Assembly: GCA_039714915.1 (NCBI GenBank)
Contig: JBDLIM010000001.1
Span: 149,300-213,299 of the forward strand
Length of the DNA: 64,000 bases
From: Bacteroidota bacterium
GTDB lineage: Bacteria; Bacteroidota; Bacteroidia; Bacteroidales; GCA-2748055
Direction of reading: 5' to 3'
Of this stretch, positions 1-64,000 are shown in pieces (position 1 is the first letter of the stretch; the number at the start of each line of letters is the position of its first letter). Both the position numbers and the translations under genes were made by a program. The notes under the pieces were generated by a model, which ran no database searches, was not told where the DNA came from, and saw only the letters and a list, made by a program, of their open reading frames with translations.

Positions 1-531
1 GATCGCTGCAGGATTGAACAGCTTAGCGGGCTGGATCATGAGAATGGGGACCTTATCAATCGTCTGCAGAAACCATCTCTTTTTCGAAGAGATGTGGAGA
101 TATTTAACTGGATTCTTAATTATCCGTGGGTTACAGAAGACACCAGGGATGAGCTGGACTATCATTTTTCCTATCAGTCCGAGCGCTTTGAAAATATTTT
201 GCTGGCTTTCACCTTACCCGATCAGAGCAGGGGCCTGCTCTGGCTGGTAATGCATAACCAGGCCATGAGCGTTCCTTACCTGTGGACAGAAAGCGATCTC
301 CTTTATCCTTTTATGGCAAGAACGGTGATCCATTACATGATTTCAAAGGATTGCGCATACACCACCATCCGGCATGCAGCCCTGACAGCACAACTATCGC
401 TTCATAAAAAGCTTTTCCTCAGCGTCAGGGAGATACCTCAACTCATCTTTGCGCATAAAGCGATGAGAAAGCAGGTTCCCTGCGACCGGGAAATACAGGA
501 TGGGGACGGGGATGTGGTTTTTACCGGATGA
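1..531 (+). CDS. 5'-partial conserved hypothetical protein (possible GNAT-like, cell-surface polysaccharide associated)
   Basis: Frame 1 is open from base 1 (DRCRIEQL...) through the listed ORF 94..531. It ends in a ...IQDGDGDVVFTG C-terminus and converges on a deacetylase/GNAT pair. Confidence 0.6.
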   Translation, partial: DRCRIEQLSGLDHENGDLINRLQKPSLFRRDVEIFNWILNYPWVTEDTRDELDYHFSYQSERFENILLAFTLPDQSRGLLWLVMHNQAMSVPYLWTESDLLYPFMARTVIHYMISKDCAYTTIRHAALTAQLSLHKKLFLSVREIPQLIFAHKAMRKQVPCDREIQDGDGDVVFTG

Positions 532-533
532 TT
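513..533 (+). repeat. Direct repeat (gene-proximal copy) flanking element copy 1; includes the host stop codon
   Basis: TGTGGTTTTTACCGGATGATT is repeated at 994-1013 with one T fewer. Confidence 0.85.
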
Positions 534-663
534 TCTGTGTGTTTTGCCGCTCTTTACCGTTGGCGTCAGGAAGAAGTTCGGTTTTTATGGCTGTCAACTC
601 TGCAATTTTCCCAAGCATCCCGGAGAAGAGCTCATCTTCTCTCTGATTTGACGCACGTTGGTA

Positions 664-715
664 TCGAGCCAGATCCAAACATCTATTTCGCGCCAGATCC
701 AAATATCTTTTTCGA
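664..715 (+). repeat. 24-bp tandem repeat (about 2 units) inside the element
   Basis: TCGAGCCAGATCCAAACATCTATT / TCGCGCCAGATCCAAATATCTTTT / TCGA; homologous pair at 38013-38064. Confidence 0.85.
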
Positions 716-790
716 TCTCAACAAGCTTATATAGACCCTGATTGCAAAAAGCACAATCCTGTAAAAATACGTCCCGTACGAATGCGATAT

Positions 791-910
791 GGTTATTGAT
801 TATCCATCAAACCACTAAATCGATGTCATTGACGATAATAAATAACCCTCGGGGGTTAAATATTATCTTCAAAGCACCTAAAACACATACAAACAAGATA
901 ATAAATAACC
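791..910. repeat. Array of four 14-bp GATAATAAATAACC-type motifs in alternating orientation, 63-bp period
   Basis: Motifs at 791-804 (rev), 834-847 (fwd), 854-867 (rev), 897-910 (fwd); gaps of 29, 6 and 29 bp. Confidence 0.85.
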
Positions 911-993
911 ATGTTATGAGAAATTTTATGAACTGGGATATATTTAGCTAGATATGGGAAATAATGTAAAGGTGCTGCATTGACGAAAACAGG

Positions 994-1013
994 TGTGGTT
1001 TTACCGGATGATT
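994..1013 (+). repeat. Direct repeat (distal copy) flanking element copy 1
   Basis: TGTGGTTTTACCGGATGATT matches 513-533. Confidence 0.85.
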
Positions 1014-1036
1014 CCTACCTGATTACAAGCTGATTA

Positions 1037-2032
1037 CTAGGTGATTTTGTTCCGCCCTATGAGTCCCTTCAACAGGTAATACAGGTATTCGGTTTTCAAT
1101 GCTTCCCGGGCCGGGCATTCATACTCCTCCATGGGAATTCTCTGGATAAATCCGGTCTTGTCCGTCTTTTTCAGGCCGGCTGTTCCCATTAATACCTCGG
1201 CCACTCCCTTGTCCAGGAGGCTGTGGATGACTTCCATGGGAATGCCAGCACTGGTAAAAGGAAAGGAGAAGTAGCGGGTGCTAAGCTGGAATCTGGCCTG
1301 CAGGTCTTCCACACTGGACCTTACCTGCTTTACAATCTCCTTTTGATCTAATTTTGAAAAATCCGCATGATCGGGGGAGTGCCCGCCTATCTCAAATCCC
1401 CAGTCTACCAGGTCCATGACCTGCTTTGTATTCATGTAAACCGGCCTTTCCTTCATGTACCCTGTCACATCGATCCCTGTCTCTTTCATCAGGGCATCCA
1501 GCAGAGACACCTGGTCCTGGCCAATCAACAGGATGGATTCCACCGCCCTTTTTTCAGGAATATCCAGATAGCCAGCCATAGCTTCCATGACCTTTGTATC
1601 AGATTTCATTTTCTCGATCAGAAGGCTGGCTTTGTACCTATAGAAGAGATCCCTGTTATCTATGAAGTGGTTATTCAGAAAAAATGCCGCCGGCACTCCC
1701 TTTTTCTTTAACAACGGAGCAATGAAATCGCGACATTCAACCAGTCCATCATCAAAACTAAGCACCATATATTGTTTTCCGGCATGCAGCCCGGATCCTT
1801 CCAGGTAGTCTGCAAAACTGATGGGTTCAAAGTAAAGCAGCATCTCATCCAGGTCCTTTTCAAACTCACGTTCGGTCCTTAAGGTATAGAGATTGCTTAT
1901 ATGAGGCAGGGGCTGACCTGACACCGTATGGTAAAAGGGGAATGCTACTTTCTGGCTGGAAAGCCGGATTAATCTGTTAAGGCTTGCTAACCTGGCAGGT
2001 CCCGATATGATTTTTCTGTTCCTGTCAATCAT
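1037..2032 (-). CDS. Polysaccharide deacetylase (CE4/NodB-like)
   Basis: LSFDDG, EIGGHSPDH and FSFPF motifs. Confidence 0.85.
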   Translation of the reverse strand: MIDRNRKIISGPARLASLNRLIRLSSQKVAFPFYHTVSGQPLPHISNLYTLRTEREFEKDLDEMLLYFEPISFADYLEGSGLHAGKQYMVLSFDDGLVECRDFIAPLLKKKGVPAAFFLNNHFIDNRDLFYRYKASLLIEKMKSDTKVMEAMAGYLDIPEKRAVESILLIGQDQVSLLDALMKETGIDVTGYMKERPVYMNTKQVMDLVDWGFEIGGHSPDHADFSKLDQKEIVKQVRSSVEDLQARFQLSTRYFSFPFTSAGIPMEVIHSLLDKGVAEVLMGTAGLKKTDKTGFIQRIPMEEYECPAREALKTEYLYYLLKGLIGRNKIT

Positions 2033-2939
2033 GCTTCCGCAATTTATTCAGGAAAACAGGCAGGCGGTCAAAATTAATTCCCTGGTAAATTTCGGGCCGG
2101 GCTCCAAAGCCTGCAAAAAAGCGAGCCACGGACGGAATGTTGGATCCCTCAAAATCAAGAATCAGATCCGATCCCGCATGTTCCCTGATAAAGGCATCCA
2201 CAATTTTAAACATGCTCCGCTGTTCTTTTCCCTGTTCGTTTGAAGCCGATACCAGGTAAATGCCTCTGGTCCTGCTGAAGGCAAAGAAGGCAGATGCAAT
2301 GATCCTGCCTGAATCCCTGATTGCATAGACTATTCCGGCATTATTCTTCCGGATTGTCTCCATAAGATTCAAAAGCCACCTGTATTCTCCTTCCGACCGT
2401 TTGATAAGGTCATTCTCCCTTTTAAAGGCGAGTACCTCTTCGCAACTGGCATCCTTTACTATCTCTTCATTGTAATCGTGAGAACGCTTTATATTCCGTT
2501 TCGCATTTTTGGAAAATCTGGCATAAAGTTCTTCATAATTCCCAGCCAGACCGAGCACATAATTGCTTTTATCATATACCGAGATATTCTCATCCTCACT
2601 TACCAGATTCTTAGTGTTAAAATTCAGGTTCCCAAAGCGATACTTCCTATAGAGAAGGGACAACAGCTCCCTGATAAGGGTGGGATCCACATACTCTTTA
2701 CTAAAAACCCCCAGTTGCTGGGTATAGTAGGGTTGGTAGATGAATTTCATTCCGTACTTCTGCTTCCAGACCACGGGCATTACAAAGTTGTAATCATCCA
2801 CAACCAGGGCCGACCACCTGGAAGCCACCGTATCCAGGTACCACGAATAAGGATAAAGGGTCTCGCACTGCGATTCTGCAATAAGCTCATCCCAGCGCCC
2901 CGTATCAATATCCTTCCTATGTAAAAACTCTATCCCCAC
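2025..2939 (-). CDS. GNAT/FemAB-like acyltransferase
   Basis: PYYTQQLG and LDFEGSNIPSVARFFAGFGA motifs; overlaps the deacetylase start; GTG start. Confidence 0.75.
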   Translation of the reverse strand: MGIEFLHRKDIDTGRWDELIAESQCETLYPYSWYLDTVASRWSALVVDDYNFVMPVVWKQKYGMKFIYQPYYTQQLGVFSKEYVDPTLIRELLSLLYRKYRFGNLNFNTKNLVSEDENISVYDKSNYVLGLAGNYEELYARFSKNAKRNIKRSHDYNEEIVKDASCEEVLAFKRENDLIKRSEGEYRWLLNLMETIRKNNAGIVYAIRDSGRIIASAFFAFSRTRGIYLVSASNEQGKEQRSMFKIVDAFIREHAGSDLILDFEGSNIPSVARFFAGFGARPEIYQGINFDRLPVFLNKLRKHD

Positions 2940-2961
2940 TTTTGACTTTTGACTTTTGACT
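2938..2961. repeat. Heptamer tandem repeat (ACTTTTG)x3.4
   Basis: Seen directly between the mutS2 stop and the next start codon. Confidence 0.85.
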
Positions 2962-2968
2962 AAGGTAA

Positions 2969-5464
2969 TCAGGATTCCAACCTGACTACCGTAATCCCTG
3001 CTCCCCCGCGATCTACATGTTCATCCCCGTACCACTCCACCAGGTCCACCGTATGCAGGTATTCCCTGATGAGCTGGCGCAGAATGCCATTTCCTTTTCC
3101 ATGCAGGATCCTTAATTCCCTTGCATTGACCATGATGGCCTCATCGATAAAATCCACCACAATTTCCATAGCTTCGTCGGCACGTTTTCCCCTCAGATCT
3201 ATATCGGGACGGAACTGTACCCGGCGGGTACTTACGTTCCAGTCTCCCAGTTCCACCTTCGATTTATCCCTGATTCTGAGTCGACCTGCTTCCTCGGCTT
3301 TGATCTTTTCCAGCTGATCCATAGCCGTAGTGGTCTTTAGCATTCCAAAAGCCACCACGCATTTCTTGCCTCTGATCTCCAGCACTTCACCGGCAGTATG
3401 CTGTCCTGGCATGCGAACCAGGTCCCCTACCCTGATTTCCGGATCCTCTATCACCTGTTTTTGTGCAAGGGTCTTTTTACTACGTTGCCTCAGATCCGGC
3501 CGTCTGGCTTCCAGTTCACTCCCACGCCGGCGGATTTCCTTCAACTGCTTCTCCACCTTCTGTTCCTCTTTTCCCTTCTCTGTTTCCAGCTCTTCCTTAT
3601 AGGATTCCAGCTCCTTTCTTACCCCCTTGGTCTTTTCCTTTTCTGCCTCCGCTTCCTTGATCTCTCTGATGGTCTGCTCAATCTTCTTATTGGCTCCGGA
3701 AAGCATGGCATCGGCCCTGGACCTGGCTTCCTTTACAATGGCCTTGCGCTGCTTCTCACTCTCCTTCAGTTCCCCCTCATAGCGGGCCATCAGTTCCTCC
3801 AGCTTTTTCTCCGACTGCCTGATTTTCTGCCGCTTTCCTTCCCAGTATTTCTTATCGCGGAGGATTTCCCGGAGGTGCTTGTCAAAATCAATATGGTCCT
3901 TTCCCACCTTCTCCGACGCCATATTCAGTACCTTCTCGGGCAATCCGATCTTCCTGGCAATCTCAAAAGCAAATGAGCTGCCGGGATTTCCCACCTGCAG
4001 CTGGTACAGGGGCTGCATAAGCTGATTATTAAAAAGCATGGCTCCATTTACAATTCCTTCCGATGAGGTAGCAAAATGCTTCAGGTTGGTATAGTGGGTG
4101 GTAATTATCCCACAGGTGCCTGTCTGGTTCAATTCTTCCAGGATGGATTCTGCAATGGCTCCCCCCAGCATGGGTTCCGTTCCTGTCCCGAATTCATCTA
4201 TCAGGATCAGGGTATCCGCTGCTGCATGCTTCACAAAATACTTCATATTCAGCAGGTGGGAGCTGTAAGTGCTCAGATCGTTATCAATGGACTGTTCATC
4301 CCCGATATCGATAAAAATTCCCGCAAATACTCCAAAAACCGATTCCTCATGGCATGGAACCAGAAGGCCGCATTGGAGCATGTATTGCAGGAGGCCTATG
4401 GTCTTCAGGCATACCGATTTTCCCCCGGCATTGGGTCCTGAAATAAGCAGGATCCGGTTTTTGTCAGAAAGGTGGAAGGAAAGCGGAACCACCTCCTTCT
4501 GTTCTGCCTTATGAGCCAGGTAAAGCAAAGGGTGCTTTGCTTCTCTCCAGTCAAATGTCTGTTCATTCTTTAGCTTTGGGCGTACAGCTTCAATCCTTGT
4601 GGCCAGCAAGGCCCTGGCCCTGATAAAATCGATGGTGGAAAGGAAATCCTGTGAGTTGAGCAGATCGGGAATATAGGGCCGGATGTCTTCTGTGAATTCA
4701 AGTAGAATCCGGATGATCTCCCTGCGTTCGGCATACTCCAGCTCTTTGATCTCATTGGAAAGTTCAACCACCTCGGCAGGTTCGATGAAAACTGTTTTCC
4801 CTGTGGCCGATTCATCATGAACGAGTCCGCCCAGCTTTCTTTTGTTCCCCGACATTACCGGAATAACTGGACGGTCGTTCCTGAAGGTTGGGGCTGCGTC
4901 TGCATCCACCCATCCTTCCCGCTGAGCTTTGCTCATGACCTGGTTAAGCTTTTTGGACACCGCTCCTTGTTTCTCCTGCTGACTGCGCCTGATGTGATGA
5001 AGGGTGGAAGAGGCGTTATCCCGGATCTTCCCGTGCTTATTCAGGATTTTCCGGATCCGGTCCTGCACAAAGGGAAACATTTTTACAGGCTTACTTAATT
5101 CAGCCAGCGCAGGATAATTTTCGTCTTCATCCGCTTTGAAAAAATGAAGGATGGCCCGGATGGAGTCCAGGCTTTTTAACAGGCCTAATACTTCTTCGGT
5201 AAGCAGATAGGTTCCCTCCAACTCTGCTTTCTTCAGTGCTTCCCGGTTGTCAATAAAAAGCTGAATGGGAAATTCATCATCCCCCTTGTTGATAAGGGTA
5301 AACTCTTCCACAAGCTGAAGTTCACGCAGGATGCTTTCATGGTCGCTCATGAATTGCATTTCATCCACGCGTTCTTTACCGGGTTCAAAAAGACAATGAG
5401 ATTTGAGCAGTTCCCGGATCCGGTCAAAGCCGATCTTTATTTCAAATTGTTCAGGGTAAATCAA
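2969..5464 (-). CDS. mutS2: MutS2 family ATPase with C-terminal Smr domain
   Basis: HDESATGKTVFIEP, Walker A ISGPNAGGKS, IDEFGTGTEP, coiled coil, and Smr domain (DLRGKR...ILHGKGNG). Confidence 0.95.
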   Translation of the reverse strand: MIYPEQFEIKIGFDRIRELLKSHCLFEPGKERVDEMQFMSDHESILRELQLVEEFTLINKGDDEFPIQLFIDNREALKKAELEGTYLLTEEVLGLLKSLDSIRAILHFFKADEDENYPALAELSKPVKMFPFVQDRIRKILNKHGKIRDNASSTLHHIRRSQQEKQGAVSKKLNQVMSKAQREGWVDADAAPTFRNDRPVIPVMSGNKRKLGGLVHDESATGKTVFIEPAEVVELSNEIKELEYAERREIIRILLEFTEDIRPYIPDLLNSQDFLSTIDFIRARALLATRIEAVRPKLKNEQTFDWREAKHPLLYLAHKAEQKEVVPLSFHLSDKNRILLISGPNAGGKSVCLKTIGLLQYMLQCGLLVPCHEESVFGVFAGIFIDIGDEQSIDNDLSTYSSHLLNMKYFVKHAAADTLILIDEFGTGTEPMLGGAIAESILEELNQTGTCGIITTHYTNLKHFATSSEGIVNGAMLFNNQLMQPLYQLQVGNPGSSFAFEIARKIGLPEKVLNMASEKVGKDHIDFDKHLREILRDKKYWEGKRQKIRQSEKKLEELMARYEGELKESEKQRKAIVKEARSRADAMLSGANKKIEQTIREIKEAEAEKEKTKGVRKELESYKEELETEKGKEEQKVEKQLKEIRRRGSELEARRPDLRQRSKKTLAQKQVIEDPEIRVGDLVRMPGQHTAGEVLEIRGKKCVVAFGMLKTTTAMDQLEKIKAEEAGRLRIRDKSKVELGDWNVSTRRVQFRPDIDLRGKRADEAMEIVVDFIDEAIMVNARELRILHGKGNGILRQLIREYLHTVDLVEWYGDEHVDRGGAGITVVRLES

Positions 5465-5476
5465 ATCAGCAATTTT

Positions 5477-6478
5477 TTATGGGATATCCACCCATTTCCC
5501 GCTTTTGGCCGAATCAAAGATAGCGGTTAATACCTTTGTATTGCTCAGTGCATCCTCAAGCGAAACCGGAACATCCCCATCTGTAAGGATGGCTTTTGAA
5601 AATGCATCACTCATCAGGGTATACTGGTCAGCCACAGGATACCCGTGGGTGGTGATCTCATCCAGGAGAATACTGCCTTTATCCTGTGCAACTGTGCATT
5701 CCCGGTCGTTTGGTGCATTAAAGGGGATCATTACCTCCAGGTGCCCAATAGTACCAAAGATATGCATGCGCTGATAGGGCACAAGTTGTGTGCTTACCGA
5801 AAAGAGCGCCTGTCCGGCAGGAAACTCCATCAATACACTGGCCAGCCTGTCGATATGCATTTCCGGATCGAATTCCAGGCTTGATACAAGGCGCTGGGGC
5901 TCGTCTTCGAAAATATACCTCGACATGGTGGTGCAATAGCAACCAATGTCCCATATGCCCCCTCCGCCCAGTTCCGGAATGTTCATGATGTTAGACGGAT
6001 CCGGATTGAAATAGCTAAAGGCTCCGTGGATCAGCCTGGGTTCTCCCACCTCACCCCTGCGTACCCTTTCACGGGTCTCCATCCATTGTGGATTGGTCTT
6101 CACCATAAAAGCTTCACCAGCTTTTACTCCACATTTGTCGCGAACCCGGATCATTTCCTCTACCTCTGCAACAGTCAGCCCGATGGGTTTCTCACAGAGT
6201 ACATGCTTCCCTGCTTCCATGGCCTTCAGGGTCCATTCCATGTGCATGCTGTTGGGCAGGGGATTATAGATGCAATCCACATCCGGATCCTCAATCAATT
6301 CCTCGTATGAGCCATAAGCTCTTTCAATCCCAAGACTGGCTGCAGCCACATCCGCTTTCTCTTCTGACCTTGATGCAATGGCGGTGACCCCGGTGAACTC
6401 TCCGGCTTGCATGGCCGGAATTACATACTTCAGCCCGATCTTTGCCGTACTCAGGATTCCCCATTTTATTCTTTCCAT
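5477..6478 (-). CDS. Gfo/Idh/MocA family oxidoreductase
   Basis: WGILSTAKIG, GKHVLCEKP, GGGGIWDIGCY. Confidence 0.92.
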   Translation of the reverse strand: MERIKWGILSTAKIGLKYVIPAMQAGEFTGVTAIASRSEEKADVAAASLGIERAYGSYEELIEDPDVDCIYNPLPNSMHMEWTLKAMEAGKHVLCEKPIGLTVAEVEEMIRVRDKCGVKAGEAFMVKTNPQWMETRERVRRGEVGEPRLIHGAFSYFNPDPSNIMNIPELGGGGIWDIGCYCTTMSRYIFEDEPQRLVSSLEFDPEMHIDRLASVLMEFPAGQALFSVSTQLVPYQRMHIFGTIGHLEVMIPFNAPNDRECTVAQDKGSILLDEITTHGYPVADQYTLMSDAFSKAILTDGDVPVSLEDALSNTKVLTAIFDSAKSGKWVDIP

Positions 6479-6500
6479 TTTTCCCCTGTTGATTGTGCAT

Positions 6501-6508
6501 CAAATGTA
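6501..6508 (-). promoter_or_regulatory. Bacteroidota -7 promoter element (TACATTTG)
   Basis: Matches the TAnnTTTG consensus, about 22 bp upstream of the start at 6478. Confidence 0.55.
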
Positions 6509-6582
6509 ATAAAAATGACCTCTTTCCAAGTTATGAAAAAAGAGCTAGTTTTATATAGTTAACTTAAAACCAAAATTCAGCA

Positions 6583-7749
6583 ATGGCAAAAAGGAAATTA
6601 AACATGGGAATGGTGGGTGGAGGAAGCGATGCATTTATTGGTGCAATTCACCGCCTGGCTGCATTAATGGATAATCAGATTCAACTGGTGTGTGGCTGCT
6701 TCAGTATAGATCCTGAAATCTCAAAAGAATCAGGGAAACTCTATTTCCTTCCCGGGGACAGAGTGTATGAAACATACCAGGAAATGTTTGAAAAGGAGGC
6801 ACAGCTTCCTGAAGGGGAGCGCATGGATTTTGTGACTATAGTAACGCCTAATTTTGTGCATTTCAATCCTGCCATGATGGCTTTCGATCATGGCTTTCAT
6901 GTGGTCCTGGATAAACCCATTACCTTCAGCTTGAACGAAGCCCTTCAACTGAAAGAAAAGATTGATGAAACCGGATTGACTTTCGCCTTAACCCATACCT
7001 ATTCGGGTTACCCGGCAGTAAAGCACGCCCGGAAAATGGTTGCAGACGGCACATTTGGAATAATCCGTAAGGTCTATGTTGAATACCCGCAGGGTTGGCT
7101 CTCTTCGAAACTGGAAGACAAAGGAAATCCGCAGGCAATCTGGCGTACCGATCCCAAGCGTTCGGGAAAAGCAGGTGCCATGGGTGATATTGGAACCCAC
7201 GCACATCATCTGGCTGAATACATAACAAGCTTAAGAGTAACCGAAATCTGTGCGGAACTGAATGTATTTGTACCGAATCGCTTGCTGGACGACGACGGAG
7301 CTGCACTGCTGCGTTTCGATAATGGGGCCAGGGGTGTATTGATAGCTACACAGGTAGCTGCAGGCGAAGAAAATGCTATAAAAATAAGGATCTACGGCGA
7401 TAAAGGCGGGCTTGAATGGGCCCAGCACGAACCCAACTCACTGATTCTCAAATGGCTTGATGCTCCCATGCAGGTTTTGCGGGTGGGAACAAGCATGAAC
7501 AGCGATATTGCTGCGCACAATACCCGAACACCCGGCGGGCATCCGGAAGGATACCTGGAGGCCTTTGCCAATATATACCGCAATTTTGCTTTAACAATAA
7601 TGGCTAAAGCTAACGGCGAAGAACCAAGCCCCGAAATGCTTGACTTTCCAGGTGTTGAGGATGGCATACGCGGTATGCAGTTCATTGATACAATGGTTAG
7701 TGCAGGCTATAATGACGAGGTAAAGTGGCTGAAATTTGGTGAAGTGTAG
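6583..7749 (+). CDS. Gfo/Idh/MocA family oxidoreductase
   Basis: GMVGGG...[29 protein letters not shown]. Confidence 0.92.
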
Positions 7750-7775
7750 CCCTGCACAAACGACCTGAACAATTT

Positions 7776-8453
7776 ATGGAATACGGTTTTATCTTTGATA
7801 TGGATGGCGTGGTCATCGACAGCAATCCATACCATAAGATCGCCTGGGAGACTTTTCTCCAAAGAAAGGGAATTCCCGTTGACGATCTCTTTTTTGAAAA
7901 TGTGCTATCGGGAAGGACAGGTCCCACTTCGCTAAAACTAATTTTTGGCGAGGACCTGGCCCCTGCCCTTTTGGATGAATACCTCCTGGAAGTAGATCAG
8001 AATTATCAGAATATTCTTCGTCAGAGCGAAGAGATGCTGGCCATCCCGGGAATATATGAATTCCTGGAGTCAATCAGGGAAAAGGGACACAGACTGGCCC
8101 TGGCGACCTCTGCTCCCACACTGAACATTGAACTAGGGCTGGAAAAGCTTAAGATGGAAGGGATTTTTGAAGTGGTAGTGGGAAAAGTCGATGTGTCCAG
8201 GGGGAAACCCGATCCTGAAGTCTATCTCACCACTCTGAATCGCCTGGGCCTTCCTAAGAATAAGTGCATCGTTTTTGAAGACTCCAAAGCGGGGATTCAG
8301 AGTGCACTTAATGCAGGCATGCCTGTGGTGGGTATTGCCTCGGGTCACAGCAAAGAGGACTTGCTGAAACAAGGGGTCTCCCTGGCCGTGAATGATTTTA
8401 CGGAGCTGGATCCGGATCGGGTAATCAGTCTAATCAAAAAAACAATAACTTAA
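7776..8453 (+). CDS. HAD-IA family phosphatase (beta-phosphoglucomutase-like)
   Basis: FDMDGV, GKPDPEVY, VFEDS motifs. Confidence 0.9.
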   Translation: MEYGFIFDMDGVVIDSNPYHKIAWETFLQRKGIPVDDLFFENVLSGRTGPTSLKLIFGEDLAPALLDEYLLEVDQNYQNILRQSEEMLAIPGIYEFLESIREKGHRLALATSAPTLNIELGLEKLKMEGIFEVVVGKVDVSRGKPDPEVYLTTLNRLGLPKNKCIVFEDSKAGIQSALNAGMPVVGIASGHSKEDLLKQGVSLAVNDFTELDPDRVISLIKKTIT

Positions 8454-8464
8454 AAATCCAGATA

Positions 8465-10870
8465 ATGAGAAATGCTTTCATATTTACATTACTGATGGTT
8501 TTTGCGGGCCTTGCTGCCCAGCAAAATCTCTCCTATCAAAAACCCTCAAAAGAAATTCTTGAACTGGTGGATGTTCCCCAGGCACCGTCTGTGTTGCTGG
8601 ATTATCACAAAGAATACATGGTGCTGCTCTACCGCGACACTTACAAGACCATAGCTGAATTATCCAGGGAGGAGATGCGCTTGGGAGGACTGCGCATTGA
8701 CCCGGCTACCAACATAGGCAGCAGGGTAACTTATTATACTCAGGTCAAAGTAAAAAACATCAGCCTGGAGAACAGTGTAATTCAATCGGTTAAAGGCTTG
8801 CCTGAAAATCCCTTACTCAGCAACTTCAGCTGGTCGCCCGATCAGCAAAAAATGGCCTTTACACATACTGCCGGAACAGGTGTGGAGATCTGGGTACTTG
8901 ATATTCCTTCCGCTTCGGCAAAACAACTCACAGGACCCACAGCCAATGCCAACATGGGAGATGTGATCAACTGGTTTGAAGACAGCAAAGCGATCCTGGT
9001 AAAAATGGTAGCTGAAAACAGAAAAGCTCTGATCGATGTGGGGAATGCGGTACCGGACGGACCCACCATTTCAGTGGCCGATGGAAAAAAAGCGCAGAAC
9101 AGAACCTACCAGGATCTGCTTCAGAATAAAAATGACGAATATAACTTTGAGCAACTGGCTCTTTCAGAAATCCACAAGATCTCCCTGGATGGACCCAGTG
9201 AGCTTTGGCTGGGCAGCGCCATGTATGAAAGCATTTCTTTCTCTCCCGATGGAGAATATGTGATGGTCAATGCCATTGGGAAACCTTTCTCCTACCTGGT
9301 TCCTTATTACCGTTTTCCCTCCAACACAACCATCTATACCAAAGAGGGAAAGAAGGTGGAAACAGTTCTGGAGGTACCCCTGATTGAAGATCTCCCCAAG
9401 GGTTTTATGGCTACACGTACGGGACGGAGGAGTCTTAGCTGGCGCAACGATAAGCCTTCCACCCTTGTTTTTGCTGAAGCACTGGATGGCGGAGATCCTG
9501 AAAATGAGGCGGAATTCAGGGATGAAGTATTTCAACTGGAGGCCCCTTTCAACGGGACAGCTGTTTCCCTGTTGAAAACCTTAAATCGCTTCTCATATAT
9601 TCAGTGGGGTAACGATCAGACAGCCATAGCTACAGACATGTGGTGGAATACCAGGAATACCAAGACCTACCTGTTCAATCCCTCGGAAGCTTCACAGGAA
9701 CCTGTGCTTCTGTTTGACCGCAATTATCAGGACCGGTACAACGATCCCGGCAGATTTGTCACTGAAAGAAATGAGTTTGGCAGCTATGTGCTCAGCCTGA
9801 AAAAGAACAACGTTTACCTGCTTGGAAGCGGGTATTCCAAAGAAGGACAGTTTCCTTTCCTGGACCAGATGAACCTGAAAGCGAAGATGACAAAGCGCCT
9901 GTACCAATCGGAATACACCGACAGGCTGGAAAACCTGAGTCAGTATGACGCAGATAAGCAAAGGCTCCTGGTAAGAATTGAATCACCCACCGATTACCCA
10001 AACTACTATTTCAGGGATCTGAAAAAGAAGAAGCTTGATCAGATTACCAGTTTTGATAATCCTTTCAAAAGCATTCAGGATGTGCATAAGGAGGTAATCA
10101 CATACAAGCGGGACGATGAACTGGAACTTTCGGGCACCCTCTATCTGCCGGCAGGCTATGACCTCAATAATAAGAAGAAAGCGCCTATGATTCTCTGGGC
10201 CTATCCAAGGGAGTTTAAGGATAAGTCCAGCGCAGGACAAACCACAGCCAATCCGAACCGTTTTACTTATCCGCACTATGGCTCGGCCATATACTGGGTA
10301 GCCAAGGGATACGTGGTTCTGGACGGTGCGGCATTTCCCATTGTGGGAGAAGGCGATGAGGAACCCAATGATTCCTTCAGAAAGCAACTGGTAGCCAATG
10401 CCAAAGCTGCCATAGATGCGGTCGATGGGATGGGATATATCGATCGGGAAAAAGTGGCTGTGGGTGGACATAGCTATGGAGCTTTTATGGTGGCCAATCT
10501 GCTGTCCCACTCAGACCTGTTTGCAGCTGGAATTGCAAGAAGCGGGGCTTACAACCGAACCCTTACTCCCTTTGGATTTCAGAGCGAAGAACGTAACTAC
10601 TGGGAAGCTCCTGAGGTCTACTACACCATGTCCCCTTTTATGCATGCTGATAAGATGAAAACTCCATTGCTTCTAATTCATGGTGAAGCCGATAATAACT
10701 CGGGTACCTATCCCCTTCAAAGTACACGGTATTTCAATGCACTGAAAGGTCTTGGAGCCACGGTCAGGCTGGTGATGTTGCCCAGAGAGAGTCATGGCTA
10801 CCGTGCCAAGCAAAGCATCCTGCATATGTTGTGGGAACAGGACCAGTGGCTGGAGAAGTATGTAAAGTAA
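8465..10870 (+). CDS. Secreted S9 prolyl-oligopeptidase-family peptidase (S9D glutamyl endopeptidase-like)
   Basis: Signal peptide, GGHSYGAFM nucleophile, HGEADNN, ESHGY. Confidence 0.88.
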   Translation: MRNAFIFTLLMVFAGLAAQQNLSYQKPSKEILELVDVPQAPSVLLDYHKEYMVLLYRDTYKTIAELSREEMRLGGLRIDPATNIGSRVTYYTQVKVKNISLENSVIQSVKGLPENPLLSNFSWSPDQQKMAFTHTAGTGVEIWVLDIPSASAKQLTGPTANANMGDVINWFEDSKAILVKMVAENRKALIDVGNAVPDGPTISVADGKKAQNRTYQDLLQNKNDEYNFEQLALSEIHKISLDGPSELWLGSAMYESISFSPDGEYVMVNAIGKPFSYLVPYYRFPSNTTIYTKEGKKVETVLEVPLIEDLPKGFMATRTGRRSLSWRNDKPSTLVFAEALDGGDPENEAEFRDEVFQLEAPFNGTAVSLLKTLNRFSYIQWGNDQTAIATDMWWNTRNTKTYLFNPSEASQEPVLLFDRNYQDRYNDPGRFVTERNEFGSYVLSLKKNNVYLLGSGYSKEGQFPFLDQMNLKAKMTKRLYQSEYTDRLENLSQYDADKQRLLVRIESPTDYPNYYFRDLKKKKLDQITSFDNPFKSIQDVHKEVITYKRDDELELSGTLYLPAGYDLNNKKKAPMILWAYPREFKDKSSAGQTTANPNRFTYPHYGSAIYWVAKGYVVLDGAAFPIVGEGDEEPNDSFRKQLVANAKAAIDAVDGMGYIDREKVAVGGHSYGAFMVANLLSHSDLFAAGIARSGAYNRTLTPFGFQSEERNYWEAPEVYYTMSPFMHADKMKTPLLLIHGEADNNSGTYPLQSTRYFNALKGLGATVRLVMLPRESHGYRAKQSILHMLWEQDQWLEKYVK

Positions 10871-10948
10871 CACCTACGTGTATGTGTTAGATACTCCCTG
10901 GCGGGAAAACTTTTGTGTAAATAAATTAGCATTTCACGGAAGTTTTAT

Positions 10949-10956
10949 TAGCTTTG
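10949..10956 (+). promoter_or_regulatory. Bacteroidota -7 promoter element (TAGCTTTG)
   Basis: TAnnTTTG about 22 bp upstream of the ATG at 10979. Confidence 0.5.
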
Positions 10957-10978
10957 GTCATAATTTACACCCATAGCC

Positions 10979-11362
10979 ATGGACATCAGCCACTCTGATT
11001 TCGCAATTCAAGCCAGGTCATCTTCCCCTCAGAATGTTTCGAATGGACTACGCAAGGTATTCATGAACGATGCTGAATTACACGTTCAGTTATTCTTCAC
11101 CATCCCCATTGTAGCCGGAGGGATTATTCTGCATTTGAATGCAGTACAATGGTTCCTGGTAAGTCTGGTTACCCTGCTTTTTCTGGTGGTGGGAATTTTC
11201 CGTACTGCGTCCATGTTGCAGATAAAAAATAATTCTTCACTATCCACTTTCCAGGTGACCCGGATCAAAGCCATGGGGAATACACTTGTTACTCTTACTG
11301 CAGGAATTTCTTTTTTTACTTATCTGCTGGTATTTGTTCCCAAGATCATTCAACTCCTGTAA
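10979..11362 (+). CDS. Diacylglycerol-kinase (DgkA)-like membrane protein, degenerate
   Basis: 127 aa with three hydrophobic helices and a DgkA-like layout, but lacking the catalytic E-x-x-N...E and KD residues. Confidence 0.55.
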   Translation: MDISHSDFAIQARSSSPQNVSNGLRKVFMNDAELHVQLFFTIPIVAGGIILHLNAVQWFLVSLVTLLFLVVGIFRTASMLQIKNNSSLSTFQVTRIKAMGNTLVTLTAGISFFTYLLVFVPKIIQLL

Positions 11363-12992
11363 GCACCAGTACAACATCCTTTTCCAGAGGACTATCTGCC
11401 TGTAATAATCTGCCTTCCAGCTTGATTGAAGCGTTAATATACCTGTTCTCCACAGGATCGAACCACTTTGGCTTGTATTTTGCTCCCGATGGAAGTCGCA
11501 ATTTCACTTTCTGTTTCTGTGGCAGGTAAACCATGATGCACTTGCTATCCAGTGATTTAAGAACAGAAACATGTTTCCTGAAGTTTTCCTGGCCAGGTTG
11601 TTCAAGCAGAATTCCCTGAGCGGGACGCAGATTCCACCATTCATACTCCCTTAAGAATTCACCCAGATAAGCAATCTGAGTGCTTCCGGGTAGATCCATG
11701 GCTTTATCCCAGGTACTTACTCCGGGTACATACCTGTGATTAAGGGGCTTCTCCCCTTTCCTGATCCAGGGCCATATCCCATCGGCGCCATAGGTAATCC
11801 CACCCGGTGGGGCAGCAAACACACTCCAGTAACAGGCTTTTCGAACATCATCCTCAAAGATGGCGAGGCCAATCTCTTCGTAACAGGGTTCCATGTTAAT
11901 AACAGGTTTGGGAGGATTTGATTTCCACCCTTCCGCTATCGTCCGGTTGATAAATTCTACTGTTCGCTTCCCGGTTCCGTGAGAAGACTGGTATCCATCA
12001 ATATCAAACCAGGGCTCCTGGCCATAAATATCACCCACCCATGATCTACCCATGGGATGCAGGGTGGAGAGTCCCTGGGGCTTGTCCTTAAATACCTGTC
12101 GTCCCAGATGCATCCAGCGATCCTCAAGCTCACCCGTATACTTTCCATCCCCTCCCAGGATCCAAACTACATGATGTGCACCATAGCGTGCCACCATGTA
12201 CCTGGCCAGCAGGATAGACTCCCGGTCAGGCAGGTAATACCCCGGGCTCAGTTCGGTTCCAGGTCCGAATGGCAACGCCCACAACAATACCAATCCGGCC
12301 ACGTGACCATGTGCATTCACACGGTCCATTTTCTGATCAAAATGCTTAAAAAAGCCAGGATTCAGGATGATTCTCCCACTGCCGGTGAAGGCTACTTCTC
12401 CTTTACTGTTTTTATCACATCCCCTCCATTGGGTAGCCACCAGCTGAATCACATTGTAGCCATGTTCGGCCCGGTGTTCAAGATACTGCTCCCACTCCTC
12501 TTCTGTGGATTTCAAAGCCCCGTTCCAGGCGGTGCAAGCCTGCCAGAAAAAAGGAGTGCCATTTTCATGACTCAGGTGATAGCTTCCCTTATCACTTCCT
12601 ACCCTGCCTTGGTTATAAATAGCCAGTCCGCTCTGATTCTCTGTGCATTCAAAGGAACCCCTGATGGAATGTAGTCCTGCATTAAGGGTATCTGAACAAC
12701 GGGTATGGAAGGCCCATATGCCCACCTCATCCGGCATCAGGCGGATCTTCCAATCAAGAGCTCCATCCCAGAATCCGTTGATCCGCATCATTTTACCGGA
12801 TGGGGAAGTGAACAGGGCAGAAAACTCCCTTACGTCGTATAAAGGATTATCATAGTCTGTTTGACTTTCAAGCTGCATCTCAAAACGGTCCCAGACCGGG
12901 ACCGGATCCCCTCCCCCGCTATGGCCGGTCAAGACTTCAGATCCCAGTAAACTAAGTATACAGAGGCAATATATTTTCCTTATCATGGTCAT
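11346..12992 (-). CDS. DUF5060/DUF4038 putative glycoside hydrolase (GH140 apiosidase-like fold)
   Basis: GFWDG, GTPFFWQACTAW, YMVARYGA, WILGGD, QSSH, EPCYE, ITYGA, WFDP. Confidence 0.8.
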   Translation of the reverse strand: MTMIRKIYCLCILSLLGSEVLTGHSGGGDPVPVWDRFEMQLESQTDYDNPLYDVREFSALFTSPSGKMMRINGFWDGALDWKIRLMPDEVGIWAFHTRCSDTLNAGLHSIRGSFECTENQSGLAIYNQGRVGSDKGSYHLSHENGTPFFWQACTAWNGALKSTEEEWEQYLEHRAEHGYNVIQLVATQWRGCDKNSKGEVAFTGSGRIILNPGFFKHFDQKMDRVNAHGHVAGLVLLWALPFGPGTELSPGYYLPDRESILLARYMVARYGAHHVVWILGGDGKYTGELEDRWMHLGRQVFKDKPQGLSTLHPMGRSWVGDIYGQEPWFDIDGYQSSHGTGKRTVEFINRTIAEGWKSNPPKPVINMEPCYEEIGLAIFEDDVRKACYWSVFAAPPGGITYGADGIWPWIRKGEKPLNHRYVPGVSTWDKAMDLPGSTQIAYLGEFLREYEWWNLRPAQGILLEQPGQENFRKHVSVLKSLDSKCIMVYLPQKQKVKLRLPSGAKYKPKWFDPVENRYINASIKLEGRLLQADSPLEKDVVLVLTGVE

Positions 12993-15900
12993 CAGATTAT
13001 AGGTTTAATCGTAAATGAGAATTTATATTCACCGGGTAAAACCCGGTAGGGATTCAAGACAGAATTGGCCGTTCCACCCACTCCGCTCACCCTGTGATCC
13101 AGGTTCAGGATTACCCCCGGTTCATCTTTCAACTGAAAAGTGTAATGGGCTCTGTCCAGCATTTCCGTGGAAAATTTCTGTGCACTGAAATTAAATGTTT
13201 CCCCGGAAGTAATATGCAAGCCTCTGCCCGATTCATCGCTAATCCGGCACCAGTAAGTATCGGTCCTGTTCCCGTAATCCTGGGGAATAATATAGGGAAC
13301 ATAATCTGCTTCCACAGTCGTGCTGTAAGTACCTATCCTGGACCCTGTTTTGCGATCCGGGTAATTCTCGAAGGGGCCTCTCCCCAGCCATTCCATGTTC
13401 CGGAAATCATCTGCTAACTCCATTTGCAGTCCCAGTTTTGGAATCCACTTGGTCATATTGCCCCGTGGAGATACAGAAGTCTCCAGCACAATCTCTCCGT
13501 CCCCTGTGATGGTATAGTGGTAATGTACTTTGAAGCCACTTGTATGGTTCCTGGCATGTACACTGCATTCAACCCGGATCTCGGCTTTCCGGCTTCCTGT
13601 CATGCTGTGAAACTGATCCACATCCTGAACCAGCTGATCCAATCCGATGGAACGCCATCCATTGGCAGTCTCCCTGCCCATTCCTTCAGTCACATGGCCC
13701 ATTTCAGTATGCCAGAAATTCCATGAATCCAGGTCATTGGCCAGGGGTGCCCGCCAGACATTAAAAACAGGTCCTTTATTAAGCAGCTCCTTTCCGTCCA
13801 GAACCATGGAAACGATCTGGCCGCTCAGCGTATCAATGCCATACACAAAACCCTCTCCACTCAGCTTCAGACAGGATCCCTCCCTCTCTGCATGGATGGG
13901 AGTGGCCGGCCTCTGCACCTGCAGCGGCAACTCGAGAAAGTGCAGCGGAAACTGTTCCCAGGCCACTTCATGCCCTGTATCTGCCCAGGGCTGATCGCTA
14001 GTGGTCGCACAAGAGATCATTAAATGATAGATGGCACCCGGTACCTTTTCCGGTTTTGCATAGGGTATGTTTACCCGGGTTTGACCGCCGGGAGCCAGAT
14101 CCAACTCCAGTTTCCCATCCTGGATCACCTCTCCGTTTTCAGTAAGCTGCCATTGAAAATCCAGGTCACGCAGATTTCTGAAGTGATGCCTGTTGGAAAT
14201 TTCAATCACTCCCTGCTCCAGGTCCATCGCAGTGTAAGCCACCGGCTGAGGGGATTTCTTCAGTTGCCATAACTCCGGCTGGATGCTACGGTCAGGCCAA
14301 ATCAGTCCATAGGTTCGCCCGGGAATACCAATGGAGTAATAACTCCCCTCTTCCAGGGCCGTCTCAAAGTCGAGCCACAACAAAGATCTTGATTTCAGCT
14401 CAGCTGTCTCCTTCTGCAAATCATCAGGGTCAAGTGCTTCCCCGAAAATCCTCACCTGATCCAGGGTGGCATGGCACATATATCCCCGGTGACCATCCCT
14501 TAATTCAGCACTTTTGCCCAGAATCACTCCATAGGGGGCATTTACAATGCTGCCCACGCATGCCCTGGTTCCTACAATGTCTCCATCCAGGTACAGCTCC
14601 ATTTTCTGGCCGTCGTAGATGGCGGATACATGGTGCCACTGCCCGGTCCAGTTATCGGGCAGTTCAGCTTTCAGAGATTGCCTGCGTCCTGTATTTAAGT
14701 AAAACTCCAGATGATCGGCATCGGACTGGATAATTCCAAACTGAAAATCCCCTTTGGTCAGGAAGGCTGCATTGCCATTGTATGCTTCAGGCTTCACCAG
14801 GAATGAGACGGAAAGCTCCTGCCCTGTGATATCCAGGGCCGGATCCCGGGATACTTCCAGCCAGTCGTCATGACCGCTCAGATACAATGCCCGTCCCTCC
14901 TTTCCATCCACCACTTGTGCTTTGTTCATAAATACGCATTTAAGATTCCCGGGGGAATCATCCCGCGTAGATACCACCGGCATTTCAATACCCGGACTGA
15001 TCCAGTCCCATATGGCACCCCCTGTCAACCGGGGGTATTTATAGATCAGATCCCAGTATTCATCCAGTCCACCAAGGGCGTTCCCGGTGGCTGCAATATA
15101 TTCGTCCATAAATGAAGGCCTGGGATCGTCCGATTTTCCAAATCTCTGTTCCAGCCTGAAAGGCTGCAGGTACCTGGGGCCCACCACATCTTCACAGCGG
15201 ATAGGATTGGTAAGGGGATCCTCATCCCGGTTGCCCCCATAGAGCCATGCAGGCCTGCTGGGATCTATCGTTTTTCCCTCTTCAATAAGAGCGCAAATAT
15301 TGTCACCCGAACCACTTTCGTTCCCTGCACTCCAGATTACCACCGATGGATGGTTCCTGTCCCGATACACCATTTTCCGCATGCGGTCCAGATACACATG
15401 GCGCCAGGCAGGATCGTGAGATAGCTGCGTGTAAGCATGGGCCTCATCGCCGGTCTCATCCACCACATATATCCCCAGCTCATCGGCCAGGTCAAGGTAC
15501 TCCACGTTTGGAGGGTAATGACTGGTGCGAACACAATTAATATTGAACTGCTTCATCAGGTGCAGGTCCCTGCGCATGGTCTCCACATCCATGGAATGCC
15601 CTGTTCGCGGGTGCATCATGTGACTGTTCACTCCGTTAAATTTGATGGCTGCCCCGTTTATATAAATGGCCTGATCCTTTACCTCCACTTCACGGAATCC
15701 TACCCTGCTGCTGATCGTTTCCAACACCCCTTCCTGATCATCCATCAGCTCCAGTATCAGTGTATAAAGTGTGGGGAACTCGGCCGACCATTTCTCAGGA
15801 TTTATAATTTCCAGCATCTGAACTGCCCTGGTCCCGGCATGGGAGTTCAGCTCCTCCAGAGTGAGCATGGCCCCGGCACCCGGAACCGGATTTCGGTTCT

Positions 15901-16738
15901 TGTCATAGAGTTTGATTCCAAGTTTGTAAGAGCTGAGTTTCTTTTTTGTATAGTTCCTGATATCTGCCTGAATATTCAGCTTTGCATTTGTATAGCTTTC
16001 ATCCAGGTCTGTGGAAATAAAGTAGTCCCTGATATGGATATCCGGTGTAGCCATCAGGTACACATCCCGGTAGATCCCGGACAGCCTCCAGGTATCCTGG
16101 TCCTCCAGATAGGATCCGTCACTGTAGCGCAGAACCCTGACAGCAATGCTGTTATCTCCATTTTTTAAATGGGGGGTAATGTTAAATTCAGCTGGTTCCA
16201 TCCCTCCCTGGTTATAGCCCGCTTCCTTTCCGTTTATCCATACATAGAATGCGGAATGTACTCCCTCAAAATGCAGAAAGATCTGTCTGTCCTGCCAGTC
16301 TTCCGGCAGGGTAAAGGTCCTGTAATAGGAGCCCACGGGATTAAACTCTTTTGGAACCAGGGGCGGATCCAGGGGATGTGGGAGACCGACGTTACGAAAT
16401 AGGGGAAAACCAAAGCCCTCCATCTGCCAGTTGGAAGGAACGTTGATCTCCTGCCAGTCGCCCCGGTTAAAACCGCTCTTAAAAAACTGCTCCGGGGCTT
16501 TTTCCGGACTTTCAGTCCATTTAAATTTCCAGGAACCGTTTAAAGAAAAATGAAATGGGGATTCTTTTCGTTTGCCTTCCAGGGCCTGCTGAAGGTCTTT
16601 ATAAGGCATTAGCGTAGCATGCGGCGGCTCCTGCATACGCTCAATAATTTCCGGATTTTCATAATCGGGAGGATTCTGTGCCGAAAGATGGCATAGCATT
16701 AAAATAGCGATGCCTGTCACTGCGATCAGTCTACTCAT
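12992..16738 (-). CDS. GH2 beta-galactosidase (LacZ-like) with inserted LamG-like domain
   Basis: SYLEDQD, RTSHYP, WSAGNE (acid/base), MDEY (nucleophile), GGAIWDW, GRGPFENYPDR. Confidence 0.9.
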   Translation of the reverse strand: MSRLIAVTGIAILMLCHLSAQNPPDYENPEIIERMQEPPHATLMPYKDLQQALEGKRKESPFHFSLNGSWKFKWTESPEKAPEQFFKSGFNRGDWQEINVPSNWQMEGFGFPLFRNVGLPHPLDPPLVPKEFNPVGSYYRTFTLPEDWQDRQIFLHFEGVHSAFYVWINGKEAGYNQGGMEPAEFNITPHLKNGDNSIAVRVLRYSDGSYLEDQDTWRLSGIYRDVYLMATPDIHIRDYFISTDLDESYTNAKLNIQADIRNYTKKKLSSYKLGIKLYDKNRNPVPGAGAMLTLEELNSHAGTRAVQMLEIINPEKWSAEFPTLYTLILELMDDQEGVLETISSRVGFREVEVKDQAIYINGAAIKFNGVNSHMMHPRTGHSMDVETMRRDLHLMKQFNINCVRTSHYPPNVEYLDLADELGIYVVDETGDEAHAYTQLSHDPAWRHVYLDRMRKMVYRDRNHPSVVIWSAGNESGSGDNICALIEEGKTIDPSRPAWLYGGNRDEDPLTNPIRCEDVVGPRYLQPFRLEQRFGKSDDPRPSFMDEYIAATGNALGGLDEYWDLIYKYPRLTGGAIWDWISPGIEMPVVSTRDDSPGNLKCVFMNKAQVVDGKEGRALYLSGHDDWLEVSRDPALDITGQELSVSFLVKPEAYNGNAAFLTKGDFQFGIIQSDADHLEFYLNTGRRQSLKAELPDNWTGQWHHVSAIYDGQKMELYLDGDIVGTRACVGSIVNAPYGVILGKSAELRDGHRGYMCHATLDQVRIFGEALDPDDLQKETAELKSRSLLWLDFETALEEGSYYSIGIPGRTYGLIWPDRSIQPELWQLKKSPQPVAYTAMDLEQGVIEISNRHHFRNLRDLDFQWQLTENGEVIQDGKLELDLAPGGQTRVNIPYAKPEKVPGAIYHLMISCATTSDQPWADTGHEVAWEQFPLHFLELPLQVQRPATPIHAEREGSCLKLSGEGFVYGIDTLSGQIVSMVLDGKELLNKGPVFNVWRAPLANDLDSWNFWHTEMGHVTEGMGRETANGWRSIGLDQLVQDVDQFHSMTGSRKAEIRVECSVHARNHTSGFKVHYHYTITGDGEIVLETSVSPRGNMTKWIPKLGLQMELADDFRNMEWLGRGPFENYPDRKTGSRIGTYSTTVEADYVPYIIPQDYGNRTDTYWCRISDESGRGLHITSGETFNFSAQKFSTEMLDRAHYTFQLKDEPGVILNLDHRVSGVGGTANSVLNPYRVLPGEYKFSFTIKPII

Positions 16739-16771
16739 ACCTGGTTAGTTTATATTGGATCTTTAGTTTTT

Positions 16772-18610
16772 TCAACTTAATACAGCCTGTGCCACTTCCA
16801 CTGCCAGCGCATACCTTCCAAAAGGTGCGCTCACCTGAATTCCATTTACAAAATTCAGTACCCTGTCCACCATGGACCGGGCAATTTCGATTCCTGCCTT
16901 TAATTGATCCTCCCTGCTTTCATACTTTGCGATTTGTGCAAGTACCTCATCGGGAACGGTGACTCCCGGAACCTCATTCTTCATAAACTCTGCATTCCTC
17001 AGGCTCACCAGGGGCCATATCCCTGCGATCAGGTACATTCCGTCCATATCCACTTTCTCCATAAACAATTCAAGGGAGGGCACATCAAATACAGGCTGGG
17101 TAATGATGTACTCGGCGCCGGCTTCTTTTTTTAATTGCAGGCGGTGAATCTCATTTTCGGGATTCACGCTGTTGGGATCCAGGCCCACTCCGGTAAAAAA
17201 GGATGTGGGCTCGCCAATTCGCTTTTCTCCCACGTCAATGCCATGGTTCAGATTGTTTATCAGATGTACCAGTCCGATGGCATCGATATCAAAAACTGCA
17301 GTGGCCTGCGGGTAATCCCCGATCATGGGAGGATCGCCTGTGATGGCCAGAATGTTCCTTATTCCCATGGCTGTGGCTCCCAGCAGATCCGACTGCATTC
17401 CCAGCAGATTGCGATCCCTGCAGGTATAGTGCAGTACGGTTTCAATATTCACCTGGTTCTGAAGCAATACAGCCAGTGCCAATCCGGTCATCCTTGCTGA
17501 AGCCCTGGGTCCGTCGGGTATATTAATGGCATCCACCCTGTGCTCTTTGAGCAGCTTTGCTCCCTCAAGGGGTTTAGTAATATCTGTACTTTTGGGAGGG
17601 ACCATCTCCACCAGCACTACCTGTTCCCCTGAAATAAGCTTTTTAGCCAGCCTGGACTTTCCCTTTACCGGAACCGGTTCGGGCAGGGGCTCCTCAGTGA
17701 CGGGTTTCACTCCGATCTGTATGGAGTGCTGGATCCGGGTCTGTTTCATAGCCAGGGAATTGGCCATTTTTGCAATATGCTCGGGTGTGGTGCCACAGCA
17801 TCCCCCAAGAATTCTGACTCCCTTATCTATAAATCGCTTGGTATACACCGAGAAGTATTCAGGAGTACTCATGTAGATCATACGTCCGTCGGTATACTGC
17901 GGCCTGCCTGCATTGGGCATGATGCTGAGTGGCTTCCCGGAGATCTTTCCCAACTGTTCCACAAAATCGAGCATGGGCTTGGGTCCAACCGTACAATTCA
18001 GTCCAATAACTGTGGCTTTGCTGTTTTCCAGCCTGCAGGCAATATCCTCCAGTTCGATCCCGTAGCGGGTCTTTCCATCTTCTCCCACAGTCATCATGGC
18101 CACTATGGGAAGCGCACTTACGCTTCGGACGGCCTTAATGGCCTGTTCCATTTCCCTGATGTCCTGGAATGTTTCCAGTATGAACAGGTCCACTCCTCCC
18201 TGATTCAAAAGATGCGCCTGCTCTGCATAGGCATGAAATATCTCATCCAGGGTAGTATCTCCCCAGGGTTCGATTTCCAGTCCGGACGGACCCATGGAAC
18301 CCGCTACGTAAGATGTGTCTCCGGCGGCTTGCCTTGCCAGGGAAACACCTTTGAGATTTATTTCCTCTATCTGGTCTGTCAGGTTGTGAGATTTGAGCTT
18401 AAAGCGATTGGCTCCATAGGTATTGGTTTCGATCACCCTGGCCCCGGCCCTGATGTACTCCTCGTGAATGGACCTGATCAGTTCGGGTCGCGAAAGGTTC
18501 AGTTCATCGTAGCACTTATCAATAAAAATCCCTTTCTCATAGATCAAAGATCCCATGGCCCCATCCAGCAGGACAAGGTTCTCCTTCAAATACTCCTCAA
18601 ATGCAATCAT
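16772..18610 (-). CDS. Bifunctional homocysteine S-methyltransferase / methylenetetrahydrofolate reductase (YitJ-like)
   Basis: LLDGAMG, GLNC, GGCCGTTPEHI and MTHFR half (HYTCRDRN, TGDPP, ITQPVFD). The probable start is ATG 18610; the ORF extends to 18637. Confidence 0.9.
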   Translation of the reverse strand: MIAFEEYLKENLVLLDGAMGSLIYEKGIFIDKCYDELNLSRPELIRSIHEEYIRAGARVIETNTYGANRFKLKSHNLTDQIEEINLKGVSLARQAAGDTSYVAGSMGPSGLEIEPWGDTTLDEIFHAYAEQAHLLNQGGVDLFILETFQDIREMEQAIKAVRSVSALPIVAMMTVGEDGKTRYGIELEDIACRLENSKATVIGLNCTVGPKPMLDFVEQLGKISGKPLSIMPNAGRPQYTDGRMIYMSTPEYFSVYTKRFIDKGVRILGGCCGTTPEHIAKMANSLAMKQTRIQHSIQIGVKPVTEEPLPEPVPVKGKSRLAKKLISGEQVVLVEMVPPKSTDITKPLEGAKLLKEHRVDAINIPDGPRASARMTGLALAVLLQNQVNIETVLHYTCRDRNLLGMQSDLLGATAMGIRNILAITGDPPMIGDYPQATAVFDIDAIGLVHLINNLNHGIDVGEKRIGEPTSFFTGVGLDPNSVNPENEIHRLQLKKEAGAEYIITQPVFDVPSLELFMEKVDMDGMYLIAGIWPLVSLRNAEFMKNEVPGVTVPDEVLAQIAKYESREDQLKAGIEIARSMVDRVLNFVNGIQVSAPFGRYALAVEVAQAVLS

Positions 18611-18618
18611 ACCCAAAT

Positions 18619-20511
18619 TTACAGTTTTTTTACCCACTCCATCCGGGAATAAATATACTCCAGTCTGCGCTGAACCTCCGGCTCATCCAATACCTTCCGG
18701 CTGAAATCATTATCTGAAAGGGGGAATTCATACCCATAAGGACCGTCCATTAATAGTACCAGGGTGTTCATAATTAGCAGCGCCTCGATTCCGTCTTCTG
18801 ATTGCTGCAAAGCTCCGGTGATTACCGGAACCGGATCCGCTTTTCCTGTAAGTCCCAGAAACTCAGCCGCCCGGGTCCTTACAAGCAAATCTGAATGATT
18901 GCACAAATTTCTGGCATCATCCTCAAATTCCAGGGCTTTTTCACCAAAACAGCTGCAAACAATCAATCCCCAGTATAATTTGACCGGATCATCAGCGCGG
19001 AGAGACTGCCCTATCCCGGATCTGGCATTTTTATATGCAAGCAGGCTTAAATCAGCAATATCGATCAATTCAGAGATATCTTCCCGATGCTTCCGGCCAA
19101 ATTCCACAGGATTGTAAAAGGCCTCTCTTCTGAGCATATGTTCCGGGTAGAAGCTCAAATCGGGCATCCCCCTCACCCACTGGCCCAGCAAAGATCTCAT
19201 TTCAAGCAGCTCTTCCTGGTATTCATCTACCTTAGCCAGGTTGGTGGTTTCATATGGATCGGCATTCAGATCATACAATGCCTCGGCATCCCTGGGTTCA
19301 AAAAACTGAGCCTGAATTTCATTTAGCTCCCCCCTTTTGTACATGTCCCTCCACTGCTCGTAGGCCAGGCATTTATAACGATAGTTGTTCTGTAATCCGT
19401 CCACATTAAAGGGCTGGTAATTTCGCATGTACTTCAGGTTTCCTTTTCTTACAGTCCGTACCAGGTCGTATTTTTCATCAAAACGGTCTGCGTAACCGTA
19501 GGTGACCTGTTGACTTTCAATCTGTTCTGCAGAAACTCCCTTCCCAAGAAAGGGAATCCCATCTATATGCTCCGGGAGTTCCACACCGGCCAGTTGCAGC
19601 AGGGTAGGCCCGAAATCCACAAAACTCACAAAACCATCGGTCTTCGCGCCCTGTTTGATATCTGCCAGGTGCCTGAATTTTTCAGGGATCCTGACCACCA
19701 GGGGGACATGCAAACCGGTTTCATACGCATAGCCCTTGCTCCCGGGCAGCACACCTCCATGATCCCCGAAATAGAAAACAAAGGTACTCTCAAGCAATCC
19801 ATCCTCATCCAGCTGAGCGAGCACCTCACCCACAATGGTATCCACTGCGAGGATCTTGTCCCGGTAATAGGCTCCTGTAAATCTGAATAATTCTGTATCA
19901 GGATGATTGGGAAAGAGATGGACTTCGTGCGGATCGGTGACGGGCTGATAACTTTCCATCAGCTCTGCATTAAAATGCAGCCGGCTTTCATGCGAAACCG
20001 GATGCGACTCCTTGTGAAAGAAAGGCTGTCCGGGAGCTCGCTTGCGCCAGTGAGCCGTGCTGGATGATTCATCCCATACCCCTTCCCCCTCGATGTAATT
20101 ATAATCCTTTTTCTGCTTATTGCTTGTGTAATATCCTGCCTCCCTCAGGTAGGACGGAAACATTTCCAGACCCTCTGGCATGGGTACCAGTAAGGATTTC
20201 CTGTGGAACTGAGCTCCTGTACGCGGACCGTAACAGGCTGATTCCAGGGTGGACCGGGCCACACTGCAAACCGGGGCATTGGAAAACGCCCTGGTAAAGC
20301 TTATTCCCTCGTGAGCCATTTTTTCAATATTCGGGGTGGCAATCCCGTTCGGATCAAAAAGTTTCATGTAGTGGGTTGAATTATCTTCAGAGATAATCCA
20401 TACAAAATTTGGCTTTTCCTCGTTCACCCGGTTGAATCCGCATCCTGCAAGAACCAATACAATGAGCAAACTCAAAAAGGCTTTGAACAGACCGCTTGTC
20501 AGGTGTTTCAT
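18619..20511 (-). CDS. S1 sulfatase lipoprotein with C-terminal HEAT-like extension
   Basis: Lipobox LAGC, PNFVWIISED, variant signature CSVARS, GDHGG, ALYDLNADPYE. Confidence 0.88.
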   Translation of the reverse strand: MKHLTSGLFKAFLSLLIVLVLAGCGFNRVNEEKPNFVWIISEDNSTHYMKLFDPNGIATPNIEKMAHEGISFTRAFSNAPVCSVARSTLESACYGPRTGAQFHRKSLLVPMPEGLEMFPSYLREAGYYTSNKQKKDYNYIEGEGVWDESSSTAHWRKRAPGQPFFHKESHPVSHESRLHFNAELMESYQPVTDPHEVHLFPNHPDTELFRFTGAYYRDKILAVDTIVGEVLAQLDEDGLLESTFVFYFGDHGGVLPGSKGYAYETGLHVPLVVRIPEKFRHLADIKQGAKTDGFVSFVDFGPTLLQLAGVELPEHIDGIPFLGKGVSAEQIESQQVTYGYADRFDEKYDLVRTVRKGNLKYMRNYQPFNVDGLQNNYRYKCLAYEQWRDMYKRGELNEIQAQFFEPRDAEALYDLNADPYETTNLAKVDEYQEELLEMRSLLGQWVRGMPDLSFYPEHMLRREAFYNPVEFGRKHREDISELIDIADLSLLAYKNARSGIGQSLRADDPVKLYWGLIVCSCFGEKALEFEDDARNLCNHSDLLVRTRAAEFLGLTGKADPVPVITGALQQSEDGIEALLIMNTLVLLMDGPYGYEFPLSDNDFSRKVLDEPEVQRRLEYIYSRMEWVKKL

Positions 20512-20529
20512 CTTTTCGATGTTAATTAC

Positions 20530-21993
20530 CTATTCTGTACTACGTTTCCTCACCGGGTAACTGGCTCCCATTTCATTTAATTCCCTGTGCATTTCCTTCC
20601 GCAAGGAATCAACCAGGGCTGGATACGCTTCCCGGAGATTGTTGCTTTCAGCTATGTCTGTGGACAGATCATAAAGCTCAAGGCTCTGGTCCTCATAAAA
20701 CTCCACCAGTTTCCATTGCTTGTGTCTGATGGCCGAGCCGGGCCTCCAGGTGGATCCATGGTAATGGGGATAGTGCCAGACCAGGGATCTTTCCTCCTCG
20801 TAATCCGGATCCATGCACCAGGGCACCAGGCTTTGGCCATCCAGTGTCGGTCCGGGCTCTTCCTGGATGCCTGCCAGTTCCTTCAGGGTGGGTAAAAAGT
20901 CCATACTGATCACAGGCTGATCGCAGCTGCTTCCCCGATGTTTTATCCCCGGAAAACTGATCAACAGGGGTACCCTGATTCCTCCCTCGTAGCACCAGCC
21001 CTTCCCGGCCCTCAAAGGCAGCACAGAGGTAGGTCCCCCGTTGCGCCTGGTGGACAAACCTCCGTTGTCAGATGTGAAAATAACAATTGTGTTATCCGAC
21101 TTTCCGCTTTCTTCCAGCTTTTCCAGCAAGCGTCCCACATTGTTATCCATGGAACGTACCATGGCTGCATATTTGGGATCGCTCTGATTGATCCGGGTGA
21201 TCCCGTCGTGTTCCATTCTGACCGCCATTTTACCACTGTCGGGTAAAGCATGGCTATTTCCCAGGTAGTAATCATCATATTCCCTGCATCCCTGAATGGG
21301 CGTATGCACGGTATAGAAAGACAAGTAGAGGAAAAAAGGATCATCTCCAGCCGAATCAATGAAGCGTATGGATTCATCGCATAGCCTGTCAGTAAGGTAT
21401 TCCCCCGGGGGACCATCAGAAAGGCAGGGATTTCCATAGGGAGCATAGTAGCCCAATCCTCCGGGAAAGGTGGGCGAACCTTTGTGGTTCCCTCCCTTAT
21501 TGATCTCAAATCCCTGTTCCCGCGGCCAGTATGCCTCACTCTCTCCCAGGTGCCACTTCCCTGCAAAGAAAGTACGGTAACCATGGTCCCTGAATAGCTC
21601 TGCCAGGGTAACTTCCTCAAGGGGCAGGTTATGTATATCTTCAGGAGTGCTGAGCAGCGGACAATCCGCATAATCTTCCTGCATTCCGGGAATCCAGTCG
21701 GTGATTCCTACCCGCACCGGGTGTCTGCCTGTCATAATGGCCGCCCTGGTGGGAGAACAGACCGGCGATGCGGAATAAGCATTTGTAAAGCGGATGGATT
21801 GCCCTGCCAGCTGATCCAGGTTCGGCGTATCATAAAAAGTACTTCCGTAGCACCCCAGATCGCTCCAGCCCAGGTCATCCACCAGAATAAAGACCACATT
21901 GGGTTTTGAAGGTGGATTACAGGCTGATAGAACCGCAAGCAGGAGTAAAATCAGGCCGATCCGGGTTTTTACGTATAAATGTTTCTGGCTCAT
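20530..21993 (-). CDS. S1 sulfatase (Cys-type) lipoprotein
   Basis: Lipobox LSAC, DDLG, CSPTRAAIMTG, GKWHLG, SDNGG, YEGGIRVP. Confidence 0.93.
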   Translation of the reverse strand: MSQKHLYVKTRIGLILLLLAVLSACNPPSKPNVVFILVDDLGWSDLGCYGSTFYDTPNLDQLAGQSIRFTNAYSASPVCSPTRAAIMTGRHPVRVGITDWIPGMQEDYADCPLLSTPEDIHNLPLEEVTLAELFRDHGYRTFFAGKWHLGESEAYWPREQGFEINKGGNHKGSPTFPGGLGYYAPYGNPCLSDGPPGEYLTDRLCDESIRFIDSAGDDPFFLYLSFYTVHTPIQGCREYDDYYLGNSHALPDSGKMAVRMEHDGITRINQSDPKYAAMVRSMDNNVGRLLEKLEESGKSDNTIVIFTSDNGGLSTRRNGGPTSVLPLRAGKGWCYEGGIRVPLLISFPGIKHRGSSCDQPVISMDFLPTLKELAGIQEEPGPTLDGQSLVPWCMDPDYEEERSLVWHYPHYHGSTWRPGSAIRHKQWKLVEFYEDQSLELYDLSTDIAESNNLREAYPALVDSLRKEMHRELNEMGASYPVRKRSTE

Positions 21994-24900
21994 TTTCGGG
22001 CATCAGCACTCAGTTCAATGACAATCTCTCCTGCATTTCCTGAGAATGATTCCCGTTCCACCAGAAGCTCAATTCTTTTTAATCCGGGGATGTCTTTATC
22101 ATAGTCCAGCGGCGGGGGAGATAATTCCACTACATTGAGTTCATAAGGCACCTCTAAAACAGGTGTCAACAGCAGTTGCTTTCCTTCCTGCCGGAGGATG
22201 ACCCGATCCTTTTCAATCTTCACATCAGCCCGGGTGATCATTTGCCAGCTCAGGTTTTTTGTTTTGTCCGAAAAAATAAGTTCATCCCTGATCCGTAAAA
22301 CCGATGCTGAGGGTCTGGCAAAGCTTCGTTCAGCCTTTTTCAGGGCTCCGCCGTAGAGGGGAGTCATCCCAAAGGTAAATTCAGGACATGCGGAACGGAT
22401 ATCCTTACCTACCAGAGCAACCCTGCCATCCACCCGGTGCATCTCTCCATTGACCGTAAGTGTACTATGGCCAAAGTTGTTCTTTGTGAGCAGGCTCCAT
22501 CGCTTCGATTCCTGGCCATTGTTCCAGAGTTCCATCCCTAACAGTTGCTCAAGCTCGTTGTAATTCTGGTTCCCCGGATCCAGGGACCAACGCACCCCGT
22601 CTAATTCGAAAATAAATGAACCCGCATCCATATTTCCATGGTTATCGGCTGCCCTCCCCCCTTTGGCTGCCAGGAAAAAAGCATCCCGGTCATTTTCCCG
22701 GTCCCTGAATACCACAATGGGTTCCTCACCTCCGCCCGACCACACCTCCGGCCATCGATACTCCTGTGTTAACTCCGTGTTCTGAAGGGCACAATTCAGA
22801 AAATGGGTTGAGAAAAAGCGGGTAGCTTTCATGTACCGGGGATCCTTTAACTCTTCCTCCAGCAGTTTCTCATAAGCATGCCAGTCCACCGGATCCCCCG
22901 ATCTGCCCGAAAACCACGCAAGCAAGCCAAAATGTGCCAGGCTGTGAAAGCCACCCAGGCTGGCATCAAAATAGTTGTAATACTTCCCGGAGGGTCCGGC
23001 AAGCACCTGACTGAATACAGCGCTTTCCATAATCCCCGGAGCAGCACTTGGGTCAAAATCTCTACCCAGGGCCGTTTCATAGGCTGAGATAGCCAGGGTC
23101 AGGTATTTGGTGGCATAAAACCAATAAGAAGCCCCTTCCGGATAGATCCCGCCCGGAGCATAGGGTTCCAGAGCCAGGGGGATGGTCATTACAGCCTGAT
23201 TCAGTACAGCTGATGCCAGTTCAGGCTCCTCCTCAAAAACAGCAAGGGCAGCCAGAGATAATCCCCCGTTGCAAACCAGGTTCCAGTTGTGATGCACATG
23301 GATAAAGAAATTATTGTCTGAAGAAGCAATCCCAGGTTTAAGGGCCTTCTCCACCAGGGACAAACGTGCCAGCTCTTTCACTTCAGGGGACAGCCACTCC
23401 CCTGCCCAGTCCAGCGCCAGGGCAATGCCTGCAGCCATTTCTGCCACATCCAGAAAGTGGGAGGGATTCCAGTCCCCGAAAGAGCAAACAGCCTTTAGTT
23501 CCTGCTCCAGTTTCTGCAGGTAGCGATCCTCGGGTTCAAAACGATACACCAGTGCCAGGGTAGTAAGCCGTCGGATGGCCTCCCTGGATACTCCAAGCAA
23601 TCTCCTGCCCTGCTTATTATACACCAGGGGATCAAGTGACAGGATGGACTCTGCCTGCTGCCTGAGCAATTCAAAACCCATGGTGGTCAAGCGATCTCCG
23701 GCATCCAGTTTTTTCTGAACCACCGCCTCTGCCTCCGGGGTAAGAATAAGCCGGGGACTGGATTTCTGAAGATTTTCGCTTATCCATTCCATGGTCACAG
23801 GGTTCCTGTCTGACTGTCCGCTTGCCTGGGGCAAATGCTTATCAGCAAAGTCAAGGAACTGCTCCCAGTCGTAGCTTGTCAGCTCATGTTTCCCGGTCCG
23901 CATATGATATCCCAGGCTTTCCTTCCATCTGGGTTGATTCACTTCCGGCAGCCGATCATTCTCCAGGGAAGACAAACCATACAATTCATACACCGGACTG
24001 CTGTAATAAAGTGAAAGATATTCGCCATGCTGATCTGCCCAGTTATCCTCCTCTGCGCTGGCCACATAAAGGGGGCGGGGAGCCATCAGCGCCATCAGCA
24101 TATGCTGATCCACCGGAAGTGCTGCTTCATTGTCGTTATAGGCTTTGAATTTCTCTGCGAACCAGTGTGGGAAAGCCGTATTGATGTTGCTTACCCTTTC
24201 GCCGTAAGCACGCCTGGAAAGTGCGGCTCCCCCGCAGCCTGAATTATTGGAGATTACAAGCGCAAAGCGCTCATCCTGTGCCCCGGCCCACAGGGAAGTT
24301 TTTCCCAGCCTGGAATGCCCTATCACAGCCACCCGGCCGGCATCAATTTCCAGGTCCTCTTCAAAATAATCCATGGCCCTTGACAGACCCCAGGCCCAGG
24401 CTGCAATAGAACCCCAGGAATTTTCACTGCGTTCTGCCCCACTCTCCCCCTCTAAACCATGGATCCCGTTTTTAAAGCCATCGTCAAAATCCGGATCAAT
24501 ATCCCCATAGTAAATAGTGGCCAGTCCATATCCCCTGGACAGGATCAGCTCCACGGGCCAGCGATGACTTCTCATTCCTCTTGAAAGCGCATTCACCTGG
24601 TTGTCTGTGATCCCAAATTCTTCATTGTTTTGAACCCAGCTGTCATGAATACCGATTTGCTGATCGGGATGAATGGTATGATTCCCATAGAAATTAAGAC
24701 CCACAAAAATAGGGACAGGTCCGGTGTGTTCCCTGGGTAGGTAAACCAGGACAGAAATATCCAGACTGTCGCTGCCATTGCTGAAGAGCAATTCCACTTC
24801 CTTTTGCACCGCTCTGCCTTCCAAAGCTTCCCGGTCCATGAATTTTACCTGGTGACTTATGGAAAATTCTGTATCAGGGATCCTTCCGTACATATGATCC

Positions 24901-25094
24901 CTGAAGAGCTCCAGGACCTCTTCCCTCCTGAACTCCTCCCATTCCGAAGCAGAGCTTATTGCTCTCCCATCTTCACTCACAAGAAGTTCAGGTAAGGGTG
25001 CCAACAAAAGCCCACTTTCATTTGTTTCATCCTGTGCAAATGCTCCCATGTGAAAGAGGAAGGGAAAAAACAGGGCCAGAAATAGTTCTTTCAT
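21990..25094 (-). CDS. Fusion of CE15 glucuronoyl-esterase-like domain and heparinase II/III-like lyase domain
   Basis: N-half has WAWGLSRAMDY, GHSRLGK, SGCGG. C-half has HFLDVAEM, NWNLVCNGG, YPEG, HGNMDAGSF, HSTLTVNG. Confidence 0.8.
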   Translation of the reverse strand: MKELFLALFFPFLFHMGAFAQDETNESGLLLAPLPELLVSEDGRAISSASEWEEFRREEVLELFRDHMYGRIPDTEFSISHQVKFMDREALEGRAVQKEVELLFSNGSDSLDISVLVYLPREHTGPVPIFVGLNFYGNHTIHPDQQIGIHDSWVQNNEEFGITDNQVNALSRGMRSHRWPVELILSRGYGLATIYYGDIDPDFDDGFKNGIHGLEGESGAERSENSWGSIAAWAWGLSRAMDYFEEDLEIDAGRVAVIGHSRLGKTSLWAGAQDERFALVISNNSGCGGAALSRRAYGERVSNINTAFPHWFAEKFKAYNDNEAALPVDQHMLMALMAPRPLYVASAEEDNWADQHGEYLSLYYSSPVYELYGLSSLENDRLPEVNQPRWKESLGYHMRTGKHELTSYDWEQFLDFADKHLPQASGQSDRNPVTMEWISENLQKSSPRLILTPEAEAVVQKKLDAGDRLTTMGFELLRQQAESILSLDPLVYNKQGRRLLGVSREAIRRLTTLALVYRFEPEDRYLQKLEQELKAVCSFGDWNPSHFLDVAEMAAGIALALDWAGEWLSPEVKELARLSLVEKALKPGIASSDNNFFIHVHHNWNLVCNGGLSLAALAVFEEEPELASAVLNQAVMTIPLALEPYAPGGIYPEGASYWFYATKYLTLAISAYETALGRDFDPSAAPGIMESAVFSQVLAGPSGKYYNYFDASLGGFHSLAHFGLLAWFSGRSGDPVDWHAYEKLLEEELKDPRYMKATRFFSTHFLNCALQNTELTQEYRWPEVWSGGGEEPIVVFRDRENDRDAFFLAAKGGRAADNHGNMDAGSFIFELDGVRWSLDPGNQNYNELEQLLGMELWNNGQESKRWSLLTKNNFGHSTLTVNGEMHRVDGRVALVGKDIRSACPEFTFGMTPLYGGALKKAERSFARPSASVLRIRDELIFSDKTKNLSWQMITRADVKIEKDRVILRQEGKQLLLTPVLEVPYELNVVELSPPPLDYDKDIPGLKRIELLVERESFSGNAGEIVIELSADARK

Positions 25095-25178
25095 GATTAA
25101 TCGGATTTTCTTATGCGTTTAAAATTACAATCCTTAATTTCATTGGAAAGCAATTATAGCGATTATTTAACCTAAAGT

Positions 25179-26402
25179 ATGAGATCATTCCTGATAGTCA
25201 CAGCTTTCACCCTCTTTATGCTAGCCATGGACCTCTATGCCATCAGGGGGATTCAACATATGGTATCTCCTGATTTTGCAGGAAGCAGGGCATTTTTGAT
25301 GGTTTACTGGGGGCTGAGTGCCGCAATGCTGATCCTTCTTATCAGGGCAGGGTCACAATTTCAGCAAATGCGGGATCCCTCCAGATTCTTCGGGGTAATG
25401 TTAATAATGGGGATCTTTCTGATGCTGTATGTGCCCAAGCTTGTTTTTAACGCAAGTCAGCTATTGAGTGACATGACATTAGTGCTGTCAAAACTATTCA
25501 AACTGGAAGCCTACTCATTTCGCAGATATCTGTTAATTACAGGCACTGTAGCAGGTGTTTTCCTGTTTATTAGCTTTGCCATGGGTATGATCAGGGGCCG
25601 GACTAATGTGAAGATATTTGCTGAATCCATAGCGATACCAGGACTTCCCGAATCTTTCCGGGATTTTAAGATTGTTCAGCTCTCTGACATGCACCTTGCT
25701 GGCTTTTATAAGCATCCCGGTTACATCAGCGAAGTGGTGAAAAAGGTCAATCAGCTTGAACCTGATCTCCTCCTGTTTACGGGAGATCTGGTTCATAATT
25801 TTTCAGAAGAGGTAGATCCCTTTGTGGAAATTCTGAATGGATTAAAGGCCCCGCTGGGAAAATATGCAGTACTGGGAAACCATGACTACGGGCACTACTT
25901 CGACTGGGACTCTGAAGCTGAAGAAGCAGCCAATCTGGAGCGGGTGAAAGCTCAGTTCAGAGCCTCCGGATTCGATCTCCTGCTGAACGAGCACCGTACT
26001 CTTTCGCGCAACGGCCATTCCCTCGAAATTATTGGCGTTGAAAACTGGGGGAAACCTCCCTTCCCTCAACTTGGTGATCTAAGTGAAGCCATGCGGGGAA
26101 GCAATCCGGAACTGGTTAAAATTCTCTTATCCCATGACCCCTCCCATTGGGACCTTCAGGTCAGGGATAAAGAAAACATACAGCTCACCCTGTCGGGACA
26201 CACCCATGGGATGCAACTTGGCCTGGAGATCGGCAAGTTCCGGTGGAGCCCATCTCGCTGGACCTACAAACACTGGGCCGGACTATACCGTGAAAACGGA
26301 CAGCACCTGTATGTGAACAGGGGCCTGGGTTACACGGGCTTCCCCGGCCGGGTGGGGATCCGGCCCGAGATCACCCTGATCACGCTTGCAGGGGATCAGT
26401 AA
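25179..26402 (+). CDS. Membrane-anchored metallophosphoesterase (YkuE/YaeI-like)
   Basis: N-terminal TM helices, SDMH, TGD, GNHD, SHDP, SGHTHG, YVNRGLG. Confidence 0.9.
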   Translation: MRSFLIVTAFTLFMLAMDLYAIRGIQHMVSPDFAGSRAFLMVYWGLSAAMLILLIRAGSQFQQMRDPSRFFGVMLIMGIFLMLYVPKLVFNASQLLSDMTLVLSKLFKLEAYSFRRYLLITGTVAGVFLFISFAMGMIRGRTNVKIFAESIAIPGLPESFRDFKIVQLSDMHLAGFYKHPGYISEVVKKVNQLEPDLLLFTGDLVHNFSEEVDPFVEILNGLKAPLGKYAVLGNHDYGHYFDWDSEAEEAANLERVKAQFRASGFDLLLNEHRTLSRNGHSLEIIGVENWGKPPFPQLGDLSEAMRGSNPELVKILLSHDPSHWDLQVRDKENIQLTLSGHTHGMQLGLEIGKFRWSPSRWTYKHWAGLYRENGQHLYVNRGLGYTGFPGRVGIRPEITLITLAGDQ

Positions 26403-26433
26403 ACCCAATGCCTATTTCATCATTTAAGCGGAT

Positions 26434-26847
26434 TCAGCTTCCAGGATCCCGGAGCACTTCCAGTAGCATCTCCGGTGCCCTGACCGGCCGGTTGGTTTCA
26501 GTATTCAGGAAAACCAGTACCACTTTCGCCTCATGGGCCAGTACCCCCTCCTCATTAAAGATCCGGTAGAAAAACTCGATCCTGGATGCAGGAAGTTCCT
26601 TCAGGGTAGTCTCTATGCTTACCAACTCATCGTACTTAAGCACGTTCCTGTACCTTGATTCTACCGAGTATACCGGCATGACTATCCCGCTTTCCTCCAT
26701 CTTCGCATATGGGAAACCCATCTCCCGGATCATCTCGGTCCGGCCAATCTCCAGAAGCCTGCCGTAATTTCCATAATAAACCACACCCATCTGATCCGTA
26801 TCGGCATAGGTCACCCGGTATTTTGTAATTGTCGTTATTGGTAGCAT
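26434..26847 (-). CDS. YbgC/FadM-family acyl-CoA thioesterase
   Basis: RVTYADTDQMGVVYYGNY; probable ATG start at 26847. Confidence 0.9.
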   Translation of the reverse strand: MLPITTITKYRVTYADTDQMGVVYYGNYGRLLEIGRTEMIREMGFPYAKMEESGIVMPVYSVESRYRNVLKYDELVSIETTLKELPASRIEFFYRIFNEEGVLAHEAKVVLVFLNTETNRPVRAPEMLLEVLRDPGS

Positions 26848-26860
26848 GTCTTGTTCTCCC

Positions 26861-26880
26861 GTCACTTGTCACTTGTCACT
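26861..26880. repeat. Heptamer tandem repeat (GTCACTT)x~3
   Basis: Seen directly at the ptrB stop codon. Confidence 0.8.
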
Positions 26881-28996
26881 ATTTATGAATCCCCGCCAAT
26901 TTCAGCAGAAATGCATATTCCATGGCCGTCTCCTTATATACCTCGAAACGGCCCGAAGCCCCACCGTGCCCGGTATCCATATTACAGTACATGAGCAAAA
27001 GATTGTTATCTGTTTTCATATCCCTGAGCTTGGCCACCCACTTGGCAGGTTCCCAGTACTGAACCTGGCTGTCATGGAGACCGGTGGTTACAAGCATGTT
27101 GGGATATGCTTTAGCCTCCACCTGGTCATAAGGAGAATATGAGAGCATGTATTCGTAGGACGTTTTCTCATTGGGATTCCCCCACTCATCGTATTCGCTG
27201 GTAGTCAGAGGGATGTCTTCATCCAGCATGGTGGTCACCACGTCCACAAAAGGTACAGCTGCGATCACTCCCTTATACAACTCCGGCTGAAGATTGATCA
27301 CTGCACCCATCAGCAGGCCACCCGCACTTCCCCCCATGGCATAGAGATGTTCCGAACTGGTGTAGCTCTCTTTGATCAGGTGTTCTGCACAATCGTTAAA
27401 GTCGGTGAAGGTGTTCATCTTTTTCAGCAACTTCCCATCGTCATACCAGGGTCGTCCGTAGATCTGGCTGCCCCGGATATGGGCTATGGCATACACAAAA
27501 CCACGATCCAGCAAGGAAAGCCGGTAGGAACGGAAACCCGGATCCATGGTAATTCCATAGGATCCGTATCCATACAGGAGGGTTGGATTCTTTCTATTAA
27601 GTTCAAGGCCTTTGCGGTATACAATGCTCATGGGGATTTGCTTCCCGTCATCAGCCCTGGCATAGATTCGTCTGGCTTCGTAATTAAGCGGATCAAAGTT
27701 GCCCCCCAGTACTTCTTCCTGTTTTAAAAGCGTCTTCTCCCTGGTTTCCAGGTGGTAATCGAAGGTTGTGTTGGGTGTGGTCAATGAGGAATAATTATAC
27801 CTCAGCAACTTGCTGTCAAAATCCGGATTAATGGAGATCCAGGCCGTATATACTTCCTCTCCCATTTCAATATAATGTTCCTGGCCCTTATCCCATGGAA
27901 TTACTCTTAGATGGCTGAGCCCCTCTTTCCGTTCTTCCACCACCAGGAAATCTTCAAAGATCTCAATGCTCTCCAGGAACACATCCTTCCTGTGGGCAAT
28001 AACCTCTTCCCAGTGCTCCTTCTCTGTCTGCTTTACAGGAGTTCTCATCAGTCTGAAATTGGTGGCTTCCAGGTTGGTAATAATGTAGAAATAATCTCCA
28101 TAATGGGCCACATTGTATTCAAGTCCGCGAACACGTGGCTGCACCACAGTGAATGCCCCCAGGGGATCATCAGCCGAAAGAACCCTATATTCATTGGTCA
28201 GGGTGCTCGAACTTCCGATTATGAGGTACTTATTGGATTTGGCCTTAAATACAAAGGTGCCGAAGGTTTCGTCTTCCTCTTCATAAACCAGGACATCGTC
28301 TGCTGCCGATGATCCCTTAATGTGCCTGAATATGGCTTTGCTCCTGAGGGTTTCCTCATCCTTCAGGGTATAGAACAGGGTTTTACTGTCGTTTGCCCAG
28401 GTGGCTCCCCCGGTGGTTACCGGGATTTCATCTTCCAGCATGTTCCCTGTCTCCAGGTCCTTAATATAGATGGTATATTTCCTGCGGCTCACCGTATCGA
28501 TGCCAATGGCCAGGTAACGATTGTCAGGACTGACACTCATCCCTCCCACCTGGAAGTAAGTGTAGCCTTCAGCCATCTCGTTCACATTGGCCAGGATCTC
28601 TTCTTCCGCTTCCAGGCTTCCTTTCTTCCTGCAATAGACCGGATATTCCTTTCCTTCCTCATACCTGGAATAATAGTAATACCCGTTCTTCCGGTAAGGC
28701 ACGCTTTCATCTTTCTGTTTGATCCTGCCCACTATCTCATCGAAAAGTTCCTTCTGGAAATCCTCCGAATCTTTCATTACAGATTCCCTGTAGGAGTTTT
28801 CAGCCTCCAGGTAGGAAATGACCTCAGGATTTTCCCGCTCCCTGAGCCAGTAATAGGCATCGATCCTGGTATCTCCGTGAATAGTGAGTTCTTTTGGCTT
28901 CTTTGCAGCAAGCGGTGCTTTCATATCTGATATTTTGCAAGATTGTATAGTCGTTACCGCCACAAGAGTCAGTACGACCATGCTTGAGATCTTCAT
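26879..28996 (-). CDS. ptrB: Oligopeptidase B (S9A), lipoprotein
   Basis: DAYYWLR, YGYGSYG, GGSAGG, GLHDSQVQYWEPAKWVAKLR, GHGG. Confidence 0.92.
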   Translation of the reverse strand: MKISSMVVLTLVAVTTIQSCKISDMKAPLAAKKPKELTIHGDTRIDAYYWLRERENPEVISYLEAENSYRESVMKDSEDFQKELFDEIVGRIKQKDESVPYRKNGYYYYSRYEEGKEYPVYCRKKGSLEAEEEILANVNEMAEGYTYFQVGGMSVSPDNRYLAIGIDTVSRRKYTIYIKDLETGNMLEDEIPVTTGGATWANDSKTLFYTLKDEETLRSKAIFRHIKGSSAADDVLVYEEEDETFGTFVFKAKSNKYLIIGSSSTLTNEYRVLSADDPLGAFTVVQPRVRGLEYNVAHYGDYFYIITNLEATNFRLMRTPVKQTEKEHWEEVIAHRKDVFLESIEIFEDFLVVEERKEGLSHLRVIPWDKGQEHYIEMGEEVYTAWISINPDFDSKLLRYNYSSLTTPNTTFDYHLETREKTLLKQEEVLGGNFDPLNYEARRIYARADDGKQIPMSIVYRKGLELNRKNPTLLYGYGSYGITMDPGFRSYRLSLLDRGFVYAIAHIRGSQIYGRPWYDDGKLLKKMNTFTDFNDCAEHLIKESYTSSEHLYAMGGSAGGLLMGAVINLQPELYKGVIAAVPFVDVVTTMLDEDIPLTTSEYDEWGNPNEKTSYEYMLSYSPYDQVEAKAYPNMLVTTGLHDSQVQYWEPAKWVAKLRDMKTDNNLLLMYCNMDTGHGGASGRFEVYKETAMEYAFLLKLAGIHK

Positions 28997-29009
28997 TGGT
29001 TTTATTGTT

Positions 29010-31139
29010 TTAAGGTTTCATACCCTTCATGGAAAGCTGGATTCTCTTCCTGGGAACATCCACCTCCAGCACCCTGACTTTTACGTGCTGGTGTATTTTT
29101 ACGATGTCGTTGGGATCTTTTATGAAACGGTCGGCCAGCTGAGATATATGTACCAGGCCGTCCTGCTTTACTCCCACATCCACAAAGGCTCCAAACTTGG
29201 TAATATTGGTTACGATCCCGGGCAATTCCATACCGGTTTTCAGATCATCGATGCTGAATACACCCTGGTCAAACTCGAATACCTCTATCTGCTCCCTGGG
29301 ATCCCTGCCCGGTTTCTCCAGTTCATCCCTGATGTCCTTTAAAGTGGGAAGTCCGATATCGCCGCCCGCATATTTTTTAAGGTCTATCCTTTTCACCAGG
29401 GATTCATCGCTTACAAGCTGCTTCAGATCCACATCCAGGTCACCGGCCATTTTCTCCACAATGTGGTAGCTTTCTGGATGTACAGCAGAGTTATCCAGGG
29501 GATTTTCTGCACCTTCAATCCGTAAAAAACCAGCGCATTGCTCAAAGGCCTTCTCTCCCATTCTGGCGACATTCTTTAATTGTTTTCTGGAAGTGAAACC
29601 CCCGATCTCCTGCCTGTAGTCCACCACATTCTGAGCAAGAACCGGTCCCAGTCCGGACACATAGGTTAAAAGGTGCTTGCTGGCCGTATTCACATTTACA
29701 CCCACCAGGTTCACGCAGCTTTCCACCACCTCATCCAGGCTTTTTTTCAGATTGCCCTGGTCCACATCGTGCTGGTACTGCCCCACTCCGATGGATTTGG
29801 GATCAATCTTCACCAGTTCGGCCAGTGGATCCATCAATCGCCGGCCAATGGATACCGATCCCCGTACGGTTACATCATAATCCGGGAACTCCTCTCTGGC
29901 GATTTTTGATGCCGAATAGATGGAAGCCCCTGATTCATTTACCACATAAACCTCAAGGTCATGCGGAAACCTGATCATCCGGATAAACCTTTCGGTCTCC
30001 CTGCTGGCCGTTCCATTCCCAATAGCAATGGCTTCAGTTTTATATTGCTGCACCAGGGATGATACTTTCCTGGTGGAACCTGCCCTGTCCGATTGCGGAG
30101 GATGTGGATAAATAGTCTCATTATGAAGCAGGTTTCCATGTTCATCGAGGCAAACCAGCTTACACCCGGTTCTGAAGCCCGGATCCAGTGCCATGACCCT
30201 TTTTTGCCCCAGGGGAGAAGCCAGCAGAAGCTGACGCAGGTTATCGGCAAATACTCTGATGGCCTCCTGATCGGCCTTTTCCTTATACAGTCCCTTATAT
30301 TCATTTTCGATGGAAGGGTGCATCAGTCTTTTATAGGCATCGCGCACGGCTTCGGCCACCTGCTGCCCTACTTCATAAGGACTTTTCACAAACTGGTCTT
30401 CCAGCGCATCAAGTACCCTGCTGTTGTCCGGCTCGACTGAAAGTTTTAAAAAACCTTCCTGTTCCCCCCTTCGCATGGCCAGGATCCGGTGGCCCGGACA
30501 CTTTTTTAAAGGTTCACTGAATTCAAAATAATCCTTGAACTTCTCTCCTTCTTCTTCCTTGCCTTTAACCAGTTTGGAAGAAATCACCGCATTCCTGTCA
30601 AAATGATACCTGACCGTTTTTCTGGCCCTTTGGTTCTCATTCACCCATTCTGCAATAATATCCCTGGCTCCCTGCAGAGCATCCTCAACAGATTCTACCT
30701 CCTCATTCAGAAAAGAAGAAGCAGCCTGTTCCACATGCATTTCCTGCTGCTTCATCAGGATCTTGGCCAGAGGTTCCAGTCCCTTCTCACGGGCCACGGT
30801 GGCACGTGTCTTCCGCTTGGTTTTATAAGGCAGGTAGATATCTTCCAGTAAGACCGGGTCAAGGCATTCTTCGATCCTGGCTTTTAACTCCGGAGTAAGT
30901 TTATCCTGATCTTCGATGGTCTTCAGGATGTATTCCTTCCTCTTTTGCAGCTCTTTCAGTTTATTCAGCTCATCCCTGATCTGAGTGATTTGCACTTCAT
31001 CCAGGCTCCCTGTATGTTCCTTCCGGTATCGGCTGATAAAGGGAATGGTAGCTCCTTCATCCAGAAGTTCAACTGTGTTTTTGACCTGCCTGACAGGAAT
31101 TCCGGTCCGTTGCGAAATAAGGTCTTCAAAAACAATCAT
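29010..31139 (-). CDS. tex: Tex family RNA-binding transcription accessory protein
   Basis: GATIPFISRYRKE, DPGFRTGCK, DPKSIGVGQYQHDV, C-terminal S1 domain. Confidence 0.95.
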   Translation of the reverse strand: MIVFEDLISQRTGIPVRQVKNTVELLDEGATIPFISRYRKEHTGSLDEVQITQIRDELNKLKELQKRKEYILKTIEDQDKLTPELKARIEECLDPVLLEDIYLPYKTKRKTRATVAREKGLEPLAKILMKQQEMHVEQAASSFLNEEVESVEDALQGARDIIAEWVNENQRARKTVRYHFDRNAVISSKLVKGKEEEGEKFKDYFEFSEPLKKCPGHRILAMRRGEQEGFLKLSVEPDNSRVLDALEDQFVKSPYEVGQQVAEAVRDAYKRLMHPSIENEYKGLYKEKADQEAIRVFADNLRQLLLASPLGQKRVMALDPGFRTGCKLVCLDEHGNLLHNETIYPHPPQSDRAGSTRKVSSLVQQYKTEAIAIGNGTASRETERFIRMIRFPHDLEVYVVNESGASIYSASKIAREEFPDYDVTVRGSVSIGRRLMDPLAELVKIDPKSIGVGQYQHDVDQGNLKKSLDEVVESCVNLVGVNVNTASKHLLTYVSGLGPVLAQNVVDYRQEIGGFTSRKQLKNVARMGEKAFEQCAGFLRIEGAENPLDNSAVHPESYHIVEKMAGDLDVDLKQLVSDESLVKRIDLKKYAGGDIGLPTLKDIRDELEKPGRDPREQIEVFEFDQGVFSIDDLKTGMELPGIVTNITKFGAFVDVGVKQDGLVHISQLADRFIKDPNDIVKIHQHVKVRVLEVDVPRKRIQLSMKGMKP

Positions 31140-31182
31140 TACTCGAACATATAATATCCATAATCATAAAAATATTCGGGGA

Positions 31183-31190
31183 CAAAGGTA
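31183..31190 (-). promoter_or_regulatory. Bacteroidota -7 promoter element (TACCTTTG) for tex
   Basis: TAnnTTTG upstream of the tex start. Confidence 0.5.
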
Positions 31191-31458
31191 GTGATTGTAT
31201 GCAAATCCGAGGAATACCCTCCTAAGAAACCCGTGCCGCCTTCCACATTTGAAAACACAATCACCGGAACCGCAAGATAATCATCTATTGATTCATAATG
31301 CTTCTGACGCGATTTCAGGTATTTGTAATAGGACTCAGAGATAGAATGCAGAGTTTATTAGTGTAAGAGGGGCTTAGAACTTGTTTAGTTGCGCATAATT
31401 AGTGACAAATTTGGCTCATTGTGCCATAAAAGTTTAATTTTACCGGAAAGACAGCTAC

Positions 31459-32115
31459 ATGAGTAAACATTTGATTTTCCCCTCTATTCTGACCGCTGAT
31501 TTCCTGCATCTGGAAGCCGAGATCGAAATGGTAAACCAATCCGAAGCAGATCTCCTGCACCTGGATATTATGGACGGAGTATTTGTCCCCAACCTTACCT
31601 TCGGATTCCCTGTGATCAGGCAGATTAAGAAGGTGGCCAAAAAGCCCCTGGACGTGCACCTGATGACCGTAGATCCGAATCGCTACCTGGAAGCCTACAG
31701 GGATGCAGGTGCTGACTGGCTCACAGTGCATTACGAAACCTGCACCCACCTGCATAGTACCATCCATAAAATCCGCGAACTGGGCATGAAACCGGCTGTA
31801 TCTGTGAATCCGCATACCGATGTTTCACTGCTTGAACCCATACTCAAGGATCTGAATATGGTACTTATCATGACTGTGAATCCCGGATTCGGGGGACAGA
31901 AATTTATAGAAGGTTCCTGGGATAAGATCAGGAAGCTCAAGAAAATGATTAGCGAGGCTGGAGCGGAAACCCTGATTCAGGTGGATGGAGGTGTTACAGA
32001 AGAAAATATCTCAGCTCTGATCCAGGCAGGAGTGGATGTATTTGTGGTGGGAAATACTATTTTTTCAGCAGAAGATCCCCTGCAGGTTACTTCAAACCTT
32101 AAAAATTCTTCCTGA
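31459..32115 (+). CDS. rpe: Ribulose-phosphate 3-epimerase
   Basis: HLDIMDGVFVPNLTFG, DVHLM, MTVNPGFGGQKF, VDGG. Confidence 0.97.
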   Translation: MSKHLIFPSILTADFLHLEAEIEMVNQSEADLLHLDIMDGVFVPNLTFGFPVIRQIKKVAKKPLDVHLMTVDPNRYLEAYRDAGADWLTVHYETCTHLHSTIHKIRELGMKPAVSVNPHTDVSLLEPILKDLNMVLIMTVNPGFGGQKFIEGSWDKIRKLKKMISEAGAETLIQVDGGVTEENISALIQAGVDVFVVGNTIFSAEDPLQVTSNLKNSS

Positions 32116-32118
32116 CCC

Positions 32119-32337
32119 ATGTACCAGCAAAAGAAACCACGTGATTACAGAAGCCTGTGGCTTATTAGCATTCTCCTGATAGCCATTGGCATTATTCTTA
32201 CCATCAACCTGGCCATCATACGACCGGTGGGCTTCGTATTGCTGGGTGTCGGGGGAATCGGCCTTATCTGGAGCCTTACAAATATGGATAAGTGGAAGGA
32301 CAAAAAAGACAAAGACGACCAAAGGCACTTCAATTAA
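32119..32337 (+). CDS. Small two-helix membrane protein
   Basis: 72 aa with two hydrophobic segments; fills the gap between rpe and the ROK gene. Confidence 0.65.
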   Translation: MYQQKKPRDYRSLWLISILLIAIGIILTINLAIIRPVGFVLLGVGGIGLIWSLTNMDKWKDKKDKDDQRHFN

Positions 32338-33189
32338 ATGACTTCCGTATACAGCAATGCATGGATCGGTATTGATCTGGGTGGCACAAAAGTGGCTGCA
32401 GGTATAATTACTGATGGTGAGCTCGGGAAGGAGTTAAGGGAAAATATCGATCAAAACTTAGAGGATCCTCAGGTAGTAGTTGAGCAGATGACCGGTCTGG
32501 TGAAGGAGATGTTCAGTCCTAAGGTATCAGGCATCGGTATTGGGGTGCCCGGACTGGTGGATCGCCGTCAGGGCATTGCCTATGATGTGCTAAATATTCC
32601 CAACTGGAAAGAGCTTCCCCTGAAATCCATCTTCGAAAGAGAGTTCAGTGTACCGGTTTATGTGGATAACGATGCAAACTGTTTCACCATGGGTGAATAC
32701 CGATATGGCAAGTTTGCAGGAAGCACTGATTTTGTGGGGATTACCCTTGGTACCGGGATGGGATCAGGAATTATCAAAAATGGCGCTTTGCTGGACGATG
32801 CCCACGGGTGCTCGGGAGAGTTCGGCACCATGCCCTACCTGGACGGGATCTATGAGAACTACACCAGCGGGATGTTTTTTCTTAAGAAGCATGGCATGAA
32901 CGGAGAGGAAGCTGCTGAAAAGGCTTTAAGTGGGGATTCCCGGGCCATACAGGCCTTCAGGGAAATGGGGATGCACCTTGGAAATGCCATAAAAACCATA
33001 ATCATGGCCGTGGACCCTCCCCTGATCATTATCGGAGGATCGATATCCAGGGCCAGACAGCTTTTTGAAGATGCTATGTGGGAATCGGTTTCGGATATCG
33101 CGTTTCCATCGGTACTGAAGAGCTTCAGAATTGAGTTTTCCGAAACAGAACACATAAGTATCAAGGGGGCGGCGGCATTATGTCAGTGA
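32338..33189 (+). CDS. ROK family sugar kinase
   Basis: GIDLGGT, GIGVPG, NDANC, TLGTGMG, SGEFG. Confidence 0.92.
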   Translation: MTSVYSNAWIGIDLGGTKVAAGIITDGELGKELRENIDQNLEDPQVVVEQMTGLVKEMFSPKVSGIGIGVPGLVDRRQGIAYDVLNIPNWKELPLKSIFEREFSVPVYVDNDANCFTMGEYRYGKFAGSTDFVGITLGTGMGSGIIKNGALLDDAHGCSGEFGTMPYLDGIYENYTSGMFFLKKHGMNGEEAAEKALSGDSRAIQAFREMGMHLGNAIKTIIMAVDPPLIIIGGSISRARQLFEDAMWESVSDIAFPSVLKSFRIEFSETEHISIKGAAALCQ

Positions 33190-33220
33190 ATGGTGAATGG
33201 TGGATGGTGAATGGTGGACA
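33186..33220. repeat. Heptamer tandem repeat (GTGRATG)x5, degenerate
   Basis: GTGAATG GTGAATG GTGGATG GTGAATG GTGGACA, starting at the ROK stop codon. Confidence 0.8.
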
Positions 33221-33261
33221 GGAAAAAAAGACTATAATATTCTAACATTTAACCCATTAAC

Positions 33262-34347
33262 ATGAAAAAAGTCGGAGTAGGGCTGATTGGATCGCAATTT
33301 ATTTGTTCCATTCATGCCGATTCGCTGAAAAAGATCAGGGATGCAGAAATGGTAGCGGTCATGTCACCCACCCCGGGGCATGCACAGAGATTTGCGGAAC
33401 AACAACAGATCCCGAATCACTTTACCAGGCTGGATGAGATGCTGGCACTGGATGAGATCCACATGGTAGTCATCGGTGCTCCCAATTACCTGCATTGCGA
33501 GATCACTTTAAAGGCTGCTGCCGCCGGCAAACATATCGTGGTTGAAAAGCCCTTCTGCATGAACATGGCTGAAGCGGATCGCATGATTGATGCATGTAAG
33601 GATGCCGGTGTGAAGCTTATGTACGCAGAGGAATTATGCTTCACCCCCAAGTATGTCAGGTTGAAAAGCCTCCTGGACGAAGGTGCCCTGGGTAAACCCT
33701 TGCTCCTGAAGCAGTCGGAAAAACACGACGGTCCGCATGCACCTCATTTCTGGGATGTGGAACGCTCAGGCGGAGGCGTATCCATGGATATGGGCTGTCA
33801 TGCCTTCCAGTTTTTCCGATGGATGAATAACAACAATCCGGTGAAATCGGTCTATGCCCAGATGAGCACCACGGTTCATAATGAGAAGACCAGAGGGGAT
33901 GACAATGGCATTATCATCCTGGAATTTGAAAATGGGGTAACTGCCATGGCAGAGGAGAGCTGGACCAAACCTGGAGGCATGGATGACCGTGCCGAGGTCC
34001 ATGGTACCGAAGGTGTGGCCTATGCCGATGTACTGCAGGGCAATTCCATCCAGACTTACAGCACCAAAGGTGTGGGCTATGCCGTGGAAAAAGCGGGGGA
34101 TACCCGGGGATGGAGCTTTACCATGTATGAGGAAAACTGGAACTATGGCTTTCCCCAGGAAATGGAACATTTTGTGAATTGTGTAAAGAATGACAAGGCA
34201 CCCATGGTTACGGGAGAAGATGGAAAAGCTGTGATGGAAATAATATTTGCAGCCTATGAGTCGGCTGGTACCGGTAAGAAAGTCATGCTACCCTTTAAAA
34301 CAGATGCTGCCAAACCCTTTGACCTCTGGAAGAAAACGGATTCCTGA
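33262..34347 (+). CDS. Gfo/Idh/MocA family oxidoreductase
   Basis: GLIGS, GKHIVVEKP, SGGGVSMDMGCH. Confidence 0.92.
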   Translation: MKKVGVGLIGSQFICSIHADSLKKIRDAEMVAVMSPTPGHAQRFAEQQQIPNHFTRLDEMLALDEIHMVVIGAPNYLHCEITLKAAAAGKHIVVEKPFCMNMAEADRMIDACKDAGVKLMYAEELCFTPKYVRLKSLLDEGALGKPLLLKQSEKHDGPHAPHFWDVERSGGGVSMDMGCHAFQFFRWMNNNNPVKSVYAQMSTTVHNEKTRGDDNGIIILEFENGVTAMAEESWTKPGGMDDRAEVHGTEGVAYADVLQGNSIQTYSTKGVGYAVEKAGDTRGWSFTMYEENWNYGFPQEMEHFVNCVKNDKAPMVTGEDGKAVMEIIFAAYESAGTGKKVMLPFKTDAAKPFDLWKKTDS

Positions 34348-34370
34348 TTGACCAGTCCTGTCTGGGCTGA

Positions 34371-35597
34371 TCATTCCTTCCCATCCAGGTAATCCTGTAA
34401 ATACCTGTACGGTTCTGTTAGAGCTCTGCCGGAAGTAATGGAGGCACGATCAAGCATTCCTGTGTTTTTCAATCCAAGCAATTCAGGGATCACATGCTCC
34501 ATGAGTGCATTCCCAAAGTCTGCGGATGCATCCCTGGGGAGCTCTCCCGGCAGGTTATCCACCGCCATTACAGTAATGCCCTGGCCTGTGAAAGGCTCCG
34601 TTTCCTTCCCGGTAAGCGGATCGTAACCATAAAAAGGATCTGCAATGGTGGAAGCACGGATGGTGGATGCGATGGGCCCATCGATATCACAACTGATATC
34701 CGCTATAAGCGAAATGGTTACATCACTACGCAACAGGTCCTTTCTGGTTAGCATCAAAGGGGATCGGGGATCCCAGAAGTGACAGGCAATAAAAAGGTCG
34801 GTCCGTTTGGCGAAAGGCAGAAAGCTGCTTTCATACAGATCCGGATGAGCCATGAAATGAGGAAAATCAAAACCACTACTGTCTTCTCGTTTTGCATAAT
34901 GCCAGGGATCCAGCCTGGTATACACCGCATGTTCAAAATCACTTGCAAGGTATTCCTCCGGTGTTTTGAAAGAAATCCCGGCTGATTCCAAGATCTCAAC
35001 TGCCCCGCCAGCTACCCTGCCTCCACCGGAAAGCAGCATCCTGGTACTTCCCGGATCCACCTTTTCCAGTTCCTGTTTAAGCTCCTCCTGATCGTAACAT
35101 TCATGTGCCGGTTTCAAGCTGAATTTACCTGTGCTTATTCCCAGGGCACGCAGGCCATTGTATGCGCCTACCACTCCTGCCCAGTGTCCAAAAGCCACTA
35201 CCCGTTGCATGTCCCTGCCTGTCAGGTATTCGTAATCTACCATTCTGTTTCCCCGCTCAACCAAGGTCGCGAGAAGCTCTCTGTTATAGGGCTGCTTCTT
35301 GGCAGTATGCGAAAAGAAGAAGTAGGTCTTATCCGCCAGCAGGGCATGGATCTTTACCTCCTTTACTCCCATCAGGACCTGGCAGGCCGAAAGATCTTCC
35401 GACAGGTTTAGCCCGGCTTCACGATATTCCTCATCCGTGTAGCAACGATACTCCGAAGGCTGTACAACGATTTTGAGTCCCTGGTATGTATCCAGCAACT
35501 CCCTGCACTGTACGGGAGTAAGGGCTACCCGTTTATCGGGAGGGATTTTGGTTTCACGAAGAATTCCAAGGCAAATCGGGTCCATGGTACCAGGCAT
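34371..35597 (-). CDS. AlaDh/PNT-fold saccharopine dehydrogenase / lysine-ketoglutarate reductase-like protein
   Basis: GILRETKIPPDKRVALTP, FFFSHTAKKQPYN, ADISCD, MAVDNLPGELPRDAS. The start is probably 35597 or 35585. Confidence 0.8.
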   Translation of the reverse strand: MPGTMDPICLGILRETKIPPDKRVALTPVQCRELLDTYQGLKIVVQPSEYRCYTDEEYREAGLNLSEDLSACQVLMGVKEVKIHALLADKTYFFFSHTAKKQPYNRELLATLVERGNRMVDYEYLTGRDMQRVVAFGHWAGVVGAYNGLRALGISTGKFSLKPAHECYDQEELKQELEKVDPGSTRMLLSGGGRVAGGAVEILESAGISFKTPEEYLASDFEHAVYTRLDPWHYAKREDSSGFDFPHFMAHPDLYESSFLPFAKRTDLFIACHFWDPRSPLMLTRKDLLRSDVTISLIADISCDIDGPIASTIRASTIADPFYGYDPLTGKETEPFTGQGITVMAVDNLPGELPRDASADFGNALMEHVIPELLGLKNTGMLDRASITSGRALTEPYRYLQDYLDGKE

Positions 35598-35630
35598 TTG
35601 ATGAATGAACCCACTAAGATAACATATAAT

Positions 35631-35691
35631 CACCGATCACATTGACACACCGATCACATTGACACACCGATCACATTGACACACCGATCAC
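35631..35691. repeat. Perfect 17-bp tandem repeat (CACCGATCACATTGACA)x3.6
   Basis: Units at 35631, 35648, 35665 and a partial unit at 35682; intergenic. Confidence 0.95.
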
Positions 35692-35720
35692 TGACCACCA
35701 ACCACCGGCCACAGGCCCTC

Positions 35721-36392
35721 TCACCTACCCTCAATCCACCCCTCCATGGTCTGACCAAGAGTTATAAGCGACGAATAACCCTGTTCCATGGGTAATTCGG
35801 ATGACTGGATTCCATGTTGTTTCAGATAGGCCACAAATCCTTCATTCATCATACGGCCTGCCCTCAGGGGAAACTCAAACAGGTCGGAGAAGACCCGTTC
35901 ATTGGTGGGTTCATCAAATTCCCTTTTGCAGGCCCTTACCGAGGAGGAGAGGTAAATCCTGCAGGCCATGGGCCTGACCTGGTAAATGCTGCACTTTCCC
36001 AAGTCCAGGAAGGGACATGGGATCTTTAGCAATGCCTGTTCCTTCATGGACTTATTCATGGTTTGCATGACTTTATCGCGCGCTTTCTCCAGAATACGCT
36101 GACCTTTCTCCCTGGATAAATTATTCTGTACGAAATGGGAGATATACAGAAATTCATGGGTGACCGCATATACCATCTGGTGACAGCACCAGCTACATCC
36201 CTTTTTACACTCTGAAGCTTTGCCTTCGGCAGCTGAACGGTTCAGGAATGCTTCCAGCAGATCGTTCACCCCCTGGTAGAGCTGTTCTATTCCTGAGCTA
36301 AGCGTACTGGGACTTATCTCTTTTTCCAGGTACTGATGGGCAATGCGGTATCCATCCCTGTAAAACAGGCGGTCTATCTCCTTATAATCCAT
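35721..36392 (-). CDS. YkgJ-family cysteine-cluster protein
   Basis: CKKGCSWCC, CPFL...CSIYQVRPMACR. Confidence 0.88.
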   Translation of the reverse strand: MDYKEIDRLFYRDGYRIAHQYLEKEISPSTLSSGIEQLYQGVNDLLEAFLNRSAAEGKASECKKGCSWCCHQMVYAVTHEFLYISHFVQNNLSREKGQRILEKARDKVMQTMNKSMKEQALLKIPCPFLDLGKCSIYQVRPMACRIYLSSSVRACKREFDEPTNERVFSDLFEFPLRAGRMMNEGFVAYLKQHGIQSSELPMEQGYSSLITLGQTMEGWIEGR

Positions 36393-36393
36393 G

Positions 36394-37401
36394 CTACTTC
36401 AAGGGAAAAGCAATGATTGTCTGCCATTTTGCCGGATCCGATTCGGTCATTATTCCGGTCACATAAAACTCAAATGCTTCCCCCGAAACCTCCAGGCCAT
36501 TTTCTTGTATGTACGCATCCATCTTCTCATACGAATTGGTAAACTCTTCATAGGGTCCGGTATGAGTAGCCTTCACAATTTTCATCTCGGGATAGCTTAC
36601 CGACTCCACGCCCCCGGCAGATTTGCCATTAGCTGCCACCTGGAAACCGGCCCGGTAATTGGAATGACCGGTGGCTTCATCATAATCCAGGTAATGCACA
36701 AAGGCAGGTCCGGTCACCTGCAGTTGTTGTTTTTCAATTTCTGTAAAAATAGCTCCATACAACTCTCCCAGCTGCTGTCCAATGGTCTCCATGGTCCCTG
36801 CCCCGTCAGCCACCATAGCCGTAATTGCAGCCTGTGATTCAACAGATATGGAGCTCAGTGAGCTTTTGGGCCGGGGCAATGCTTCCAGGTATTCTTTCAG
36901 ATTGGTCAGCCCCGTTTCAAAACTCTGTTTCAGGAAAACCTTTCCAAACATCATTCCCAGTCGACCGATGGGGTATTTTGTCTTCTGTGAAAAGGACCAC
37001 ACCACATGTGTTCCACCGTCTGATGGTGTGAACTCCCACTCCACCAGGGAAGGTTCAGTCACCTCCCCAAACCATAGAGAGGATTCAATGTACTGGTTCT
37101 CTTTCACAGAAATGACTTCCATTCTTCCGGTTCCCACTTGCTCACCCTGCCAGGAATAGGTAGATCCAACAAATCCTGATTTTGGCTCAATTTCCGCATC
37201 AGCGGTGGAATCCATCGTCATCCATGGATCCCATAGATGCCGGTTCTTAAAGGAAGCCACAGCAGGAAATACCTGGGATGGATCCAGTGCAATCTCAGTT
37301 TCAGCACTTACTTCGGCTGTTGCAGGTGCGAAGAGTGGAATAATCAGGATGGCTGCTAATAGAATCCCGATAATGATCAAAATGATTTTCAGTGCTTTCA
37401 T
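36394..37401 (-). CDS. SRPBCC (polyketide cyclase-like) plus GyrI-like effector-binding domain protein
   Basis: N-terminal anchor, WDPW...GSTYSW...GTG, FETGLTNLK; C-terminal HTGPYE...E.Y. Confidence 0.8.
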   Translation of the reverse strand: MKALKIILIIIGILLAAILIIPLFAPATAEVSAETEIALDPSQVFPAVASFKNRHLWDPWMTMDSTADAEIEPKSGFVGSTYSWQGEQVGTGRMEVISVKENQYIESSLWFGEVTEPSLVEWEFTPSDGGTHVVWSFSQKTKYPIGRLGMMFGKVFLKQSFETGLTNLKEYLEALPRPKSSLSSISVESQAAITAMVADGAGTMETIGQQLGELYGAIFTEIEKQQLQVTGPAFVHYLDYDEATGHSNYRAGFQVAANGKSAGGVESVSYPEMKIVKATHTGPYEEFTNSYEKMDAYIQENGLEVSGEAFEFYVTGIMTESDPAKWQTIIAFPLK

Positions 37402-37446
37402 GGTTTTTCTCTCCTAAAGTATTTAGATTCTTTAAAAATAAGAAAC

Positions 37447-37577
37447 CAAACGATACAAGTCAATGACCGGGAAGAAACTTTTGCGCTGCCAGGCGGTCCA
37501 TTTTCATGGAGGAATTCCTGGGAATTTCAGGGGTGGTATAAATGTGTTTAGGATGCTCATAGGCAGGCAGGATGGCT
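37447..37577. repeat. 131-bp direct repeat: displaced copy of the menE 3' end plus 13 bp downstream
   Basis: Identical to 38394-38524 except one substitution (37554 T vs 38501 A). Confidence 0.95.
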
Positions 37578-38393
37578 CTTAAGCCTGGTGGTTGTAATAC
37601 CAATCCATGAATCTGCATATCTGAGTGGTATCCGATATAGTATTCTTTCTTATGCATTATGTATTTAGCCAGCTGGTACCCGTCAGGAACATAGGATTCC
37701 GGGTCGGCATGGATTGGAACAAACTGGTTTATCCACGTCACCTCCTGATAGCTAAAACGATCCCTGCCCGAAAATGTCTAATCTTATCCCATTTCATAAA
37801 ATTTCTCATAACATGGTTATTTATTATCTTGTTTGTATGTGTTTTAGGTGCTTTGAAGATAATATTTAACCCCCGAGGGTTATTTATTATCGTCAATGAC
37901 ATCGATTTAGTGGTCTGATGGATAATAAATAGCCATACCGCATTCGTACGGGACGTTTTTTTACAGGATTGTGCTTATTATAGCAATCAGGGTCTATATA
38001 AGCTTGTAGAGATCGACATAGAAATTTGGGTCTGGAGCGAAATAGAAACTTGGATCTGGATCGATAAAAACGTTCTGCAAATCAGAGAGAAAATGACCTC
38101 TTCTCCGGGACGCTTGGGAAAATTGAATTACGCTCGCGCATTGACTGCGTCGAGCTTCGCTTCGCTACGGTTAGCTCCGCTGAGCTCGTAAACTCGGTTC
38201 TCCGAATTCTACTTCGGGGTTAGCGAGCACAAATAAAATAAAAAATTAATCGATGATTGGCTAACCGATCTTTGCTTCCTCGCGGCAAGCCAAGGAGAGT
38301 CAAAAGTTGACGGCCATGAAAACCGAACTTCATCTTAATGCCAACGGTAAAGAGCGGCAAAACACGCAGAAATCCATACGGAAAACACTACAG
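37578..38393 (-). mobile_element. Dispersed non-autonomous element, copy 2 (unknown family)
   Basis: Reverse-complement homology to 530-940. It carries an extra 179-bp module and a longer unique tail, and is bracketed by the 131-bp direct repeat. Confidence 0.78.
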
Positions 38394-38524
38394 CAAACGA
38401 TACAAGTCAATGACCGGGAAGAAACTTTTGCGCTGCCAGGCGGTCCATTTTCATGGAGGAATTCCTGGGAATTTCAGGGGTGGTATAAATGTGTTTAGGA
38501 AGCTCATAGGCAGGCAGGATGGCT
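38394..38524. repeat. 131-bp direct repeat, gene-resident copy
   Basis: Matches 37447-37577. Confidence 0.95.
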
Positions 38525-39498
38525 TTCATTGCCTCAAACCATTCTTCCAGGGGAGGATTCTCCTCTGTTGTCTCCACCAACAGTACCAAACGGCTTCCCA
38601 GCCGGTCATCGGGTTCGGGGAGAACCAGGCTGTTTTGCCTGATGACAAGCCTGATTTGCTGTTCCAGCATCTCGGGAATGATTTTAATCCCCCCCGAATT
38701 AATCACGTGATCATACCTGCCCAGCCATTTAAACATCTGTCCCGATGGATCAATCTCCACCAGGTCGTTTGTTGTAACCGGTCCCTCGGTAATTCCCTGC
38801 ACATCTACCACCAGGCAATTTCGCTGGTCCTGACTGATCTCAACTCCTTCAAACACTCTGAATCCCCTGTCGGGATTGGGTCCGCTTATTCTTTTCAATG
38901 CAAAATGGGTATAGGTTTCGCTCATGCCAAAGGACTCATAGACTGCAGTTTGCTCAAGCCGGGACAAGTGCTTTAAGGAAGCATATTGAAGTTTTCCACC
39001 TCCTATAAGAAGGGTCGAAATGTTTGCGAAATCATCCCCATGAACCAGGGATTCGTGTACCTGCAGGGGTACCATGGCTGCAAATGCAAGCGCCTCTTTC
39101 AGATCCCTGGCCGGTCTGCCTGAGGGCTCCGTTAATACAAGATCAAGTCCACCCACCAGTGCCCTGACCACCATAAGCTTGCCAGCCACATACCTCATGG
39201 GCAAACAGTGAAGCACCCTGTCGCCGGGAGCCAGTTTAAAAAAGTCCAGGGTTTTCCTGGCGCTGCGGATCAGGGATTGCCTATGGAGAATATGTATACG
39301 GGGATCACCCGTAGTTCCACTGGTTTTCTGGATAACTTCTCCGCGGGAGGGATCAAGAAACAGGTCGATAAATGCAAGCACTTCCTTCTTCCATTCCGGA
39401 TACTCCTTATCCCCTGCTCCGCGATGGCAATACTCAAGCAGCTGATCACGGTCAAATGATCTTCCATCCAGCTGAAAATCTTTGTTCACATCAATCAT
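38407..39498 (-). CDS. menE: O-succinylbenzoate-CoA ligase (short Bacteroidota type)
   Basis: TSGTTG, AMVPLQV, FGMSET, GRYDHVINSGGIKI; last gene of the men cluster. Confidence 0.88.
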   Translation of the reverse strand: MIDVNKDFQLDGRSFDRDQLLEYCHRGAGDKEYPEWKKEVLAFIDLFLDPSRGEVIQKTSGTTGDPRIHILHRQSLIRSARKTLDFFKLAPGDRVLHCLPMRYVAGKLMVVRALVGGLDLVLTEPSGRPARDLKEALAFAAMVPLQVHESLVHGDDFANISTLLIGGGKLQYASLKHLSRLEQTAVYESFGMSETYTHFALKRISGPNPDRGFRVFEGVEISQDQRNCLVVDVQGITEGPVTTNDLVEIDPSGQMFKWLGRYDHVINSGGIKIIPEMLEQQIRLVIRQNSLVLPEPDDRLGSRLVLLVETTEENPPLEEWFEAMKAILPAYELPKHIYTTPEIPRNSSMKMDRLAAQKFLPGH

Positions 39499-39502
39499 GT
39501 CC

Positions 39503-40558
39503 TTACATTCCGGGGATCAGATCATAATCCCATTGTTTTTCGGGCCGGTACCAGAGCCGGTCCTTCCTCATTTCCAAAGGAGAAGGGATGTTATTGGAGT
39601 AAAGTGTCCCCAGTCCAAGGCCCTGGGGAATGGAAACATCCAGACTGTAGGTCCATTGCGCAATGGCATTCAAACCCACCGCAGATTCAAGGGCGGAGGT
39701 AATCCACCACCCGGTATTAAAATCTCCCGCCAGCCTGATCCATTCCTGCGCTATGCGAAAACCGCCCAGCAGTCCCGGCTTTAAAATGATGTAGGCAGGC
39801 CTGATAGAACCAAGCAGCTCGGCCCGCTGGTGGCTGGAGCTGATCCCGATCAGTTCCTCATCCAGCGCAATGGGAATAATCTCACTGGTACATAATTCTG
39901 CCATGGTCTCGTTCTGTCCCGGGGCGATGGGTTGTTCAATGGAATGAATTCCAAAGGAAGCAAATTTTTCCAATTTCCCGAAGGCCTCTTCAGCACTCCA
40001 GGCACCATTGGCATCCAGGCGGATCTCCAGTTCCCCCGGATCGTGTTCCTCCCTGATGTCATGAAGAATCTTCAGCTCCGTCTCCAGTTCCAGGGCTCCC
40101 ACTTTCATTTTCAGGACCCGGAATCCCTGCTCCAGTTTCTCTCCGATCTGCCGCTTCATATGGGCCGGATCACCCATCCAGATCAATCCATTGGTGGAGA
40201 TACCCGCCATTCCTCTCGTAAAATCCGAGGGAAAGAGCAGCCCGGATCCTCCCTGTTTCAAATCCAGCAATGCGGTCTCCAGGGCGAACTGCAGCCCGGG
40301 CAAAGCTGGCAATTTACCTCCCGGGTCCATTTCACCCCGGTTTATGAGTTTACAGACATGATCTATCTGAATTTCGATTTCATCTGCATCCTCCACGCTG
40401 AGTCCGGGTATGAATGAAACCTCTCCCAATCCGCTGCGGCCATCTTCCCCTTTCAGCAGGATGTACCAGCAGGCTTTCTGATGAAGGATGCCACGGGAAG
40501 TTCCGGCGGACCGGAAGAAAACCAGGGGGTGAGAAACATATGTGGCAGAGATTTTCAA
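39503..40558 (-). CDS. menC: O-succinylbenzoate synthase
   Basis: AGTSRG, KMKVG, RLDANG, IEQP, ALDEEL, LKPGLLGG, WITSALES. Confidence 0.92.
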   Translation of the reverse strand: MKISATYVSHPLVFFRSAGTSRGILHQKACWYILLKGEDGRSGLGEVSFIPGLSVEDADEIEIQIDHVCKLINRGEMDPGGKLPALPGLQFALETALLDLKQGGSGLLFPSDFTRGMAGISTNGLIWMGDPAHMKRQIGEKLEQGFRVLKMKVGALELETELKILHDIREEHDPGELEIRLDANGAWSAEEAFGKLEKFASFGIHSIEQPIAPGQNETMAELCTSEIIPIALDEELIGISSSHQRAELLGSIRPAYIILKPGLLGGFRIAQEWIRLAGDFNTGWWITSALESAVGLNAIAQWTYSLDVSIPQGLGLGTLYSNNIPSPLEMRKDRLWYRPEKQWDYDLIPGM

Positions 40559-41457
40559 AGCACCAGTCCGATTCCAAAGGCAAGCGAAAACAGCAGGGTA
40601 GCCATGGCCAGTCTCTTCAGCTCCCGGTTGAGTTCCACAGGAACCGTGTTGGTGATTACCTGCTGAATATCGATAATCAACAGGGGCACCGGGAGCAGGA
40701 AAATCAGCTGGTAATAGGATTCAAAATACAGCACCGTATAGACCACAGCCAGTACCAGGGCCGTAAAGAGCAGGACCACATGATAGGCCTTGGCCCAGGT
40801 CACTCCCATGCGAACCACCAGGGTGTTCTTCCCGCTGAGGGCATCATTTTCATGGTCTCTCAGGTTATTCAGGTTCAGCACCCCTGCACTGAATAGTCCC
40901 ACCGAGGAGGCAGGCAGCAGGATGCTGGGATGAAAGGACTGGGTATGAAGAAAATAGGTGCCTGCTACGCCCAGGATCCCGAAATAGATAAAAACCATAA
41001 TATCGCCGAAGCCCACATAGCCATAGGGCCGTTTACCGATTGTATATTTGATGGCCGCATAAATGGCCGAAATACCCAGCAGGAAAAACAACACAATAAG
41101 GAAGGTGTTACGGCCTTGCAACCCGGACCTGATTAGCAGGGATCCTGAAAGCAGGCTCAGCAGTACAAATACCCCGATCATCCAGCGCATCTGTCCCTGG
41201 CTCACCAGTCCGCTCTGGGTCACCCTCAGGGGCCCCAGCCGCTTCTTGTTATCGGTTCCCTTCCTGGCATCCCCGTAATCATTGGCCAGGTTAGAAAGGA
41301 TCTGCAGGAAGAGGGTAGTCAGGCTGGCGAAGATAAAAACCCCCCATTTAAACCGGTTTTCGGCATATCCCAGGAAACTGCCCAGTATAGTTGCAGAGAG
41401 TGCCAGCGGAAGGGTCCGCAGGCGAAAGGCTTTAATCCATATTCGGGCTGAATTCAT
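40555..41457 (-). CDS. menA: 1,4-dihydroxy-2-naphthoate polyprenyltransferase
   Basis: RLRTLP, NLANDYGD, NLNNLRD, GKNTLVVR. Confidence 0.95.
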   Translation of the reverse strand: MNSARIWIKAFRLRTLPLALSATILGSFLGYAENRFKWGVFIFASLTTLFLQILSNLANDYGDARKGTDNKKRLGPLRVTQSGLVSQGQMRWMIGVFVLLSLLSGSLLIRSGLQGRNTFLIVLFFLLGISAIYAAIKYTIGKRPYGYVGFGDIMVFIYFGILGVAGTYFLHTQSFHPSILLPASSVGLFSAGVLNLNNLRDHENDALSGKNTLVVRMGVTWAKAYHVVLLFTALVLAVVYTVLYFESYYQLIFLLPVPLLIIDIQQVITNTVPVELNRELKRLAMATLLFSLAFGIGLVL

Positions 41458-41464
41458 ACTAAGA

Positions 41465-41472
41465 CAAAACTA
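41465..41472 (-). promoter_or_regulatory. Possible internal -7 promoter element (TAGTTTTG) before menA
   Basis: TAnnTTTG in the menB-menA gap; very close to the start codon. Confidence 0.35.
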
Positions 41473-41496
41473 AGAATTTTCTTTCAAGTGGCACCC

Positions 41497-42318
41497 TTAT
41501 GGCAATTTAGGAAACTGATCCCAATCGGGATCCCTTTTCTCCAGGAATGCATTCTTTCCTTCCTGTGCCTCATCGGTCATATAGTACAACATGGTTGCAT
41601 TCCCCGCCAGTTCCTGGATCCCGGCCTGTCCATCCAGCTCGGCATTCAGTCCGGCCTTGATCATTCTCAGGGCAATGGGACTGTGCTTCATTACTTTATT
41701 GCACCATTCCACGGTGGTATCTTCCAGTTTATCCAGGGGCACCACCTTATTCACCAATCCCATCTCCAGGGCTTCTGCTGCACTGTACTGTTCACATAGG
41801 AACCAGATTTCCCGGGCCTTCTTCTGGCCCACATGCCTGGCCAGGAAAGAAGAACCGAATCCGGCATCAAAGCTTCCCACTTTGGGTCCCGTCTGTCCAA
41901 AACGTGCATTCTCCGAAGCAATGGAAAGATCGCATACCACATGCAGGACATGCCCTCCTCCTATGGCAAAGCCATTGACCATGGCGATCACCGGTTTGGG
42001 AAGGCTGCGGATCTGGCGCTGTACATCAAGCACATTCAACCTGGGAACTCCGTCTTTTCCCACATAACCAGCAAAACTTTTCACATTCTGGTCCCCGCCG
42101 CTGCAAAAGGCCTTATCCCCTTCACCGGTAAGGACCACAACCCTGATTTCCGGCATTTCCCTGCACAGCACAAGCGCTTCGCTCATTTCCCTTGTGGTAT
42201 CGGGTGTGAAGGCGTTATAATAGCGGGGACGGTTGATGGTAATTTTTGCTATTCCTTCAAAAAACTCAAACCTGATCTCCTCAAATTCTTTGAGGATTTT
42301 CCATTCTCTTAACGGCAT
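41497..42318 (-). CDS. menB: 1,4-dihydroxy-2-naphthoyl-CoA synthase
   Basis: [31 protein letters not shown]. Confidence 0.97.
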
Positions 42319-42323
42319 GTATG

Positions 42324-43946
42324 CTACTGATTTTGATTGAAAAACTCCTTAAAGGTACGACTATTTTCACTCTTGGTGGTATCCACCTCCAGGATGCTCA
42401 GGGAGGAATCGGGATGAAACAGTGCCATGGCATCCCTGGTCACTTCGTCCATGCTTACAGCCCTTCGAAACTCCCTGCCGAAGGATTGTGAAAGTAATTC
42501 CAGGGAAACAGGGTGATGAGTCACCGAAAATTCCTCAAAAAACTCCATGCGCTCGGGTCCTTCCAACAGCCGGAATATGCCTCCTCCCCCGTCATTGATC
42601 ACCACGATCTTCAGGTTCGGAGGGAAATTTTTATTCCACAGCGCATTAGAGTCATAAACAAAACTCAGGTCCCCCAGCAGCAAAAGATGCAGCTCATCTG
42701 AAACCATGGCCGCTCCAACTGCAGTTGAAAGGGATCCGTCTATGCCTGAGGTACCCCGGTTCGAATAATAGCTCAGATCGTCACGTCCCGGAAAAAGCTG
42801 GGAATAGCGAATAACTGAGCTGTTACCAAGATGCACGGTGCTATGAGCCGGAACCAGTGAAAGCACCTTATGGATCACGGACAGGTTACTGAACGGGGCA
42901 CCCTGAATGTAAGAGACTGCCCTCTGTGCTTCCCTGGATTCAATCCTTTTCCAGGTTTCCTGTAAGTGATTCTGAATGATCCTGTCCCCTTCATCTCCGG
43001 ATGCAAACATCCTTTTCAATGATTCGCGTATGTTTTCTTTTATTTCAATATGCTCCAGTTCCTGCAGTGATTCCAGAAAGAGCCTGAGACGCTTGGAAAC
43101 AACCTGTCCCCCAAAGGATATAAGCACATCAGGCGCCAGCTGATCCCTTTCTGCTTCACCGGATCCGGCCAGCACCAGCTCAGGATTTACAACAAACTGC
43201 CCTGAGGCCAGGTTGGCAATATTCTCAGCGACCACAAGCAGTTCGTAGCGGGAGCTCAGATCCCTGAGCAAGGGCTCAATTTCCTTTCCGTAGTTCCCCA
43301 TTCCTGCCAGTAACATAATTTTCTTTGTGGCAAGTCCCTTGTCAAATACCGGAAACTCTACATTCTGTGTACCTGGATTTACGGAAACCGACACCTGTTT
43401 CAGAGCTGATGGAAGCGGTTCATAAAGAGGCTCCAGCAGGGGAATGTTCACATGTACTGGTCCGGTCTCAGGCACAAGTGCTTCATCCAGGAGCTGTCCC
43501 ACGGATAGAAAAGCCTGCTTTAATTCGCTTTCCGTCCTGAACTCAAAAGGCAATTCAAGAAATCCCCTGGAATGGTTGAAATAGGGAGCCGTCTGGTTGA
43601 TCACCTGGTTATTGAAGCGGGAAATCTTTTCAAGAGGCCTGTCAGCTGTCAAAACCACTAGTGGAATATGCTGATGGAAGGCTTCTGCCACAGCAGGTGA
43701 CAGGTTCAGGACTGCAGTACCCGAAGTGGTCACAAGTACTACCGGTTCTTTCAGCTCCCGGGCCATACCCAGGGCCACATATCCTGCCGAGCGCTCATCC
43801 ACAATGCTGTGGGAGATAAAAGCTTTATTGCCTGTGAATAACTGGATCAATGGAGCATTTCTGCTGCCCGGTGCAATAATTGCATGCCTGATTCCCCTGC
43901 TTTCAAGCAATATGCCCAGCTCAGCTATATGTTGATTGTGCTGCAT
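42324..43946 (-). CDS. menD: SEPHCHC synthase
   Basis: [39 protein letters not shown]. The probable start is ATG 43946, not 44066. Confidence 0.93.
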
Positions 43947-45081
43947 CTGATGGTGAGAGATCTTTGATATAGGTACGGAGTATTTTGAGCAGGGACTCCG
44001 CCTTCCACCTGGTTTCATTCCATTCATCGGCCGGATCAGAATCAAGTGTAATGCCTCCTCCCACATACAGCGACAGGTAATCCGGCATGATCTTCAGACA
44101 GCGGAGGTTTACAAAAAGATCGATCTCTCCGTTCCCCGGGCCTACCGGTCCCAGGAATCCGGTGTAATAGTCCCTGTCATGCGGCTCCAGTTCCTTAATA
44201 TATTGAATGGCGTCTTCCTTGGGCTGACCTGCCACTGCCGGGGTAGGATGCATGGCATCCACAAAATCCCAAAGCCTCTGTGATATTTTTTCGAAATCAA
44301 GGAAGAAATCCGTGCGAAGATGTACCAGATTTCCTGCCTTCTTCACATAGGGTGAACTTACCCTGTAATCTTTCACCTTAAATGCACGTATTACATCGTG
44401 TATATAGCGGGTCACATATTCCTGCTCAAGGACTTCCTTAACTGTCCACCTGTTAATGTCCATGTGCCGCTCGGCAAAAGGCCTGGTACCCGCCAGTGAA
44501 ACCGTGGACACCCTTCCGTCACGAAGCCTTAACAAGGGTTCAGGGGAAGCGCCCATCCAGAAATGGTCATCACTTTTGAACAGGTACACAAATGCATTCG
44601 GATGCATTCTGCATAAGCGCTGGAAGAGTTTGGGCACAATGGCCATATGCTTGCCCTTAATTACCCTGATCCGGGAAAGTACTGCTTTCTGAAAAGCTCC
44701 TGTGGATATGGATGACTTGATGGCCTTTACCTGTTCCATGTAGGTTTCCCGTTCCGTAACCACCGGAGTTTCTCCGTTCCAGTCAGGACCAGGCCTCTGG
44801 CCCAGTTCAGAAATGAATCGAATTTGCTCTCCCGATATATTATCTCCATGCACGACCACATCAGGTCTAATAAGGATGTATTTATGCCCGTTACGTGTGT
44901 CGAAGGGAGCCATCATAAAACCTGTTTCACTGGAAATATCCCGGATCGATTTCCACTGCACATGGCCGGGAGTAGTCTGAATGTAGGTGGTGGAATGCTC
45001 CTGCTGTGGCAGGCGATAGCTTACAACCGGCAGGTTCTTTGAGATACAGGCTTTATGTATTTTAATGAGACCTTGGTTCAT
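43921..45081 (-). CDS. menF: Isochorismate synthase
   Basis: KAVLSR, GASPE, LAGT, HPTPAV, YYTGFLG, FVNLRC, YVGGGIT. Confidence 0.9.
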   Translation of the reverse strand: MNQGLIKIHKACISKNLPVVSYRLPQQEHSTTYIQTTPGHVQWKSIRDISSETGFMMAPFDTRNGHKYILIRPDVVVHGDNISGEQIRFISELGQRPGPDWNGETPVVTERETYMEQVKAIKSSISTGAFQKAVLSRIRVIKGKHMAIVPKLFQRLCRMHPNAFVYLFKSDDHFWMGASPEPLLRLRDGRVSTVSLAGTRPFAERHMDINRWTVKEVLEQEYVTRYIHDVIRAFKVKDYRVSSPYVKKAGNLVHLRTDFFLDFEKISQRLWDFVDAMHPTPAVAGQPKEDAIQYIKELEPHDRDYYTGFLGPVGPGNGEIDLFVNLRCLKIMPDYLSLYVGGGITLDSDPADEWNETRWKAESLLKILRTYIKDLSPSDAAQSTYS

Positions 45082-45102
45082 AGGGTTCGTTCAGCGTGCA
45101 GC

Positions 45103-45510
45103 TTAAGTTTTTTTGGGTTTGACACTATTAGTAACGCGACTTATGGAAATAAGTTTGCCGGCATCATCTTTTATTTCCACATCCCATATATGTTTAAAAT
45201 CAGTAAGGTGCACCAGCTCTGCCCTGGCATGCAGGAGCCCTTCCCTGGCAGGAGCCAGATGCTGCCCGTTCACCGCCGAACCCAGCACATCAAAGTGCCG
45301 GGGATCCACCAGGAGAAATGAACCTGCACTTCCCACCGTTTCAGCAAGGGCCAGCAGGGCTCCTCCATGTACGATTCCCACGGGTTGATACAGCCTGGGT
45401 GTAATCTCCATTCTGGCTTCAACTGCTGTATCCGAATATGTTGTGAACTCAATATCCAGCAGGTCGATCAAAGTACCTTTGCAAATCCTGTTTAGTTCTT
45501 TGATATCCAT
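45103..45510 (-). CDS. menI: Hotdog-fold thioesterase, probable DHNA-CoA hydrolase
   Basis: QPVGIVHGGALLALAETVGS; located in the men cluster. Confidence 0.82.
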   Translation of the reverse strand: MDIKELNRICKGTLIDLLDIEFTTYSDTAVEARMEITPRLYQPVGIVHGGALLALAETVGSAGSFLLVDPRHFDVLGSAVNGQHLAPAREGLLHARAELVHLTDFKHIWDVEIKDDAGKLISISRVTNSVKPKKT

Positions 45511-45527
45511 ATGCTACTGATTTGCTT

Positions 45528-45535
45528 CAAATATA
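45528..45535 (-). promoter_or_regulatory. Bacteroidota -7 promoter element (TATATTTG) before menI
   Basis: TAnnTTTG in the intergenic gap. Confidence 0.45.
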
Positions 45536-45545
45536 CACATTCCGC

Positions 45546-46277
45546 CTATTTCTTCCCTGCTATCACCAGCATCACTGATCCCAGAAATAAAGGCTCGCCC
45601 ATCCTGAGCTCAAAGCCGGCTTTTTCCAGGATGGCACCCATCTCCTTAATGGAGTAATAATTCTTTGAAGATCTGGCCAGGTACCTGTAAGCTTTCAGGT
45701 TCCCCGAGATGATTCCCCCCAGGTAAGGAAGGATCAGTTGAAGATAAATTGAATTAATAATACGCCAGAGGAGGCTGTCAGGCCTGCTGCTTTCAAGAAT
45801 GACCAGTTGACCTCCCGGTCGCAACACCCTTCCGATTTCCGACAGGTGCCTGTCAGCCTTTGAATTTTCATACACCAGGTTCCTGATGCCAAAGGTGATC
45901 CCAATGGCATCAAAAGATCCGTCATCAAAGGGCATGTTGCCCACATCACCTTCCAAAAACTCAAGGGGTGCAAGTTTCTGATATTTTCCTAATTCATCGT
46001 ACTTTTTTTGAGCAAGCTCCAGCATGGCCGGAGTAAAGTCGTATCCTGTAAGTGAAATATCCTGCTTTGCCAATGCAGCCAGTTCCAGTACAAAATCACC
46101 GGTTCCGGTACACAGGTCAAGTACATTCTGCGGCCCGGAAGCAAGGCATTCGGCAGCTGCTTTTTTTCTCCAGGCCCGGTCCCTTCCAAAAGTAAAGACC
46201 CGGTTTACCCGGTCGTAAGATTGATAAATATCCTTATAATATTCCTGAAGCGGGAAATCTTCCCTCTTATTCCCCAT
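45546..46277 (-). CDS. menG: UbiE/MenG demethylmenaquinone methyltransferase
   Basis: YDRVN...GRDRAWR, LDLCTGTGD, FGIRN, RVLRPGG. ATG at 46277 is preceded by TAACTTTG at 46296-46303. Confidence 0.88.
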   Translation of the reverse strand: MGNKREDFPLQEYYKDIYQSYDRVNRVFTFGRDRAWRKKAAAECLASGPQNVLDLCTGTGDFVLELAALAKQDISLTGYDFTPAMLELAQKKYDELGKYQKLAPLEFLEGDVGNMPFDDGSFDAIGITFGIRNLVYENSKADRHLSEIGRVLRPGGQLVILESSRPDSLLWRIINSIYLQLILPYLGGIISGNLKAYRYLARSSKNYYSIKEMGAILEKAGFELRMGEPLFLGSVMLVIAGKK

Positions 46278-46320
46278 ATGGATTGTTTCAGGCCCCAAAG
46301 TTATTAATTTTCGCCGAGCA

Positions 46321-48042
46321 TTATTCCACAGAAAACAGGGAGCTTGCCGACCAGAGTTCCCCGTCCGGAGCCACGGCTCTTACCAGGATCACATATTCAC
46401 CAGGAGTGGAAGGGGCTGTAAACTTAAGTTCGCCGGGACGATCCTTTCTGACTGGCAGATCCTCTTTCCATAAAATGGTGTTTCGCATATCCGGAATGCG
46501 GTCCCCAGGTGAGGGTGAGGCTACATAAGCCTCCGGTTCTTCATAAAAGGACTGAAAATCAAAAAAGTAAGATCCGGGGGCAAGATCAATACCAGCCAAA
46601 TCTCCGTCTTTGGAGTAGATGGCAATAAGTCCCCCGAATGACATGCTTCCCTTCAGGTATACCTCATTGATCAAATCAATTCTGTCAATCTTCTCAGGGG
46701 GTAATGCCAGCACAGCATCATGGTCAAAAACTGAAATATTATCGATCAGGATCAGGGGAGAGTAAATCCCGATCACCCTGTTGTCGCTGTGAATCCTTAT
46801 CGAGTTCTTACCCTTCTTTCGCACCACATCCACATTGGGTACCAGGTTAATAAATACTTCTTCAAGGGTGGGCAGGTTCACATAGTCATCCATTTGAAGC
46901 CTCTGGACCCGGTTCCCGTAAAAAGCATTGAATCCGGCCACCAAAGAATCTCTGACAGGCTGCACAGGGATTCCGTACACCCTGGAGAACTGCATGGCCA
47001 GAGACATACGTGTGGCCACTTTCCGTTCCCAATCGGAAAGGCTGAATTTAACTGCGGGCAACTGAAAGGGTGAAGCATCAAAATCCTGGTCAATCCGGAC
47101 CTCATGCATAGCATCGTCACGTGAATCCGTGCTCACATAAAACTCCTGCGTACCGCTTAGATCCGGAGTAGACACTGCAAACCTTCCGCTGGCATCAGTA
47201 ACCGTGGCAAAAAATCCGGGATTCCGCCCAAGAATAGAAAAATGGAGGCCTGTGAATGCAGCAGGTGAATTGTCAGGATGAACCACTAAACCGGACAGGG
47301 AGGGTCCGTGTCCCACATCAGGCAGGTATGCAATGCTGAAATCAGCCTTGTTAAGCTCTCCAGATGATAAAAGCAGCTGGCCGGACACTGTATCAATTGC
47401 TCCGGCCGGCACCACGGAAACACAACAGTTTATGTGTTCAACATAGGCATTACAGGGGCCCTCTATTGTCAGGCTGACCTCTTTGCCCTTGCCGTATACG
47501 GATGCATCTGAAGAACAGCCTATCTCACCCTGCAGGTAGGCCAGGCTTGTGAGCCTGGACTGGTATCCGTTCCCGCTGTTGCCATTGGCCACTTCCAACC
47601 GGTTCGGATTAATGATCTTCAAGGGGGTGTATGAATAGCATCCGGGGCCTGCATTCCTCATCCAGCGCGTATAACATTTTAAATAATAATTCCCGGTAAG
47701 TATACCCGAGGGAATATGCAGGCTCCCTGTACTTACTCCATTGCTCAGGGGGAACTTTCCCTGAACCACTTCCATTCCTGCTGAAGTGACCAATTCTGCA
47801 TACAGGACCGTACTCCAGCCCCCGGGCACATCGGTACTCACTGAATAGTCTGCTCTGAATCGAAGCGTTTCCCCGACAGCATAGATGGATCGGTCTGTAA
47901 ACACGTTCACTTGCTCCCTGAACTTCAGAGCTACTGAATGATATGCGGGATCAAAAGGGGATTGTCCCTGCAGGTGCAGAAGGCTGCTGCCAAAGCTGAA
48001 AGCCGTCAGTAAACAAATATATGTGAACCTGCCTATTTTCAT
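46321..48042 (-). CDS. Secreted hypothetical protein (MG2-like N-terminus, TonB-plug-like C-terminal region)
   Basis: Signal peptide, FTDRSIYAVGE, TGNYYLKCYTRWMRN, PLILID, PDMRNTILW. Confidence 0.65.
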   Translation of the reverse strand: MKIGRFTYICLLTAFSFGSSLLHLQGQSPFDPAYHSVALKFREQVNVFTDRSIYAVGETLRFRADYSVSTDVPGGWSTVLYAELVTSAGMEVVQGKFPLSNGVSTGSLHIPSGILTGNYYLKCYTRWMRNAGPGCYSYTPLKIINPNRLEVANGNSGNGYQSRLTSLAYLQGEIGCSSDASVYGKGKEVSLTIEGPCNAYVEHINCCVSVVPAGAIDTVSGQLLLSSGELNKADFSIAYLPDVGHGPSLSGLVVHPDNSPAAFTGLHFSILGRNPGFFATVTDASGRFAVSTPDLSGTQEFYVSTDSRDDAMHEVRIDQDFDASPFQLPAVKFSLSDWERKVATRMSLAMQFSRVYGIPVQPVRDSLVAGFNAFYGNRVQRLQMDDYVNLPTLEEVFINLVPNVDVVRKKGKNSIRIHSDNRVIGIYSPLILIDNISVFDHDAVLALPPEKIDRIDLINEVYLKGSMSFGGLIAIYSKDGDLAGIDLAPGSYFFDFQSFYEEPEAYVASPSPGDRIPDMRNTILWKEDLPVRKDRPGELKFTAPSTPGEYVILVRAVAPDGELWSASSLFSVE

Positions 48043-48043
48043 C

Positions 48044-49186
48044 TTACCAGAAATCGGGTTTGGTTATTGTACCTCCATACCTGCGACAGTCGAAACAATA
48101 TTGCTCCCCGTAAAGCCACGGAGGGCCCGGGGGCAATTGTCCGATGGATCTCATGTAGTGGGGGTACCTGTCATTATATTCATCCAGGGAATAGATGGTA
48201 TCCAGATTGCACCTGTAGCGTTCCACTTCAAATTCAAATTCATTTCTTACGTTAATCCGTTTTTCCTGAATCTGAGTGGCATAAAAACATCCAAGTACTT
48301 TTTCCTCCGGCCTGTGTGTGTTGTATATGTTACCAATGGTACTGGAAGGCTGGGTTTCGTAAAGGCCTCCCCCTGCACTGGCACTGGTCTTCATCTGGTC
48401 CCAGTAAGCAAAGGCCCCGGTGCTGAGAGATTGCTGCTCCACCAGCAGGCTGTATTTAAAAGAGAGCCTGGGACTTCGATTGGACACATAGTTAAGCGCA
48501 TTCTTATTTATACGGTTTTCAGTCAGCCCATGGGTGGATGCGGTATAGAGGTCTCTGACGCGGGTGGTCATATAGCATGTGCCGAAGGGAGTTCCGTCAA
48601 ATCCACGAAAGCCTTCCTCATCATAAATAGCATCTGCCGTGTTAGGGGAAATATACTCCCAGGTTTCCTCAAGCCTCCACCTGAAGCTTCTGGCAACATC
48701 CCCATTTCCCACCAGGTCGTTATAAAACTGAAGCCCGTAATAGGTGATCTCAGGATCGGAAGTAGCCTTACTCTTCAACTCATAGTATAAAGAGTCGATG
48801 GGAGGACAGGCCAGCAGTGTATCATAATCTGAACGGTATTCACTCCCTGCGGGTGTAAGTACAGAAAGAGAATAGGATTTTCCGACAACCAGGAAATCAG
48901 GTTCCAGGACAATTTCATATAATCCGGGGATTTGTTCGTGGTATACCCTCAGATCTCCGGTTTCATCCTCCACTGACACAATACATCCGGTCACAGGTTT
49001 TACTTCAGGTTCGTTATAGGGAGCTGACAGGGAAATTGTTACATAATGAAGCCCGGATTTGTCGGTGATTACTCCACTGATGACAAGTACCTCCTGAGAT
49101 TCATATAATTCAGGCTCAAAGGGAACAATGCAAGATGCACAGGCCAGCAACAGAACCATCAGGATGTGGTATTTATTCACTGGCAT
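48044..49186 (-). CDS. DUF4249 family lipoprotein
   Basis: Lipobox ASC, LVISGVIT, ETWEY, YSLLVEQ, GNI...EKVLGCF; follows a TonB-dependent receptor. Confidence 0.8.
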   Translation of the reverse strand: MPVNKYHILMVLLLACASCIVPFEPELYESQEVLVISGVITDKSGLHYVTISLSAPYNEPEVKPVTGCIVSVEDETGDLRVYHEQIPGLYEIVLEPDFLVVGKSYSLSVLTPAGSEYRSDYDTLLACPPIDSLYYELKSKATSDPEITYYGLQFYNDLVGNGDVARSFRWRLEETWEYISPNTADAIYDEEGFRGFDGTPFGTCYMTTRVRDLYTASTHGLTENRINKNALNYVSNRSPRLSFKYSLLVEQQSLSTGAFAYWDQMKTSASAGGGLYETQPSSTIGNIYNTHRPEEKVLGCFYATQIQEKRINVRNEFEFEVERYRCNLDTIYSLDEYNDRYPHYMRSIGQLPPGPPWLYGEQYCFDCRRYGGTITKPDFW

Positions 49187-51965
49187 AATTCCCAAGTTTA
49201 AAGTTCCAGGACAGTGTGATAATGGTCTGACCGAAGATGGAGAGCTTATATCCCTTTACTATGCCTTCTTCATTCTGAAAATAAACCGAATAGGCATTTT
49301 GTCTTCCGGTGACGTTATAGAAATTCAACATCCAGAAGCTGTGAAAGAGTTTCCTTTTTTTCAGGTTTCCTTCCAGGTTAATGGATATATCCAACCTGAA
49401 ATAGTCAGGAATCCGGTAGCTGTTCCGGTCCGAATAATCTATGTACTGCATTCCCTCCACATAGTAAATGGAAATGGGGTAAGTGACAGGCCTTCCCGTC
49501 ATATACACCACATTGGAAGAAAGGCTGAGACGACGGTTCAGTTTGAAACTGGAGACCACATTCAGACTGTGTGGCCGGTCATAATTGGAGGGGTAGCGAT
49601 TCCCTTCATTAATACTTTCACCAGGGAAGGGAGATACCACATGCATAAAGGACCTGGAATAACTGTAGGCCATCCATCCGCTTACCTTGCCTGCATTTTT
49701 CCTGATCATGGCTTCCACCCCGTAGGCTTCCTGATTTCCACGCAATGTGAGTGTTTCGATGTGTGGAGTACTGATGAAGTTAGCCCCATCCTTATAATCG
49801 ATCACATCTGAAATGGTCTTGTAATAGAGCTCTAATGAGGTGCTTACACTTCCTTTAGGAATATCCAGGTAATAACCCATGGAGTATTGATCTACAAAGG
49901 GGGGCTTCATGTGATAATCGCATAGCTTCCACTGGTCGGTGGGAGAAATGGCAATGGTATTGCTCATCATAAACATAAACTGCCTGACCCGGTTGTAGGA
50001 GAATTTCAGAGAATTATTGGGCCCCATCATTAAATTAAGAGCTGCACGGGGCTCCAGGCTCGTATAGGTGCTCGACACCTCGAATTTTTCAAAGCTGAGG
50101 GTATCCACCACATTGCCAGGGATTAAGGCTTGATTATCCCCATAGATCATTACTTCATCCGGACCAAGAGACTTATATCCCGCAAACCTGAGTCCCCCGT
50201 AAAGAGTTAACCATGGAAACAGCGAAATTTCGTCAGCGATGTAAACAGCACCCTCTGCTCCATACTCAATGCCAAGCTCAAGGGGAGCCCGAAGGGAGAG
50301 GTCTCCATATGGTTTTATGGTTCCCCGGTCCAGGTCATAAAAAATACCATTTGCACCATAAGTGATTTTGTGCTTCCCCAGTGACAACCAGCTTAAATCT
50401 GCCTTTAATTCATAATGGCTGATCCGGTAATCCTGGGTATAGGCCTCTGAAGCCACCTGCTGATCTGTGGTGCTGAATTGATATTCCCCAAATACAAGAC
50501 CCAGTTCACCATTCATCCTGGAACCAAACCTGCGCCGGATATTCAGGGAAGCACCCGCATTTGAGTATGCATAATCATTTGTTGTACCCAGGGAGAACTG
50601 ATCCTTACTCAAGTATCCGAAAGCCTTAATCAGTGTTTTTTCGCCGGTTTCCCAGGTTATGGCACCGGCCAGATCGTTGAATTTAGCCTGACTGTCCCTC
50701 AGGGTCGGATCCTCCAGTTGCTTCAGCATCCAGTCCGAATAGGTAGAACGTCCGCTAAGAATAATTGCGGCCTTATCCTTAACGATAGGCCCTTCCAGCG
50801 ACAGGTGGCCTGTAACAGGACTGATCCCTCCCCGGGCTGTATATTTATTCATGTTACCCTGACGGGTGGATATATCAAAGAATGATGCCAGCCTTCCGCC
50901 ATAGGAAGCAGGCAGGTTGCTCTTATACAGGGTGAAATCCTTAACAATATCGGGGCTGAAAGATGTAAAAAAACCAAAAAGGTGAGAACTGTTGTATACC
51001 GGAACCTTATTGATATAAATCATGTTCTGGTCGGCACCACTGCCCCTTACATTAAATCCGGCCGCTCCTTCTCCCACACTCTGCACACCGGGGAGCATCT
51101 GAACCACTTTCAACACATCCTTTTCCCCCATAAGCACCGGCACCTCCTTCAATACCTTGTAGTTCAAGCGGTCAAATCCCATTTGTGTTCCCCGTACATT
51201 GTGGTAACGGTTGGCATGAACCACCACTTCGGTAAGGGAGATCACACTTCTCTCAAGACCCATGGAAAGGTTAGCTCCTGACAGTACATCCATGTAACAT
51301 GTTTTTTCCTCCATGCCCATGCATTTAAACTCCGTAGTGTACTTGCCCGGAGGGACCACTATGCTGAAACGGCCGTCCATATCGGTGGCAGCACCCATGC
51401 GCAATTCTTCGAAATAAATGGTTGCTCCAATCAGGGGTTCATCCGATTCCACATCCGTCATCTTCCCGTGAATCACCACACTGGTCAGTCCCTCCCCTTT
51501 CCCGGCCGTACCTAAAGTGATTGTTTCAAGCGAACCGGCTTTTCGGCCGTCAATATACTTGCGTTCCGTACTTGTTAACCCAGCCAGCTCGTCCGGATCT
51601 GAGCTTAGAGGGTCCTCCTTAGCAGGTTCCGAATAGTCAGGCAAGCTTGCCACAAAGGGAGCCTGATCCGTTAAATATACCTGGTTCCCGTTTGCAATCA
51701 CATAGTTCAGCCCGGCGGGCAGCAAGGTCCGGTCCAGGGTCCTTCTGAGTGATATCTCTTCGCCCGGGGCTGTTACCCTGATCCCTTTGATCCACTTCTT
51801 AAGAAAATAAAATGATACTCCCGTTTGCTCTTCCACCTTTTCGACAAATTCCAGGAAAGGAACATCAATGAAATCTCCGCTTATCTGTAGATCGGAATCC
51901 TGGCCGGCCAGATCTGCCATCGTAGAAAGGCAAAGAAAGAGAGATATGAAAAACAGCCTGGTCAT
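49173..51965 (-). CDS. TonB-dependent receptor with carboxypeptidase-regulatory-like domain
   Basis: EPLIGATI, GEKDVLK..QMLPGV, FNVRG, YGGRL, YFRLD, YNVTGRQN; probable start ATG 51965. Confidence 0.9.
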   Translation of the reverse strand: MTRLFFISLFLCLSTMADLAGQDSDLQISGDFIDVPFLEFVEKVEEQTGVSFYFLKKWIKGIRVTAPGEEISLRRTLDRTLLPAGLNYVIANGNQVYLTDQAPFVASLPDYSEPAKEDPLSSDPDELAGLTSTERKYIDGRKAGSLETITLGTAGKGEGLTSVVIHGKMTDVESDEPLIGATIYFEELRMGAATDMDGRFSIVVPPGKYTTEFKCMGMEEKTCYMDVLSGANLSMGLERSVISLTEVVVHANRYHNVRGTQMGFDRLNYKVLKEVPVLMGEKDVLKVVQMLPGVQSVGEGAAGFNVRGSGADQNMIYINKVPVYNSSHLFGFFTSFSPDIVKDFTLYKSNLPASYGGRLASFFDISTRQGNMNKYTARGGISPVTGHLSLEGPIVKDKAAIILSGRSTYSDWMLKQLEDPTLRDSQAKFNDLAGAITWETGEKTLIKAFGYLSKDQFSLGTTNDYAYSNAGASLNIRRRFGSRMNGELGLVFGEYQFSTTDQQVASEAYTQDYRISHYELKADLSWLSLGKHKITYGANGIFYDLDRGTIKPYGDLSLRAPLELGIEYGAEGAVYIADEISLFPWLTLYGGLRFAGYKSLGPDEVMIYGDNQALIPGNVVDTLSFEKFEVSSTYTSLEPRAALNLMMGPNNSLKFSYNRVRQFMFMMSNTIAISPTDQWKLCDYHMKPPFVDQYSMGYYLDIPKGSVSTSLELYYKTISDVIDYKDGANFISTPHIETLTLRGNQEAYGVEAMIRKNAGKVSGWMAYSYSRSFMHVVSPFPGESINEGNRYPSNYDRPHSLNVVSSFKLNRRLSLSSNVVYMTGRPVTYPISIYYVEGMQYIDYSDRNSYRIPDYFRLDISINLEGNLKKRKLFHSFWMLNFYNVTGRQNAYSVYFQNEEGIVKGYKLSIFGQTIITLSWNFKLGNYASE

Positions 51966-52702
51966 AAATTGGCTTTCTCCTTCAGAAGATTGCACACAGC
52001 CTCTACATTCCGGATAATCTCATCTACCGATGCTGTGCGGAATTTAAACTGGTTTTTTGAAAGGAAGCGTTTGATTTCTTTGTGGTATTCTTCCGGAAAT
52101 AATCCTGAAAAGTCCTTTCTGCTGTGAAATGCATGGAGTTCTCCATTCAGATCAAGCCATAAGCTACGCTTCGCCGTACTGAACTGTTCAATATAAGTGA
52201 AGCTGCCGTTCAGGGGAAGCAAATCCTTCTTCCAAAGGATGTAACAGGTAAAACAATCGGTGCTCAGTACCTGGTAAAACTTCTCAGGACCATGTTCCAG
52301 CTCCAGTTTCCTGAACTGATACTTGCCAATGGTGAATGCATCGACGTTATCTGCCACAGTAATGATCTGGTTGTCTCCCCCTGAAAAATTCCTGTATTGC
52401 AGCTCCACATGCTGGGAATGAATATCGAATCTCAGGCCTAGCTCCTCATACACACGCCCTTCCAGGGTGAGGGAACCGGTCCGGTACCTTTCATCAAGAA
52501 AATAGGGATGGCCTTTGGTCCGGCTGTAGCGATTATAATACTGTTCCCCATTGATCAGTTCGTGGTTCAAACCATATTCCTTTCTGATCAGATTTGCATA
52601 GGCAACACGATCATCTGAGGAGGTCTGACCATAAGTGGGCAAACTAAAGAAAGTAAAGCATATGACAATTGCCGTGGCAATCTTCCGCATATAAAAAATC
52701 AT
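51962..52702 (-). CDS. Secreted hypothetical protein, first gene of the TBDR module
   Basis: Signal peptide, LINGEQY...GHPYF; ATGA overlap with the receptor gene. Confidence 0.7.
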   Translation of the reverse strand: MIFYMRKIATAIVICFTFFSLPTYGQTSSDDRVAYANLIRKEYGLNHELINGEQYYNRYSRTKGHPYFLDERYRTGSLTLEGRVYEELGLRFDIHSQHVELQYRNFSGGDNQIITVADNVDAFTIGKYQFRKLELEHGPEKFYQVLSTDCFTCYILWKKDLLPLNGSFTYIEQFSTAKRSLWLDLNGELHAFHSRKDFSGLFPEEYHKEIKRFLSKNQFKFRTASVDEIIRNVEAVCNLLKEKANL

Positions 52703-52736
52703 TTGCCAAAGGTTACATTCAGTTTCATTATGCTGT

Positions 52737-53369
52737 CTAGCGAAGTGAGTGCAGGTAATCAGCTACCTGTTGATGTCCCGCCTGCCGGGCAAAAGACTCC
52801 GCATCGTCCCCATCCACGTCCTTAAGAGAAAGGTCGGCTCCATATTCGACAAGCACCTTCACCACAGCGAGGTTACCTTCTGCAGCAGCATGCATCAGGG
52901 GTGAAAAATGTTCATCCGAATCCACTACATTGGGTTTTGCACCCTTATCCAGAAGGATCTTTACGGTTTCAGGGAAGGGTCCGGTGGAGGCGTACAGGAG
53001 GGCCGTGCGGCCCATCATATCCCGGCGATCGAGTGCTGCACCCTGATCCAGAAGCATAAGAACAACCTCCGAATGTCCGTTAAATGCAGCAAACATCAGT
53101 GCTGTGTGTCCATCCACATCAGGGGCATCCACCTTGGTGCCGGCTTCCAGCAGGCTTTTCACCTCTTCCTTCATTCCATCCAGGGCAGACTGCCTGAGCG
53201 CTTCCTCTGTCGCCGGCTCAGATGTGGTGGTCGCGGCCGGTGTAACTTGATCTTCCCGGTTTTCCTCTTTCCCTGCATCTGCTGAACCGGCAGGGGACCG
53301 CATGCATCCTGTTATCGCAAACAGGATAAGGGATAAGATTGTTATACTAAATAGTCTTATAATCTTCAT
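52737..53369 (-). CDS. Ankyrin-repeat lipoprotein
   Basis: Lipobox ITGC; GHTALMFAA, GRTALLYA and SPLMHAA repeats. Confidence 0.9.
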   Translation of the reverse strand: MKIIRLFSITILSLILFAITGCMRSPAGSADAGKEENREDQVTPAATTTSEPATEEALRQSALDGMKEEVKSLLEAGTKVDAPDVDGHTALMFAAFNGHSEVVLMLLDQGAALDRRDMMGRTALLYASTGPFPETVKILLDKGAKPNVVDSDEHFSPLMHAAAEGNLAVVKVLVEYGADLSLKDVDGDDAESFARQAGHQQVADYLHSLR

Positions 53370-53474
53370 AATTGCTGGGTTTACCGAGCAGGTGAAGGTA
53401 CAAAAGAATTTCATGGAAATTTGACCTGAACATGCAACTTTCCTTTGAGGAATTACTCTTTAAAAGAAAACAGA

Positions 53475-54089
53475 ATGATGAAAACAATTAAATTACTTAT
53501 TCTGATCCTTAGCACAGGGCTTCTGGCTACCTCATGTGACTGGCATCGAACAAGCAATGTCATAGGCAGTGGTGAAGTTGAATCCATGGAAGTAACAGTT
53601 CCCGAATTTACCGGAGTTAGCGTTATTGGTGAATGCAATGTGGATATTCTTACAGGAGAAACTCAGCGCTTAGAATTAAGCGCACAAGCTGAAATTCTTG
53701 ACGTGATGACCTATGAAGTACATAATAAGATCCTGCAGATCGGATTTAAGAAAGGATATAATGTAAACAGCACCCGGGAAATTTCAGCCGATATTATAAT
53801 ACCTGAAGTTTCCTACCTGGCTGTTACAGGAGCAGGAGATTTCCACCTTGAAGGTGCCAAACAGGAATACCTGCATATTTATATCACCGGAGCGGGGAAT
53901 GTATCGGCCTTCGACATGGAAGTGGATGATTGCCTGATCCAGATTACCGGTACCGGAAACTGCATGGTGAATGTAAACAAGAGCCTGGACGTTCAGGTTA
54001 GTGGAGTGGGGAATGTATTTTACAAGGGCAGCCCGACCATCTCTTCCGACATTAGCGGGGTGGGAAATGTCACAGCCGTACCTGACTAG
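53475..54089 (+). CDS. DUF2807 (GIN/auto-transporter adhesin head-like) lipoprotein
   Basis: Lipobox ATSC; repeated xTGAG/xSGVG beta-helix motifs, ending YKGSP. Confidence 0.85.
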   Translation: MMKTIKLLILILSTGLLATSCDWHRTSNVIGSGEVESMEVTVPEFTGVSVIGECNVDILTGETQRLELSAQAEILDVMTYEVHNKILQIGFKKGYNVNSTREISADIIIPEVSYLAVTGAGDFHLEGAKQEYLHIYITGAGNVSAFDMEVDDCLIQITGTGNCMVNVNKSLDVQVSGVGNVFYKGSPTISSDISGVGNVTAVPD

Positions 54090-54111
54090 AAGAGCTTTAA
54101 TTTTATCCTGA

Positions 54112-55497
54112 TCAGGCATCCAGGCATAAAGCCTGGTTGAGTGCAATGATGGCCTTCTTATAATCCTTTCTCCCAATCACAAATTGCATGTTCACCTGCA
54201 TCAGGGATTGGGAAACCGCTTCCACATTTATTCCGGCCTCGAACAGGGCTGTTGCTGCCATTGAAAGGGAACCCGGATAGGTAATGTTGGTACCCATGGC
54301 GCATACCATGGCTGCACTCTTAAAGGTGACTTTATGATAGAGTCCCCTGAGCTCCGTCACCAGCCCGTCCACCAGGTCCCGGTCCCAAATGACCATGGTG
54401 ATGCTGTTGGCGTTGGTGGCCTTCAGAATGTAGGAAATGTGGTAGCGCTGCATCACCTTCATCAGGTTCATATCATAGCCCACCTGTCCCACCATAAAGG
54501 GATCATGAACCTCCATGGCCGTCACCTTGTCAGTCCCTGAAATAATTTCCACCCTGGATACTTCTCCCCTGTAATCCTTGGAAATAAGTGTACCCGGATG
54601 ATCGGGTTCAAAGGTATTCTTGATTCGTATGTTAATCCCTGCTACTTCAAGGGGTTTGGATGCCTTGGGATGTATGGCCTCCATTCCGATATCAGCCAGC
54701 TGATCGGCCACATTGAAATTGGTGGCACCTACCGGTTTGGAGTTTTCCACACCTACCACAGCCGGATCGGCACTGGACAGGTGATACTCCTTGTGTATGA
54801 CCGCCTCGGAAGCTTTAACCTCTACTGCAATCTTGCTAAAGGTTACTTCCGAATATCCCCGGTCAAATTCCCTCATGATACCTTCTGTCCCCTTGGTATA
54901 CCCGGTGGCCACAGGTATGGAGGAAGAAAAGTCCAGACTCCTGAAAGCCTTTTTAATACGCTCATCGATGCTAAGGTATTCCGCATCATGGAATCCGCAT
55001 AAATCCACAAAGGTAGCATGGATGCCATTATTCTGCAGGATATTGACCGAATTAAAGGCCGAGTGTGCTTCCCCGATGGAAGCCAGGATCTCCCTGGCTG
55101 CCAGCAGAATATTCTGCTTGTTCACATAGCCCGATGCCAGCACTTCTTCCAGGCTCACCAGGTAATTTTTGCACTGCTCCACCCTGTCCCGGATAAACGC
55201 ATCGGCCACGTCCAGGTCAAGCCTGATCCCTTCCAGCTGATGATTAATAAGGATCAGTTTCTCAAGCAGGTCCTGAAGAGCCGACTGATAATCCAGATTC
55301 TTAACAAATAAATCATAAACCCCGGGTTCGCCGCTCTTTTTATGCTCCAGCAACCAGTTGGTCACATTGTTGTAAGCCGATACAACAAAAATGCGCTTGT
55401 AATAGTCCCCTTCCCTGGCCTGCCCCATAATAATGTTTTGTAGTACATCTTCAAATTTGGACATGGAGGTGCCGCCTATCTTATGAACTGAAAGCAT
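54112..55497 (-). CDS. ask: Aspartate kinase, ectoine-cluster (Ask_Ect)-like
   Basis: HKIGGTSMS, FVVSAY..VTNWLLEHKKSGEPGVY, FDRGYSEVTFSKIA, HKEYHLSSADP, QVNMQFVI. Confidence 0.85.
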   Translation of the reverse strand: MLSVHKIGGTSMSKFEDVLQNIIMGQAREGDYYKRIFVVSAYNNVTNWLLEHKKSGEPGVYDLFVKNLDYQSALQDLLEKLILINHQLEGIRLDLDVADAFIRDRVEQCKNYLVSLEEVLASGYVNKQNILLAAREILASIGEAHSAFNSVNILQNNGIHATFVDLCGFHDAEYLSIDERIKKAFRSLDFSSSIPVATGYTKGTEGIMREFDRGYSEVTFSKIAVEVKASEAVIHKEYHLSSADPAVVGVENSKPVGATNFNVADQLADIGMEAIHPKASKPLEVAGINIRIKNTFEPDHPGTLISKDYRGEVSRVEIISGTDKVTAMEVHDPFMVGQVGYDMNLMKVMQRYHISYILKATNANSITMVIWDRDLVDGLVTELRGLYHKVTFKSAAMVCAMGTNITYPGSLSMAATALFEAGINVEAVSQSLMQVNMQFVIGRKDYKKAIIALNQALCLDA

Positions 55498-55523
55498 TTC
55501 ATCTGGTTTTATTAACAGTCTGG

Positions 55524-55531
55524 CAAAAATA
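55524..55531 (-). promoter_or_regulatory. Bacteroidota -7 promoter element (TATTTTTG) before ask
   Basis: TAnnTTTG about 27 bp upstream of the start. Confidence 0.45.
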
Positions 55532-55611
55532 ATACATTAAATATGAAGACCTAACATAAGAACCTTATCTTACCAGGAAAGTTCTAACTTTATAACAAGC
55601 ACATCGTTCCT

Positions 55612-56280
55612 ATGCAGCATCCACAAGGCCATTTCATAAAGACATCGGGAATCCTTCTGGCAGTTTCCAGTATCATGCTGCTTGCGATCTCCTGTCTCAA
55701 AGAAATGCCCGAAACGCTACCGGATAAACTGGAATGGAATCCTGAATTCGCCCTCCCCCTGGGAGATGACAGCTTTGGTTTGAATGCAGAAAGCGGATTC
55801 GACACCAGCCTGCTGGAATATGATACCATATCCGGTCTGCCAGGCTGGGTAGAGGAGGATACCATAGTCCTGGAAGGAATCATGGATTTTGGCATGTCTT
55901 CCATTCTTGAGAACCAGGAAGATATCAACCGGATCTTATTAAGGATCAATATTTACAACGGGTTTCCGCATGAGGTGTATAGCCAGGCTTATTTCAGGGA
56001 TGCGGGAATGAATATTCTTGATTCGCTGTTCGAGAAAGGCCCTGTTACAAGCGGACCAGGGAGAATAAGAGAAGACGGATCTTTAAGAAACTACGGGTAT
56101 GTAAGGAAAGATGCCCTTTTTGATAAGGAAAGGCTGCTTGCCTTGCAAAATTCGAATGCCATGTTTTTCAAAGCAGGGTTCTATGTGTCTGATGTGGACT
56201 CTACCCTGATTCCCTATTATCGTCATTTTGAATATGTGGTCGATGTGGGGGCCATGGTGGAATTAAAAACTGAGTATTGA
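55612..56280 (+). CDS. Hypothetical lipoprotein
   Basis: Lipobox AISC; WNPEFALPL; coupled to the downstream barrel protein. Confidence 0.7.
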   Translation: MQHPQGHFIKTSGILLAVSSIMLLAISCLKEMPETLPDKLEWNPEFALPLGDDSFGLNAESGFDTSLLEYDTISGLPGWVEEDTIVLEGIMDFGMSSILENQEDINRILLRINIYNGFPHEVYSQAYFRDAGMNILDSLFEKGPVTSGPGRIREDGSLRNYGYVRKDALFDKERLLALQNSNAMFFKAGFYVSDVDSTLIPYYRHFEYVVDVGAMVELKTEY

Positions 56281-57752
56281 TAACCTGTTTCTGTCACCGG
56301 ACCAGAGAAGCATTTTCCACAATGCTTTTAATCCTTGGATTAACGGCATTCGGACAGCAGAGCAATACACTCTACCTTTTACACGACATTCCCCAATCGA
56401 ACCTGATGAATCCTGCGGTTCAACTGGAATGCAAATGGTTTGTGGGGATCCCTGTACTCTCCTCCGTTCACGCCTCCTACAGCAATACTGCATTTACATA
56501 CCATGATCTGGCCAATGGAGAATACTGGGATCTGGAACAGGTCCTGGATCAGATGCACCGCGTAGATCTCTTTGGGGGTGAAAGCATGTTGCAAGCTGTC
56601 TCGGTGGGCTACAAACACAAGTCCTACTACTTTAGCTTCCATATTTCAGAAAGGGCTTACATGTATCAAAGAATACCCAGATCTTCTGCAGAACTGGTAA
56701 TCAGGGGGAACAGCTCCTATGTGGGGGAAACTGCCCGGTTCAATGCATTCAGGTCTTCGGGATACTACAACAGGGAATATGCATTTGGCGTATCTAAGGC
56801 AGTGGATCAATTTTTTACCCTGGGACTGAGAGCCAAACTCCTTTTTGGGAAAGCCAATGTTTCAACCGGCCGCTCAAATATGAACCTGATCACCGGTCCC
56901 AACACCTTTGAGTTGCAGATGGAAGGAGATTACACCCTGAATAGTTCCCTGCCCATAACCATCGTCCAGGACCCTGACGGAGATATCACCAACATCCTGC
57001 TGGATGAGATAAATTATGCCGAGTTGCTGATGAACAGGCGCAATCCCGGCATATCCTTTGACCTGGGGGTCATCTACAGCTACGATGAAAAACTTACACT
57101 CTCAGCCAGTCTCCTGGACCTGGGCATAATGAGATGGTCCACCCAGCTGAATAAGGTATCTGCCTCAGGTGTTTTTAATTATGATGAACTCGATACGGGA
57201 ACCACAACTGTTTCCTGGGATTTTTTTAATGAATTTATGGATTCGGTATATAATTCTTTCGACATCACTGTAAGCCAGGAACCCTATGTGTCCTTTCTGC
57301 CGGCTCAGCTTTTCCTGGGAGCAAACTACCAGCTCAATGATAAGCTGTCCCTGGGTACAGTAAACAGAAATGTACTTTTCAGGGGAAAGCTGCATTCATC
57401 ACTTACGTTTCAGGCCACCACTCAGCTCGCAGATAAATTTCTGGCCACTCTGAGCTGGTCCTACCTGAACCACAGCATCAAGAACCTGGGTGCCGGGATT
57501 GCTTATTACGGGAAGGGACTGCAATTCCACCTGGTCACCGACAATTTTCTGGGCTTCTTCTACCCTTTCGATACGCGTACCATAAATCTGCGTATGGGGG
57601 TGAATCTAATGCTTGGTTGCCCCAGGGATAAAAAATCGAAATTGCAGAACGAATCCTATGGAAGAATGCCCGGGGGAGGTAAGTGCTCATGGACCGAACG
57701 CCCCGGAAAACGTGACAGGAAGATGCACAGGGCCGCAAGAAAGCAAAATTAA
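56277..57752 (+). CDS. DUF5723-family outer-membrane beta-barrel protein
   Basis: QQSNTLY...PQSNLMNPA, GISFDLG, SASLLDLG..RW; start position uncertain. Confidence 0.75.
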   Translation: MITCFCHRTREAFSTMLLILGLTAFGQQSNTLYLLHDIPQSNLMNPAVQLECKWFVGIPVLSSVHASYSNTAFTYHDLANGEYWDLEQVLDQMHRVDLFGGESMLQAVSVGYKHKSYYFSFHISERAYMYQRIPRSSAELVIRGNSSYVGETARFNAFRSSGYYNREYAFGVSKAVDQFFTLGLRAKLLFGKANVSTGRSNMNLITGPNTFELQMEGDYTLNSSLPITIVQDPDGDITNILLDEINYAELLMNRRNPGISFDLGVIYSYDEKLTLSASLLDLGIMRWSTQLNKVSASGVFNYDELDTGTTTVSWDFFNEFMDSVYNSFDITVSQEPYVSFLPAQLFLGANYQLNDKLSLGTVNRNVLFRGKLHSSLTFQATTQLADKFLATLSWSYLNHSIKNLGAGIAYYGKGLQFHLVTDNFLGFFYPFDTRTINLRMGVNLMLGCPRDKKSKLQNESYGRMPGGGKCSWTERPGKRDRKMHRAARKQN

Positions 57753-58819
57753 CGACAGCTTGTTTGTAAACCTGAACGGATGAAGCCCGGTCTGGAGGCA
57801 CTGTCAAAATAAGCTTCCAGGTATCTAATCATTTCCTTCTTATGTTTTGGAGCCAGGTAGGGGAAATCCTCCACCAGTTCCAGGATCTCATCCCTGTGGC
57901 TCTGGATGTGATCGATGGCTTTCTGAAACTCCTGGTCCTCCCTGCAGGGACCCAGGTAATAACGTTGCCGTACTGAGGATATGCCCAGGTTTTCACCAGG
58001 TACGGCGTAGTGTGAATTCACAATTCCCGAATAGTCAAAATCATAGGGTACCGGTGTATATCCTTTAGATCCATAGTCTGGCAGGCCAAGAATTTTCATG
58101 TTATGCCTTCCGACAATGGAATAGTCCGAATTTCCAATCATATAAAGAAAAAGGGCAGCCACATCCATCTGTTCGGTGCGCATAAAATGCATGGATAGCT
58201 CATCCTTTTTAATGGCTATGCCCCCGTTGCGCTCGGCCAGCATCTCCTCCGGTTCAATCAGGAAGGCCCAGTTTTCGGTGACCTTGTTTTTCCTGCCCGT
58301 ATCAATGTAGGTCATATGAATGAGCCTAACCCTGAAGCTCACCGGGGAAAGCATGTTATAGATCTTATAGGCCAGGTATTCCTTTAACACATATTCCGAA
58401 TAGGCCTTCCCCCCTTTGCATTGGGTAACCACCTTCATCTTCTTTACATCCTGAAGGTGCTCATTGGTCACATTTGCCTTCCTGATATTTAACCAGAATG
58501 GAGCAAAAGTACAATATTCCCGCCTGAATTTTCCCCTGGCTTTAATCCTCATCGACTTCTCGATACGCACAGAATCACCAAACTCATAGAGAAAATGGAC
58601 CGGTATGTATTCCCCCTCAAACTTTTCACGCTGGTAGGTTTTCAAATCGAGTGTCAGAGTGATCTCCATGGGACGGGGATCCTCAAAAATATCCAGGGTA
58701 GTGGAAATGGTATGAATGATCAGGGAGTCACTCTTCTCCTGGGCCGAAAGCCAGAACTGAAAGATTGTACTTAAAACCAATGCCAGAATCAGTTTTTTGC
58801 CTTGTAAATGTTTCATCAT
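57749..58819 (-). CDS. Secreted hypothetical protein, CotH-kinase-like motifs
   Basis: Signal peptide, RGKFR, LKEYLAYKIYN, MIGNSD..HN, PYDFD. Confidence 0.6.
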   Translation of the reverse strand: MMKHLQGKKLILALVLSTIFQFWLSAQEKSDSLIIHTISTTLDIFEDPRPMEITLTLDLKTYQREKFEGEYIPVHFLYEFGDSVRIEKSMRIKARGKFRREYCTFAPFWLNIRKANVTNEHLQDVKKMKVVTQCKGGKAYSEYVLKEYLAYKIYNMLSPVSFRVRLIHMTYIDTGRKNKVTENWAFLIEPEEMLAERNGGIAIKKDELSMHFMRTEQMDVAALFLYMIGNSDYSIVGRHNMKILGLPDYGSKGYTPVPYDFDYSGIVNSHYAVPGENLGISSVRQRYYLGPCREDQEFQKAIDHIQSHRDEILELVEDFPYLAPKHKKEMIRYLEAYFDSASRPGFIRSGLQTSCR

Positions 58820-58967
58820 TCTGTTACATCAGATTGTTTGCTCAAAAATAGGCAATATCTAACTATAATTTTATACCATCTTCCGGATAGATTCATTTTA
58901 CCCCGGATTCGCGTTAAATTGTCATATTTAGCAGGGCTTTTCTTATCAGATTGTAGCAGAAGTTTCT

Positions 58968-58975
58968 TACATTTG
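58968..58975 (+). promoter_or_regulatory. Bacteroidota -7 promoter element (TACATTTG) for the leu operon
   Basis: TAnnTTTG about 25 bp upstream of the leuC GTG. Confidence 0.55.
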
Positions 58976-59000
58976 CCGCTTACATAAAAGTACAATAAAC

Positions 59001-60413
59001 GTGGCAGGAAAAACACTATTTGATAAGATCTGGGATGCCCATGTGGTGGAAAAGATCAGTGGAGGACCCTCGGTGCTATACATAGATAAGCACCTGATTC
59101 ATGAAGTTACCAGTCCACAGGCCTTTGCCGGAATTGACAGCCGGGGCATCAGGGTATTCCGTCCGGAACAGACAGTGGCCACTCCGGACCACAATGTTCC
59201 CACAGTCGACCAGCATTTACCCATCAAGGACGAGCTCTCCAGGTTTCAGGTAGATAAGCTAAGCGAAAACTGTGAGAAACACGGTGTGACTATCTACGGA
59301 CTGAATCACCCCTTCCAGGGAATAGTCCATGTGATCGGTCCCGAGCTTGGAATTACACAACCCGGCATGACCATGGTATGCGGGGACAGCCATACCTCAA
59401 CCCATGGTGCATTTGGAAGCGTGGCCTTTGGAATCGGTACCAGCGAGGTGGAAATGGTACTTGCCACCCAGTGCATTCTTCAGCCCAAACCAAAAAAAAT
59501 GAGAATTTCAGTGGAAGGCGAGCTTGCTGAAGGAGTCACTGCCAAAGATGTGATCCTTTACATTATTTCCCGGATCACAACCAGCGGGGGAACCGGATAT
59601 TTCATAGAATATGCCGGATCGGCCATCAGGGGATTGTCCATGGAGGGAAGAATGACCGTATGCAACATGAGTATTGAAAGTGGGGCACGGGGAGGTCTTA
59701 TCGCTCCTGATCAGACCACCTTTGACTACCTCAAAGGCCGGGAGTTCGCTCCCATGGGTGAGGATTTCGACCTTGCAGTTGACAAATGGAAGGAACTGAA
59801 GACGGATGATGACGCTGTATTTGACAAGGAACTTATTTTTGATGCTGCCGATATTGAACCCATGATTACTTATGGGACCAACCCGGGAATGGGTGCCAGG
59901 ATTAAAGATCACATTCCTGCTGTAGAGGAAATTGATCCGGCTGCCAGGGAATCATACAGGAAATCCCTCGCATATATGGGATTTGAGCCTGGTTCCCCCA
60001 TCGAAGGCAGGGAAGTGGATTATGTTTTTGTGGGCTCCTGCACCAATGGCAGAATCGAAGACCTCAGGGAAGTGGCCGATTTTGTGAAAGGGCATCGCAA
60101 AGCCGATCATGTTACCGCATGGATTGTTCCCGGATCCAGGCAGGTGGAGAAGCAAGCCCATGAGGAAGGCATCACCGAAATCCTGGAAGCCTCCGGTTTT
60201 AAGCTGAGACAACCCGGGTGTTCCGCGTGCCTGGCCATGAACGATGATAAAATACCGGAAGGGAAACTGGCTGTGGCCACTTCGAACCGGAATTTTGAAG
60301 GCAGGCAGGGCCCCGGAGCCAGAACCATGCTGGCCAGTCCCCGAGCCGCAGCTGCAGCAGCCATCACAGGTCGCATTACCGATCCCCGTAATCTGATAAA
60401 TACAAAAATCTGA
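59001..60413 (+). CDS. leuC: 3-isopropylmalate dehydratase large subunit
   Basis: [53 protein letters not shown]. Confidence 0.97.
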
Positions 60414-60417
60414 AGCT

Positions 60418-61011
60418 ATGTCAATTGAGAAATTTCAAACCATAGAATCCCCTGCTGTACCCCTGCCCATTGAAAACGTGGATACCGACCAGATCATTCC
60501 TGCCCGCTTCCTGAAAGCGACCACCAGGGATGGATTCGGTGAAAACCTCTTCAGGGACTGGAGGTTTGAAAACAGCGGACAGCCCAGAGCTGAATTTGTG
60601 CTGAATAATCCGGATTATTCCGGTTCGATTCTGATAGGCGGAAAGAATTTCGGCAGTGGTTCCAGCAGGGAACATGCAGCCTGGGCCATCCACGACTATG
60701 GATTTAAAGTGGTGGTGTCCAGTTTCTTTGCCGACATATTCAAGAACAATGCTTTAAATAACGGATTGCTGCCTGTACAGGTATCCGAAACTTTCCTTGC
60801 CAATATATTCTCGGCCATCCAAAAGGATGCAGCCACCCTGATCAGGGTGGACCTTGAGAAACAGGAAATCACCCTGACAGCCACCGGTGAATCTGAAAGC
60901 TTTCAGATTAATCCCTATAAGAAAGAATGCCTGCTTAATGGCTATGACGACATCGACTACCTGCTGAATATCAAGGAAAAAATCGCGCAATTTGAAGCCT
61001 CCGGAATCTAA
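60418..61011 (+). CDS. leuD: 3-isopropylmalate dehydratase small subunit
   Basis: [35 protein letters not shown]. Confidence 0.97.
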
Positions 61012-61023
61012 AAATACCCGATC

Positions 61024-62541
61024 ATGAAAATCACCATCATGGACACCACACTCCGGGACGGGGAACAGACCTCCGGAGTAACGTTCACAGCTACAGAGAA
61101 ATTAAACATAGCAAAATTGCTTCTGGGAGAGTTGAACGTGGATCGAATCGAAGTGGCTTCTGCGCGGGTTTCTGAGGGCGAATACGAAGGTGCCAGGAAG
61201 ATCTTCACCTGGGCCAAGGAACACGGTCATATTGAAAAAGTAGAGGTCCTTGGATTCGTAGACGGTGACATCTCCCTGAAGTGGATCAAGGATGCCGGTG
61301 GCAGGGTTGTGAATCTTCTGACAAAAGGCTCACTGAAGCATTGCCGCCACCAGCTGAAAAAAAAGCCTGAAGAGCACATTGCTGATATTAAAAAAGTGCT
61401 GGCACATGCCAGGGAGAAGGGCATCAGGGTCAATATCTATTTCGAGGACTGGTCCAATGGAATGCGCAACTCGCCCGAATACATGTACCAGTTGCTGGAT
61501 GCACTTAAAGAGGAGAGCATCGACAGGTTTATGCTCCCCGATACACTGGGGATCCTGAACCCCCAGGAAACCTATGAATTCTGTCTGGATATAAAGACAC
61601 GCTACCCTGAGCTTGATTTCGATTTCCATGCACATAACGATTACGATCTGGCCACTGCCAATACATGTTCGGCTATCAGGGCGGGGATTACCGGGATTCA
61701 TACCACAGTGAACGGATTGGGAGAAAGGGCCGGAAACGTACCCATCTCCAGCGTAATCGGAGTGGTGAAAGACCACTACAAGTATGACATGTCCATCCGG
61801 GAAGAGCGGCTCTACCATGCCAGTAAGCTGGTCGAATCCTTCTCGGGGATCAGGATCCCCCCAAACAAACCTCTGATCGGTGAAAATGTATTTACCCAGA
61901 CCAGCGGAATCCATGCAGACGGGGACCAGAAGGACGATCTTTACTTCAACGACCTGCTGCCTGAACGATTTGGAAGGAAAAGGACCTATGCCCTGGGGAA
62001 GATGTCAGGGAAGGCCAGCATCCAGAAGAACCTGGAAGAGCTTGGGATCGAACTAAGTAAACAGGACATGAAACTGGTCACCGAAAGGGTCATTGAACTG
62101 GGAGACAAGAAAGAGATCATTACCAAAGAGGACCTCCCCTACATCATTTCTGATGTACTTCGAAGCAAGCGAGTGGAGGAGCGGATCCGGATCAGGAACT
62201 TCCAGTTATCGGTGGCACGTGGACTAAGGTCTGTAGCCACCCTCTCCATTGAAATAGACAGCCAGATCTATGAAGAAACAGCTTCGGGCGATGGACAGTA
62301 TGATGCCTTTATGAAGGCCCTGTGGAAAATATACGACAAGCTGGAAAGGAAACACCCCTTTCTTACCGACTATGTGGTGACCATTCCTCCGGGAGGAAAA
62401 ACAGATGCCCTGGTAGAATGTATGATCACATGGAATTATGAAGGGAACCTCATTAAAACCCGTGCACTGGATTCCGATCAGACCGTGGCGGCCATTAAAT
62501 GCACAACCAGAATGTTGAATGTTATTGAAAGCTATGGCTAA
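61024..62541 (+). CDS. cimA: DRE-TIM synthase, probable (R)-citramalate synthase (Leptospira/Bacteroidota CimA type)
   Basis: DTTLRDGEQ, YFEDWSNG, HAHNDYDL, FTQTSGIHADGD, PPGGKTDAL; located between leuD and leuB. Confidence 0.8.
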   Translation: MKITIMDTTLRDGEQTSGVTFTATEKLNIAKLLLGELNVDRIEVASARVSEGEYEGARKIFTWAKEHGHIEKVEVLGFVDGDISLKWIKDAGGRVVNLLTKGSLKHCRHQLKKKPEEHIADIKKVLAHAREKGIRVNIYFEDWSNGMRNSPEYMYQLLDALKEESIDRFMLPDTLGILNPQETYEFCLDIKTRYPELDFDFHAHNDYDLATANTCSAIRAGITGIHTTVNGLGERAGNVPISSVIGVVKDHYKYDMSIREERLYHASKLVESFSGIRIPPNKPLIGENVFTQTSGIHADGDQKDDLYFNDLLPERFGRKRTYALGKMSGKASIQKNLEELGIELSKQDMKLVTERVIELGDKKEIITKEDLPYIISDVLRSKRVEERIRIRNFQLSVARGLRSVATLSIEIDSQIYEETASGDGQYDAFMKALWKIYDKLERKHPFLTDYVVTIPPGGKTDALVECMITWNYEGNLIKTRALDSDQTVAAIKCTTRMLNVIESYG

Positions 62542-62587
62542 CAGCCACAGCTTTCAATGTTAGAAATTTAAAAAATATCAGGACGAA

Positions 62588-63643
62588 ATGGATTATAAGA
62601 TTGCAGTATTAAAAGGAGACGGGATCGGACCGGAGATTGTTGACCAGGCCATTAAGGTCATGAAAGCCGTTGGAAACAAATTTGGTCATAATTTCATTTT
62701 TACCGAAGCACTTACCGGTGCCACAGCCATCGATCAGGTAGGGGATCCCTTTCCCGAGGACACCTTTCAGCTGTGTATGGAGTCTGATGCGGTATTGTTT
62801 GGTGCCATCGGAGATCCGAAATACGATAACGATCCCAAAGCGAAAGTCAGGCCCGAACAGGGCTTGCTGGCCATGAGAAAGAAGCTTGGCCTGTATGCCA
62901 ATATTCGTCCTGTGACCACTTTCCCGTCCCTGATCCATAAGTCACCCCTGCGAAAAGACCTGGTGGAAGGTGCCGATTTTGTGGTGGTTCGGGAACTTAC
63001 CGGAGGGATCTATTTTGGTGAGAAAGGCCGCTCCGAAGACCTGAGCAGGGCATTTGATCATTGCGTGTACAATAAATTTGAGGTGGAACGCATTCTGGAC
63101 CTGGCCTTTGATTATGCAGCAAAAAGAAATAAAAGGCTGACCGTAGTCGACAAGGCCAATGTACTGGCCACCTCCAGGCTATGGAGAGAGACCGCCCAGG
63201 AAATGAGTCCCTCCCGCCCCGATATTGAGGTGGATTATATGTTTGTGGACAATGCAGCCATGCAGATCATCCAGTGGCCAAAGAAATTCGATGTGATGGT
63301 GACCGAAAATATGTTCGGGGATATACTTTCGGATGAAGCCAGCGTGATCACCGGTTCACTGGGTCTTTTACCCTCTGCTTCTGTGGGGATCCATACTTCT
63401 GTATTCGAGCCCATTCACGGCTCCTACCCCCAGGCAACCGGAAAAGACATTGCCAATCCCCTGGCCACCGTGCTTTCTGCAGCCATGCTGCTGGAAATTG
63501 CCCTGGACCTCACCGAAGAAGCAAAGGCCATAAGGGATGCTGTGGACCGTTCCATGAGTGAAGGAATTGTTACCGAGGATATAGCTGAAGGAAAAGCCTA
63601 TAAGACCTCTGAAGTGGGCGACTGGCTGGCAGCTCAGGTCTGA
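62588..63643 (+). CDS. leuB: 3-isopropylmalate dehydrogenase
   Basis: [47 protein letters not shown]. Confidence 0.97.
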
Positions 63644-63999
63644 TCTGAGCTTTTTAGTTTCCGCTCCAGGAACCATACATTTATACCGGCCTCCTGGTCA
63701 TACCATTGATGGTATTCTTCGAATCCCACATAGCGGTAAAGCTTAAGGACCTTTTCAACTGTGGTTTCTATCAATATGGGCAGCTGAAGCTTTTCTGAAA
63801 GCCCGAATAAGTGATCCCTGATATCAGCCAGTCCCTTCAGGCTTCTGTTATTGGGTACACTGCCCAGCACCCACACATAGATATAATCTTTATAATCCGG
63901 GCGAAGACTTGCTATATACTTTTCCCGTTTCATGGTTGGAAAGAGTTGAGAGGGCTTTATGGCTTTCATAAACATAATGCCATACTTTATATAGTCGGT
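63634..63999 (-). CDS. 5'-partial hypothetical protein, GNAT-like C-terminus
   Basis: The frame is open to the window edge; [16 protein letters not shown]...LYRYVGF pattern. Confidence 0.6.
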
Positions 64000-64000
64000 A

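Follow-up and report, generated by a model that had tools for sequence, protein, structure and literature searches.

Mobile insertion cassettes (MICs) are elements that have the ends of a cognate insertion sequence, encode no transposase, and carry passenger genes. AbiE is a type IV toxin-antitoxin system, in which the antitoxin and the toxin act without contact. In a 2008 family survey (PMC2266710), cassette modularity of the MIC kind is described as unseen outside the IS231 subgroup, the ends of the IS1634 family are given the consensus C-----YT (Table 1 of that survey), and the family is said to produce, as a rule, AT-rich duplications of 5 to 6 bp. The same source reports direct repeats of 8 to 514 bp for two elements, IS1634 of Mycoplasma mycoides and IS1549 of Mycobacterium smegmatis, and states that there is no mechanistic model for IS1634-type duplications that run from tens into hundreds of base pairs. 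Repeats of such length are also on record for restriction-modification units, which are described in PMC2853133 with target repeats of 46 to 423 bp, often lying across a start or stop codon.

The window analyzed here (the whole stretch of DNA, 64,000 nucleotides of a Bacteroidota genome) contains two copies of a repeat family that has 17 loci in the window's own genome. Comparison of the window with itself showed that positions 530 to 947 have an inverted counterpart at 37778 to 38374, made up of three inverted pairs: 746-947/37778-37979 (202 nt, 95% identical), 603-750/37978-38125 (148 nt, 86%), and 530-599/38305-38374 (70 nt, 90%). A first-pass annotation, which had described a core of about 410 bp recurring in inverted orientation, was therefore right about the pair itself. 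Its further claim that the tails beyond the core are unique to each copy does not hold, since the tails recur in other copies (C146, C138, and C69), and its statement that terminal inverted repeats (TIRs) are absent is likewise incorrect: the family has 13-bp TIRs, one of which closes copy 1 (Table 1). No Rfam family matched copy 1 or copy 2 at E values up to 1.

Table 1. Features of the two window copies, their target duplications, and neighboring genes
Feature	Position	Strand	Description
Left copy of the copy-1 target duplication	513-533	+	Native host-gene 3' end; ORF ends at 531, TGA at 529-531
Copy 1	534-993	+	460-bp noncoding derivative of the AbiEi/PLD cassette, lacking the canonical PLD-side end
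PLD-like gene remnant in copy 1 (3' part)	534-657	-	tblastn match to P0001 residues 203-248; alignment of termini
Most conserved "core"	740-947		Intergenic region separating the two divergent cassette genes, together with the first AbiEi-like codons
Palindrome, operator-like site	834-867		GATAATAAATAACCC-TC-GGGGTTAAATATTATC; from sequence, with similar palindromes at the same position in relatives
Canonical TIR, AbiEi-side end of copy 1	981-993	+	TGACGAAAACAGG (CCTGTTTTCGTCA in reverse complement)
Right copy of the copy-1 target duplication	994-1013	+	The polysaccharide deacetylase gene, which is convergent, has its stop codon 23 nt further on
Polysaccharide deacetylase gene beside copy 1 (convergent)	1037-2032	-	
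GyrI-like/SRPBCC gene downstream of the copy-2 right duplication	36394-37401		
Right copy of the copy-2 131-bp duplication	37447-37577	-	Next come the original spacer between the genes and then the GyrI-like/SRPBCC gene
Copy 2	37578-38393	-	816-bp derivative; left terminus at internal TIR-like motif CTGTAGTGTTTTCCG
AbiEi-like gene remnant in copy 2	37578-37790	-	About residues 60-105 (...PIHADPESYVPDGYQLAKYIMHKKEYYIGY...)
Nested 179-bp insert in copy 2	about 38126-38304		From a separate dispersed repeat family
Left copy of the copy-2 131-bp duplication	38394-38524	-	Native 3' end of an AMP-binding enzyme gene (38407-39498)

The full cassette from which the family derives is about 2.3 kb long, is bounded by the 13-bp TIRs CCTGTTTTCGTCA and CCTGTCTTCATCA, and contains two divergent genes, one for an AbiEi-family regulator and one for a putative PLD/HKD-type nuclease. 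In one long-read metagenome-assembled genome (MAG), full units have about 2.27 kb in common at 92 to 98% identity and carry the AbiEi-like and PLD-like genes only; three near-identical full units are found within one genome. The window's own genome has a single long copy, which encodes a PLD-like protein of 293 amino acids. Among loci with at least 1100 nt of sequence upstream of the PLD-like gene, 49 of 63 have the divergent AbiEi-like gene. About 400 metagenome homologues annotated as "hypothetical" were also seen, mostly on contigs of 1 to 3 kb. The family alignment shows both the canonical ends and internal deletions, and short internally deleted derivatives of 420 to 490 bp are flanked by target duplications. 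Judged from this alignment, copies 1 and 2 are themselves internally deleted derivatives of the 2.3-kb unit, and what had been taken for the core is the intergenic operator region of the two divergent cassette genes. The ATG of the AbiEi-like gene remnant in copy 1 lies at about 919 to 933, and the AbiEi-like protein may bind the palindrome upstream of it.

Copy 1 retains one canonical end, whereas the right end of copy 2 breaks within the AbiEi-like gene, so that copy 2 has neither canonical TIR; both nevertheless have clean duplications. Alignment of the termini placed the left end of copy 1 at the internal TIR-like motif TCTGTGTGTTTTGCCG, and the left termini of the two copies begin exactly at two adjacent internal motifs of this kind (CTGTnnTGTTTTnCCG), which is suggestive only of a role for these motifs as ends. 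At the truncated-end junction there is 4 nt of microhomology, TTTG in copy 2 and GATT in copy 1, and in copy 1 the tblastn match that marks the PLD-like remnant continues past the element into the flank, to position 520. The nested insert of copy 2 also has a skipped form, lacking 176 nt, among the contigs; the matching sides are only 25 to 28 nt long, and other copies may be its source.

Direct repeats abutting the element were found at 11 of 16 insertions examined, a set that includes the two window copies and one transposase-bearing element. They range from 21 to 236 bp: 21 (copy 1), 33 (L112), 35 (C69), 40 (L174), 41 (C100), 70 (L086, only 74% identical), 81 (L200), 116 (L095, with L097 representing the same site), about 118 (the transposase-bearing element in G065 contig C6), 131 (copy 2), and 236 bp (L078, a long-read assembly). 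Shuffled controls reached a maximum score of 16, and no direct repeat was found at the other five insertions (C138, L076, L099, L195, and L225). The element beside the 74%-identical duplication is itself 98% identical to another copy. At the window loci, the copy-1 duplication is identical at 20 of 21 positions, with one 1-nt indel, and its local alignment score of 17 compares with a maximum of 11.5 in 200 shuffles; the two copies of the 131-nt duplication at copy 2 are 99.2% identical and consist of 115 coding nt, the stop codon, and a further 13 nt. The alignments and shuffles thus confirm the duplications of about 21 and 131 bp proposed in the first-pass annotation. Both span a host stop codon, and their sequences are unrelated to each other. 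That the same end of the element faces a stop codon, as had been noted at these two loci, fails as a rule across the wider family.

At both window loci the left copy of the duplication is the native gene end. The C terminus of the host gene at copy 1 (...DGDGDVVFTG*) is conserved at all 8 matching loci among 9 related loci examined, and in two relatives (G020 and G044) the AMP-binding gene is followed directly by the downstream gene, the element being absent and the 131-bp stretch present once, providing the empty sites that the earlier proposal had called for. The view that the host genes are left intact is upheld, the reason being that the duplicated target covers the 3' end of the gene. In public sequencing runs, a 299-nt unitig (37524-37822) bridges the right junction of copy 2, and the unitig of the duplicated stretch has a depth about 1.6 to 1.9 times that of its flanks, a form of support that is not independent because these runs may be the source sample; no bridge across the left junction was present among the contig pieces listed. 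A diversity-generating retroelement, considered on account of the 131-bp repeat, was rejected: the repeat has a single mismatch and contains the stop codon and spacer, there is no reverse transcriptase gene nearby, and the sites are empty in relatives.

The ends of the cassette are not peculiar to it. A 1653-bp element in G065, a long-read MAG (C6:239034-240686), has the same TIRs as the cassettes and encodes a match to the NCBIfam IS1634-family transposase model (198 bits against a cutoff of 100, plus an 86-bit piece) and to Pfam DDE_Tnp_1, and a 1620-bp element in G045, from the same genus, has the same TIRs and a transposase 91% identical to the first. At both ends, these insertion sequences can be aligned with the cassettes, for about 45 nt on one side and about 100 nt on the other. 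The window's own subfamily has less in common with them, just 13 nt at one terminus and about 24 nt at the opposite one. Neither element has a PLD or AbiEi gene, and in both the transposase gene is split into several ORFs; G062 has an intact transposase of this clade, in an ORF of 511 aa. The family ends and the copy of CCTGTTTTCGTCA in copy 1 (in reverse complement) fit the C-----YT consensus, and the long, variable target duplications at 11 of 16 insertions, together with the empty sites, are of the IS1634/IS1549 type. Neither window copy encodes an IS1634-family transposase, and the 2.3-kb units do not either. Because the window copies lack a transposase that the same-ended G065 and G045 elements possess, they are derivatives rather than insertion sequences. 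Searches of the window's own assembly with the family model, a protein query, blastn, and tblastx found no IS1634-family transposase, and blastn and tblastx recovered only a 29-nt end fragment; by marker genes the assembly is 97.5% complete, but it is split into 159 contigs, and this repeat is where many of them break. None of nine same-genus genomes with a PLD-like match had a strong transposase match, four of them (G003, G008, G012, and G021) having weak or fragmentary matches only, and cassette and transposase-bearing element were seen together in G065 alone.

Taken together, these data suggest that copies 1 and 2 are decayed, MITE-like derivatives of an AbiEi/PLD passenger cassette moved in trans by an IS1634-type transposase, a reading to which we assign a probability of about three in four. 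An IS1634-family DDE transposase supplied in trans would recognize either the CCTGTTTTCGTCA ends or internal motifs resembling them and insert the element; the two target strands would open far apart and at varying distances, in the long staggered manner on record for IS1634 and IS1549; and gap repair would then duplicate 20 to 240 bp of the target. Where the duplicated stretch lies over a stop codon, one intact copy of the host gene would survive, and this probably accounts for the surviving insertions lying at the 3' ends of genes, often between convergent genes, so that the position at gene ends would reflect selection rather than targeting. That the family known from these ends did the moving is likely, and the long variable duplications are largely explained by the fact that it is already known to make them. 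The earlier view of a nonautonomous element mobilized in trans is retained to this extent: the element is mobile and nonautonomous and most likely moves in trans, but the retrotransposition or HUH mechanism proposed with it is not supported. Nor is it of an unrecognized kind, its termini being those of IS1634-family insertion sequences, and the argument that no DDE element fits, since these give short target duplications of fixed length, is contradicted by the direct repeats of 8 to 514 bp reported for IS1634 and IS1549 in PMC2266710.

Being bounded by IS1634-family TIRs, the cassette counts as a mobile insertion cassette, in the way that MIC231 does for IS231. Like MIC231 and MITEs, the family combines TIRs of a cognate insertion sequence with the lack of a transposase, holds passenger genes or none, and is presumed to be mobilized in trans; unlike MIC231, its cognate family is IS1634 and not IS231. 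It differs from the IS1634 family as described in that the window copies and the 2.3-kb units lack a transposase, in its hosts, which are Bacteroidota from marine and other metagenomes, and in the frequency of long duplications, set against the reported rule of 5 to 6 bp. The literature searched, which was of limited coverage, contained no PLD- or AbiEi-linked transposon and no IS1634 cassettes or MITEs from Bacteroidetes.

The passenger proteins raise a different possibility, that the cassette moves itself: an AbiEi-guided PLD nuclease would nick the target at sites far apart, and perhaps the ends of the element as well, to give insertion with long target duplication. The AbiEi-like regulator matches the PADLOC AbiEi model over its full length (residues 4 to 265, E = 5.8e-60), with 28 bits against NCBIfam TAA_AbiEi, below the cutoff of 150, and a weak match to Pfam AbiEi_1, and can be placed in the AbiEi antitoxin/regulator family. 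The PLD-like protein scores 25.9 bits with Pfam PLDc_2, just under the cutoff of 27, and its HKD-like residues H84, K86, N90, E91, S98, and N100 are the same in all 35 aligned homologues. A search of its profile against the sequences of solved structures gave nothing relevant; Foldseek matched the N-terminal domain of the predicted structure, a model that is weak overall (mean pLDDT 62), to SauUSI first (E = 1.6e-5) and then to PLD3/4, Zucchini, Nuc, and NucT. The HxK...N/D...GSxN motif and the predicted PLD fold place the protein in the PLD/HKD superfamily, with putative nuclease activity. A model of the complex between the two proteins gave an ipSAE of 0.62, a mark that 58 of 80 solved complexes and 2 of 110 mismatched pairs attain, compared with 0.00 for the best control, with runs agreeing in at least 60% of contacts and a partner pLDDT of at least 85, which supports the prediction that the two proteins bind each other. 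The pair resembles AbiE in its AbiEi-type regulator and in the palindromic operator-like site upstream of the regulator gene, and differs from it in the partner, a putative PLD/HKD-type nuclease instead of the AbiEii nucleotidyltransferase (no ORF for a nucleotidyltransferase such as AbiEii/DUF1814 is present in the cassette unit), in having divergent genes rather than an operon, and in the direct binding predicted for its products.

The invariant motif, the nuclease fold, and the predicted binding all speak for a self-moving cassette, as do the three near-identical units in one genome, the duplicated targets of copies 1 and 2 despite their incomplete set of canonical TIRs, and the 46- to 423-bp repeats given for restriction-modification units in PMC2853133. 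Units of that kind, inserted with long target duplication (Nobusato 2000; Furuta 2010), resemble the cassette in being nuclease-encoding selfish pairs flanked by repeats that measure from tens up to hundreds of base pairs; they have been reported without other mobile-element features, whereas the cassette has TIRs in common with transposase-bearing insertion sequences, many copies per genome, and MITE-like derivatives. Self-mobilization by the pair is disfavored because the same ends were found on transposase-bearing elements, where they come with shared subterminal sequence, no PLD or AbiEi gene, and in one case a duplication of about 118 bp; moreover, long variable duplications are already documented for the IS1634 transposase family itself. 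More distant PLD-like homologues (33 to 47% identical) lie in different surroundings that lack AbiEi-like genes, and the same holds for a 26%-identical homologue on a Hymenobacter plasmid; such Hymenobacter homologues were the only matches among plasmid records, and phage records gave no match. We therefore regard a self-moving cassette as unlikely, and it is similarly doubtful that the pair aids the widely spaced cuts of the transposase or drives long-duplication insertion alone.

Far less probable is the mechanism suggested in the first-pass annotation, SINE-like target-primed reverse transcription or HUH/single-stranded-DNA mobilization. The variable duplication lengths and the truncation of one end in each window copy, with its short junction microhomology, would suit it, but the truncation points fall at TIR-like internal motifs, the family has TIRs and no A-rich or other tail, and neither copy matches an Rfam family; full-length relatives hold AbiEi/PLD genes or an IS1634 transposase and no reverse transcriptase or Rep gene. 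Overall, the copies do not fit the profile of a non-LTR or SINE-like retroelement, which combines a reverse transcriptase partner, a 3' tail, and a constant 3' end with variable 5' truncation. Equally hard to credit are metagenome misjoins, despite the fragmented assembly and the many copies at contig ends, and integrase att sites, given the exact synteny with empty sites in relatives, the bridging unitig and roughly twofold depth, the same pattern in long-read assemblies such as L078 (236 bp), the lack of an integrase ORF in the full units, and flanking repeats that are unrelated between sites and offer no fixed att core.

The gene-tail duplications at 513-1013 and 37447-38524 are best annotated as footprints of this repeat family and not as a new class of element. 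A defense- or addiction-like pair, an AbiEi regulator and a putative PLD nuclease predicted to bind each other, appears to spread in these genomes as a cassette without a transposase. This Bacteroidota lineage offers many natural insertions with duplications of 21 to 236 bp for which the matching empty sites are at hand, along with short MITE-like forms and a cassette of two genes, which make good material for an assay of the long-duplication mechanism. If the pair is active in insertion, the long duplications of IS1634-type elements and of restriction-modification units would be linked, and a PLD-fold nuclease would gain a role in DNA transposition.

The repeated element is probably an IS1634-type cassette of Bacteroidota, with an AbiEi-regulator/PLD-nuclease passenger and short, gene-less MITE-like derivatives. 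The pair of copies described in the first-pass annotation is genuine: window positions 530-947 recur inverted at 37778-38374, as three aligned blocks of 70, 148 and 202 nt with 90%, 86% and 95% identity, respectively. Copy 2 is interrupted by a nested 179-bp insert from a separate family of short dispersed repeats, pieces of which are found on ~17 other contigs (C17, C62, C36, C34, C5 and C4 among them) and at one further position on C1. Flanking direct repeats are likewise present at both copies, and at each the left repeat is the genuine gene end. At copy 1 the repeat gave a local alignment score of 17, against at most 11.5 for 200 shuffles, and the C-terminus of the host protein (...DGDGDVVFTG, then stop) is the same in all eight matching loci among nine related loci examined. 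The host of copy 2 is an AMP-binding enzyme gene (Pfam), and two relatives (G020 and G044) provide the empty site: there the duplicated stretch is single-copy and the enzyme gene is followed directly by a GyrI-like/SRPBCC gene, with no element. In contigs from public runs, a 299-nt unitig spans the right junction of copy 2 and the duplicated stretch has ~1.6-1.9x the depth of its flanks; this evidence is not independent, because the runs may be the genome's source sample.

Querying the 159-contig assembly with the copy 1 sequence gave 27 matches at 17 places, many of them at contig ends, and the structure of the family was read from an alignment of ten copies. One canonical end, ...CTGCATTGACGAAAACAG(G), is found in copy 1, C69, C100 and C138, and the opposite end, CCTGTTTTCCG..., in C69, C52 and C146, and in C100 after 7 extra nt. 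Both window copies lack ~150 nt at this second end, and their supposedly unique tails recur in other copies. The sole long copy, on C112, runs into the contig end and carries on the opposite strand a 293-aa ORF with a phospholipase D (PLD)-like N-terminal domain (Pfam PLDc_2, 25.9 bits, slightly below the cut-off of 27) and weak matches to DpdK (NCBIfam, PADLOC), DrmC and MkoB (PADLOC). Given this long copy and the alignment, the window copies are therefore internally deleted derivatives.

The complete unit was seen in G065, a long-read MAG, which holds three units with ~2.27 kb in common at 92-98% identity, each consisting of two divergent genes, PLD-like and AbiEi-like. The AbiEi-like protein (270-300 aa) matched PADLOC AbiEi models over its full length (E 5.8e-60) and NCBIfam and Pfam AbiEi models weakly. 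Homologues of the PLD-like protein number 406 at E <=0.001; among the 120 matches listed, all that have a source name are "hypothetical protein", the names point to Bacteroidota, and most homologues listed lie on contigs of 1-3 kb. A PLD-like match was present in 9 of 24 sampled genomes of the genus and in none of 16 from other families of the same order. Of 63 loci whose sequence reaches at least 1100 nt upstream of the PLD-like gene, 49 have a divergent AbiEi-like partner; the remaining 14 are disrupted by other mobile DNA or involve more distantly related PLD-like genes in different surroundings. By eye, the AbiEi-like gene is replaced at one metagenome locus (L096) by a group II intron reverse transcriptase-like ORF and at another (L074) by a different transposase-like ORF; the cassettes are themselves hit by other mobile DNA. 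Otherwise near-identical units differ in the copy number of short tandem repeats, both SEAK/SEAR-coding repeats in the linker of the AbiEi-like gene (L075, L078, L079) and CAGACAAAATCC-type repeats near the PLD-side end (L075, L076, L078).

As the ten-copy alignment and the relatives show, the conserved core of the first-pass annotation corresponds, at window positions 740-947, to the AbiEi/PLD intergenic region, where a palindrome (834-867) lies along with the start of the AbiEi-like coding sequence (its first codons); relatives carry related palindromes at the equivalent position. No other piece of the family is as widely scattered as this palindromic, operator-like stretch, which occurs alone in other contexts on C16, C79, C102 and C120 of the window's own assembly (on C120 between 31-nt direct repeats) and on C6, C7 and C8 of G065.

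Terminal inverted repeats (TIRs), not seen in the first-pass annotation, do occur in the family: the unit termini are 13-bp inverted repeats, CCTGTTTTCGTCA and CCTGTCTTCATCA. Direct repeats abut 11 of the 16 insertions examined (see table), with scores in shuffled-flank controls never above 16, and none was found at the other five (C138, L076, L099, L195 and L225). The poor match between the repeats at L086 is anomalous, given that the element there shares 98% identity with another copy; it might reflect gene conversion among copies of the element. Copy 1 has one canonical TIR and copy 2 has none. Their left termini begin exactly at adjacent internal TIR-like motifs, CTGTAGTGTTTTCCG and TCTGTGTGTTTTGCCG, with 4 nt of junction microhomology, and from these motifs it is plausible that internal pseudo-ends were used for both. 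The duplicated target begins with A in all seven clear cases and mostly ends with T, and the junctions read T/CCTG...CAGG/A, which points either to a slight preference in target choice or to an additional TIR base.

Features of the window copies and direct repeats at insertions of the family
Feature	Position	Direct repeat	Remark
Copy 1	513-533 and 994-1013	21 bp	20/21, one 1-nt indel
Copy 2	38394-38524 and 37447-37577	131 bp	99.2% identical
Insert nested in copy 2	~38126-38304		179 bp; different dispersed repeat
L112		33 bp	perfect
C69		35 bp	
L174		40 bp	488-bp derivative
C100		41 bp	90% identical; 7 extra nt between left repeat and TIR
L086		70 bp	74% identity only
L200		81 bp	477-bp derivative
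L095		116 bp	same site as L097
Transposase element, G065	C6:239034-240686	~118 bp	
L078		236 bp	99.6% identical

The duplicated stretch covers the 3' ends of convergent genes at copy 1 and L078 and a single gene's 3' end at copy 2 and L095, and lies between convergent genes at L086. A fixed end had been thought to face the stop codon, but the orientation varies: the PLD side faces it at both window copies and the AbiEi side at L078. Where duplications are at least as long as the intergenic spacers, all genes would stay intact only if the duplicated stretch covers a gene end, so that the position behind stop codons may be a survivorship effect.

Two further inserts in the window's own assembly resemble the family in part. 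L193 (C88:12647-13801) is a 1017-bp insert carrying a Rpn/YhgA-like "Transposase_31" gene (Pfam, E 9e-32), the sole one in the genome; it begins with a family-type end, CCTGTTTTCGTCATCGGGACAGCC, its opposite end is not a canonical TIR, and direct repeats of 69 bp, 90% identical, lie on either side (a flanking repeat of at least 25 nt occurred in only 1 of 150 random windows). At L194 (C38:33018-34371) a perfect 67-bp direct repeat lies over the end of a 389-aa ORF (3' side), by eye a putative aldo-keto reductase, and encloses 1220 bp. These comprise a gene for a 374-aa protein that fits no family clearly, together with 67 nt from the AbiEi-side end of the element; a neighbouring gene may have been carried along in an aberrant or one-ended event.

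The SINE-like or HUH mechanism proposed at first finds no support, and neither does an unrecognised class of element. A self-mobilising nuclease element was an earlier favoured reading; it would resemble the "insertion with long target duplication" of restriction-modification units, whose repeats, according to one report, are 46-423 bp long, often lie over start or stop codons and arise by an unknown mechanism (PMC2853133). Against it stands the scan of G065 for TIRs, which found further pairs, one of them bounding the 1653-bp transposase element with its abutting repeat. The ORFs of that element match the NCBIfam IS1634-family transposase model (198 bits, cut-off 100, and a further piece of 86 bits) and Pfam DDE_Tnp_1. 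A 1620-bp element with the same TIRs and a 91% identical transposase lies one base past a stop codon in G045, of the window's genus; both transposase genes are split into several ORFs. At both termini these insertion sequences can be aligned with the AbiEi/PLD unit, for ~45 nt at one terminus and ~100 nt at the opposite one; with the window's own subfamily the shared stretches are only 13 nt and ~24 nt. According to a 2008 survey of IS4-related families, IS1549 and IS1634 have long, variable direct repeats (8-514 bp) and the IS1634 end consensus is C-----YT (PMC2266710).

The simplest reading is that the AbiEi/PLD unit would be a passenger cassette that has IS1634-family ends but no transposase of its own, and that it left copies 1 and 2 as decayed, MITE-like remnants. 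By analogy, the unit may be compared with the mobile insertion cassette MIC231 and its IS231. Of the earlier interpretation, a non-autonomous, gene-sparing element, probably moved in trans, is retained. Cassette and transposase were seen together in one genome only (G065): the transposase was not found in the window's own assembly, and among the nine same-genus genomes with a PLD-like match there were no strong matches and weak or fragment matches in four. This absence is weak evidence, because multi-copy insertion sequences are often lost from short-read MAGs.

The PLD-like protein is likely to be an active nuclease: all 35 aligned sequences have the same HKD-type residues, and its N-terminal domain is modelled as a PLD nuclease fold resembling SauUSI, PLD3/4, Zucchini, Nuc and NucT (mean pLDDT only 62). 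Complex modelling supports a putative binding between the two proteins, in which the PLD-like protein is predicted to touch the C-terminal domain of its partner through its own C-terminal half (ipSAE 0.62, best control 0.00; at least 60% of contacts in agreement between runs; partner pLDDT at least 85); in the benchmark, 58 of 80 solved complexes reached the mark, against 2 of 110 mismatched pairs. The family offers many natural long-duplication events for a transposition step that is still unexplained, and the passenger gene pair is of interest in its own right.
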